A program made the translations under genes and the position numbers. Below are positions 1 through 64,000 of a stretch of DNA of 64,000 nucleotides, piece by piece (the stretch's first letter is position 1; each line of letters begins with the position of its first letter). The notes under the pieces were generated by a model. It ran no database searches. It was given only the letters and a program-made list of their open reading frames with translations, and was not told the origin of the DNA. The stretch covers positions 110,360,001 to 110,424,000 of the forward strand of contig OZ320314.1 of assembly GCA_976226885.1 (NCBI GenBank). Reading direction: 5' to 3'. Source of the DNA: Iphione sp. A-MEVVRFRX5. Its lineage: Eukaryota.

Positions 1-900
1 TTAGTAGTAGGAGTTATTAGAGTTGCAGTAATAATAGACATCGTAGTAGTAGTAGTACCAGTAGTATTCATCCAATCTCTTGGAAGCACAGATCAAAAGG
101 GCTGAGAGCAATTCGCCACCATCTCACTCAGCGTATCCCACCAAAGAGGCTTCCTTGCACTGGTAATCTGCCGCTAACCTTAATCTTTCTATCTACATTT
201 CTCACATGGTACACATAGCTGCAGCCTCCTCGACTAAGCTGTCCTAACGGGTCCTCCCCAAATCGCCTGTCCGATCCCCTTGATCACCCCCCAAAAACCG
301 CCGACCCGAGTGACAAAGAGAACAACCCGCCGGTAAGCTACTTAGGAAGTTAGGAGCCAGAAGCTGAGTGAACAGGCAATAGCATTGATCTTGGTTTTGG
401 GAGGAGAACAGCAGAGAGGCTCCCCTGAGGAGATTTTCTCCCACTAAATAATCTCAACTTACAGGCACCTGTCAACGACTGAGAAGACAGTCCAGTTGAT
501 AGTCATGTTAATCAAGCCCATGAATCCGATTCTCTTGGAGAAACAGCGAGCGAAAATCTCCGATTATCAAAAAGGATCTTCAACATAGATGCTGATATGA
601 ATATTGATAAAATATATACTTATTTAGGGAATAATCTCCCTTTGTGTCTACCTCCTCGTGCAGTGCACTACTTTCGATAGCCACCTGTCTGCAGTTGACA
701 GAAACGTTATAATCAGATTGGGATGATAAAAGGAATTCGTGTGGACCTAATCCTCTTTCTAACCCTCCGGGCATAACCTATTGCAGTCAAGAAACTATTC
801 ACGAGAAATGTATAAATACAGTATCTCTGTCTGGAAATTATTCCTACTTCGTTACTCAACAGTTTGATAATTAATGAAGAATGCTTGCTGTTCAAGGCTC
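1..900 (-). mobile_element. Possible 3' end of a degenerate LINE with (ACT)n-like tail
   Basis: Minus strand shows CSLCH and YVYHVRNVDRERL fragments, a stop, a short UTR and (CTA/ACT)n at 1-65. Similarity is weak. Confidence 0.3.
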
Positions 901-2359
901 CAGGGTTAGATAAGGGGAAGTAGTACGCTCCTAACCATGTGTACCAGGAAGGTCATATCCCAGAACATGTATATATATACATGTAAATATATGAGAGAAC
1001 GTGTATATACGTATTTACAGCACTCACGATGATTACGTTGACGATAGGTAAAGGGAGATTGATTAAAGTCGAATTAAACGTACAAAAATGTAATCGAAAC
1101 TCCCAGGATAAACTCCCACTTACCGGTCTCTATGTAAACTTCGATACACGTACAGTCGACAAACAAAAACTAAATTGTAGACTTCAAAACATGTTGGTGA
1201 AAACATCCACTATTTTCAGACAGCGAGGTATATGTTAATGAGTTAATGGAAGGATAATAGATACATCACCATGAATGTAAGATCATCATTCCGATAGAGG
1301 AGTATGTATAGTGCTGCTTACAAAGACGCAGTGTGGCAGTTCCTGGCAAGAGAGAGTATGAATCCCTCTCAGCCTCTCTATCTCGCTGGCTCCCTCACTC
1401 CCTCCCCCCTCCCTCCTGATCTCAAGAATTTATTACGATGGCGTCTGCAATAGGAACCTACCGATAGTAAAAAGGACATTTTGGAGAGAAGAACTTTGCT
1501 GGATTCCTAAAGATATGGGGACAGGTCAATCGCTCGATTAGCAACAATATAACAGAAGCCTCTCTGACTACAATGGTGACAGCGTGTGTGAGAAAAATTG
1601 CCCGAAGGAATTGCTCATGAACCTGCCTCAACCTGAAATGTCAGTCGCAATGTTTCCCTGTCCCAACTACATTAAGAACAACATGAAGTATTAAAGGCGT
1701 GTGCTTATATTACTGACGCGTAACGATTTGGATGAACTAGAATCATCCCCCCATCCATGACTATCCTCAACAAGTCTGCGCCTTTCCTCTCGGCTTAACC
1801 AGCTTTTCTGATAAAACTACCCGAGATAGCCGAAAGGCTTTCATGTACATCTACTATTCATGAAAGCCACGAGCCACAAATTTCAAGTATAGAGCACGAT
1901 ACGCGCAGTTTAAGTGACATTTCAAATGAAGCACTGGGACAACATGTGCGAGTATTCAGAGAACAGTCTTCTTTGGATATTAGTGTCGTCTGTCGGCTTA
2001 CTAATGCCTCGTTGGACTCTTTAAATGTATATTTAAGCAGAAGGATAGTCTCTCCGCGTTGCCTTGTAGGCAAGAATTCATTCATGAAAAGAAAATGTCT
2101 GGTGCAGGTTCCGGGTGCATCAGTGCATTTCATGAGTGCTTTGTTCTGCCCTCTAATTCATTGAATCTAACTGACAATTTGGTACACAATTTTTTGAAGA
2201 ACTGATATTATACAATACCTATATGGCATGGCTACAGGCAACATAGACGAAACCTAGATGGACACGCAATGTAAATGTAATTCAGCTTTGCTCGCTCTCC
2301 CTTCTTTACCAGCAAAAAAATGCTTTTGGAATTGATACCTGTTGGTTCCTATATCATGT

Positions 2360-2720
2360 TTAGCTGTAGGCTTTAATACAGCAGATGCATGGTAATGTTG
2401 TTTATCAAGGTGAAGCCCTTGGATTACATGTTATTCTTAAAATTAAACATATTTGGTTGCCATGGCAACAACGCCAGTTTCAAAGTGAGGCACAATTTCA
2501 TAATTTTACATCTAATTTACTCTAATTTACATTATTTGATGTAAGAAAGTGTTCAGCAAGTGATTTCCATCGTTCTGATACCTATTTTGTCTCTGTCTGT
2601 GATCTGGAACACATTTTGTCTTGACCTGTATGAAAACACATTTCTTACAAAAGTAGTGCATCACCATATGAATCAGCATCACTGATGCATCATGGAAAAT
2701 ACTAGAAATAGACATTATTA
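2360..2720 (+). repeat. Diverged interspersed repeat (partner at ~27880-28260)
   Basis: Shared ordered blocks TTACATGTTATT, GTTGC(C/A)ATGGCAACAA, TAATTTAC, TGTTCAGCA.GTGATTTCCA, TTCTGATAC, GACCTGTA and GCATCATGG. Confidence 0.65.
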
Positions 2721-3649
2721 TGATTGCTTCAAGAGTATTCATTAAATATGACTCCTAACAAAACAAAGTAACAATTTCCTCATCATTTTTATGGGAGAAA
2801 TCAACAAAAGAGAGTTGTTATTATATAATATATACATGAACTTTATGTAATAATTTTATAATATTATGTAATTATTGCATATAGTTCTGATCTTAATAAA
2901 GAAGGTTATAGGACATCATAAGTTACACATCTAGTATTAATCCCACTAATGATTCATTAAAAACTGCTGATGAGCTCTGGGGATAAATATTCTAGTGTTT
3001 CATAGAAATATTTTGATAATATAATGATAATTTATCTGTTATTTAATGTTTTGAAATATATTTGTATTACTGTGTCTACAAAAGTATGCAAAAATGCTGA
3101 ATTTTTAGGTTCTTACATGTCATGTGACTGCCTTTCCATGGTATCCGAGTGCATTTTCACAAAACATCAGGTGGCAGTGAATAGTCTGCAGTATGATCTT
3201 GTTTTACACAAAAAATAAACAAAATTCATCAAATATCACTAAACTAACTACAGGCTTCAAGCTTATCATCCACATATGTACCATAAGCCTATGAACGGTC
3301 AGGAAGGGGCTATGACATGTGTTCTAAATCTGATGGTTGTCATACATTTAGCACATGGTGAGATAGATACAATAATACAAACAGAGACCTGATAGACACA
3401 CCTCGCATTCACATGTTTTGTCCCAACAAAGAGGAAGATCATGTGTACACAGAGCAAAATATGTAAGGAGGGTCCAAGCCATAGATACTTTTTCACCAAG
3501 CATTCATGTAACTGAAAAGATTGAAAAGACAACAAAGGCTTATGGTATATAGAGGCAAGCCTCAATATCTGTAATTCGACATCAGTTTAATTCTGAACAC
3601 ATGTTATCGGTATGGAATTATGTATCTTATAAAAAATATATTCCATAGC

Positions 3650-5100
3650 GAATTCCCTCAATTTACAAACAACAATCTGTCACGCAGCAATTCCTTTTCC
3701 CACACAAAATACAGGATTCGTGTGAATCGCCCTACCTCCCACTCAATGTACGAGTTCCCTCCTTTCAAGATGGCAGCACGAGGCTCTAAAGGGTTGCAGA
3801 AGGTTGGGATGGAAGTGAGAGAAAGGGAAAGAAAAGGAAGGCCAAACTGAGAACGAGGAAGACAAAGCACACACTTGTCTCTCCTCAACCCCCCCCCCCT
3901 CCCCTTGAGGCTCATTTTTTTAAAGGAATCTCCTAAGTGACCTATCGCTGGGAGTATTGGACATTTTCCAACTTCACTTGTCTTTGAATTTGGGAAGCCC
4001 GGAGACATTTCTTAGCTACAGATCCTTGCAGACCATTAAGAAAATGCCTAAGAGAAGCACAAGGCGTTTAGTAGTTCCAGTAGTCAAAAACAAGTAAGGA
4101 TAGACAATGCGCAGGTCTCCAAGCTGTAGATAGTCCAGTTATGGGGCCCCATTTAGAAGAGCTTTCTTTTCACTAACAGTTTAAAACAATATATATAGTT
4201 TCTCGTGATCATGCGTCTTTCAAAGAGTCAACCTAAGACCCAGCTGTACGGATCTTTTGTACTGACAACATCTTAAACCTTTTTCAGGGTCATTCAGCAT
4301 TTCTCTCTATTTAGGATGTCTATATGCAACGACATAGTGCTGAAAAAACTACTTAAGATAATTGACTCACTATTTGCTTTCTAAACTCCTCCGCGTTAAC
4401 CAGATAAAACTGTGCACAGTAGAATCCATCAAATCAATTGTTATAATGATGGATAAGGGGCGATTATAAAGACTTCCCTCATATTTGTTATCGATGATTG
4501 CCCGGTTAAATGAAAATAGCTACCAGTCAAATAAGTCATCTTCCGTAAGCAATTTTCTTGGTCGAGCTTATGGAATGTAGTCGTAGTGTTCATTATAGTT
4601 AGCTCAAGATATCTAACAGAAGCATCTTCGTGCGGTGGTAGAAAAACTCACGGAGTGCTTTGATACAAGCAGGAGACCTCATTAGGCCTGCCTAGCTTTT
4701 TATAGTCCTCCAATACCTCCCTTAGCGCACCCTATTGGTCAAACCCAGGAGCGGCTTCAGCGGCAAATGTAAAACGAATCCCACGATAATAGAAATTATA
4801 AATACCTATTATAATTATTGTGTCAAACAATCTGGCAGCAGAAGAAATAACTGGAACAAAAAGCAGTCTGCAGTGAATTTAGGTCTCATGGCTATACTAA
4901 ATAGAGAATAGGCCTCAACCTCAGAAAATCCCTCAGATGCATCCACATAGCTAATCTATATATGCAGATTCAGGAAACAAAGCAAACGAACAGTTGAGCG
5001 ATGCATGAAGTGCCTATTTGATATTTGCTGACGGCAATAATTGTCCCTGCGAATCACCTGTTCCATCCAGGAAACGGTAATTTAGAACCAGCATTGTCAA
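3650..5100 (-). mobile_element. Degenerate L1/Tx1-like LINE ORF2 remnant (RT C-terminal part and zinc-binding tail)
   Basis: Minus-strand fragments GIRFTFAAEA (YADD-region-like), SVRYLELTI (KYLG-like), YFHLTGQSSITN (LSLTGR-like), DKCVLC and LYFVWEKELLRDRLLF (W.ERN.R.F-like) occur in the expected order amid many stops. Confidence 0.45.
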
Positions 5101-5838
5101 CACATTCAGGGTATTGGCAGTATTCTACCTTAGGTACAATGATATAGGTTTTATCTCGAAGTCAATATTACTAGCATCGTGATGTTATTATCCACAAGAA
5201 AACTCAAACGGCACAAGAGATTTACACATCGGACTATCAGCGAGAAAAACAGCAATTCATCAAACAAATCTTGATTCATATGAAAACAGCAGCCAAACGG
5301 TCAAAGGATAAAAATTGACCGAAAAAATAATAGTAAAGGTCGCATTTACTAGTCCGCGCAAACTTGATGTTCAGGCATATCCCATTTTAGACATTACTTC
5401 TAGGTTCTCATTGGTACTGGCTGAAACACTGTATTAATAGTGTAGCCATTCTCAGGTAAGCAGGCCTATCGAGCACGTTCTCCTTGTCCCCTGCTAATAT
5501 GCCTTAGCGAAAACTCCATCCAACCTATCGCCCCATCCACTTCTAGAATTAAAAAACCAAAGCAACAAACGTTATAGTCCTACTTTGTCATGTAAGAAGT
5601 GTACTGGTGTAACAGGTATAAATCAGCTTGGACAAAGTCGCTGTATGACCAGAGCAAAATAGTTTCACAACTTCCATAAGGAACAACTTTATAAAAACAA
5701 AGGGATCATACAGGTGATAATATATGACTGATCTGCTTCTGTATTAATTTATGCAAAACAATGCTGTTATCAGATATCTCAAAGTGTTCAGGCCATTGTA
5801 GAGATCTCAGTTTGTATCAACATTGCCTTTTTTATATA

Positions 5839-6013
5839 CAGTGGAGTCTCTATTTACGACCACCACTTGGGACCAAGCTAAAATGGTCTTATTGTGAATG
5901 TGGCATAAATGGAGTATCAGATGTATAGAAATGAACATTTTGGTACCCCTTTCAGCTGGTCTGAAATTGAGAATGGTCGCAAAGTGATGTGGTCATAAAT
6001 AGAGACTCTACTG
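5839..6013. mobile_element. 175-bp MITE, Tc1/mariner-pogo type
   Basis: 25-bp TIRs CAGTGGAGTCTCTATTTACGACCAC / GTGGTCATAAATAGAGACTCTACTG (2 mismatches); TA on both sides (5837-5838, 6014-6015). Confidence 0.9.
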
Positions 6014-6146
6014 TATTAGAGGTCCTGAGTTATACATAGGAACCTCATTATCCGGAGCACCTCAGGATATCAATATTTGTTATGGATAAAGAAAAATCCG
6101 GAATGTGAAAACGCGACTCATGCAACTCCTGGTGGGGAAAAAAGGC

Positions 6147-6350
6147 ATTTCATGAAGATTGAGGCAAATTCCATGGAGAAAGTGCTGAAAGACAGATATT
6201 TCATGGAGATTGAGGCAAATTTTGGGGAGAAGTGCCGAAAAATGATTATTTCATGGAGATTGAGGCAGATTCCATGGAGAATGTGCCAAAAAACTGCAAA
6301 TTTCAAGGAGAAAGTGCCCAAAAAGCATCAAATTTCAGGGAGAAAGTGTG
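6147..6350. repeat. ~51-bp minisatellite, about 3 copies plus decayed half units
   Basis: ATTTCATG(A/G)AGATTGAGGCA(A/G)ATT...GGAGAA(A)GTGC is repeated. Confidence 0.85.
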
Positions 6351-7916
6351 GGTACATGTGGATAAGTGTGGGCAAAGTGTGAGTCACTCTATGCTTTGTT
6401 GTTTCTTCCTTTAGGAGGTCGCAGCCTGTATTTAGGTCACTCTGCACTCTGTTGTTTCTATGTTTATGAGGGTCTGGCCAGCATGTACCTCTTATGTAAT
6501 CATTTCGCACGTCTCTGATGCTTCCTTTGCTCTCCTTACTGCAGTTAAGTGTGTCTATTTCCTATAGTAAAGCATCTAAGAATGTAGTTAAATACACTCC
6601 GGTTACGGAAGTTGAATATCCGGTTAAATAGTACATTTTATACAGAGAAACACTTGATTATTTAAAATCATTATGGTTGGGGAAGATATCTGGTTGTTGG
6701 GGCTGCGGTAAGCGAGGTTGCTCTGCATTAATGTTTTCTTCGTTACATATATGAGAAGTCTTGGGTTGTATCGATATTGCCTCAATCATATATCAGATTT
6801 TTTTCAGAGAATGTATATAGTAGTACTATTATTGATACTTATATATTCTTATAGAAATAAATCCCAGTTCACATTGATATTTACTCTTTTACACAACAGA
6901 AATCTGACCTTAATCATTCCCAAATTATCCTTACTATAATTTGTGTCAACATTCTCTGCACTATACACTAGGGATCACGTGCTTTATCAATTGTATCTGC
7001 TATAAATGTTAGAGATCTCATGTCCTATAAGTTTTGTGTATAGTTTCTATCAGAGACAGTCAGCTTTATCAATAGTTTTTCTAATATGTATAGTCAAAAT
7101 CTCCAAATATTGCTAAATTGCCATGGTTACTGCAACATGCCACAAAATGCCAATACATAACAAAGTTATGAGGTCCAGGGCACATCGACCTAACCATTGC
7201 ACCACATATCACATCATAGATACAAGAACCTAAGGCAAAAATAAAACAGGTGTGTTTCTGGTTACAACCAGCCCAAAACCTAGGTAGTGAGGGGGGACTT
7301 TAAAAAAAAATTCCATTTGTTCCTCTGCTTTTTAACAACAATGAAGTGTAGACTTGCAAAGTCTGTTGTCTCCCACCTGAGTGGCCATTTCATACTTGAT
7401 CACACCTACCTTGGTCAGATTACTATAAGGGGGTGCTAATAGGAGGGGGGTATCGATGAGTGTTTATTCATGTGTGTAAATGCATTGTCAGACCTAGAAA
7501 TTCCCCAAAAAGGTATGTATATCTTGTCATAGCGAAAAAGTAAATTGACATAACTTAACTGCTTGAATGTTTGAATAACTACCAAATTGCCTAATTTGTT
7601 CATTGCATATTTAATCAGGAATTAGATATTCAGCCTTTTCAGCGGTTCTTCCATATCCTCCTGGAGTAGTATACTGCCATTTTATTATTGAGATTTGAGC
7701 GACCGAAATATCTGGGGTATCCCTATTTTTATTTCAAATAGGTTTTGGGTTCTTTTTGTGAATAAGAGGAACAAATTCCATACACCTTTATTAAGAAGTT
7801 GTAAACCACTCTAGTTTGGGGTTACAGTAGATCTATCTGGTCATGATCAAGAGTCCCAGAAACCTCAATCAGTGGAGCAGGGCTAGTCAGCATACTTTCC
7901 AACTGAGTTAACTCCG

Positions 7917-8075
7917 TCACTAATCTGACATTGGTATAAAGTTGTTTTTTAGTTGTTGCCTTGATAACATGGGGAACTATGATATAGTAATAGTCACTAA
8001 TGTGACACTGGTATAAAGTTGTTTTTAATTGTTGCTTTGATAATATGTAGAACTGTAATATAGTAATAGACACTA
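7917..8075. repeat. Two-copy ~77-bp tandem duplication
   Basis: TCACTAAT(C/G)TGACA(T/C)TGGTATAAAGTTGTTTTT...ATATAGTAATAG occurs twice (7917, 7994). Confidence 0.85.
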
Positions 8076-8221
8076 GCAGATATTTTTAGTCAGAAAACAG
8101 AGTATTAAATGGTGGCATATCTCGCACTATTTCTTCAGCTGGTTAGAGTAAATACACTTTTTTTCATATCTTTTGAACATAACGGATTTCTTGCAAGAGA
8201 GTGCGACATTACCGATTCAGC

Positions 8222-8415
8222 AGTGGGACAAATCGACCAAGGACAATGAGGGTAGGACAAATCGACTATGTGTAATTATAGTCGATCTGTGCCGGTGTCG
8301 ATTTGTCCCACTCGCGAGTCTATTGTTCCAGATGCGGCGTCTTTTTGTCGTACGTGAAGTCAATTTGGTTCTCAAGTTCGATTTGCCGCGTTCCTGGGTC
8401 CATTTGTCCCAGATG
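8222..8415. repeat. Cluster of direct and inverted GGGACAAATCGAC motifs, probably a transposon subterminal region cut by the gap
   Basis: GGGACAAATCGAC (~8225), GGACAAATCGAC (~8255), inverted GTCGATTTGTCCC (~8297) and decayed copies up to 8410. Confidence 0.5.
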
Positions 8416-8426
8416 CCAAGTCTTTT

Positions 8427-8563
8427 NNNNNNNNNNNNNNNNNNNNNNNNNNNNNNNNNNNNNNNNNNNNNNNNNNNNNNNNNNNNNNNNNNNNNNNNNN
8501 NNNNNNNNNNNNNNNNNNNNNNNNNNNNNNNNNNNNNNNNNNNNNNNNNNNNNNNNNNNNNNN
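8427..8563. other. Assembly gap (137 N)
   Basis: Run of N. Confidence 1.
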
Positions 8564-9260
8564 ATCTCTTTCCCTTTCAGTCCCTGTCTCTCTAACCGGT
8601 CTAAAGGGTAAATCTGCTTAATTTAAGCGTTGAAGACGCTTGGAAATGCCTTTACAAACCTTTACAGAAGAAGGACGGAAATTCCCCTTGAGTTACTTTC
8701 CGTCCGCGACCGCTGTCACCGCACTTCATTTCCCCATCCCTTCCTTCCTCTCTCCCACGTACTCCCCTCTTCTCTACCCCCACCATTTCTCCACACTTCC
8801 TCCTTTTTTGTTTGTTATTAGTACCTCGCCTGCTTATCTAGTCCTTCTCTCCATCCTTCCTTTGATGTTACGATGTTACCGTCCGATGCTGATGTGGTCC
8901 AACTTTTCCTGACATCTCATCTCGTCTAAGATAAACATAACGCCGACGAACTCTTCTTTAGATTTATGAATAGTTTAACAAACACATAAATCGCCACGAA
9001 TGGCTCGGTACGTTCCTCCCTAGTTTAACCTTATTCGCCACGTCTCAGACGGTCGACGGGTCTGCCGGTTAACGAGAACCGGAAGCTTGAGGACCACAGA
9101 CTTTGTCTGAATGGTGATATCATGTTACCATTTACCTTTCGTTGTCTAGCTGTTGATGTAGAGAATCCTGTGTAGCCTTCACTTGTAAAAGGCGTTGGCC
9201 TGGTCTTCGCCTTTCTCCCCTGGATCGGGTAAACACGACATTGAAGAAAAGCGTGACATA

Positions 9261-10242
9261 CCCAGCAAACACATAACGTTTTCACAACGTTTTCAAAAGG
9301 TTTTGAAAAGGTTGTCATACAATGTTATTGTAAAACATTTTTACAACGTTTTTAAAATGTTTTCAAAAGGTTTTGAAAAGGTTTTTATAAAATGTTATTG
9401 TGAAACGTTTTTACAACGTTTTTACAATGTTTTTACAATGTTTTGAAAAGGTTTTAAGAAAATGTTATTGTAAAATGTTTTTACAATGTTTTTACAATGT
9501 TTTCACAACGTTTCCACAATGTCTTGAAAAGGTTTTGAAAAGGTTTTTATAAAATGTTATTGTAAAACGTTTTTACAATGTTTTTACAATGTTTTCACAA
9601 CATTTCACAATGTTTTGAAAGGTTTTGAAAAGGTTTTCAGAAAACATTATTATAAAACATTTTTACAATGTTTTTAAAACATTTTCAAAAGGTCTCAAAA
9701 AGAGCTTGATAAAGCGTTATGAAAAAAACGTTTTTAAAACGTTTTAATAACGTTTTAAGAATCTCCAAAAGGAGGTCAGGAGTGATGACAGCATATTTAC
9801 ACAGTTAGTAAGGGGCAGACTCAGTGGCCAAATGGATAAGAGTGCTGACACCATCAGTGATGCAGAGGACATGGGTTCAAATCCCCATCAAGGCAACATT
9901 TCAGATCATGGAAAAACTAAAACACACCTGCATAAAAAGTGAAATTACACAAGAAAAGAGTATTCTAGGAGGATGGAAGTATATATCAAGAGAAATCAAG
10001 GATTATTTACATTTTGAATTTTGAATTTAAATGTTATATAGAAACATTTTGAAAACGTTTTCGCAAAACGTTTTGAAAACGTTTTCCCAAAACGTTTTGA
10101 AAACGTTTTCTAAAAAAGGTTTTTTGAAAATATTTTAAAAACGTTATTAAGACCATTCACTTTAACATTTTAAAAACGTTTTTTAAAAACATTTTTAAGA
10201 CATTTAGGAAAACGTTTTAAAAACGTTTTTGTGTTTGTTGGG
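9261..10242. mobile_element. 982-bp non-autonomous DNA transposon with subterminal tandem arrays
   Basis: Termini CCCAGCAAACAC / GTGTTTGTTGGG (1 mismatch), with TA on both sides (9259-9260, 10243-10244). Both arms are arrays of ~11-bp units based on AAAACGTTTT / AATGTTTTTAC. Superfamily not determined. Confidence 0.85.
9815..9895 (+). ncRNA. tRNA-derived (tRNA-Arg-like) head in the centre of the 9261-10242 element
   Basis: A box TGGCCAAATGG (9825-9835), followed by GATAAG as in tRNA-Arg D loops; B box GGTTCAAATCC (9874-9884). No intact cloverleaf. Confidence 0.55.
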
Positions 10243-10548
10243 TAGTGCCCCTTCACCCCGCAAGCCCATCTCTCAAACCCCTCAAACACATCGGTTCGTT
10301 CTACCCATCACTGATGCGGTCGTCCCATGTGTATGACAGATACGTGGTCTTTCCATGTATACAAACAATATGCCATGGAAGTGGGCCGGACTGTGTGAGA
10401 TACCAACTCACTATGTACTAATGCAGCCTATCCATCTGTGCATATTTTACACACTGTGGGCCCGGAATTACATGTCAATCGTTTAGGTACTGGTCATCTG
10501 AGACCTGGACCAGGGTCCAGTTTCATAACCTGTGCATATACATAACAA

Positions 10549-10552
<4 letters not shown>

Positions 10553-10587
<35 letters not shown>

Positions 10588-10698
10588 CAGATGCCTGATG
10601 AAGGCCCGCAAGGGCCGAAAGCTTGCAGTGATTCCACTGTGGAGAATTAAAGCCAGTTAACTTCACCTGATGAGTTGTGATGTTTATTACCGTTTGAT
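10553..10698. mobile_element. 146-bp retro-insertion: (AAT)n tract + hammerhead motif, flanked by a 14-bp direct repeat
   Basis: TACATAACAAATTA at 10539-10552 and again at 10699-10712, bracketing the insert. Confidence 0.75.
10592..10627 (+). ncRNA. Minimal type I hammerhead ribozyme motif (Penelope-like element type)
   Basis: TGC-CTGATGA-A-GGCCC-GCAA-GGGCC-GAAA-GCTT-GCA: core CUGAUGA and GAAA, perfect stem II, 3-bp stem I (TGC/GCA) and a palindromic AGCT in place of stem III. Confidence 0.7.
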
Positions 10699-12193
10699 TA
10701 CATAACAAATTAGTTCTTTGCAGTCCCTCTAGGGGTCCCTGTGTCTATTGTCTTCATTATATATGCATAGGCAGACCTATTCCGTGTTGTCTGGACTTCC
10801 TGCAGTCTGGCCCAGTGTCTGACTAAATTGTCAGACATTTGGAAAGACCACCATATGCAGGGACATATGACAAATGTGGACAAACATGCACTGTGGTTCA
10901 AAAGCCTTCCAATGTGTACATACGGAAAACAATGAATGAAACAATCCCTAGGGGGTATTACTGAGAACTGATATTGGTAGAGAATCAACAGGATATATGG
11001 ACAACAAACATGTCTCCAGGCTTCCCGATACCTACTCAATTTTGGTTATGCACACGGATCCGTGTGTGTAAAATACACATAAATAGGCAGGGTACATTGA
11101 AATACAGTGTATTCAATCATCCCGCAGTCCCGACCCTGGTTCCATGTGCGTAAACTATGTACACATGGAAAGATCACCAAGTGTAGAGGCTCAGACCTCC
11201 AGAACCCTTCCAGATATGGACTTCCATTCTATGTGCAGCCCTTTAGGGCCAGTTTCCATATGGTGCGGAACCTTGTGGGAGTGTCTGAGTGCACTTTCCG
11301 TCTGGGGCTGGGAACTTGCATGACAGTTTTCCCGCAAGGGACCGGATAGGGTTATCTTTTGTGGAGTAATCTGAGTGAAAGGGAAAAGTATGCAAAATGG
11401 AGAATTTAACTATAAAAAGGTAAGAAAAAGACATTTGGTGGGAAAAGTATAATAAAATGGCAATCAGGTGTGGATATGCGCAGAGATGTGCAGGAATGTG
11501 TGGAATTGACCGGAAAAGGTGTATATATATATATGTGCATGGAAAGGCTTGCATCCCCTCTGGACTATCCCGCATCTTGCGTGTTCAAAAACGAACATAC
11601 ACACCTCAATGCACACACTAACAAACACAGACAGCAACGCAGATATAGAATAGTCCATGATGAAATCAACCTGTTCCTAAGATTTAGAAATGCGTTGGAA
11701 TGCGTTGGAACGTATACGAAGCCTCCCACACATGTGGAAACGGCCTCAATCAACTTCGACAGGTGCGTGTGCGGCATGGAAAATCGAATATTCAAAATAG
11801 TTTAAACGATTTTTTAAATATTTATCGGCGGTTACTGTCAGAAACTGTGTACCCAAAAAAGGATGGGAGTATTCATACGAATCATAAATATAATACCAGA
11901 TTCTAATGCATCGCAAGGCTTTGCCTCATAGTCCACGGCCCCCTTGAATGACAATGTTTTATTTCCTATTCATACCGGATTATTAAGGAGACGCGCATCG
12001 GTTATTTGTCTGCCTTTTTTGTATCTACAGGTTTATAAAACAGAAACTGGAGATTTGATTTGATCTGGTCCAAGGAGCTTTCTATGGGCAAAAAAAGCCA
12101 TTGCAATCTTTGTCCTTCACGGGATCATATATCCGCAATCACGAGTAAGTTGGATCAGAAAAAAATGCACTTGTTTCTAGACATGCAAGTAGA

Positions 12194-12195
<2 letters not shown>

Positions 12196-12280
<85 letters not shown>
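12196..12280. repeat. (CT)n microsatellite
   Basis: Direct reading; one interruption near 12238. Confidence 0.99.
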
Positions 12281-12283
<3 letters not shown>

Positions 12284-15200
12284 CTCACGCTTTCCTTCCC
12301 GGTTCGACTCTCCAGGTACCGTGACTTTGCGCGATAAGTTCAGACCTTGGAGCAGGTCATATTACTGTCTGCTATTCAGCAAGCCCCCCCGTAGTGGCGT
12401 GACAACGAGTGCCGGCAATGGGTCTCGTGTAAGTAGTAGAGAAAGCGGCTTGTATTACTGACATTCCTTGAGCTGCTATCGCCACGCAGCCTTGTTTAAC
12501 TGCCTTTACCGAGCTTCCCGCGTATTCTGTTAAACGAATACAATTACGCCGCCCCCAAAACCATATAACAAGCCTTTGGTCTCCTGTAAAAAGTGATTGC
12601 TCTGACTTACAAACAAACCTTTACCCTTTACTCTGTTAGGGAATACAGTTATTGTCTCTGTGTGAGAAGCTTGCCCACTGAACATACTTCAGACTCCAAC
12701 TTCATTATCGTACAGAAGTCTATTACACTGGACTTCGTCAAAAAATTGAAGCCTTTTGTAACTACCTTCACCCAAGAGAGTACAACGACTGTCCCCACTC
12801 CATCAAGATCACCCTTTTAGTGCACATTCATCTGATTTTTACACCTTTGTTTTCATGTTTACACAGTAGTCAATTTTATATCTGGATAATATTCGGTCTG
12901 ATCATGATTGTTGCGCCATTTTTTCATCAAATCTCCAAAGGGCAGTGGACCCGCGTTTATCGAATAAGCATTCAAAGTCTTATATTGTTAGGGAACTATT
13001 TGATTTGACATAAATCATCACAGTTTTCCTTATGCGAATTAACACTCGAACAGAACGACCTTGTAGGAAATAAACGCAGTTCCGGAATCCATGGCCAAGT
13101 GTATACTTTTACGAAAAGACTACCAATGTCCGCTAGTAAATACCTGTCCTTTTAGCAAACATTAAACTGCTTTTGTCCCTTTCGTTATCGTGTGCAGTGG
13201 TCCTCTGAAGAACTTGATTCGATTCTATGACCATCATGAAGGCAGGGATTTACGACTTTTTTTTCGAATGTATTTAGTCCGATCATTTACACTAACAAAG
13301 GTATACGGGTCCCCGGAGAAGCCATACGGTAGGAAATTTCAGAACGAATAAAATCATAGACAACTCTACTGTTTATCATAACATTCTTACACATCATAAC
13401 CCATCAACAATGTTTCTTTCTTTACGTAATAATGCCAGTATATTACAGTCTTGAATTGTTGATCTTATTTGTTGCTGGCTTCCATACTGGCTTCAATATT
13501 GTCCCCACATTTCTGGTCGGGTGGCTTCCTCTTTCGTCGTTGCCAATACTTCATTTCCTCCCGGTTTCACGCAGGGCGGCACGCCCACCCGCAGCTCTAC
13601 CTGTCATTGCTCAGAGCCTGTCGACAAAGGGCCTCCGTGGAGCACGTGGGGCGATGGTAGTTCGTCGTGGACCTGGCCAGGCTGGCCGGCACATCCATTC
13701 TGTCGCTTCACTTAGCGCCTTTTAGGACACAAGCCCCCATCACAACGTCGGGTCACCCGTAGCGCCTACACTCTCAGGACGACGGGCAAGTTTCCAGGCT
13801 AACCCGGCACGTACGGAAACCGATTTGGCGGCCCCCATTTAATTCTGGACCCATAGGAGACCTGAAGTAGTCAGAATGTTTCGATAGCTGACTATGCATC
13901 TGCTGTCGACATCAGCAGAATACGCTAGAAGTTCGTAGAAGTGTTATTCCTATAGAGATTTTGCTAATTTACAAGAAAATCGTAGCATTATGGCGCGGAG
14001 TGACAAGTTCACATCAGAAGAAATATTCATCAGCTCTCCACGTCATACACTCAGGTACCTACTGTGATGAGTATCATGTATATGATGCGTATATACCTGC
14101 CCATGTATACTTGACGTTAAGCCTACTTTGTGGTGTAAACAAATACTAGATGCAGGGACTGTATTACCCATTTCAGACTAGAAGGAGAAAACATAAAATG
14201 TCACAACTAAAACCATGTCATAACTTGTCATGACAAGGCTCTCAATATTTCACATACAATGAGAAGATTGCTCCCATAGAGAGGCCTGTTGTTTAGCATT
14301 CTGGTTGTCTCTGTTCTACAAAAATTCAGTCCTTGTTTTCGTTGGAAATGGTTCACCTATTTTTTCATTTTTTTTCAGACCGATTTCCTTTCTTTCTCTT
14401 CAAAAGAGGTGACAAATGGTGACCTCTGAAAGTCTCCATAACCGCCTCTTAAAAACAGGTTTTAATTTGCCACATGTAGGGCAGTTCATATCATAATGGT
14501 AATCATTGTTATGACAGGGACCAGAAAGTCAGAAATATTGACTGACTGATTGAGTTACTTGTGTATCCTACCCTGATCACTTGGAGTCACTGAGAGACCC
14601 AAAATAAGTTGTCTGCTATCAATACTCACGTTGTGTGGACTTCATTTGTCCCTCTGTATCAGTATCTAATGCCTCATCATACTGCTCACATTTTTGCCTG
14701 TTGACTGCAACCATATAACAAATTATGCAAAGCACAAGTTCATACATGTACCTCCTATCTATTTTTGGTGTCTAAAAAATTGCTTCGAGTAAAAAATAAA
14801 TCCTGTAACAAACAAAGTCTCCATTAGCAAGATGATCAGAGTAATAGAAAGTTATAGAAATTCTTTAGGTCCCCTCAACACGTCATATTCCATTAGCTTT
14901 AATGGAATACTTTTCAGATCGACAGAAACGCGGTTTCTTCACTATTTAGGTATTATTTGTAGAATCACTAAGGGCCAAGAGTTTGTAATGCATAATTTTT
15001 TCTATAATGTTAAAGCTCCAGGTTGCGTGGTTGATAGGATCACCAGATAGAAATATATGCTCATATTTCTTTGTTTTTTTCAGCTATCATCGTCAAAAAT
15101 CGTTCAGCCCAAAGGGTCCATGGTATTTCTTTTGTAATTTGAAAGCTCTAGGACTGTTCTTCTGGAGTTATAAGTACCATAAGATCGATCTGGCCAGGTG

Positions 15201-18200
15201 CTCAGACACAAGGAAAATTGGAGGGTGGGACAACAGCATTCGTTAGGTTCCCAGCTCTCCGCAAGGGGGGACCAGTTAGACTATGACTGGCTAAAAAAAC
15301 ACGCGTACACACGTACACATTAGCATTAACATCTCTACATGTTACTTTCCTGCAAATAATAAAGGTAGATTCTGACCACTAGAAACCACTGTCAGTCGTG
15401 TCTATTCTTAATTGGATGCCGGCAATCTATGCCCCACTGTTTTCTTCATCCGCTATAACAGAGATCCCTGACCACATGTGCCGTTAACGAACGCTCCTTT
15501 TGGTCAGGTGACCAGCAGGCTTGGTGCTAGCGTGGGAGCCTAGAAGGAGGGGACGGGGGTTAGTGTTGACCTCAGCGTTGGTCTGGTCGGATTACATCGT
15601 GTCTGACAAAAGCATGACCACCCCTGGAGGCGGACCCCTGCTGGAGGCTGGATTGAAGGGGAGCATGCGCCGAGTGCACTTCCCAAGCTATACAGATTGT
15701 ATGGCCAACGCCACAGGCTTCCTCCAGCCACAGCCCCTTTTCAGAGCTGCGTCAGATCAAAGTCACCTGTCTGATTCCTGTGGTTTTCCAGGAATGTTAT
15801 CAGATATAGTCCACGCATTTTATTGTAATTCTTCAAGACAATGGACCTGACTGAATTGTTCTTCAGGAGAATGAATCAAAGAAATAATCATCATCTAAAT
15901 AGAGCAGCAACCTCATGGCACAGCTATTCGTGTTCCCCTGAGTGACGTGAATTTTAGTGACACCTAGCGGGTAGGCAGTATAACTAGACCCTCATTGCAG
16001 TAGGCTCCCTCGACTGTGGACGGACATTTCTATAATCCCCTTCAAACATATCCACGTTACATGCATATATTAGTGGTCTAATATTCTCCAACACAATATT
16101 CTTTTATTGTCTTCTCCTAACGGTATTACATGTTTACTGATGTTACTACACGGAGGCATAGAGCATGTTTCAGAATAACAAGAAACGCACCAGCAATGCC
16201 CAACTTTTAACACATTGAAAACATTTTTCTGATTTGTATAGGTAAAACCTTTGGAATCATCATCAGCCTTTCTTTCCTGTGGAGAGTGAGGTGGCTGAGA
16301 ATTCTTCGCGCGTTTCTATATTGACTTTTTATCATCGCCATCTCTATCACTATCATGCGTGATGTGTAAAAAACGCTGTATTCGATGCCCCTCCGCGTGA
16401 TGACAGCCCCTACAAGCGAGAGGTCGATGATAACGGCGGTCGGCCAGCCCGTCCCCGTCCATCGACCATCGATCGGCTTCCTGTGTGGAGGGGGGTGGGG
16501 GGATTGGGAAGGGGGAGGGGGAATCATATTTAACGATTACCGAACCAGGTCGGACCTTCTCGAGCTTATAGAGGCTGTTCTCTTAGGGAGGAAAACACGC
16601 ATGATCCGTACAAGCAAGAACGCAAAACGCGTAAAACAAAAGCTCTAAAAGCCATAGACTATGCATTTGAATGTATTAGTCCTTTGTGTAAAGATAAATG
16701 TTGAAGTTATAAACGTGGTCAAGTAGTATCAGAGGAAAATGTAACGAAATGATGCATTTGTTTCTTCAACGGTAATTTGTACTTCTGTTCCACGTGTTTA
16801 AATCCAGCAGATCTATTCTCATCCACACAATGCTTTCCGCCTTTGTAGTCATTGGAAGTATGTGGTGCCTATAACATATATCAACTTTATTTATTTTTCC
16901 TGTTTCTACAATACGACACAGCTTTAATGAATGATATTTGGGAACAACAGTTAACCATTGGGTAGCAGGGACGAATGCCCGTAAATGAATTGTCTTTGAG
17001 AGAACCTCGAGGAAGAAGTGGTTCGCGTCTGATCCGCTAGGGGGAGGCATCTGAGTCACTCGCCCGGCGGAGACGGGTCTTCAAACCTGCTCTCCAAACG
17101 CAATCGCTCAATTAGGATGTTCACAAATGTGTCCAATATACTTTGCATAATCATATCGTCACTGACATCCGCCAGAGGTTTTTATCCACGTCCTGCAAGC
17201 ATACCAGGGTCGATACCTCAATTTCCTTACCATAAAAACGCCTTAGAAAAGGATAAAAAGAGACAAGACTGATCATAATCACGGTGACACTCATAAAACC
17301 CTGCTATAAAGTAATATTCATCGCTGCGCCTACCCATTACAACGTTAACGCCAGGAGTGACCCAGTTAGGGAGCGTATAATTAAGAGAGGCCTGTTACAA
17401 GCCGGCATTCCTCAGTCAGCACCCTGCTTTGATTAACATTTATACATGTACAGCCATTCTGTCTTCCATAGAACATCTGTTTCAAACATTGTTTCATCTT
17501 AAAGTAATACCAATGTAAGCCTTACGTTCTGTTTTGTGTGTTTTGTGGCATGCTATCGCTAGCAATCCGAGGAAGTAGATCCAAGCATCAGAGCAAATTT
17601 GCCGGCCTGATGAGTTGACCGAGGTCTCACCTAGCGGTATCCGCGCGAATCACTTTCTAAGCGCCACTTTCTGACGCCCGGCCAGCGTACAGCAAGCAGG
17701 TGATTGATTGCTTATCGATCAGCTCTCTTAGAATAAGTCGTTCAAATGGCCCCGTGTACTTCAACGAAAACTAATATCTAACAAATAGTACAGGATCTTC
17801 TGAAATTAGTCGTGGCCGCTCATTCGTAGTTTTGATGAGTGCTTCATTTGCCTTTGTACAGACTGCACTTTTATGAACGTAATAATGCCCCCAACATTCC
17901 GGGTCCATATAGTGTTCTACTGTTTCATTGCATATATTATTAAATTGTTGATCAGGCAAAGGCCATATGAAGTCAGTCTTCAGATTTCTTCATTTACTAA
18001 GATTCAGGCTCTCTGAATACTAATGCTTATAACGAGAAGCTGTTTTTCTAACACAACCCCTTCCCCCCCCCCCAATAACGAGTATAGTTCGGGGAGCATC
18101 CGATGACAATATAGCGCATACGGATTCCTAATGAGACTCTCCTTAGTGTACAAAGAAAATTTCCAAGTCATAGGGGCGTCAATATGCTCAGGTCCCCAGG

Positions 18201-21200
18201 AAGTCTGTGTTTCCGGTAATATGTTTTAAAAAATCTAGGTCGGTATGTTTTAACACACAAATGTCACACTTAAAAGGCTAGACATTCTCTCTCAAGCCTG
18301 GAAACATTACTTCTACTGCTGAGATGATGATAATGTTATCATTATGAAAGCTACTGATCTAAGGAGCATAATGGTGTATTGTATGTGTCTATAGTTGTAT
18401 TCTCAAGATATCAGCAACAGTTATTTTTTTTAAATCGGGGTTTGGTTATCAAAAATAGACGTTTTTAGTATGCCTCATCAAGTACATTTTGATGGCTATA
18501 GCTCATTGTTTCCATGAATATAAAGATAAACTTTGTCAATTCTTTTAGAAGATATCTTTTAGAGAACCATCACCTTTTAGAGAACCATGAACTGTCGATT
18601 ACCTACACACCGGCCAGATACAAACAGAAGTGACATCCAACCTACGACAGAAGGAAACCACTCGTTTATCAGTATCGGCTTAAGTACGTAATCCTGGCTA
18701 ACTCTAGCACTTTTCGATAAATTCGACACAAATACGTTAACAACTGTGATAGTTTGCATGAAATTAAGACGAGGGAAAAATCATAATAAAACGTCAAGAC
18801 TTGAGGCAACTATGCCTCCTGCGTCTATTAACGACAGTCATTTCGTGGCGAGGGCACGGAGTAATGGCTGTATATGGATACAGTTATTCATGTCAGGGAT
18901 CCATTACAGATGATATCTCTGATATTACGCTGGCGTGTCCTTTGTAATAGACGATATTCCAATTTTACCAGGTGATAAGTAGTAAGGTACACACCATAAA
19001 AGCGGGCCCTCCTCCAGTACGTAACAAATTCATCGATAATAGAAATCGGGTTGCCATGTAAGACTGTTGGCCGATTCGGGCATACATATACACCATTTGT
19101 AAATATATGCCACCATATGCATGTACATCTGAAACAACCTTTTCATTGTCACTGTTCAGAACGGAATTTATAAATCCTATATGTAAACCAGCGATGATAA
19201 GATCATATCATGTACACTGTGTGTGCAGAGACAAAACACGTGTAACTGTTCTGCATTGACATATTACAAAGCATTACATGGTCCATCGAAATCCCAAACG
19301 AGCACCATCACTTCGCCAGTTTACCGTCCAAGGATGGTACATAACATATAACGTGCAATTCAATTTGATGAAGAATTGGACTTTTAACCTATTCACCAAT
19401 CTCGAATTGTAGGAGATGGGTGGCCAGAGAAATTCGGTAGACGTACTTTACTGGGCTTGTCCGAGTATCGGCTTGAAGGAAGGATATAGCTCCAGTCCCA
19501 AAAGGTCACTAAACGGCGCCCTACGTTATAATAATGATCCTATCGTGTCTTCCGAACCTGTATTATATCATACTTCATAGTAAACAGGAGAAAAACTGAA
19601 GTCAATAGGGCCGAAATACCAGTAGATGGGTTGAGCCAGGCTGGCTATCATTTATTAGTGGTTATTGAAGGGACCTGGAAGCTTAAGGCTATGTAGGACA
19701 TCAAAAAAAGGACGCTGATAATGAATCATACAGACGCCCTAAACCCGTATCTGTAATGGGTTGATTGTCACAGGCTGAGTTGCGGGGGGGGGACGCTGAA
19801 TTCCCCCTTACCCCCCTACCCACCCACCACTACGTAACCGCCTCTTGACTTCGTCATTGCACTCAGAAAACCGTCGGTAGTATCACTGATGCGATTACAT
19901 GTGCGGCTTCTGGGCTCGGCGGACAACATTGACAAATACTTTAATGACTTCCAGCGATGCGTTCAGACCCTAACTAAAGCGGTGACGGTAACGATTTATA
20001 TGGCAGTGCTATAAATCACGATCGAGAAACTGTAATCTTTTTTTTTCGGAAGAGATTTAATGAAATCACCTGCTAAATACACGACACATCAAGGACAATG
20101 TCTGTATTCCGATTAGAACAGAGAGATTAACTTTCTTGTTCATGGCAACACAGCAATACTTCAAGGACAACTGGGGACGTGTACCTCAAATCGAGGGCTT
20201 TTAGAGTCATTTTTTGAAAAGCTACGTATAAAACGACAGACCCACTGCGAACATACATTCTTAGTGGCGTTATTTCTTACCTACGAGTGATACATAATGG
20301 CTTTTTAGGCTCTGGTGCGCACAGACAATTGATTACAGAAAAAATAAGGGTATTCATTTGACAGAATCGAAAAAAATATCAAATCCGAGGCGGCCATAGA
20401 GCCTTAGCTTTGAAAAAAAGCAGCTCTGAACAACATATTGCTATATTTAAGTATCTACATTATCTCTTCTAAAACGTGGGTTGTTATCTGTCTTTGGTAT
20501 GTCTCTTTACCACACAGAGAGGTGGACAAAATTAAATGGGAGGTGATAGGGAAACTCTACGTTTAACGTCGTCTGTCACATACTTCTTTGGCAATCCTTC
20601 GTTAATTTCCCACTTATATAGATTATGTCCAATTTGTAGTCCAGGAAATGACTTTTGACATTAAACCTCAGCATCCCTAAGTGTGTGTGCTCATGAAAAT
20701 AAATCGATCCAATATCTTTAGGTGTGAAGTTCAAAGGCTAACGGGATTTCTTCATCGTGATCTGGTAATTGCGTAATCCCACACACCGCTTTCGGGGGAG
20801 CAACGAAGAGTTAAAGACTGGCTTACAGTCACAGTAACAGTTTCAGGCAACTGTAACAAGTGTGGTAGACTGTCATAAATATGCTATTAGTGGCAGTGCA
20901 TGCAGAATGAATGTACTAATTGACCTATATGTCGATCGTAACTATGAATATATAACGGCTGTAAATATATAGATATACATATATACATATACATCGGTGT
21001 ATATACATGTACTTAGCCCTATGAAAAGGTTTCGGCATTTTTATCCCCCAAACCACTGAAATACCATCCATGTAGTATCTTTTGGGTGCGTTGGAAATTT
21101 ACGCCTCACAGATATCCAGAGTTCCCCTAAAACATGCGCTAGACATGGAGACACATCCGTGGAAAATGGAAGGCCCCATTCCAAAACGCTACATGTTCTT

Positions 21201-21991
21201 TTCGTGCATTCCCCCAAACTATGGTGAAGACATAGTGACACACTATACGGATAGTACAGGTGCATGGACATCGGGCCTCAAGTACATTTACACACCTCTC
21301 TATAATGCTTGTGTGGGAGAGAAGGCAGTGAAGATTTTAAATGGAAAATCTTTCCAAACAGTGAAACCCCCCCCCCCCTGTTAATTACAAGGTATCATGA
21401 TGGTGATTTGAAATATGGAAGTGTGGCGCAATCTGCGCGCCACCGGAGCCCACACACATTGCAACGCCCATTAATATACATCGAAAAATTGGCAGACACT
21501 ATCCCTATGGCAAGGGCAGGCCACCACTATAACATGTAATTATTCAACTGCTGTTAAACATTATATTCCTGTTATGATGTTTAACAACACTCCTAGTGCG
21601 CATTTAATTTCGTCCGTGGTATACTATTAAATGTATATCTTAGGAACTTTTGCTTCACAAGTTAAGCTGTACTTCTGGCCGGGTTCATCTGGACGAAGAA
21701 AAACATAATGAAAACGGTTGCCATTGATGAATACCAGCCACTTTAAGATGCCTTCATTATCGCCCTTGAGTCTAGAGGCCTACCTAAATTTGTTGTCTGA
21801 ACTACACCGTGAGGGAGTGTCTATAATGTGTACTCTAATTAGAGATTTAATTGCGCGTTTTAACTGTGTCACACAGACACTGAATATCCGCGATCGAGTT
21901 CGGTTTATGTTTTGTGCCTTTGCTAACAGGGCGGTCATAACGACCTTTCCCAGCCAGATGGGGCAGGAGGAAGTCTCGCTTGTCATCTTAC

Positions 21992-22874
21992 CTGCGTATT
22001 CCAGGCCGATTTCTGTAGGCATCTTATTACCAAAGTCCGACCACTTGAGAAACTTGAAGTAGTCCTGTTCGAATTTCTGCCCGCGAAGTTGCCTTGATAG
22101 AAAAGCACTGTGCAGACCGTCAGCAGTGAAGTGACAAAACTTTTCAATGACATCCTCCTGTCCTGCAGGGTTGTAAACAAGCTTCACTTTACTCCACTTG
22201 TAATGATCCAGAATGGCAAAAATGACTCGGGCCAGGGAGTTGATATTGGCCCCTACTCGTGTGACCAGCGGGTAGGTGGATTTCTTCTGCGTGCCGAAGT
22301 CACTGGCCATGGCCCCTGCAGTGATGAGAGGTAAGTTCCAATACGCAAGTTGCCTAGCGACCGGCGCGGCGGCATAATCACAGCAAGGCCCGAAGATCAC
22401 TGACACCTTTTTCTCCAGGTAGAATGTGAACGCCTGGTTGATTGCCTCGGCAATGTGGCACTTGGAGTCGGCGTAGTTGACGCTCATCTCCAGATGGTTG
22501 ACCCGAACCAGGGAGGACATATTCCTCACCTTCTCCATGGCCAGAGAGATGGCAGGGCGAACTCTCTGGATGGAGAACCGCCAGCGGTTACTGGTAGGCA
22601 GGATGACGGCGATGTGGATGCTCTCCCCGCTGGCGACGGGCGTCGACGGCGGCGTCGACGGCGGCGGCGCCATGGCCACCCCGGCCACGAGAGCCGCCAG
22701 CAAAGACACCAGTAACAGCGCCGCCGCCGCTGCCGCTGTCGGCGTCGTCGACGACGACGACGACGCCGACGCCGACGACAAGCCGGTGGGAGCGGCGGCA
22801 CGTCGCCACCGTCGCCGCTGCCAACACGGAGAGCGACTAGGCGATCCCAGGCCCAGGGGTCGTCCAGGGGTCAT
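21992..22874 (-). CDS. First coding exon of a natriuretic peptide receptor / membrane receptor guanylyl cyclase-like gene (signal peptide + N-terminal part of the ANF_receptor ligand-binding domain)
   Basis: ORF 21780..22874 contains IHIAVILP, YADSKC, VIFGPCCDYAAAPVARQLAYWNLPLITAGAMASDFG and YPLVTRVG, typical of the NPR/GC extracellular domain, preceded by a hydrophobic LLLVSLLAALVAGVA. Codon usage is GC-rich. Homology ends at a consensus donor GCAG|GTAAGA (exon end 21992, phase 1; 883 nt = 294 codons + 1), so the last ~70 aa of the ORF-track protein are intron read-through. NPR1/2/3 orthology cannot be assigned from this exon. Confidence 0.9.
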
Positions 22875-23210
22875 TCTCTAGCTCACCTGGTGCTGGGCTT
22901 GCTTCATCAAAGATGTCCCCTTCTGTCCGCCAAGGAAAATGTTTCTTGTACATGCACAAATATTATATCGCTCTCTCTCTCTCTCTCCGACGCCCCAGAC
23001 CAGTCGTCTTTCGGAGATGGTGGCAATGGCACACACAGTGAGTCGTCCTTAGCAGCAGCGCTGCCGCCAAACCTCCGCAGCCGCCTCCGTTGCCCGTTTT
23101 CTGATTACTGCGATACGTCGAGTGGGAAGCCCGGCGCGGCGTAGCTGGGACCTCTCCTCATCGCTCAGGTGAGGGACGATCACTTGACTTTAGCCACCGC
23201 CACCCCCGAC
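22875..23210 (-). other. 5' UTR portion of the same exon, bounded by a splice acceptor
   Basis: Minus strand reads GTTTATTGCAG|GTCGGGGG at 23211/23210. GC/CpG-rich sequence continues from there to the ATG at 22874, implying at least one upstream non-coding exon. Confidence 0.55.
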
Positions 23211-24497
23211 CTGCAATAAACCACAGCATGCCCGGCCTCAGCATTATAGGTACACTTAACAACAAAGAGATTCACACGGGGGACCAACACGAAGAACAGT
23301 TTTCGGACCTCATTAATCCGGACCTGCCCTTATCGGGAGTATTATCCTATACGTAATAATTACTTTTATACTAAGGGAAATTAATGACTTCAATACTATT
23401 CCTTATACGGATGACTCATAATTCTGAATTAAGAGACAGCAATGAAACACGTTGCAGGTCGAATGCACATTTTTCGCTTGCCCGAGGGAACCTCCTCCGG
23501 TTTCTTCCTCAGGGGCGAATAAGAAAACTGTGGAAAGCAGGGGAGCAGAGAGGGAAGCATCCCGTCACTTGTAGAATGGGAGCGGTGCCAAGATCCAAGA
23601 GCCCCTGTAAATGCGACCTGTCTGTCTTGAAAGTAAACACACTTGGCGTCAGATTTATTTATTGTAAATGATCAGTCATCGGACCTGTGTAATATGTCAT
23701 GTGTATTTCACGGCTCGTTAGGTTCTTAGGGGTATGAGGATTGTGTGATCTTAGGACCTGAACCCTCGGGTGAGGAGGCACTTAATAATTAGCATCACCC
23801 ACTTATGTAAAGAGATGCCCCCACTCGCCCCCCGACAAACACATGCACACATAAATGCACACAATGTATGGACCTGTATAGGCATATCATCCCTAATAAA
23901 GGCTGACACAAACTGACGTGACGGTAGTAGTACTAGCACAGGCACTCTTATCAAACTAGGTCATAAATTGGAAACTAGAGTTTGGAAACAGGCCTCATAC
24001 AATTAAAATTGGACCGCCTCTGTCAAAGACAGTCGCACATGAGTTGCGAAGGAATCGTCCAAGTTCTCTTACCTTCTGTTTAGTATACTAATCGTTTAGC
24101 CACGAGATCGGGGCGTGTGATTGTAGTCACTCTTCAGAGTGTGTAGGTTAGGAGAAAGCTCCTCGGATTCCTGCTCCTCTGTGTTATATTTACCGCCGTA
24201 TGTTAATGGAACAGTGTGTAACTAGATGCTTCCTCTCCTTAACTTTTGTCAACGCGCCAGGCTTACCATAAATAAAACGCACCGGAATGAAAATTAATGG
24301 GTCACATTTTTAAGTAGGACTATCCCTCCCTGCTGCATTCTCTCAGTGACTTTTTTCCTGTCTCCCTAAGTTACATGTATGTCTCTCGAGACGCATGTAA
24401 ATTTAAAGGCTGAGACGAAGAAACGGTCGCAAAAGGGGAGCTCTTTGTGCACCTAACTAAAGTCTAAAGTGTGCAGTTCTAACAAACAGAAGAATGA

Positions 24498-24850
24498 GGA
24501 GCGGTTAGCTCAGTTGGCAAGGGCACCGGCCCACTGACTAGAAGGGTCAGGGTTCAGGGGCCAGAAGGAATGATTAAAACAAAGAGTATGTCTACGGTCT
24601 TGACCCCATGTTTGTCTCTTGTGCACTAAGGGACCATCGAGTTCTTTTCAACTTGTGAGTGAAAAGAGGCACTTCATATTCTGGTATCTCCTTATTGGAA
24701 ATAAATAGCAGTACATGTATACTACTGCAGAAGCCCACGGGCGAGAAAGCGCACACAATGTATGTAACCTCGCATGGTAAGCAACTCAATGTTAACAGCG
24801 TAACTTTTGCACTCGTTTCTTTAAAAAAAGTAATACTTTTTTTATTCAAC
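24498..24850 (+). mobile_element. Probable tRNA-derived SINE
   Basis: A box TAGCTCAGTTGG and degenerate B box GGTTCAGGGGCC at 24506-24562, followed by ~290 bp of unique body ending in A/T runs. The 3' boundary is approximate and no TSD was found. Confidence 0.5.
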
Positions 24851-24949
24851 TAACTAGTACCACATTAATATGAGCGCATCGCGACAGAGGAAGCCCCTTC
24901 CTATGTCTATGTACATACATGTACACTATTCCAACAAGCGACTCTCTAC

Positions 24950-27400
24950 AGCCCTTCTGGGTAGTGGAGCAAGGATGAGGCATTGAGGAGCAGGCAGCAG
25001 CGGCATAAGGGTGTGCGCTCCATCCCCTTTCCTTCTTAGCATGGATGCCGGGCTGATGTTATGATCAGCCTTTAACTCACCGAGGGCTAACTCTAAGGTT
25101 GCACGGGTGGTGTCCAAGCTACCTAGTGTCTCCCACATTCAGTATTCCCTGGTATCTTCATGTCCTAAGCTAGTTAGGATAACCCGGAACCTCAGCAGAC
25201 TTACTGGAGCTGAAAATGACCACAGATATAGCCCTCCTCTCTGGCATCGAGGCCTGTCCTGGACTTGCTTCCCCTTCAGCCAAACCACCGGTGGCATTAT
25301 CCCTGTAACCACTGTAAGCCCAGCCAAGTGTGTGTGTGGAGGGGGGAGGGGGTGAGTGCATGAGGACAGAACTGCCATCAATACATGGTCAGTTACGAAT
25401 ATTCAAATATTGTTGAAGCTAACCCACATCCATCAAAAGTTGCTGAAGAAGACCAGTATGTATGGCAGCAAGACAACACGATAGAAAAACCTCAGCACTT
25501 ACCTACTATACACATTAAGGCTCGTGAAAACGCTAGGTAAATCAACACCCCTCATTGCCAGCATCCATCCGGCAATGTTTCAGAACAGCGGCCAGTGGAT
25601 GAAATCGATAAGATCTCGCAACCCACAGTCCAGCTTTCAATTATGATACAACAAACATTGGGAAATGCCATGCTACACCAGGCTTAGGGCAGCAGCAGCG
25701 GGTCCCCCAACATGTGAGGCTACAAGACACCTCCAGGCCCACAACGATGGCGCGATTGTATCCGATTGACCCCCCGTCTTGCAAGTCAGCCCCTACAGCA
25801 ACAAGCCAACCTTGGGACACCTCAGACCACTCACAACCCCACACAAGCCCAGTTGCGATGTGCACCGGCAGTTCAAGGGTAAAAAGAGTTATATCTTGAC
25901 TGCGCAACCTCCTGGTTCTCTACCTACACCACCAATAAAGACAATCATGATTTCCGAATGAGGAATTTTATTTCTAAGCCTCCAAAAGAAAGGCTATACA
26001 GAGTTGATGCCTGGTATTTTGTGATTGGCGTTAGATAAAAACTAAACCTCTCCTACATGATATGCTGCACATTGTTGAGCATATATGGCAGGTTCCCCAA
26101 GACATATAGGGTGGTGACTGGTCCGCCGTTCCCAAACTGGTCAACTACCATTTTCGTCAGGATTGAGAGGTACTAAATTAGTTGGAATAAAGCAAGGATA
26201 CACGAGGAATGAGTTCGCCTGTCGTTGACCCCGATGGCAAGGCCACACTTGCTCGAAGTGCCATATGTGTCCTTGTGTCATCACAAAGATAAATCTCACT
26301 TTACTGACAATGTGTAATTTCTCCATATTGGTGCATATCTCTATGCCTTATTGGCAGCGTGCGATAATCACCAGTTTCAGCATGCGACAAGCAATCGAAT
26401 GCCTAGGTCCCACCACATCAAAACAGCAAGCCCAGACACATCAACAGACTGGGGGACCCTGCCAACACCGATCTTGGTAAGGCCTCCAAACAATATCTAT
26501 CAATAATGGTTGTCATCAGCAGCCATACTTTTTTGCTAAAAATAACTACTGCCGATATGATACTGAACATAAATTAGAGCCATCGCAGGTTGAATTGGCG
26601 CTGGCCCCAGAGGGTCTCCTCCCTGATAATCTTCGCCCCAGGTATGATGCTGTTCAAGCGACTGATGCCCCAACACACATCCCACTCTCCTAGCAGTTGA
26701 ACATGCATCTATGGCAGCGGGAGCAACCCTGGCTGCCAGAGGCTACTTCAGTACTTATGGTACGGCTTCCCTCTGGGGTACAGGGGTTTAACATGGGATA
26801 CAAGAGACACTCTAAACCATGAGAGCGCTCTCCAAGAGCCAGCACGCATACATTTGTAGGGCGCTCTCATGTAATTTCGTGTATGGACACTATGACCGGC
26901 TGCCATTCACCTCGCGTGCTCACGTCTTCTCCTTCTTGATGTAAAGGCCGAAGAAGGACAAAAGAAAACGACGAATAATGAGTGATATTCGCGTCTTCAC
27001 CATGCGTTGCATCGAGATGGGTGTGTGCCTGCGGGGCACTGGTGCGGCCACTAGCAGAGGATGCTCTGTATGTTAGGTCCCTGACCACCTACATGTATAT
27101 ATCAACTCGAGGTTGCCAACATCACTACAGCTCTCTCCATGTTCCTCACCATCGCCAATAGGGGCTGTGTGTACCATTCATGCCCTCTGTGACAATTCCG
27201 TGGCAATATCAGTGTTCAAGACTGGCCAAGGGAGAGACCCTGCCATACTGGCCGCTGCCAATGCCATCTAGTTTCATCAAACCCGCACCTAGGTCAAAAT
27301 TCGGCACCATCACGTACCCAGGAGGCACATGCAGGTCGCCGACGCCACGAACCCTTCCACACCCTCCAGACACTGATGGATGTGGCAAACCTTGTTATTT
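24950..27400 (-). mobile_element. Degenerate CRE-like (restriction-like endonuclease class) non-LTR retrotransposon remnant
   Basis: Ordered minus-strand motifs: APIGDGE (RPIAVGE-like, ~27145-27165), QGGDPLGP (QQGDPLGP-like, ~26602-26625), frameshifted W-L-A-D-D, and SQGWLVAVG...RAIVVGLEVS...CCC (SGAWLNALP...RIAVGLRLG...CPC-like, ~25690-25830). The left boundary is uncertain. Confidence 0.6.
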
Positions 27401-27879
27401 TCTATAATGTCTGTTTGCTCTTCTAACTCATTTAATGCATTTACATATTTGATTAAAAAAACAAGTAATGTATGTAACGTTCTCTACCAAACAACAACTA
27501 AAAGGTGCTTTAAACCGATCTCATAACAAATTCGCTACAAAGTATATCTTAATCCATGATGCCTCCCTCTACAAGGGACGTCCTAAAGCCTGTTTAACTG
27601 TTATGGCATCAATCTTGTCCTTTGTTTAGGGACATATTGTATTCCAATGTAGAAGACTGGAAGTTAAACTCTCTTCTCAGAACTACCAGTACCTATCAAT
27701 GGACGAAACGTTTCAAGAAATTCCAAAAGCTTTCCTTCTAGAAAGCATTGCTCGAAACACTTCTGAACCACACCCCTGCTATGAAAACATTACAAGACTA
27801 GATATGGCATTAATTTCTTCCTGACCAGCAAAAATGAAGCTTTTGGAATAGGTAATTATACTTTCACATATCATGTTTA

Positions 27880-28260
27880 GCTGCAAGGCTTAATAAAATG
27901 ATGCTTTGTAATACTAAGTATCACATAAAAGCCCATAAATTGCATGTTATTTTCAAGACAGTATCATTTCACATATTTCGTTGCAATGGCAACAAGCCAG
28001 CACTGAATGTGAGATACAGTTTCAAAACATTACACTTAATTTACCCTAATTATTTGAAGGTAAACATGCAAAATATTGCTCTTAGAAGAATGATTCAATG
28101 AGGAAATGTTCAGCAGGTGATTTCCAGTTTTCTGATACTTAATTTGTGTCTTTATGTGATATGTAAAACATATTTTCATGACCTGTAAGTATACATGTTT
28201 GAGCAAAAAAAGCACACTGATACAAATTTGTTGCATCATGGGATATATCAAAAATGGATA
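27880..28260 (+). repeat. Diverged interspersed repeat (partner at ~2360-2720)
   Basis: Same ordered blocks as 2360-2720. Confidence 0.65.
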
Positions 28261-28918
28261 TAAACATAATTGCTTAAAGTGTATTAATCAAATATGAACC
28301 AATCAAACTCTGAACCAAACAAACTCTGAATTTCCTGATAATTTTCACTGGAGCAATTGCCAAAAGAGAGTCTTTATTACATGCAAGCTGTATATACTGA
28401 TATTTCCATGTGTTTATGCATAAACACAATAATGTATGGAGCAAATTACCTATCTGATATCCAATTCCAAATAACACTCCCAAACACATCTATACTTATG
28501 CTAAAAATGTATAAATATATGTTCATGCGTTATTTTCCCTACAAAATTGAAATATCGTACTAATTAAAGCATTTACCGACTGAAAGTGAAAAAGCGTACA
28601 TGTTTTTATGTACCAGTACACCCTCATTATCTGTAAGATACTGTCATAATTAAGCCGTTTTGTAATTCAATGACTCACAGACAGGGCCCACTAGTGTAGG
28701 TTAAAAAATAACACATTCAGTGTTATTTAACTTTATATAAATAGTATATTCATTCACCACGATAAAGAATAGAACACGTAAATCTTACATATGTTACTAT
28801 GTAAAATGAAAGCACCTTCTCTTAATCCAGCAAAAGGCAATCATACCCCTGAAAACAACACTTATGGTTTCTGCTTTTGTGAGGAACCTCACCTTGAGTA
28901 GATGATCACAATCAATGC

Positions 28919-29036
28919 TTTATGATTTGCACCTGCATGTCAGCTGAAAGTGACAAAGACATTGGTTTACTATGATTATTTCATGTGTGGCATTTTCGCA
29001 AAGAACACCCTTCTGTTGCAAAACAGCCATTTTACA
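28919..29036 (+). repeat. ~118-bp repeat, inverted partner of 33698-33813
   Basis: Its reverse complement matches 33698-33813 with 9 differences by my count. Confidence 0.9.
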
Positions 29037-32000
29037 CTAGATGTACTGACATACCGACCTAGATTTTTTAAACATACACGTTTTCAATGATAACTGATTA
29101 TAACGAGATATAACTCTATATATGTATACATAATTATATTATGTTGATGTTGTGTTTCATTTCTGGATTACTTGGGTATTGTACATCTCTCACTTTTCTT
29201 CCATTGCTAGTCCAACTAAAACCATTGTACACTTCCTAGATGTATATTTGTATATTTTACTGGCTGCATACCCTCAGGAAGGTGCAAGGAAGTCAACAAA
29301 TGGCCCCCCAGAAATGTTGATAGTAAAAGGGCGACCTAGAGTAGGCCATATCCATTTTTCTTTTTTGAGGCTATTGAAACCTACCAAACCTATCATATCA
29401 TAAAAATTGACACTTTTGACATAGTTTTGGAGCCTTCTGATTTGCTCACACACTGTTTTCAACACGGTATATACTTCATAGAGGATTTGTCGAGAACATC
29501 CTAATACTACTATTGCCAAAGGGTTCGTGCATTTTATAAGGGACACGGGTCCTACGTGACGACGGTGATGAATACCCGTCATAAACGGGAAAGTTTGATA
29601 CTGGTGCTTCCGGCGAGCTATCACCACCACCCGTCCAATTTCCAGCGACTTCGCCTCATGTACGTGATGTCAGCGTTTACGCCGCAATGCTGGAGCAGGG
29701 ACCTTCACCGTAACGGAGTTTGTGCAGCAAAATGAGTTAATTGATCCTAACTGTTAGCTTTAAAACGTGTTTTGACCATCTATCAGTGTCAGTATTGCAT
29801 TCGTTCAGATTGTGGACATTTCGCGACAAGCAGGATTCAAGTTGTATTGAAAAATAAAGCATTAACTGGAGACAGTTGGGATATTCCCTTGGAAGCAAGC
29901 CTACATTTATGATGAGTTTTATGTAGGATTACATTCTTTCTATAGTAGAATTCCTTCATTAACAAGATTTTTTTTTTATAAATAACGACTATGGATAGAT
30001 ATTTTCAGTTAAGAAAAACGTGTACTCCGGTGATAAAATGGTTATACAATTGGCCTTTCAGGCATGGTCGGGGGAGGGGACATTTTAAGACACTTAAATG
30101 TCTTATCTGGCTCCCATTAGTTCAAATTTCATGTCTCGTTTTATACATAAGCGAGATCCGTCCCGCTGACAGTGACAGAGTATGCTACATTGTGCAAGGT
30201 GCTCGACCGTTCAACTAGGTGCAGGTTATTTCTTTCGCTACCTGTGTCATTGACAGTTTTGTAATCCTCCTGCCCGAGCTCCATTTAAAGCTCCTGATTA
30301 AACGACGTTGTTTCTTTTATTGCTCTCTTAGTCTAATTAACCTGCACGGGCTGAAGTATTGCGGCGTGTATTTCCACCATTTTTGAGTAGAATCCTGCCT
30401 GCAAATGCAATTACTTTCTGGAGATTACCTTTACGTTTCGATCTGATATTGATATGCATTTATTTGCAAACAATACAATACATATCATGAGCGCATCTAT
30501 AGTGGCACAACTACTCTTAGTCACATCATGACGCCTTTCTAGATAGCCCTTTGTGTCCCCCCCCCCCTGTTGTGAATTATACACTTCTCAGACGTATCAC
30601 TGTCGATAATAAAATACTCGTCATTTATTACCTATTTCCAAGGACTTTCAGACAGCCATCTACGCACGGCTCTTGATGACCACGTCGCTACGTATCTGTG
30701 CGGAGATAACATTCTATCATCATTATTGCAGTAGGGATTTAATGAAGGGTCCTATCCGCGACCCACACTGCTCCATTACACAACCAATATTGACTCAATT
30801 TCCTCAGGCTCTGTCACATCACCGTCAAAACAGAGCAATTGACACATGTATGTATATTATAACGGATACATAGTTGTAATGTAAGCATACTGTACGAACG
30901 TACAAGAAAGGGGTCATATATAAAATAACCGTTCATAACAGGCTCAAAATGTGGTAGGCCTACTTCAAAATCATTATAAATTTTGGCGAAAGTTATGCTT
31001 TATTCACCTTTGTGAAGGGAGAGTTGATGAGTGTGGAATTCAAATTTCTGGAAATATTACAGATGTAATTGAATGTTTTGGGATATTTCAAAATGTATTG
31101 AAAATGATTCCCTGCCCGCTGAATAATATTTTGTCCAGTACCTTCTGAGTTCCTGTGGTTTAAAATGACTGTATAAAGTATAGACAGTTTGATGCCTGTC
31201 TGGGTTCGAAGCATGTTTCTGTGACATTTTAGCTATATATACAGAAGTATAGTCCAAAAGACAATACCTCAATAAGTGCAGAGATCAAACCCGTCAATAA
31301 GTGCAAAAATTATAATGTAAAACGCCCAGACGTTATATTGTTTTGCCAAGATATATGATAGTGGGTAATGCATGTAAATTATACGATGTACATGAACCCT
31401 AAGGCACGATGTACATAAATATAAGATGTATATGCAGGATCCACAGACGAATGGAGATCCCGCTCTGAAATATGATTGGGGTCTCTCCACTCCTTACAAA
31501 ACACATTTATACCAGTTTGTCCCTGACATGCGCGGATGCTCCACCTATTGGAGTGGAAGATTACCTCTGCAGCTGCACTTATTACAAGTGGCAACCTATC
31601 AACTCCAACGTATAGTGCGTTCTGCCTTTTGGTCTCAGTGCGATCTATGTAAGCGATTTTTAACTAGATTTTTCTAGGATAGATTACAAACTTATCCTTA
31701 TGAAGTGTGTTTGGTGACTACGAAAAATATACGCTCCATTGATATATAGCTTAAATATGAGCTTGCATGACTCCATATACACACTGCCCTATGCTTTGCA
31801 TCGAGTAAAATATTTCAGGTTGATGTATACCTGGGGAAAGACTACACTTAGTCTCATAATGCACAGTCTGATGGTTCGTAAGACGACCCTTCCACCATCG
31901 TACCATCTCCATTAACTGCACCATGGTCTCAGAGGATGTGCTACATGTCTTCAGTTCCTTGATCTTCTCGATAAGGAACACTTCATCGTTGCATCAGGTC

Positions 32001-33697
32001 TTCGGATTTCAGACTCAACAGACTTGTCAGCCACATATGTGTTACGTCTACCGTCAATATATATCTGTTTTTATCTATTGTGTATAAGTTCACTTGTCTA
32101 CGTTTAGTTATTCTTTCCTATTTAACAACCATTTGAAGTTAAAATATGTGATAAAATTCTATGGAATGAGACTGCAGGAGCATAGGAGGTGCGTATGTAA
32201 ACAGATATGTCTATTGGTAAGTAGGTAGCTAAAAATCAAAACGGCTGCACATATATATCTATTCTGCTGAGGAAAGTTGGTAGGTATGGGGTATGTATAG
32301 ATAACTTGGTATGTTTCTAGGATGAGTAGCTATGAAGTTCAGATGGCACTTACGCGGATATGAATACGTGGCAGGGTATCAAGTAAGCTAGGTACATGAT
32401 AAAGAGGGTAAATATGGGAAGTGTCGTGGAGTGGAGGTAAGGAGATTCAAATAGGAAGATGGATATCTTCGTAGCATCATATGTATTTAGCGTTAGTTGG
32501 GTAGATTAGTAAGTATAGTAACAACTCACTTTGTGGGCAATACAACATGGGGGCAATGCAGAATGGGGAGCAAATATGGCGGGTCCCGATGATTAATTTC
32601 CTACAATACAACCCCCTCAGCTAGCAGGGCGTGTTGCTGAGTCAATAAGTGGATGTTCCATGTAGCATGAAGCGTAGGCAAACCTATAGAAGTAAGTAGT
32701 TAGGTGAATCTGAGAGGTATTATGAAATGCTGGTGGGTGAATAGTTGGGTAGGTGAGTTAGTATGGGGCTGTAGACTCGGCATGCAAATAGGGTATGAAA
32801 TGGGAACTAGCAGGCAGTTAGGTAGGTGAATCAAAAGGTAAATATAATAATATGCAGGTTACCAGGGGGTCAGGTGAGTTATAGGGTAGATATGAGAGAT
32901 GGAGTGAAATGTATTCTATCAGGGAGTAATATAGGTCAGGCCCTAAGTAGAAAGGAAAGATGACGTGAAACAAAAGCTAGCAGGAAGTTGGAAAGGTGAG
33001 CTAGTACGCAGACATGAGAGATGGTTTGAAATGAAGGTTGCAGGGAGTTCGACAGGTGAATCAGAAGGGAGATTTAGGAGATGAAGTATGCGGAAGGCCT
33101 CATGAATTGCAGGTTGATAGGGAGATTGGTAGTTGTGCATAGAGATGATTTTGATGGTATAAGTGAAGGTACCGGGATGGTTTGATGTAGATTAATGTCA
33201 TTTAATCTGCAGACTACACCGGGAAATATAAGATCACTTGAAAATCTTCAATAATGCAGTCAGATCGAATATTGTTGAGGTAAAAACTAATACTATCTGT
33301 CGTATTCTCCTGTTACAGGTGAAGATTAACAAATACGATTATAACAAAATTAATGACGAAGTAACGTGCATCTGATGATAATTATGTGTAAAACTGCTGC
33401 AGGAGATGCAATGTTTGCGTGGGCTGCCGCAAAAGCATTCTCTACATTTTAAATACCCTGCTGTGACCATTATATGATAAGGGGGTATTATCAGACTACA
33501 GACACAACATATGCTGCATTAACCTCGAATGATAAAGGACGGCTGCTCTAGTGTCAGGACGTTTCTTTGAAAGAAGATTTACGAGGCCCCTACAGCAGAG
33601 AGTATGACATTGGGCCTAATACAAACTGACACACGCACACTTACACTGCCAAAGGACAGGTCGATGTTGGCGATGTCAGGAAAATTTAACTAGAACC

Positions 33698-33813
33698 TGT
33701 AAAATGGCTGTTTTGCAAGAGAAGGTATTCTTTGCGAAAATGTCACACATGAAATAATCATAGTAAACAAATGTCTGTGTCGCTTTCGGGTGACATGCAG
33801 GTGCAAATCATAA
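33698..33813 (-). repeat. ~116-bp repeat, inverted partner of 28919-29036
   Basis: TGTAAAATGGCTGTTTTGCAA...GACATGCAGGTGCAAATCATAAA. Confidence 0.9.
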
Positions 33814-34409
33814 AATATCGGCGCTTGCTAACTGAAGCAATTGCATTTATCAAGCGACAGAAAACTCTTAATTTTAACACCTGCATCACTTCACAAGCAC
33901 TTGGATAATCATACCTGAGTCATCCTTAAGTATCGTAGCTACATAACTTGATATATAAATGGATAGTGCCCAGCAGTATGACGAAACCGTAACGTTAATT
34001 CAAGCAATGTCAGGGCAGGAGTGTATCTCAGAATGATTTTCTTAAAGGTATAGGGCGCAATATTGGATCGTCTTTTCCTGAAAACCTCGGAATAGGATGA
34101 TACAGAAACCTGTATATGCTGCATCGACACATATTATATTGGCGTCTACTATGCAGCAGGTGCAATCAGTACATCACATGATTCTACACGGAAATTGTTT
34201 TGATTTTATGGTCCTGTCTGCCCCAGTAGTGGTATCAAACTGGTTTATACACTACGCGTCCTATACTCAAATGCCCGCAATTCCTGTTGTATCTGTAGTG
34301 CGAGGTATTAAGATTGTCCAATAGTGACACATATCATTTACGAACAGTTTGGAAAGGAAGCAAGGTTCTTCACAGAAGAGACCTTCCACTTTATATAAAT
34401 ATTCTATAT

Positions 34410-34964
34410 ATGTAATTCAGATTTAGATAGAATGACCACCATTATGATGTCATGTACTTTACATTGACACACATTTAAAACAAGTTATACTATTTCTTGG
34501 AGTTTTGCCTCATATAACGACATGTTTTCAATGATAACTCATTCTAATGAGGGATGACTATATATATGTATATATATGGTCTGTAAGCTATAACATGAAA
34601 ATTTTGTTCAGCATAACTTGAAAGTGATACCTACTGAATTTAACTGTCTAGAGTTGGCCATATTGTGCATACATCGACATTAGCCATGGAGTCTCAATAG
34701 AATTCCTTGTAAAATTTAGATCCTCACACTTTAACATCCCTCCAAAATATATGAGAATATTGAAGACCTGTTCACAAACAAATATTCCAAAGCCTAATAC
34801 TTAGACTTATATCTAGCTTAAATGGAAAAATGTTTTGACAAATAAAACATTTCATGTATATCATCAATAATCATTTATTCACAGGTATACTAAAGTCCTG
34901 ACACACTATCATCATCCACTTTAGGACATTTCAGAAATCTAATAGGATAACAACAATGATACAC
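34410..34964. repeat. Copy 1 of a ~555-bp local duplication (uninterrupted)
   Basis: Near-identical to 35254-35574 joined to 39990-40219 (shared start ATGTAATTCAGATTTAGATAGAATGACCACC, shared end AATGATACAC). Confidence 0.95.
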
Positions 34965-35033
34965 CAGAAGCTTACACAAGTGGTTATACGTCATGACATA
35001 ACACTTTATTGGCCATATAGATTTTTTTTTCAA

Positions 35034-35154
35034 CACCTTCTTTTAAACAATAACAGTAACAACAATACACCTTGGGTGGGAGATTATCTATCCACGTTCT
35101 TTTCAACAATAACAATAACAACAGTACATCTTGAGTGGGAGATCTTCTCCCCAC
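35034..35154. repeat. Two-copy ~59-bp tandem repeat between the duplicates
   Basis: CACCTTCTTTTAAACAATAACAGTAACAACAATACACCTTGGGTGGGAGAT versus CACGTTCTTTTCAACAATAACAATAACAACAGTACATCTTGAGTGGGAGAT. Confidence 0.8.
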
Positions 35155-36283
35155 CTGCCAACCATGGACTCCCATCCCACTTACTGAAACACTGAAAAGG
35201 GATACTTCAGAGGAGAAGTAGCATTCACTCCCTTATTCTGTTCTGGTCTATCAATGTAATTCAGATTTAGATAGAATGACCACCATTATAATGTCATGTA
35301 CTTTACATTGACACACATTTACAACAAGTTATACCATTTCTTGGAGTTTTGCCTCATATAATGACACATTTTCAATGATAACTTATTCTAATGAGGTATG
35401 ACTATATATATATATATGGTCTGTAAGCTATAACATGAAAATTTTGTTCAGCATAACTTGAAAGTGATACCTACTGAGTTTAGCTGTCTAGAGTTGGCCA
35501 TATTGTGCATACATCGACGTTAGCCATGGAGTCTCGATAGAATTCCTTGTAAAATTTAGATTCTCATACTTTAACCCCTTAAGGTCCGTGCGGAATTGAC
35601 GCATTTTAGTGGGGTGGGGAGCTACTCGTGGTAAATATGTTGTATTTTTGGATTGGTTGCGAATATTAACACCAAATTTGAACTAAATGAAAGAGGAGAG
35701 ATTTGGCTTTAATTTTATATATAAAATGCGATATTGACATGAATCCATTTATTAATATGAAGGCTATTTATTCTGAAATGTGCATGGAAAATCATCATGA
35801 AAATAACACATCGTAGTTTCAATTGGAAAAAAAGAGTGGAAATATTATTTTTAGAGGTAGGGTGTGAGCAGACGAAATGTAGCTAATGAAAAAACCTTCC
35901 AAACGATATATAGATCAATCCCCTACGTGAATTGAGTGAATCGCCATGAGTTCTGGTAGATGGGGCTAGTTGTTCCGAAAAAGTGATGGTTCAACACTAT
36001 AAGCACAGATGGAGCCTGTGGTACTGCGTGATGTTGCGTCATGCTTGGAAAATGTATGTAAATTGTTTATTATATTTGTATTTTTTGGTGATGATGATAG
36101 AAACAAATGCCCAAGTAGATGAGAAACCTGTATACAATGAATTTATGGAAAATTGGCTGGTTATTATTGATTGTACCATGTCGTAAGTGACACCTCGTGC
36201 TTCCTGTGTTGACGTCACGTCCTGCAGAAGAAGCGACCCAGCAAGTATCTGATGAAAATCACTGTTATTTGTAAACATCCACA

Positions 36284-37139
36284 ATGGAAACTCTTCATGT
36301 AGCCTTCCTTGAAAAAGGGTAGGTATTTGTGCATGTCCATATCTCATTTTTAATAATTATATTAATTGGGATATGCCCAGTAGCACTCTTTGAAAAGTAC
36401 CTTGTGCCAGCCTGCTGTACGTTGCCGACCGAGTGAAATACACGCGTTAGCTTGTGATGTAGCGCCTGTATGTAATGCATGTGCCAATTACCTATGTATG
36501 CTGATATATTACTATCGCAGTATTTAATTATACCAAAAATTGCTGATTTACAGGTATGCCATGCCAGATTTCATTGTGCATGTAATTCGTCGTGGTACTA
36601 GCAGAAAGCAGGTCTACAAGCGACTATGGGCCGTAACAGTTGTGAGTGTAACTTCACTTCACCTCCTAGATGTAAAATATTGCGGATGATATTATATGCG
36701 TACAAAACATAGAAAAATGCTTGGAATCAGTGTTATTTATTATTTGACTGCTTGCTCTCTTCATTAGTTCGTTGGAAAAATCGGTAACGGGAGGACAATA
36801 TCATTCCCCAGAGAATTGAAGGAAGCAGTTAGAGAACAATTCCCCGTCTCTGCAGCTGGAGCGTATGACTACCAGTATGACAACGACAATGGAAAAGTGA
36901 GTTACTAAGTGGCAAAGAAACAGGCATACATTTATTACATATAATTGTACATTGAGAAACTGTCCATAAATGATGTTTGAGAACTATATGAGCCCATTGT
37001 AATTTTGAAATAAGTAAAGAACATCAATCTCACTATTGTTTGACACTAACATGATCTCTGGTACATATTGAACTTTCAGGCCTATCATGTATCCCTTGAG
37101 GAGTTGGCCACCATCGATTATCCACCGGTGAAATGCTAG
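36284..37139 (+). CDS. Putative second (passenger/accessory) gene inside the piggyBac: 4 coding exons, 103 aa, P2X7-ballast/KolX-like motif
   Basis: Exons 36284-36318, 36554-36641, 36768-36896 and 37080-37139, with donors GTAGGT/GTGAGT/GTGAGT and acceptors TTTACAG/TTCATTAG/CTTTCAG in matching phases, give an uninterrupted ORF METLHVAFLEKGYAMPDFIVHVIRRGTSRKQVYKRLWAVTVFVGKIGNGRTISFPRELKEAVREQFPVSAAGAYDYQYDNDNGKAYHVSLEELATIDYPPVKC*. Start context ACAATGG. The true 5' end is uncertain. Confidence 0.6.
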
Positions 37140-37151
37140 GATCCTGAGGTA

Positions 37152-38106
37152 CTACTTCCTTCTGCATGTTGCCAACACTTGCCTCCGCTCCGAGTGGAAT
37201 GAGGCAGAATGCCACAAGGCCATACAGCTGCGCTCTCCTGTCATGCATAATCCAACCTGGCATGCAGGGTGTTGGCAGAGCCATTTGGTTTTGTGTTCCT
37301 GACCATGTAACACAAAGCAGACCTTGCAATTTCGTCGTTTGTCTGTCATGATGGGAATGTGCCTGCTCACATACATCTCATCACTGTACGTTATCGAAGG
37401 GCCAGACCCCTGAGGAATATCCTCAGAGGCCGCAAGTGAAACAAGTTGACGGATAAGCTCTTCACGAAAACAGAGATGTGAATAGTCCAGGGGTCGTTGT
37501 AGCATTGGTTCATTGGGATGACTAGCACGCCATTCTCTGAAGAGGATGTGTGAGTTGAGAATGCTGATGTCCAGTAAATGGAAAAACAGGGTTTTCCACC
37601 ATCTCTGTGATTTAATCAATACGGAGTAGGGTTCTAGCAACTGGTCTGACAGGTCTACGCCCCCCATTCCTTTGTTATATTCAAAAATGGCCTGGGGCTT
37701 TCATACCATAATCTTCCTGTTTTGACCATTGGGGTCCTTGATGTTTCGATGCACCATGGTATATTCATGCCCAGCATGAAATGTGCTCACAGCGCAAACT
37801 GGCTTCGTATCCATCCATTGGAGGAAGAGCACTTCTCCTTCCCTTACATAACGCATGGCACCTCTCCGTGCTGTTTTCTGCCAGACTTTATCCTTCATCA
37901 CCACAGGGAACCCTCTTCTGGTAGCGAGTGTTGTCCCACACATGAGGATACCCTTCCGGTACATATCTCTCAGAAGAACTGCAGAAGTGTAGAAATTATC
38001 GGTGAAGAGCTTGTATCCTTGATTGACCAATGGTTGTAATAGTTGGTTGACCACATCAAATGCTAGTCCTTGGGCTCCTGGTTTATCTCGTTTCCCTTTG
38101 TAGATG
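37152..38106 (-). CDS. piggyBac transposase exon 5 (second and third catalytic Asp, Cys-rich tail), interrupted by TGA
   Basis: Acceptor TTTGCAG|; (D)IYKGK...; ORF-track ORFs 37701..38054 and 37152..37667 are in the same frame, separated by one TGA and 11 sense codons. Confidence 0.92.
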
Positions 38107-38249
38107 CTGCAAATTAGAAGGGACGATACCTATAACTAATGGTACTCAATTATTTGTGACTCAGCAAAAAGACATATCAAACACAGACACAAAGAGTGTA
38201 ATACAGAAGACCAATTCAATTTTGTAAAACAGTGATAAATTTGACTTAC

Positions 38250-38522
38250 TCAAAGTCTATGGTGTAACCTGAAGTGGATTCACTTAGGCACCATAACTTG
38301 AAGCCGAATCGGACTGGTTTATTTGGCATGAATTGTCTCAGACCAGATCGCCCCTTTGACTTGACCATTCTCTCGTCAACTGAGACTTTTCTGGTTGGTT
38401 GCAGGAGACATTTGGACATGGCCCTGACATGATGCCATAACGGGTACAGCTTGCTGAGTTTGTCATCTGGTGTGTCCATTCCGGGATCAGATACATGCAT
38501 CATTCCAAGGAGCGCCTTGAAT
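38250..38522 (-). CDS. piggyBac transposase exon 4 (first catalytic Asp)
   Basis: Acceptor ATCCAG|; (R)FKALLGMMHV...DKLSKL...VSVDERMVKSKGRSGLRQFMPNKPVRFGFKLW...GYTIDF; donor |GTAAGT. Confidence 0.92.
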
Positions 38523-38690
38523 CTGGATCACAATATTACAGTTCTTTGCATTATTCAACTCAGTAGAATAATTGGGCATTTATGTGTTGATGGACTTTTC
38601 ATGATTCGCTTTCTGAATAAACATTTTTTCATAAATACAAATCACCATTAGTAATGTGTGCTATTTTACACCTCACTCATATGAACTCAC

Positions 38691-38920
38691 CTGGTCCTTG
38701 ACATCAGCCGTTTGACCAGGCCTCCTGAATACATGTCGCACGTTGCCCAGTACCTCAAAATCGTGGGTATGCAGATAATCCCCATAATGATGACAATTGT
38801 GAGGAAGCAGTACATTTCCCTTGGAGTGACTTCTTGCCATGAACCGTCATTGGTGATGGCATACGAGGGCTTCTCCGATATATTGATCATGGCATAAGTG
38901 TTTGTATTGTCACATAAAGT
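38691..38920 (-). CDS. piggyBac transposase exon 3
   Basis: Acceptor TTTTTTTCAG|; TLCDNTNTYA...WQEVTPREMYCFLTIVIIMGII...YW...LMSRT; donor |GTGAGT. Confidence 0.9.
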
Positions 38921-39059
38921 CTGAAAAAAAAATGTCCTATGTAGAATGCAACACTCTTATGTAACACTCAATGGAAGTCCTCCTGTATAAAGGTATGGGA
39001 GTGATAAGATTCACACAACAGAATTGCAAGCACAGACGAAAAAACACAATTCCTCTTAC

Positions 39060-39225
39060 TTGTATCATGTCTGGATTGAAGAACAACCCAAATACATCCA
39101 CTGCCTTGGAGAACATGCTAGGCCCCTGCCTGGTGCCATGGTTTGCTAGATAAGGCCCAGGCGGTCGTTCTGGCTTGAATGGTGCAGTCGATGGTGGACT
39201 ATCCTTATCTTGGTATGTTTTGTAC
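39060..39225 (-). CDS. piggyBac transposase exon 2
   Basis: Acceptor CATAG|; translates (R)YKTYQDKDSPPSTAPFKPERPPGP...AVDVFGLFFNPDMIQ; donor |GTAAGA. Not in the ORF track. Confidence 0.85.
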
Positions 39226-39312
39226 CTATGATTTATGGAAAATCAATGAAAGGCATTTAGTACACATCACAACAACAGCATAAAGTGCATTACTGCATAC
39301 GTTACTACTGTG

Positions 39313-39389
39313 GGATACGTGGCGTAATGGTTAGGATGCTTGACTTTTACACTAGGGCCCGGGGTTCGCGTCCGGCTCGTACCTTTTTT
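39313..39389 (+). ncRNA. tRNA-like (tRNA-Gln-like, degenerate) Pol III unit inside transposase intron 1
   Basis: 71 nt from GGATACG to CGTACC, with A box TGGCGTAATGG, near-consensus B box GGTTCGCGTCC and a T6 run immediately after. Anticodon and T stems pair poorly, so it is not a canonical tRNA. Confidence 0.6.
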
Positions 39390-39521
39390 CTTTTTGAGGG
39401 TGGGAATGTGTATAACATATTTCTGACAATAATCTTAGTAATGGCTTATGTAAACATCAAAAACAGCAACAAATGTTTTCCATTCTATTATGAATAATGG
39501 ATTTTCTCATCAAATCTCTAC

Positions 39522-39739
39522 CTGACATTTCCTGCTCCAGGCGGATCTTTCAATTTGACATACATTTCGTCACTGTCTTCGTCCGACGGGGGTCCAGTTG
39601 CACATAATTCTTCATCAAGTCTGTCTTCTTCCTCTGCTGATAAGATGTCTTCATCTATTCTTACCAAATTTGTCACTCCAAACCCCTTTGCAATTAATTC
39701 TCTGGCTTTCTCAGCCGATGAACGTTTAGGGCGGGACAT
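39522..39739 (-). CDS. piggyBac transposase exon 1 (acidic N-terminus)
   Basis: MSRPKRSSAEKARELI...; donor AG|GTAGAG at 39521, phase 2. Confidence 0.8.
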
Positions 39740-42700
39740 ACTGACGTCTCCAGCGTCACGCAGTGGCAGGTTGTTGAGATACCAGTGTGCAACTCTCGTT
39801 CATTGTATTATGAATTAATTAATTATTATTATTTTTATATAACTTCCCTTTACATGTCTCATAAAATCACTTTCAAATATAACTCAAGCCTTTTTTCGGA
39901 TTTAAAATATGATTTATTATGCATACACAACCGTAAGCTTATCGAACATATATGTCCGATAAGCCTATGGACGGACCTTAAGGGGTTAACATCCCTCCAA
40001 AATATATGAGAATATTGAAGACCCATTCACAAACAAATATTCCAAAGCCTAATACTTAGACTTATATCTAGCTTAAATGGAAAAATGTTTTGACAAATAA
40101 AACATTACATGTATATCATCAATAATCATTTATACACAGGTGTACTAAAATCCTGACGCACTATCATCATCCACTTTAGGACATTTCAGAAATCTAATAG
40201 GATAACTACAATGATACACTTATACAATGTCTTTATGGAAGTGGTATTTTTTATACATTTTCGTCTCGGAGAGGATAAAGGAAGTGTATTGTTTTTCTTC
40301 AGAGCAAGAGGTTCCCATGGTTTAAGCGGCAAATGGGCTTTACGCATTCAATTCATGACCACATTGACATTATGGATAGGTCAAATTACATTAATTTCAC
40401 TCGTCCATCTACAATAAAGCATTTCATTCTACATGGCGTGTACTGTATAAGTAATCCATATCGTGCAAACATAAACCAGAATTCAATGTTTTTCTGTACA
40501 GAATATGCGTATCATTCAACCACTGACGAATATGAAACGTGGCCAAGAGGGACACATGAATGTATGGACAATACAGGGCAGAAATACGCTGAATCAGGTT
40601 AGATCGGTTGGTTTAAGGCAGGCCTGCTCCTACATTAGTACAGCCTGTCTCTTTCCCGATAGATCTGTGTAAAATTGTCACAAAGGCAAATTGTGTCATT
40701 TTTAAAGAAATCCCTATAAACCTTTTAGGAAGCTAGACATCATCTGCCTCTACAGGGAAACGAATGCAAACGTGAAAGCAGTTCACGCATCCGCAGATGA
40801 ATAGAATATGCACACGCCGAGGTTCCATCAAATATAAACATAAACATAAACCTAGGAGCAGAAAAAGTAACACTGAAAACGACCTTTAACCTTATGCACT
40901 TCTTTGCGTTGAAATGTAATATATTATTGACCGCCATTTCCTCAATTTACTAAATCATATCTATAGCAATTGTCTGATATAAGCCACATAAAAAAAACGA
41001 ACTACATGTGTGGTATCCGATGGTGGTTAAAAATATCATCATTCCCGGAGGGTGTTCTGCTCACTGGAAGGTCGGGGGAGCAGCTCAGGGGAGACGGCGG
41101 ATCAAAGGCCTCCTATTCTAGCGGCTGATAGATGCTCAATGTTCCTGGTTGGATGCCTGCAATAGAACCTGTAACTGGATTAGCTGCGAATGAGCAGAAT
41201 GGCTTTGGAAAGTGAGGGGCGAGCTACTCGATCTCGACCTGCTCGGCCGGGCAGGAGCGAGCGAGAATGGCTGCGGTAGACAGAGCAGCTGGCCCGGGAA
41301 AGGTCATCTACTCAACGGGAGGTCCTAGCGGCGGGACTGAAAGCCGATAGCGGGACACGGAGACACTCTCTCGCAGGGTTAACCCCTGTAGGTAGGCTTC
41401 CCTTTTGACGCTCTGGGCATGGTCGGACGTCAGAGTGTTGGGAATGGAGCAATATCTCTGTTGACTCAATGAGCGCTATGTTACTCGACGTCAGCACGTC
41501 ACAGAAAGGCGCCATTCTCCACGGTTCTATTATTCTCTGACAGTGGGCGCTTACGTTCCTCTAAAACGTCCAGTCGCCAGATATATGCAATGCAGTAGGC
41601 TAAATGTCGTTTTCTGGTACTGATAATGTTTAAATGGAATATATTGCCAATTACACTGACAGCCAGAAATCCTTAGTGAGGCATTGGTTCTCCTGGAATG
41701 CTTGTATATCGTATGTATTGTTTACATTTATCAGAAGTTCCATACAGAACAGAGCATATTATGATTAACTATGGGTTATATTTGTGTTGCAATTATCATT
41801 ATTCTGCATGTTATTTTACGAAGGTCTTAACGTACATGTAATTATATGTGCTCCTGTATTACGTATAATGGCGGTAAAGCAGCGGTGTGGTATGGACACT
41901 GCTTTCATTTTGTTAAGAGCATGCCACACTTTCTGGCGTGAGATGCATGCATCACTACTGTCTATATGGTGTTATGTTTTAACAGAACTCGCCCATGGTT
42001 ATAAAACGCCGCCCTAGCCCACGATTCCGTGTAGTTATACCTCTGCATACATACATACTTTTCGCGGAAGCAAGTTCATGGCATAAACGGTAAATGTTCG
42101 AATTGCCTCGCTCACCTGACGAAGCCTCGCGGTCCATGACGTGCCTTAAATGACAGCCTTCCAACTCCCCACCACCAACCCATCCTCCTTCCACCTAGAA
42201 TCTATCTGTCGAACATGTGACACTGTTTTCACATAACTGCTGTCAATGTTAATGGTGAGGATGGGACGCGGAAGTGGCTGGCAACTGCCTGTGCGTGAGA
42301 GAATGAATAGTAGATGGTGGCGAGGTCAGCAGTCGACCTCCATCGATCTGTGGCAGGCAACTGGCTGCCGGAATATTAAACAGTTTAAATCTCCCCATCA
42401 ACCAAGTGCACCCGCTGTGGACACTGAGGAAACGCCACCCGTCCCTTCAAATATTGTGTCACATGTAAGATCTCCGTCTTTTTTTTTGTCATAGCCATTG
42501 GGTCTGCCTGGCTTCATTATAAACATGGCTGCCATCGTTCATCTCCGAGGAAAGCGGGTAGGATGATTTTAATTAAAATATCCGGGACCTTCTATGACTA
42601 TTGAGAAACAAAATAGAGGAATTGAGAAGGAGGTGTGAAAAAAATATGATTGCAATATTAAATGAAACGGACCATTAGGTAGCAGGTTTAGAATTTTTTA

Positions 42701-45700
42701 TTTCTTTGCAAAGATCATTACATTATTGCATTTAGAAAAAAAATATCTAATCAGCATGAATCCAGTAGGAAAAGACATTAAATTGAATAAAAGAATAGAG
42801 GAGAAAAAATTGACAGCAAGGATGGAAGTGATGCGTAATTGAAACCTGCAACTACAGTAGTATGACTTGCGATAATTACGACAAAAACTCAATTTGCACA
42901 CGAACCTTCGACTGTCGTCGTCGGTGCACATCGCACTTTCTACTGCCTCTCACGTTGTGTGACTGCCCTTAGGGGGAACAGAACTTGATCGTGGTGAAAG
43001 GAACCAAGCTTCACTTTACTCTACCCGGGATATGGGCCAAGTTGCCGCCCGACCAGATGTGTGCTCATTATATGAACCTTTGTAAGTAGCTTCATCCTCA
43101 AGATACTATGACTGACCTTTGCCCTCATTCGCGTGAATTTGTATTGTTAAGCCCAGTTTTCAAGATTTTCTCTTTTTTATGCATGACATTCGGAAAGATT
43201 GCAAACAGATATATTATAATTCCATATAATACATATATAATACCGTTAAAGGGTTGCCTTCCATTAAACCATGCATGGTGAGAAAATACTGTTCACATCA
43301 CCTTTATTTATTGACCTAAGTTTTCAAGGAAAATTTCCAGTGCAAGGAGATGTGATTTATAACTTTACACAATGAGTGGTGTTGATCGACTCTGGACACA
43401 TCTAAACCATATTGGGTAGTACTGTAGGACCCTTACGGAATTTAACCACACACTTTCTACTGCCGTCTGCAGCAAATAAAAATTCCTGGCACAACGCCCC
43501 TTGTGACCACTTATGGTCAAAACCATAGCAATTGTCGTATCTCAATCTTCCCTAGACCTACCAAGAATGCGTCAAGACAGAGATGTGTCAGGTTAGGGGG
43601 AAAGAAGGCTAACAGTAACACAGATGCTTATAGGAATAGTGGATTATGAGCCCAGTTAAATGAGATAAGGGGATGGGTTTTTTTCGACTCGCAAAACCCT
43701 TTTTGCGCAACTATGATCACAAACAGAAAGTCAAAAAATTCCTACATTGCAACTAATATTCACGTCTCTAGGAGCCAGAGAGTTCCCAATTCTCAGGTGG
43801 GTTTCGCTGTATTTATATAAGCCTTCCATATTCATTGGCTGTTTTCATAAACCAAGCTTGTCATGATCTGTTCCTATAGTCAATGTACAACTTGAGATGG
43901 TAATAAAAAAAAGGTTTATTCGCAAATTGTCAGGAGATAAATTGACTACAGGTTCTAAATGGCAGCAATCATGAAATACAGAAGAATGCCTGGCCCGATC
44001 TGTTCAGAATCGAATTCTGTGCATAAGTCAATCTATGTTATGAAATGCCATAATACAACTGGACCATAAAGCGACCAAATCACCCTAGGGCTAACATGTC
44101 TTCCAGACAAGTCGATGTGATTTCAATACCACAATATGCAGGTTTTGTCACAGATGTCTATCCCTTTTGCTAACACCTCAGAAAACCAACCTGTGACCAC
44201 ACATTTTACAAATTCATATTATTTTCAATGTCACATAGCAAAGACATTGTCTCGCGTGTCCATGCCTTTCGATCAAGCCTCAAAGCTCAAATTTCCCCAA
44301 ACCTTTTATAGTAGTTACCTGCAACATATGCATCGTTGCAAGAGTGATGGTTTCACCTTTGATATACCACAATGCTACCAGAACCAATGTGACAACATCG
44401 GAAATGCACTGAATATCGCACGGCAGCACTCAAATGTATGTGTATTCTGATCCTTATGATTGACCCGATCATGAAAGAACAACTCCTATCAGTCAGCAAT
44501 GGTCACATGATGAAGTCAAGCCTGCACAACCTAACGTTGGTCTTATCTTCAATCAATGACTGTTCAGACTATAAAATAATTTCTTGACGTACATGTATTA
44601 CCTTTTACGTATTCGTGTATTGTGACACTACATAAGTGTCCTCCTCGTGCATAGTATAAAAATAAGGCATTCAGATAGAAATCAAGTGAATAAATAAAAT
44701 CAAGTGAGTTGAATATAGTGTCACTTAGCTTTATAGATAGACACTGATGCTGATCGAAAATCGTCAAAACAAGGTCATGTCTATTTAGTGCTGTAGCATT
44801 GGTAAACCTTAAATGATGCTGAATTTGGAAAAAGTCGCCTTTATTACGGGCTATGTTCCCTTAATGTGCGGTCCGGAAATCGAGATAACAGTTACAAAAC
44901 ACTGTATTTCTTCAACCGACTTTCGTAGAATCCTGTCTTCTGTTGTCTTCCACACACTGGATATCCAGGTGGATGTATTTACTGGATATGTTCCGCCAAA
45001 GTAACATTTTGGATAATATACATTATAATATATCGAACCCGTAGAGGCACAGCGTAAACAGACGTTCACTCATCATCAGCTAGGCAGACCATTTGGAGAG
45101 ATAATTTTACGTTGGGTTAACTGAATTGCCTAAACCTTTGCTAAGGAAAACGATATCAGCTGAGCTACTCAAGACGCTCAAAACCAATCCCCCTAGAGGC
45201 GAAGATAAGAACTACAACGTATCACATCTCCTTGAACTCAGCGACTCTGCCGAAGAAGCCCTAGTCCAGCCTTTTAACTTTTCTTTCGGCTCCTTAGAAT
45301 TCACCGAAAGTCGGTCATCTAGTTCGAGCAGCAAACATGCATGTTGTAAGGATTCCAACGATAACGGTATTTCCTGGCAAAGGCGTATAAGAGAACGCCA
45401 TTAACGCCAATTATCGTCCAAAGGTTCCGTGAATATTACTAACATTACGAAATGCAGCAACAATACGGAGTTGCCCCTAATATCTATTCTGCTCGTCACG
45501 TAATAAAATCAGTTCTGGTACTAGGTTTCATTGGTGGAGCCATACCGGGGTTGTATAATAATGATGAGACGTAGAAACAAGCTGCCGCAGGAAACGCTTT
45601 ACTGCTTGCGCTCTCATCAAGGACCTGCCAACGACTGATTTTGGCCCTTTTATAGCCCGAGTAAGTCGCGTGACCTCTCTGACAGATCCGCCAGCTACAA

Positions 45701-46419
45701 GCGATACATAGGATATTACTGGAAGGCATGTTACAGTCGTCTAGCGCTACGAAATGCTGAGTTGTTCTCCTGTTTGTCATATCATTCCGGAGGTTCTCAT
45801 CCTCATTATGCAGAAAACTCTCCACAAAACGATCGCTCAAGCAAGCAAACAATTCAGTTGAGAGGTCATTTCTCCTGTAGGAGGCTCAGGTAGTCGACCG
45901 TACAGATCCCTTCGGTGGTCAGATTTGAGAGGTTTTGCCGCATCTACATAACGTAGAGACAGAATCATGGCAGATTTATCAAGTGAACATGTATCCACCG
46001 AAGCAAACCTCCAGTAATAGTGTTTAACCCTAGGCTGGACTCTTCCCTTACCTTTTCGCATACATTTTGTGGGCTTGAATATTGAGTTTGAGTTGCACAG
46101 GGTATGCACTTGAAGAGGGTTTGAGTGTGTGAATTATGAGTAGTAGAATGCGAGCGACCTTCAGGCTTAGTTTCAAGTCACGTGACAAAAGTTATGAGAG
46201 AGGTCAAGAGGTATAACATGACAGTCACAGGGGATAGATGACGTCAGGGCATAGCAGATCAACATCAGAATGAACAAACAATGTAGTACTACATAATGTA
46301 TACATGTATGCTGCTTTGCGGTTACGGGTTTTAATTTTACAGAGGAAGAGGTTCTGGAAATCATAGAGATGGTAAAGAGAGGAGAGAAAAGGAGGAAAGA
46401 AAAATCAGATGTTTTGTTT

Positions 46420-46800
46420 TAAACGTGCCGTGTTAGTTGTACACTCTCGTATGTCTGCATCGCATCTCCCACGTTGGCGTTCAAGACACCTTTGCAGCCA
46501 ATTTTGATCAACAGAGGGGTCGTATGCCTATTTTCTAACACGCATATCTTGCTTGTTAGGGCAATTATCCTGTCGCCCCTTGCTTCCTCTTTCATAATGC
46601 CTGGTACCCATCTGTCAAAAATCTCCTGTGTGCTATACAACACTTGCTCATGAACCACTTTGGGCTGTTAACATCATTACATTTTCCCAATGTGTCAGTC
46701 TCAAACTCTTTCTTGCCTTCCTCTGTCATTGCCTTGAGTAATGTCAGTTTTGAAATCACAATGTATGCACTGTCAATGTCCATTGTTATATATTCATCGT
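46420..46800 (-). mobile_element. Degenerate RTE-like LINE RT fragment (N-terminal RT region)
   Basis: QEIFDRWVPGIMKEEARGDRIIALTSKICVLENRHTTPLLIKIGCKGVLN aligns loosely with the IW...IPEEW.RGIIIPLPKKG....NYRGITLLS..GKVL consensus. Confidence 0.4.
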
Positions 46801-47541
46801 TATTTTTTCTATGTTGTCTAGATTGTGCTGGTCCTTCCGTGACTCTGGTTTGAACATCTTTGTCATCTTTTTCTTGTGGTACCTATCCATGTTGATGTCC
46901 TTCTGCTTCACTGTTTGGAACCAATGTTTACACACTGCACACATTAAGTGTTTCTTCATTTTGCATGTTGCAATATGCTTTGCTGTATTTGCCCTATATT
47001 AGTACATTTTCTTGCAATATGGCACATTTCCTTTTTTTCATCTTGTGATAAAATATAGTGACACACCTATGTAATTAACCATCCTGGAACCAACATTTTT
47101 CATTCGATAACTATTTCAGTATCACTACAATACTGTGCACATAAAAACAACTGTGTAATCCACTAATTACTGGGCATTTCGTGTGTGTGCTTGTGAATGA
47201 CTTGTTAGATTCAGCCACTGTCAACAGTCCATTGATTTCTGCTCGAGACTGTACCTGTAATTATATAAACGTTTTCTACACGTTACCGTGCATTGAACAA
47301 TAATCTCCCGCCCTATACCTCTATGTTGTTTGCATTTATATAGGTCTGCAAGATCACTCAAATTTAACAATATTTGACTACTTCACAGTGCATGGTCAAT
47401 ATTTACCTCTGTAAGAGGTCTGACCCTCCCTGCATTGCTGCTATACATGCCTCTCCTGTTACATCCTGAACCTGACTGTGTGTCCATGCCACCTTCTGTG
47501 TCTTGATTGTGCCATCCTGATGCTAGCTGTAATGGTGACGG

Positions 47542-47614
<73 letters not shown>

Positions 47615-47632
47615 GGTGGTGGTAGTGGTGGT
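47542..47632. repeat. Compound (GAT)n(GGT)n microsatellite
   Basis: Direct reading. Confidence 0.99.
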
Positions 47633-49199
47633 CTCGGTTGTGATGACTGATTGTAAGGACTACCCTTCATTTTTCTCTCATTGCCCGTCATGATATCACA
47701 TGCTCCTGTGTCTGATTGCTACAAAACACATGGTTATACAAATGGTCCGGCATTAATATTACTGCTTTCTATTTGCTTATTTGTCTTAGATATATATGGT
47801 GATTTATTGATTGCCAATCACTGCATATATACATGCCAATATCACAGTTTTCATCATTACATAAATTTACTTGTTATAATGTTTATATCAATTGTATACA
47901 AATATACTAGTACTACTCAGTTGCTGCAATAACCCTCCTTTGATTATTAAATTGTTGTAACTTATTTCCATGCATCCTGTTCATCTTACCCCTGACATTA
48001 CAATAAGTTCCTCACTATCAGCACTTCTCTCATTCCATCCAATTGATCTGACTGTCTTGACATTCATACTCACTGTCCTTACTTACATCTCCACTCTCTT
48101 CTTCATCTATGATGCCCTGACCTTCGCCAATCCCACTTTCTATACCTTCAATCCCCTCCATAAACTCATTAAGTGGTAATACCTGAAACCATGTGAATAT
48201 TATAATTATGTACCTTATTACCTTCTTCTTACGCTTTGCACATAATGTCTACTATTGTACTATAAATGAATGCTCACAATATACATTGTACTGGTTCTAT
48301 ATGGCTTGGACTATGTTAATCTTCTTTTATAATATGGTATGCTCCTTGTGCCCTTTACTGGTGTCTGCCAATATAGGTGGGACCCCACCCAAAATTAGAA
48401 CCATTGGGTGAACCATGGTTAGAAAATTTACATGCTGATATTTGAAGCATCTGCTAATACATTCCCCATTCATTGTCATCAAAATGGTGTTTTTATTCCT
48501 GTACAATTATCACTGGTGTTATCTAAGCCTGTGACTGACTTCTTGCTTGCCACAATATTCTATATGCATACAGAACCATTTATAAATAGTATGACTGAAT
48601 ATATATGTCAACATTTCATTGTCAGATTCATATACCAACGGTTTATATCCTATGTAGTTACTTTACTCTGTGTTTGCCATCTAGTGGTTACAATGATTAC
48701 ATTGATACATAATGCTCCCCTCTTCCTATTGCCATCGAGTGAGATTTGTGCTCTATTTCATATAGTAATCCTGATCCTTTTACTCATAAAATATATAATA
48801 TATAAATAATTATATGAGTATATGTCGCAAAGTGAACGATTGTTGTATGTTATTGTGTTGCTAAGTAACTGTGAGCTCAATTGATTCCATAACAACATAC
48901 GCTTGTTAATTTTTGAGTGTGCATGACGTACTTATGCGAGCAGCTCAAAAATGGAGAAATATTGCAGTAAATGTGAAGTAAAGCATATTTCACCAGTGGG
49001 GAAAAAGTGCAAGAGGACTCCTGGTGACGAGGATATAATAATATAATATTGTTCCATTTTTCAACTTACCTCTTCTTTGTTTAAATTCACGGACTCTTCC
49101 ATTTTCTTCTTTTTGAAGACCTTTTTACTTTCCTCAGCTTCTTCACTCTTCTTCAGTTCTGTCCAGCAATTCCATTCAGACTTTTTCATGAACCTGATT

Positions 49200-49630
49200 A
49201 TTATCCTTCTTTTACCCCTTGGTCCTCCTTCCATGGATTCAGTTCCCCTTTTCAATCATTTCATCTAATACTTGCCTCTTTGCCATCTCTTCCCCTACAC
49301 TTACTTTACTCTTTGTGCAACTGTTCAGGTGTCTGATCCCTTCTGAGTCATTGGCACTCTCTTTCTTGAGCACTTTCCTTCTCTTATAATTCGATACCTG
49401 AATTTTTTAACTGTAATACTTACTCATTCTCAATGTATATGTCAACGTCCCTCAAATCAATATAGCTATTTTCCTTTGTCCTATTGTCTTCCCATTATTT
49501 ACTGACAAGAATATACATATTTTTCGTGTTCTTCATTTCTTATCATACACCTTCATTAATCTCTCCCTCTTGACCACCTTACTAATACATTTATTCTCTC
49601 ATACTCACTATCCCCTTGGTTGTGACATTT
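49200..49630 (-). mobile_element. Degenerate RTE-like LINE RT fragment (post-YADD region)
   Basis: Minus-strand DDMIK...DSEYE...MKVYDKK...VKKFRY fragments; purine-rich LINE-like composition. Confidence 0.4.
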
Positions 49631-49699
49631 CTTAATCATGTCATCTTTGTCACATGACGTTGGCACATGACTTTGTTATGTGACCGGAAACTGAACTGG

Positions 49700-51350
49700 A
49701 AGGTCGCCCACCTTCTACTATTAGTATGATTTGCCAAAATAAATATACATGGACCCAGATCTCCATTCCAAATGGATAAAATAGTACGAAGCTGAACTGG
49801 AAGTAACACAATGGAGAAACTTTCGAATAACCGCAGTCATCCAAAATATTCCCTGCAGAGCACAGAGATTTCAGCATTAAATGAGGAACGACAGAACGAA
49901 TTATTCTAACTTTGTCAGGAAAATGTTCTGCTGTCTATTGATCTCAAAATACTACATGAAGTACACTCAGGCCGCGTTAACCGAATGACCTTCATTTCTA
50001 ACTAATTTGATTTAGTTAAAGGACTTCAGACATCAATGCATAGATTAAAACGGCTCACGTCTCAATCGACGCTAAGAAGAAAATTTAGAGAATTAGTGTT
50101 GGGTTAACGAGGTCTGATTTTATTCCTTTAAGTCAAAAGAGAGACTTAATAGAATTATAGGTGTTTGCAACATTCATTAATCTCAGCTACTTCAACGGAC
50201 TACTCAACCGTAATTCAGAAACAAACTAATCGTTTTATCTTGTAGACACCAGTTATCTAGGCGTTCAGTAGTGTTACTGTATTGTAATGAAACCCATCCA
50301 AATATTGTTAGTCTCAGTTCTGAGATGATACTGGTTCTTGAAACCTTCCCAAATTAATGCGGGAGGCGGTCAGTCCTACTCAAATAATGTACCAAAATAT
50401 GCGAGAAAGAATCGCAACATATGCCTGAACCAAAATAAACAATTCCCAGGGACTCTATCCTATCTGCAGTTACTTTCGAGATTCAATTGGGGATACAAAC
50501 AACAACTGGCAGCGATTTAAAGGAGTAGATGAAGCCTTTAAAATTTGGTTATCCCCCCACTCTTGGATAACTAAATCAGGAAAGGTAATTCCAGTATCAC
50601 GTGCAATCGAACGCTCGTGAAAATATCCGGTTTTTTTTCTCTCAGAACTTTCATTGTTGTCACTTCTTACAACGACGCAACTTTGAAAATTTTGAAACAT
50701 TCGCCAGAATCTTCCAATATTTGCGACACTCCCTTTCTTTCCCATTGGCACACAGAAAGACTCACTGTATCAGTACTAGACTGTTTATACTAATGGGTGG
50801 AAGAATCCCTTGTGTTCATGTATACATACAGCCCATATGAGGGGCACCTATGCATGTCAATTAAAGGACAGGAGAATATATAAAGGGAAGGGTACCAGTA
50901 CCACAGATTAAGCATATATAGAATGAACAACAAAGTCATGGATACCAGTGTAAGGGATAGAAAATTGCCCAACCCAATTATGAAAGAGGAGATCAAACCT
51001 CAGAAGTCAGGAATTATCTTAACAAGGCCCTCAACTGGGACATGGGTCAGAGGTGTGTAGGCGGTATTCATGGGCAGGAACACTCCATGACAGAGTTTGT
51101 CTGGTCGCACTTGGGTTCTGCACTGTTTTTGCCACATTCTCATCAAACAAAACCAAGCTGAGGTTGATAAGGATTAGGGTGATTTCTGCCTTTTCGTGAA
51201 GGTAGGATTACCAGTTTTTCTCACACTAAAAGCAAATCTCTTCTCGCGTCCTCTGCCCTGTATAGGTTCATTATGTTCTCTCAAACCAGTGAAAATTGCT
51301 TTCCCTCGTATTCAATTCACCTCAAGTTCCGCGGAGATTTGTGGAGGTGC
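49700..51350 (-). mobile_element. Possible L1/Tx1-like LINE remnant (N-terminal ORF2 region)
   Basis: PALIWEGFKN (SP.LLW.AFK-like) near 50330-50370; otherwise heavily decayed, and boundaries are approximate. Confidence 0.3.
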
Positions 51351-53642
51351 TGGTAGGAAATTAATTTCACCCTGAGAATGATATTACGGTGGGTACGCTA
51401 CGCTGGGAGGAGACTCGCTGCTGTAATGGAACAGTAATAGAGAGCTGGGAAGCATAATCAATGATGGACAGAAACCGATGGCTTCATCCCTCCCCCGTGC
51501 GATGACTACCGTGAAACTAGAGAAGTCAGCGTAAGGATCACAGAAGCGAAAGTGTGAACTGTAATATACATCCCTAAACTCTCTCAAACTTTGTAGTAGT
51601 AGAAGCAGCAGCACTTCCATCCCAGCAATATAGGCAACAGTATACGTACCTCCTTCTGCGGATTAACCTTATCGAATTGGCCTACTGGGCGGGGGGAGCA
51701 GATATTACGAAGGTGTCACATAATCCCACGGGAGCGATCTAATCACAGCCGGGGGACGTGTGTGATTAGATTCATGACCTGACCTTTTTGCGACCTGACC
51801 TTTAACAAACCACCGTCGTATACATTATGAAATTGACGCTCCGCTCCAGGTAGCACGCTTAACAAAGATGAGGCAGCCTAAAGGAAGTTTTGTCCCACGG
51901 GCTTTGTCCTACTATGTTCTACTTTAGCTCTGATGCCACCGTTTTCTCATCTGACATCCTGACCATCACCGTTAAAACAAGAGCTGCCTTCTCTTAGGTG
52001 CCACCTTGGGAGGTGCATCGAAAGCTAATTTATCACCCTATTGATCAATAACCTTGTAGATTTCCAGTGATTAAAATTATCCAACTACGAAATTTTTCAA
52101 CTAAAATTAATCACAGCCCGTGGCTCTCACTGCCGTTACTGACGTTATCCTGTGGGGATTTCGGGAATAAAACACGACTGCAGATGTTTTGGGGGTCGCA
52201 GTTTGACCTTTAGGATTGCCCAGATATGTTTTCACAAGCATTCAAATAAGAAGATACAAGCTGTTAAATTCGTATGTAGCTCGTTTTACTGGGTGTCACA
52301 ACTGGCCTTACACATTTCTTTCCGTTCTGATTTCTTGATTAAATATTATCTTCGGGGACCTGACCTCTTCCTGGAAGGGTTAACTCGTATACATACACAT
52401 AGACGGATAACGAATTAGGAATTAGGTTGACAAGAGTTCCCAATACAGCAAGGCGCCATGTTCTCAGAACGTTTTGATAAAAATTCTCATGAAGTGTCTT
52501 TTCTCATTCACTAACATTTCCATCAAGGTCTCATATGATATACTAAGTATAACACATTGTTAAGCACCAGGAGTGAATTAGTTCCTAGGTTATATGTTGT
52601 AATTCTATCTCACAGCACTTTGCCTCAACGGACCATCAACTTCAGAGGTCGATGGAGGAACTGAAAGCTGATACAAAGCAGAGTATTGGCTTTGTACGGG
52701 TAAATGTGGTAAAAACAACCGCTACGTTCCAAAACCTCTGATGACTACACGTAAAAAGGGGGAGCCGACCTATGGACGCCAAATTAATCTATCCTGGATG
52801 CTAGGTTATTTTCATCAGGTTAAACACCCGCAAGATGGACGTTGATCACATGATATCATGATGTGCGAAATTGGTCGAATGCAGAATAACTAACCACTTA
52901 TGAATTCATTCGTGAATTATTCACTCTAATGCGTCTGAATAATTGATGGGGAGGGGGAAATTTTTGTCCCCGTTAATCAGCCACACTTTTGTTCGCAGCA
53001 ATTAAATTCTGACTCGTGGGCGGGCAAGAGTAGTACGAAGTCTGGAAACCTCTGGCTAAAGACTGCAATGTAAGCTATATATAGCTTTGTTGAATAGCCG
53101 CAAGGGGTGGGGCGGGCTGGATGATGGCGATGATGATGTCTCTTCAATGTGGCTCACGTCGGAGTAAGCCTTCGGCATTGGAAACAGGTCATAAATCTCC
53201 CTCAAGAGGAGTGGGAGCGGTGGTGGGCGATGATAGGTAGAACCGGAGCACAGGATGAGACGAGGCAGTGGTGGGTGGTGGTCGTGGTCGTCGTGGACGA
53301 TGGTAGGGTCAACAGGGCGGAGAATGGAGCGTTATAGGACCCCTCCCCCCACCCAACACACACATACACACATACAAACATACACACGCATGGTCCCCTC
53401 CCAACCCTCTGAGTTAAGGCGAGTATAGGGGGAGCGGCCGTGTCTAGCCTACTGCTCGTCTCCCACGCCAGGGTCGTAGTAGCATCCACGGCGGGCTTTA
53501 AGGCTCTATCGCACTCAATACATACAATAATCAGGCCGCCAGCCTGGCCCGTCAACTGATGAGCTGGCAATGCCCGTTGGCAGGTCCAGGCTGGGCTGTC
53601 GTTAAATGGAGAGCCTTAGGTAGAGAGCATCGACAGGCCGAG

Positions 53643-53645
<3 letters not shown>

Positions 53646-53685
<40 letters not shown>
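53646..53685. repeat. (GA)n microsatellite
   Basis: Direct reading. Confidence 0.99.
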
Positions 53686-53688
<3 letters not shown>

Positions 53689-53904
53689 CAGTCTCCTCGG
53701 TCTCCCGGGGCTGTCAGTTTGGCGATCCCCTTCGGTGTTCGACAGATCGCTTGTCCTCCATATGCGGCAAGGATGACAGCTAACGTTGTCAGGTCAACTA
53801 ACACACAGACATGTGCACGCACACGCAGAGCGCGACTACATGGAGGGCACTCCTTCTGAGTCCCTCGCGAACAGAGTTTGCATCTGCTCGCGCATAATCT
53901 CCAC

Positions 53905-53950
53905 GCTCGGTGATGATGGATAATCACTCATGCCGTTTTATAGCGCCCCC
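53905..53950 (-). promoter_or_regulatory. Candidate TATA-box core promoter
   Basis: Minus strand GCGCTATAAAACG (TATAAAA at 53942-53936), followed ~25-30 bp later by an Inr-like CCATCATCA and then a CpG-rich ~750-bp tract. Confidence 0.4.
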
Positions 53951-56900
53951 CCCCCTGATTAGAAGAAAACCCCAGGCCTGACCGTGTCTTCCTTAAATGA
54001 ATTGGATCTGGTAGCAGGAAATAATAAAATTTTGGTCTTCGCCCTCGTCATGGCACTGTGTTTACTTACGAATAACGTGGTAACTTCGCACACAGGAACT
54101 CTTTTGGCTATGGCTCTTCATCTCATTATCGTTCATTTTCATTGCGTGCACAGCATACAAAGATGCGTGGACACTTTCTTCTTATCTATTGAACCTATGA
54201 TTATGGTATGTTTGGCACGTTCTTCATGAGCGACTGTCAGGACACGGATTGGTATGATTGTAACTCGATTTGAGCATAGTCAGAACAAAGCAAGATAAGG
54301 CAATAGACAGCCAAGAGTGGGACTAAGATCCATTAACGTGAGCCGATAAGGAAAGTACTCGCCCAGCCAACTCAGTTCATTCAATGGAATTGGCTAATAC
54401 CATGATGTCAAGGATCGCCAGGCGTTGCAGTATGAGTTGCGTCAAAACCTACTGACACGACCAACAACTCGTACCATGACCAGTTAACAGCAGTGCCAGC
54501 TCATGCTGCTACGGCCCGCTTTCTCAATCCCAACCTTAAACCATCATATATCTCTGCAATGGTTCAGATATGGTACTGCCGCACTTGAATGCAATATTGT
54601 TCTCTACGTTAAATGTCAAAGGCGGATGTTCAAGAGAGAAGACGCAAGCTGCCCGTGAATCGGTGATGACGTGAGTTGCGATGGGGATCCAGGACATCCA
54701 GTGATGGATACCAAATGACTCTTGTCATGACCAAGTTAGAGCATGACATACACAGTGGCCCATTCACAAAAGGACAAACTCATACCATGTCCAACTCACA
54801 CCATAACAAACTCATGACCAATTTACATCATGGCCAATTCGATGTACACTGTCTTGTTTTAACTTCTATTTGTAAACAATATATCAAAAGTGTGAGAGGG
54901 TTAATAGGTCAGATTATCCAGGTACAAATTGTGCTGATGCTCAAGGGTGTATGATAGATCATAGAAACTGTAGCAACGCACCCCGTGAGCAACTCACTAG
55001 CAGGGCGACTCAGAATTAGTGTGGCTCTTCTCAACAGATTAATCTTTATCATACAATCAACTCAGGCAGTAGGGCAACTATAGATAAGGTCAAAAGTGGT
55101 TAGTTTCACTGGTGGTCTAAATTCTGTGTTATTACCGAATCTGAAGCCCCCTAATGTTGTATCAGGCATGGGCTCCTTAATTCTCACTGACTGTATTTCA
55201 TTTCTTACTGAGTCTTTATTACTGTTTAATGAATAACACACCGTTCAAGAGATGTTATATATACCAAGTGTTATTTTACTATTTATATTTGAAAATTTAT
55301 TGAGGTCAACGGATCGCAAAGTAGATACTATCCACCTCGTGTCTCAGATGTAGTAATGAAAGAGATGGTTAAATTAACTCATAATTGTTCAGTGAGTTCC
55401 TTTATGAATGTTTATGAAGCATACTGACAAATGGCAAATGGAGAGATGTCTTTTGCAGGGCAGATTATTGCCATTCACTAGTTAGTTCGCAATGTGCTTA
55501 CATTTCCGTGAAAGCGGATCGCTCTTCTTAGATGAATTCAACACCCTCACTTTGACTGCGGTTTGGTTGTGAGGACGGTAACTAATAAAACTAACCTCCA
55601 GATGGGTATATGATACAATGGATATGGAAATCACATTTACATATCTTGCCAATCTATTATTCACAGGCATCGCCTTTTATAGGGAAAAAAATCTCCATAA
55701 TTTTCCCGATGCAATTTACCCTTGCCAGCAGAAAATTGACATGGAGGTTTCATGGAAGTATCGTGTGCACAGTGCCCATCTGCCTTAGATAGCACTATTA
55801 CTTTGTGGTAACGCTAGTCCTGTGGTCCAGCATCTCCAAAATCCCACAGGAGAACAAATCCTAATGATCATTCATCGGAAGAGGTACTGCGCAGGAATAC
55901 CTTCCTCTGGGAGAAGAAAACCATGGGGGTCCTACTAACTATCTTACTCCCCATGGTCACACACGACAAATGACACTCGTCTACTATAATGCAAGACCCT
56001 TAAAGTAATTTACAAAACAGCATATCGGTCGGTAGAACTATAGCGTAGGAAAATAAAGTATACCTTTGGGACTTGTAGCAAGCTACAAGAGAAAGACTCT
56101 ACAGGAGGAGAATACAGTCGCGTTTTTTTCCCGGAACTATAGTCGCCCTGTATAAGGCAACATGACATATGAAACGAGTATTTCATTGTATAGAATCCCT
56201 CGTAGTGTAGCCTCTCATACTATAGAATACCTCCTCAAGAAGGCCTTCGTAACGCATTTGCAGGATTATTCAATGTACGACATCCTGCACTACGGAATCC
56301 CATAGCATAATAGACTAAAAAAGTACAGCTTCTTGTAATGTGAAATCCTCATAATGGCAGGTATTTATACTGTAGACACTATACATCGTCTAACCTCCTG
56401 TAGTAAATGATGTATTCATAATAAATGCTGCTGTCGTACAAACACAGTCATAATAAAGCTCCCTTAGGTACAGAATCCCCCATAGGTACAGAATCCCCCG
56501 CAGTACAGTTTATGAACGTACATGATTCATTGCACTGCAGGGAGAATCTCATACTAAAGATCATCAATTGTATATTTTCTCTTTGCACATTTTCTCTCTG
56601 CACTTGCGATGGAGTGAACCAGGTCTTTCTGTGTTACATTTGGTTATTTCACTGGATGACCCTCTGAGCTCAAGCCCTTTTCATTCATCAGCTCACCAGC
56701 ATGCAATAAAGTTTTACTACTACTACTGTTACATGAGTATTTTGTGATGAGCGGTGCTGGGTACCATGGCAGTGTGAAAAGCTAACTGAACTACAAGCGA
56801 ATGATGATAAGGAAGGTTTGCAAAAGAGACACATTCACATAGACAATGCCTCTACGGATGCATCCTGATAAAACCTCTTGGTCAATTTGTGAAGTCGGCT

Positions 56901-58269
56901 CTGTCAAAGGTTGCAGGCATTTTGACCGGTTTTATGGATATTATTGCTATATGAATTCTAATGTTCTAGTCGAAGCTAGAACCTGCAGCAGGACATTTTT
57001 TAAACTCTTTATTTCCTCTGGAACATATATACAAATGTATTTAAATCCAGTTACAATATAATCCCTGAAAACGTAGGACAGTGTCATGGGCAGAAAAGCG
57101 ATAGTATATGCAGTTGATAAGCTTTTTGACTATAATAAGATGAATAAATCACAACCAGATGCTTATACAACATGTCTTGCCCATCCCTTTTGAAAATACA
57201 GAGTGGCTATGCCCTATTTGCCATTTTCTATCTTAAACGTCTTGCACCAGTTTGGTAAACCTTATAATATCCTAACCTGTTGTGCGTCACACAAAAACTT
57301 GCTCTCTATCAGTCCAAACACAGCGGAGCTGCCCCATGTGTAAGCTAAAACAAATCAACAAAATACAATCCACTCGCGGCTGCTCTACTACAATAATTGT
57401 CATAAATGATTAACACCCATCATCTTAGGACAGCAGCGGTTGCCCCATGTCCAGAAAATACATCATCAGAACACATATCTAGAGCGTACAATGAAACAGT
57501 CATAACCATCTACTCACCTCTCCGGTGCCTACATTGTTCAACCCACCTTAAAAGAAAGATGAAAATCCATGCCCAGCACTTTCACATAAAGACCAATATT
57601 CCTTTCATTCTTTTTTTTTTACCTTTATTTTCACTTGGATTGACATACAAATACTGAAGGTTCTAGTAATTACTACAGTTTCTTAACAAATGAGCGATGA
57701 TGTAAAATGATAAAAATGATGCCTTGTGATATGCATATGTATCTTAATGAGTGAATGCTTGCATTCCCTGGCCCATCTTTTTGTGCCACAACAACGTCCA
57801 AAATTAACATTTATTAGCCTTTACTACCCCAAATTTCTCAACTGCTACTCCCAGCTAGACCTAAATATATATATTATTAATATCTTTAATTTCAATTTCC
57901 CTTCCAAACCCAAGTCTTCAAACCAACCTTGACTATCATGAACTCTATCCAGTACCTGTCAATGGTATTTATGAGATATGTAAGCAGTGTCATGGGCATA
58001 ACATAGACAGGGTAGCAGCAGAGCCCCTAACCCCATGTATCTACCCTACATAACATCTGATAGCTAATGATTTAATAGATTTTGTGCTGTCACACAGTTT
58101 ATGGAACTCTATAAAGTGCCCTATACTTTCTATTTCCTTTCTTTATGGTGCTTTTAAAAGCTTTTTTATCCAGGTTGCTGATATCTGCAGAGATATCCCA
58201 CAATTTACTACATTTATACATCTGTGAATGTTTATAACCCTCCCACCTCAGTTTCTTTATCAGTATGTA

Positions 58270-58630
58270 CTTCCTCACCCTATTCTTGTAACTCTATTCT
58301 GTATTACCGGTACTGCTATTGTATACCCCAAGCTCAGCAACCTGGCGTCCCTGATCTTTAACAATTTTTCTATTGCTCCTTCAATGGTTATCTTCTGATA
58401 ACCAATGGCAACATTCATTATTGTTCCTCTCATCCTACAAACTTAAGTAAATACCCTTGACTTATCCATCACGTTGGTACTCAGCTCATATTCACTCAAT
58501 GCTAAAATCATCAAACAAGCTAAATTATTAGCATCTCTTTGCCCTTAGACTGACCTGATCTTCCTAAAATATCACAGCTTGCCAGCCAGTCTCCTGAATA
58601 TTAATCCCTGGTTGGCTGCCATTGTTAATT
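58270..58630 (-). mobile_element. Degenerate RTE-like LINE RT fragment
   Basis: PGINIQETGWQAVIF*EDQVSLRA...LSEYELSTNVMDKSRVF...IGYQKITIEGAIEKL resembles GIKI.G..I..LRFADDIALLA...LEEY.MKIN.KKTKVM...I.G..IEQV. Confidence 0.5.
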
Positions 58631-59380
58631 TTGCATCAAGCACAACATCCAAGTAAACCACCCTATTCACCACTCTCACCTTTACAGAACCTAGGTTCAC
58701 TTATCTCCCAGAGCAAACACAACCCTCCTACTCTGGCTGAATTGCATACACAACGTTTTCACAATGATTATTTGTGTTTTTGACTCTGTGGACCATGATA
58801 TAATCTCTGCCAGGGCACGCTTCACTCCTTACCACATTACAACCTCAGAATCACTCAACAAGGCAACAAGGCATGATTGAATGTAAGGTATCTTCTGTAA
58901 GATCTATACGATATTTACATGAATTTACATAATTTGCGGGTAACTTCATATACAAACAAAAATGTTGTGCCTAGAGGCTTTCAACTAGGAAATTATTCAA
59001 CATGCATTGTTGTGATACTTTCTTTCTTTATGCATATTTTGTCATCATTTGTTAGTGTGTGCTTCCGATCAAAACCGTACATCAGTATTGGCATCAGCAT
59101 TACTTCAGGCATTATCGGATGTTAGCAGAGAAAAATTCCTGAGTGTTGATGATAAGTAAAAAATGACTTTTAATGAAATAGACCGGGTTTTTAGACCATG
59201 GTGGACCCTGAGATGGATCATAATTAATCACATAAATCTGTATGTAGTTATTATATAACATTACATATGCTTTCATTTTCATTTATGTCTGAAATGGGAC
59301 ACAATACTACAACATATGCTGTATTATTGGTGTGTTTCTGGTAATAAGTCATAGATGAGCTATGAGGCTAAGAGATATTA

Positions 59381-60694
59381 GGGGAAAGGTGGGTAATTTG
59401 GACCAGTGGGTAAATTGGACCACATCACGATCTCTGATTTTCAGGCAAGGAAGGAATATAAGCACCATCCAACAACAAGTGATATAACTACACAATGTCT
59501 CAGAACTAAAATATGGTGGCTTCAAAAGAACATGTGCCAAGCTGAGAAACATTATTGGTTTTAACTCTCACTGATCTGATTTTACCAATTATATTTGGCA
59601 ATGTAGTTATGAGCAGAAAGTACATAGACCCCTAACATAATTTAATATTAATACGGTCTCACTCAGAAGCAATACTAACACCAAGTTTAGTCTCTGTCAT
59701 CTACACAAAAATGAGCAGAAAACACTTTTCCTGGGGATTGGTGTGTGGGTAAATTGGACCACTATAGGAAGGGTATATTGGACCACTGGTCAAACTACCT
59801 AACTCTGTCCAATCTACCTACACAACCATTACCTTTTCTTTTATGTGTTAAGCAGGCTTTGGAGAAACCTTGTGGTATCAGTATTTAGTATCAACATGGA
59901 GCCAATCTATTTTGAACTAAGACAGTATATTTAGTGCAAGTTTATGGAACTCAATGGTGTGCCCTTTTGTACTGTAAGTATTTTTTTATTGAAATGAAAG
60001 GCATCATTTTAAAAAATAAATCGAGAAACATTTATTGGTTTTTATTTATTTACTTTTGTTTTAACATATTTTGGACTTTCAATGATAAGACAACTGATAT
60101 AGATGTGTGGTAATTTGCCCAGGGTGTTCAAGAAGGTCATCAACAAAGCTCCCGTCACTAGTGCAAGGAGCTCTTTAGGCCTGAGAAGTTATCTTGTCAA
60201 ATAAATTTTTCCAGTTTTTTAAATGTTTGGTGAAATGTTTTAAATATACGTATACACACATTTTATAAAGTTGCAGCAACAGGTATGAAAGAAATCTATC
60301 CCAGGAATACAGGTCTCATTCTGATGTACATATTTTGATGGTAGAAGTCAAAAAACCATTGGCGTCACAACTAATAGTGACCAAAACCTTTCAAAGCCAT
60401 GCTGTTTGTTCCTGGGCCTTACATTTCTAGGACCTAGATTCATTTTACACCTGACTGAGCAGACTATGGCACCTGGTCTAATTTACCTTCCCTGTTGGGT
60501 AAACTGTACCAGTCATAAAAGATTTTCAATTGCATTTTACTCTAAGAGTAATCTAACTAAAATACCCCCAGTTTGTTGAAATATGCTGCAGCCCCTATTG
60601 CTTCAAAATAAGGAAAGTATTTTGACAGTGGCTTGGACATTTTGCTTTTAGAGCATATTTCTCTTAGGGGGGTCCAAATTACCCACCCTTCCCC
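59381..60694. mobile_element. 1314-bp non-autonomous DNA transposon (pogo/Tc1-like, TA TSD)
   Basis: 24-bp TIRs GGGGAAAGGTGGGTAATTTGGACC / GGTCCAAATTACCCACCCTTCCCC (1 mismatch); TA on both sides; internal copies of GGGTAAATTGGACCA at ~59408, ~59747 and ~59771. Confidence 0.9.
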
Positions 60695-61259
60695 TATTAA
60701 AACTTCGTAATGATATGACAATGATTAATCATTTTCAATGAATGAATAGAATAGAAGTACATTTACTTATATATACATTACATTTGCATACATAGCAGAT
60801 TCTTTTCATTTGTATTGACCAATTTGTATGACTAGTTCGAATCGTAGCATTAAAAATTGTTCATATATGAACTGTCTTTCTGTGGACTTTAGGCAATAAT
60901 TTCATCCTTCTAATGGACACATTAATTATTAGATTTTAAAGGAGATTGGATTATTCACACGGATGGATTTGCATTGTTAACCACAGTTTCTTTAATTCTT
61001 CTTGGGCAGAAATAAGAATCACGGTGCTTGCAGAACAGAATTAATTGTTAGCAAAACGTGTCATGAAAATGCTCATAATGGAAGCAAATTATGGGGAAAA
61101 TTATATATTATATATTAAATTTATAATATGAATGAAGAATACCAAGCAGTCCTGTCCGGAAGATGCTATCTTTAACATTACCTTCTTAGCCGCCACCCAA
61201 AGTAAAGTCCGTCGTGGCGAAAACGGCTTAGAAAACAAACACATAATACATCTCTCACA

Positions 61260-61456
61260 CAATCTGTCTCTCTCACCTTTCTCTCAATCATTTAATCTTT
61301 GTTGTTGTGGCTTTACCTCACTGTCTATCCTTCTTTCCATTCTTTCTTTCTCTCTATGTCCCTCTCATGTATTCACGCTCCCTCTCTCTTTCTCTGTCCG
61401 TCGCTTCTTCCTTTCTTTCACTTTCTGTTCCTTATCCCCACCCCCTCTCTCTCCTC

Positions 61457-61505
<49 letters not shown>

Positions 61506-61545
61506 CTCTATGTATCCCCTCTGTCCCTCTCATCTTTCTCTCTAG
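61260..61545. repeat. Pyrimidine-rich low-complexity tract with (CT)n core at ~61464-61502
   Basis: Direct reading. Confidence 0.95.
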
Positions 61546-63088
61546 AAAACTATTAGAAATATTAATGTACATGTAAAATGTGTCTAACCTGCTAAATTCC
61601 ACACAAATCTATCATACACACTCTGTTTTTTGTAATGTTAAAAGCAAGCCATTGTATGAAACAGGCAGGTGTATACTAAATGTGTGACAAAAGCTGAACA
61701 ATGAGTATCGAATGAGCATGGATATTCCAGCTGTGTATTGCCGTACACTAAGATGTACCCTAGGACGTACGATTGTAATACTTCATGAATTTCAAAGATA
61801 ATACTTATACCACAGGAGATTTTTACGCTTTAAATGAACATTACGAGAACTCTTAAGATAACCTACTATTATCACATTATGCAGATTTGTATCAAAGCCC
61901 TAAAAAGAAGAGGTATTTCACTGCTTTCTTTTAATTCTCTGGGAATATTTATGTGCTATGAAACTGCAACATTTTCTCCTATTTTATGAGAACGCTTTCA
62001 TACAGTACCTCTCTACCTAGAGATGCATACGAATTGCACCTTTTTGTCCTACCTTTGCACCGAGAGCGGCTTACAGAAGGGACGTTTTACTCATACAGTC
62101 CTTGCTAACCCAGAGCTATGCACAGATTAGATCTTCATACAACATAAGACTGAAAGCAAATTATAAAGCACGGGACTTTTTATACAGCATAAAAAAGCAG
62201 TCACAAATAGACTGGCCTTTTTGTAGTAGCATTTCCTCCACCGATTTATATTCAGATGGGGCTGATATATCATACGCTTTCAGTCAGAGTTTCATGCAGA
62301 TCACACTGTCATAGATGGTTCTTATATCTACGGGATTGCAATGTGTCCTGCCGAGCTCTATTTGTGACAGCTAATACATACTTTCATATGCGACATATGA
62401 ATTACACGTCGTAAGTAGCACTGCACCTTACAATAGGTCCCCCATCCTACGTAGTCCCAGGCACTCAGATTTACTGCCAGATTCATATCGGCCACCCCAA
62501 ATCTTAGTAAAACAATACTTGTCCACAGGATATTTACATGATACACCTCTATTATCGATTCAAATGTCACTATGTGATGATTGTACTGGTTGGAAGGTCG
62601 TTTGTGTAGTATTAGGGTCAATAGTATCCTGAGGCACCGTCCCCTATTCTATCAACCTCTATCCATGATGATATTCCTGAGGTGTCAGTACTGATTGGTA
62701 AGCTTTGCAACTTTGGCTTAGATCTACCAATGGTTCCGATCAAATTCAGTTGTTGAAATTTGTGTAATTAAGCATTCTTCTATCTGATAAAGCATGGCTC
62801 TTATGCAATTACTTGTACTAGTCAACGTCACCATAGTCTCCCATGGAAACCACGATCCTCTCACTTATCAGGCCACCTCACTATTTTAGCCTCAAAATGG
62901 AACCAAACATGGCCGGATGAGCGAGGTTTTACCGTACATGTCTGCACAATTTTTTCAATAGAATAAATAGACTTATCTGATCCTACAGGCTCCGAGATTT
63001 GAAACCTACTCTAAAATTCCTGTCTTCTAGATTCCACTCGGGCGGATGTCAACATCTTCACGTTCTACCATCTGGTAATATTTGTGTT

Positions 63089-63472
63089 CTAGTTACTTGT
63101 CCAATTATGGCCATTGTAAGGTAAACATTGCAACCACCACATATTACTCGTCATAACCTGGTGACCTCTGACTCTGCGGCCAACTGTACCATAAACCTTG
63201 GCAAACACTGTGGCAGATGGATATCTGTGAAGTCCTACCGATGAGTTAGTCACTGGAGTTAGGACACAGCAACCGAAGGTCATAAAATGGCTTACCCTTC
63301 TTGTTTCCTGACATTTCCCCCTAGCAACTGCTATTTTCGACTTCTCAGAGGCGGATACAGCCCGCATCCTCGTTTTTGTCGGCGACCACCGTGGCATGAG
63401 TAGCTCTGAGCAAGATTGAGGTGCTCCGAGTGATTCATGTAACGCAGTATAGCCATTAGCGATGCCAGTCAA
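63089..63472 (-). mobile_element. Possible CR1/L2-like LINE RT fragment
   Basis: MPRWSPTKTRMRAVS...FMTFGCCVLT resembles MKLNP.KTK.M.VS...FKILGV.FD. Confidence 0.3.
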
Positions 63473-64000
63473 CCAAACGCTTGATTGGCCGACGTAATGC
63501 CCACACAGCCTAGCGGTAATGTTCTCTTATTTCATATCCTGCCTCATTGCATACACAACAGTAGCATCCTTTCCCCTAAACTACTCTCCATCCTACCCCG
63601 GCTCGACGGCGGAAACTGATGTTGCGCATGTTCAGGACGTCAGGTGACTTGGTAAGGTGCACATGATGCGCTATAGCGGATATGCCCAGGCTACATAAAA
63701 ACTCACTCGATGTTATTGATGAGGTGCATACATGTATGCGTGAGTAAATTATGCTCAGGCACCCACAGGGTAAGTTACCCAAGGCATTCACGAGAACACC
63801 TTGATTGCCACCTAGGGCGTGTATCCCTATGCCTCCCACCAGGATGATGATGGTGATTATGCGAATGACCCCCAGCGATGAAAGGGTTACTGCAAATTTT
63901 AGGAAACAGCTGACGCGCAGCAGATATTGATAACCTACAAAATTACAGCCTCTGCTCGATAGCGTTATTCTACCCCGTTATAAGGGGATTTATGGAAAAC

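Follow-up and report, generated by a model that had tools for sequence, protein, structure and literature searches.

A piggyBac element with a likely second, spliced gene and a marginal similarity of its product to KolX and the P2X7 ballast domain

A 4,411-bp piggyBac element occupies positions 35575-39985 of the window, i.e. of the whole 64-kb stretch of DNA that was analysed, and between its ends it carries, besides the gene of its transposase, what is likely a second, spliced and convergent gene. Our best explanation of the locus, to which we give a probability of roughly 0.55, is that a two-gene piggyBac family is represented here by one recently inserted copy, and that the protein of the second gene is a diverged C-terminal third of the KolX / P2X7-ballast domain (Pfam P2RX7_C, PF20478). 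Obtained directly for this explanation were the element boundaries, both gene models, the composition signature of the exons and a sequence similarity in a fixed register.

The piggyBac transposon is a mainstay of genome engineering, and it is usually presented as having a single gene. The first-pass annotation of this DNA had likewise treated a transposase-only coding capacity of canonical piggyBac elements as established, a statement that needs qualifying because KolX-like second proteins of piggyBac elements were published in 2022 (PMC9587614). The locus described here is a further example of that two-gene kind and not a new kind. It adds one animal, intron-bearing case to a brief observation and, with its marginal homology statistics, is to be read as a lead rather than as a discovery.

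Element boundaries and transposase gene

The ends of the element are defined by a perfect 19-nt inverted match, TTAACCCCTTAAGGTCCGT, at 35571-35589 and 39971-39989, for which 0 matches are expected by chance. The match consists of the TTAA target-site duplications (35571-35574 on the left, 39986-39989 on the right) and of terminal inverted repeats that are perfect over 15 nt. The left repeat, CCCCTTAAGGTCCGT (35575-35589, plus strand), lies at the end nearest to the 3' end of the transposase gene and pairs with the right repeat (39971-39985, minus strand), which is adjoined by a subterminal imperfect palindrome at 39931-39970. TTAA duplications, 5'-CCC...GGG-3' terminal inverted repeats and a PF13843 transposase with three catalytic aspartates assign the element to the piggyBac superfamily. 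Its perfect ends indicate that the copy is young, and a self-comparison of the 64-kb window revealed no second copy of it. Two short stretches elsewhere in the window may belong to the same piggyBac group, either as isolated ends or as miniature relatives: GTTAACCCCTGTAGGT at 41378-41393, which looks like the TTAA-CCC end of the element, and positions 3259-3312, which are 78% identical to the right subterminal region at 39935-39988. Of the host sequence, a 364-aa ORF on the minus strand at 21783-22874 matches Pfam ANF_receptor with 83 bits and represents a large receptor-gene exon, by which the window is shown to be of animal origin.

The transposase gene was modelled from stop-to-stop segments, tblastn with related full-length transposases and splice-site context. 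The model comprises five exons on the minus strand (39522-39739 with the ATG at 39739, 39060-39225, 38691-38920, 38250-38522 and 37152-38106), separated by four GT-AG introns of 139-296 nt, and yields a frame of 1,842 nt or 613 codons. Four pieces of the deduced protein match PF13843 (DDE_Tnp_1_7; Pfam, E values from 1e-15 to 3e-6), and the catalytic motifs VDE, TDNFYTS and MGGVD are all present, the last of them with the third catalytic aspartate in exon 5, which also encodes the C-terminal Cys-rich region. The same exon contains a TGA in frame at codon 431 (37701-37703, minus strand), located between ...RKIMV and KPQAIFEYNKGMGGVD and directly preceding the KPxxxxYNxxMGGVD motif. Due to this single in-frame TGA the present copy is broken and not autonomous. 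The GC content of the transposase exons is 46.8% versus 34.9% for the introns.

Compared with canonical piggyBac elements such as T. ni piggyBac and those of the PGBD type, the element shares the TTAA duplication, the CCC...GGG repeats, a PF13843 transposase with DDD motifs and the C-terminal Cys-rich region. It differs in that its transposase gene is cut by four spliceosomal introns and is interrupted in this copy by the premature TGA, and in that the element continues for 1.58 kb past the transposase stop, with a second, convergent gene in this part.

Structure of the second gene

The second gene is confined to the 1.58 kb that separate the left end of the element from the transposase stop. 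On the plus strand, four exons with a total of 312 nt join into a stop-free frame of 103 aa. The coding part of exon 1, METLHVAFLEKG, is found at 36284-36318 and ends in phase 2 before the donor GTAGGT. Exon 2 (36554-36641, donor GTGAGT) encodes an R29-K30-x-x-Y33 motif, exon 3 (36768-36896, donor GTGAGT) encodes the core GKIGNGRTISFPRELKEAVREQFPVSAAGAY, and exon 4 (37080-37139) closes with the stop codon TAG at 37137-37139. In their context the donors read AGG/GTAGGT, GTT/GTGAGT and AAA/GTGAGT, and the acceptors tttacAG, tcattAG and ctttcAG, where the AG follows a pyrimidine-rich tract in all three cases. Translation and splice sites thus agree with the four plus-strand exons, canonical phase-compatible junctions and unbroken 103-aa ORF that the first-pass annotation had proposed. 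Its distance between the two convergent stop codons was likewise reproduced: a 12-bp spacer (37140-37151) separates the TAG at 37137-37139 from the stop of the transposase gene (37152-37154, minus strand).

Upstream of the ATG, the in-frame TAA recorded earlier is indeed present at 36272-36274. The segment 36183-36283, which directly precedes the ATG, has a GC content of 45.5% and includes the perfect, CRE-like palindrome TGACGTCA at 36210-36217, 67 bp 5' of the ATG. Judged from these features, the segment may be the promoter or the 5'UTR of the second gene. Only four donors of the type GT[AG][AG]GT occur on the plus strand of 35575-37151, and three of them are those of the gene model. The fourth (GTAAGT at 36183, following 35986-36182) can be joined to exon 2 in phase and would then give an alternative frame of 157 aa, so that a different first exon ending at this donor may exist; the regional GC content of 34.5% speaks against coding. 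Additional upstream exons, for which the exon-like segments 36009-36053 and ~36118-36182 had been put forward together with a longer ancestral protein, were rejected, albeit with low certainty: the GC content of 35986-36182 is that of noncoding sequence, 36009-36053 cannot be joined in phase, and no Cys-rich ballast motif is found upstream of the second gene within the element.

Similarity to KolX and the P2X7 ballast domain

Sequence comparisons tilt the balance towards a kinship of the gene-2 protein with KolX and the P2X7 ballast. The strongest pairwise match was obtained with the tail of piggyBac-2_GrCh_2p, one of the published second proteins of piggyBac elements: BLASTP gave 23.5 bits and E = 2e-4 over the core GxxGxGxxxxxPxxxxxxxRxxxPxxxGAY, the Smith-Waterman score of 50 was reached by 2 of 5,000 shuffled sequences (4e-4), and among 2,949 six-frame segments of the window the exon-3 frame ranked first against this protein. 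Five of seven KolX tails from Kolobok elements gave shuffle p values between 0.004 and 0.012. The peptide is no nearer to GrCh_2p, with its score of 50, than to canonical Kolobok-type proteins, for which Smith-Waterman scores of up to 49 were obtained. The pairwise similarity to P2X7 sequences was not significant, as 734 to 3,894 of 5,000 shuffles reached the score, and neither was the shuffle score against Nanor; piggyBac-14_PI_2p showed no similarity to the peptide (3,896 of 5,000 shuffles).

Averaged over 120 PF20478 proteins, the Smith-Waterman score of the peptide was 38.4, compared with 24.7 ± 1.9 for shuffled sequences, 2 of 2,000 of which reached it (p ~0.001). Residues 29-74 align in one constant register that ends a median of 6 residues before the C-termini of these 120 targets. 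Within this register R29 meets an arginine in 97 of the 120 proteins, Y33 a tyrosine in 92, G44, G47 and G49 a glycine in 114, 110 and 104, P55 a proline in 109, R63 an arginine in 109, F66 a tyrosine or phenylalanine in 113, P67 a proline in 109 and Y74 a tyrosine in 106. The C-terminal motif of the family, R-x-x-A-Y / G-x-L-G-K-G-x-R / P-x-C / R-x-x-F/Y-P / G-x-Y, is therefore reproduced in order and spacing with the exception of the cysteine, and E57 is aligned with a family Cys in 107 of the 120 targets. A MAFFT alignment with GrCh_2p and three KolX tails recovered the same invariant columns as the pairwise register and placed ETLHVAFL, with family-like spacing, opposite the D-x-x-V-L helix of the family. 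The seven conserved zinc-coordinating cysteines of PF20478/KolX are absent from the peptide, whose single cysteine is its last residue.

Profile-based comparisons gave a less favorable picture. At E ≤ 10, neither the whole 103-aa peptide nor exons 2 and 3 taken singly matched any Pfam family; the gathering threshold of P2RX7_C is 23.5 bits and the positive control GrCh_2p reached 28.8 bits. With an HMM of 10 sequences from Fig. S6 of the 2022 paper (PMC9587614) the peptide scored 5.4 bits (conditional E = 1.3e-3) and ranked 7 of 2,950 six-frame segments of the window, where the reference scores were 50 bits for GrCh_2p and 9 bits for PI_2p. An HMM built from the 120 PF20478 proteins did not match the peptide at E ≤ 50, and hhalign against 88 of the 120 returned P = 0.013 and a probability of 3.4%. 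By these profiles the peptide is not a formal member of PF20478. The parallel to the ballast core that the first-pass annotation had drawn thus stands as a reproducible similarity in a fixed register, with the shuffle statistics and the GrCh_2p match given above, and is not supported as an assignment to the family; the comparison with the P2RX7_C profile, which the same annotation had proposed, ended without a match. phmmer found no match of the peptide in the PDB. A search of the ESM Atlas with exon 3 alone gave no usable match (best 0.77), and a metagenome scan with the peptide produced 404 pattern matches, 0 of which were confirmed. A word-indexed protein search returned no candidate among proteins of 57-180 aa sharing three 5-mers; this blank result says little, because the search covers only proteins of that length with three common 5-mers.

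A real, element-borne gene could nevertheless encode a protein unrelated to KolX and P2RX7_C, with the likeness over 46 residues being due to chance or to a convergent basic, glycine-rich motif. All profile-based tests fail or stay marginal, the zinc-site cysteines that are the hallmark of the family are missing, a 34-aa segment elsewhere in the window equals the score of exon 3, and the evidence for the gene itself does not hang on homology. Yet chance or convergence would have to account for a register that stays fixed at the extreme C-terminus of 120 family proteins and brings 10 conserved positions into agreement, for shuffle p values of ~0.001 and 4e-4, and for a location inside a piggyBac element, exactly where the literature places KolX-tail genes (PMC9587614). 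We therefore regard an unrelated protein as unlikely.

The 34-aa open segment begins with RIRIPNETLLSVQRKFPSHRGV and is located at 18115-18216 on the plus strand; its score equals that of exon 3 against the 120 P2RX7_C proteins. It also has a glutamate at the position of the family's Cys, and no remnant of a piggyBac transposase is found nearby. The segment may be what is left of another KolX-tail gene, or it may have arisen by chance.

Chance occurrence of the spliced frame

Splice sites, spliced-ORF controls and base composition are independent of homology and make it likely that the piggyBac element harbors a second gene, spliced and convergent, as had been claimed in the first-pass annotation. 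In the spliced-ORF control, donors were limited to GT[AG][AG]GT and acceptors to AG after pyrimidine-rich tracts. Under these limits, 2 of 72 chunks of equal size from the remaining window, both strands considered, held a spliced ORF of at least 103 aa, as did 3 of 300 Markov-1 random sequences, i.e. ~1-3% of the controls overall. The exons of the second gene have a GC content of 45.8% versus 34.6% in its introns, values near those of the transposase gene. When the exon layout was placed at random 8,073 times, 0.35% of the placements reached the exon-minus-intron contrast of +0.113 that results from these values (p = 0.0035).

Should there be no second gene at all, the frame and its splice-like sites would be a chance arrangement in a long 3' flank of the transposase gene that had been picked by eye. 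Spliced ORFs of this length do arise by chance in 1-3% of 1.6-kb stretches, and the layout was picked out of 128 kb of strand. However, the splice sites are strong and phase-compatible, the GC contrast between exons and introns equals that of the adjoining bona fide transposase gene, the best match to the KolX tail (GrCh_2p) in the whole window falls at the same place, and 1.58 kb of extra sequence lies within perfect inverted repeats. A chance arrangement is accordingly quite unlikely, distinctly more so than a real gene for an unrelated protein.

Comparison with known systems and origin of the gene

McCarthy and colleagues reportedly described, in 2019, the cytoplasmic ballast domain of the P2X7 receptor at residues ~395-595 of the rat and human proteins. 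We know of no KolX protein with a known function. The KolX protein of the Kolobok lineage Kol0 matches residues 476-595 of P2X7, and the statement in the first-pass annotation that the Kolobok protein has the ballast fold was correct (PMC9587614). The P2X7 residues R546, H547 and R578 contact GDP, and the F581-P582 motif is situated in the same tail of ~50 residues (Rump et al. 2020, PMC7016195). Among the GDP-contact residues only R546 and R578 are conserved across Metazoa (PMC7016195), and it is with these two that R29 and R63 of the peptide align. The likeness to the P2X7 ballast is alignment-based and distant and concerns its last ~50 residues. In contrast to the receptor tail, the present protein is a stand-alone protein of 103 aa and has no zinc site; the two were compared by sequence alone.

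The KolX proteins of Kolobok and other members of PF20478, including zebrafish Nanor, resemble the peptide in the motif R-x-x-A-Y ... G-x-L-G-K-G-x-R-x-x-P ... R-x-x-F/Y-P ... G-x-Y, which is in register. As in the present element, the Kolobok protein is borne by a TTAA-targeting DNA transposon beside a DDE transposase. The present peptide differs by the absence of the Cys-rich N-terminal half and of the zinc-site cysteines and by two small indels; furthermore, its host superfamily is piggyBac, and it stays below every profile threshold.

The closest published counterparts are the cysteine-poor KolX-tail proteins that were reported in 2022 to be encoded by piggyBac families (Kojima & Bao, Mob DNA 13:24, PMC9587614), namely piggyBac-2_GrCh_2p and piggyBac-14_PI_2p, whose hosts are a red alga and an oomycete (Data S6, PMC9587614). 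These families and the present element have in common that a second protein is encoded between piggyBac inverted repeats besides the transposase, and that this protein is similar to the KolX tail, here with marginal strength. Unlike the algal and oomycete proteins, the present one is encoded in an animal genome by a gene with three introns and is more diverged, and while GrCh_2p passes Pfam P2RX7_C, the present peptide does not.

As a further explanation of the same similarity, the four exons could be a fragment of a KolX-like gene of the host, or of a Kolobok element, that was captured at the DNA level (transduplication) and is carried as cargo without a role. Such a capture would be expected to retain introns, as is the case here, the domain is represented by its C-terminal part only, and P2RX7_C genes are abundant in invertebrate genomes (PMC7016195). 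Against a captured fragment stands a frame that runs from ATG to stop and covers the domain from helix to tail with family-like spacing. An identity of ~30% to canonical members and the loss of the cysteines fit poorly with the idea that an element whose inverted repeats are perfect had captured the gene recently, and the piggyBac families of the red alga and the oomycete bear the same kind of truncated protein (PMC9587614). Cargo without a role is, in our view, very unlikely, even slightly more so than a chance frame. A reading in which the exons are part of a host gene that extends across the insertion was rejected, because they sit inside the perfect inverted repeats.

Proposed role of the second protein

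Under our preferred reading, a two-gene piggyBac family, the gene-2 protein would be a diverged, zinc-site-less C-terminal third of the KolX / P2X7 ballast domain in which the family positions outside the zinc site were kept, namely R29, R63, Y33, the G-x-x-G-x-G turn, P55, F66-P67 and Y74. We hypothesize that it is an accessory factor encoded by the element and expressed from a promoter of its own, which would be situated in the 0.7-kb region that separates the left end from the ATG. The retained arginine/tyrosine pocket might bind a phosphate-bearing ligand, e.g. a guanine nucleotide, and the factor might act in trans on transposition or on its control, with or on the transposase.

The arrangement of the two genes bears on their transcripts as well. 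The nearest AATAAA on the minus strand (36936) falls in intron 3 of the second gene, and on the plus strand no AATAAA or ATTAAA occurs for 660 nt past the gene-2 stop. Due to the position of these signals and the distance of 12 bp between the stops, the two mRNAs are predicted to overlap tail-to-tail as an antisense pair, which could possibly feed a control by small RNAs.

A recurrent accessory gene that is shared with Kolobok and related to a domain that P2X7 acquired would suggest that TTAA-specific transposition has a cofactor or regulator that is still unstudied, and it would give the orphan ballast/KolX domain a testable setting. More broadly, animal piggyBac lineages might stably keep the cysteine-less KolX-tail gene as a working accessory module that serves both Kolobok and piggyBac, two unrelated TTAA-targeting superfamilies, and from which the P2X7 ballast derived as well. 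We consider this wider scenario improbable, if slightly less so than a chance origin of the frame. If true, it would indicate that TTAA-type transposition has some common requirement, e.g. a nucleotide-dependent control, that could be tested in piggyBac assays.

Relatives of the transposase and their neighbourhoods

In a search of 1.8 billion representatives the nearest transposases did not exceed 46% identity over the last exon (best 45-46%), and the named ones among them belong to Biomphalaria, fishes, ticks and a sea urchin. Eight related loci, taken from ENA, JGI and Logan contigs, NCBI assembly GCA_024449465.1 and Biomphalaria glabrata, were examined with tblastn and a KolX HMM. A KolX-like neighbour of the transposase was found in 0 of the 8, so that the homologues beside related piggyBac transposases which the first-pass annotation had suggested looking for did not appear in this set. 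One of the sequences, an ENA metagenome contig (L001, noted at 1838-3125 and 4908-6192), has no KolX-like sequence after its transposase, which is a piggyBac transposase with 41% identity to the present one. It additionally contains Mutator-like (PF20700) ORFs and a reverse-transcriptase-like ORF and appears to be a TE-rich eukaryotic contig.
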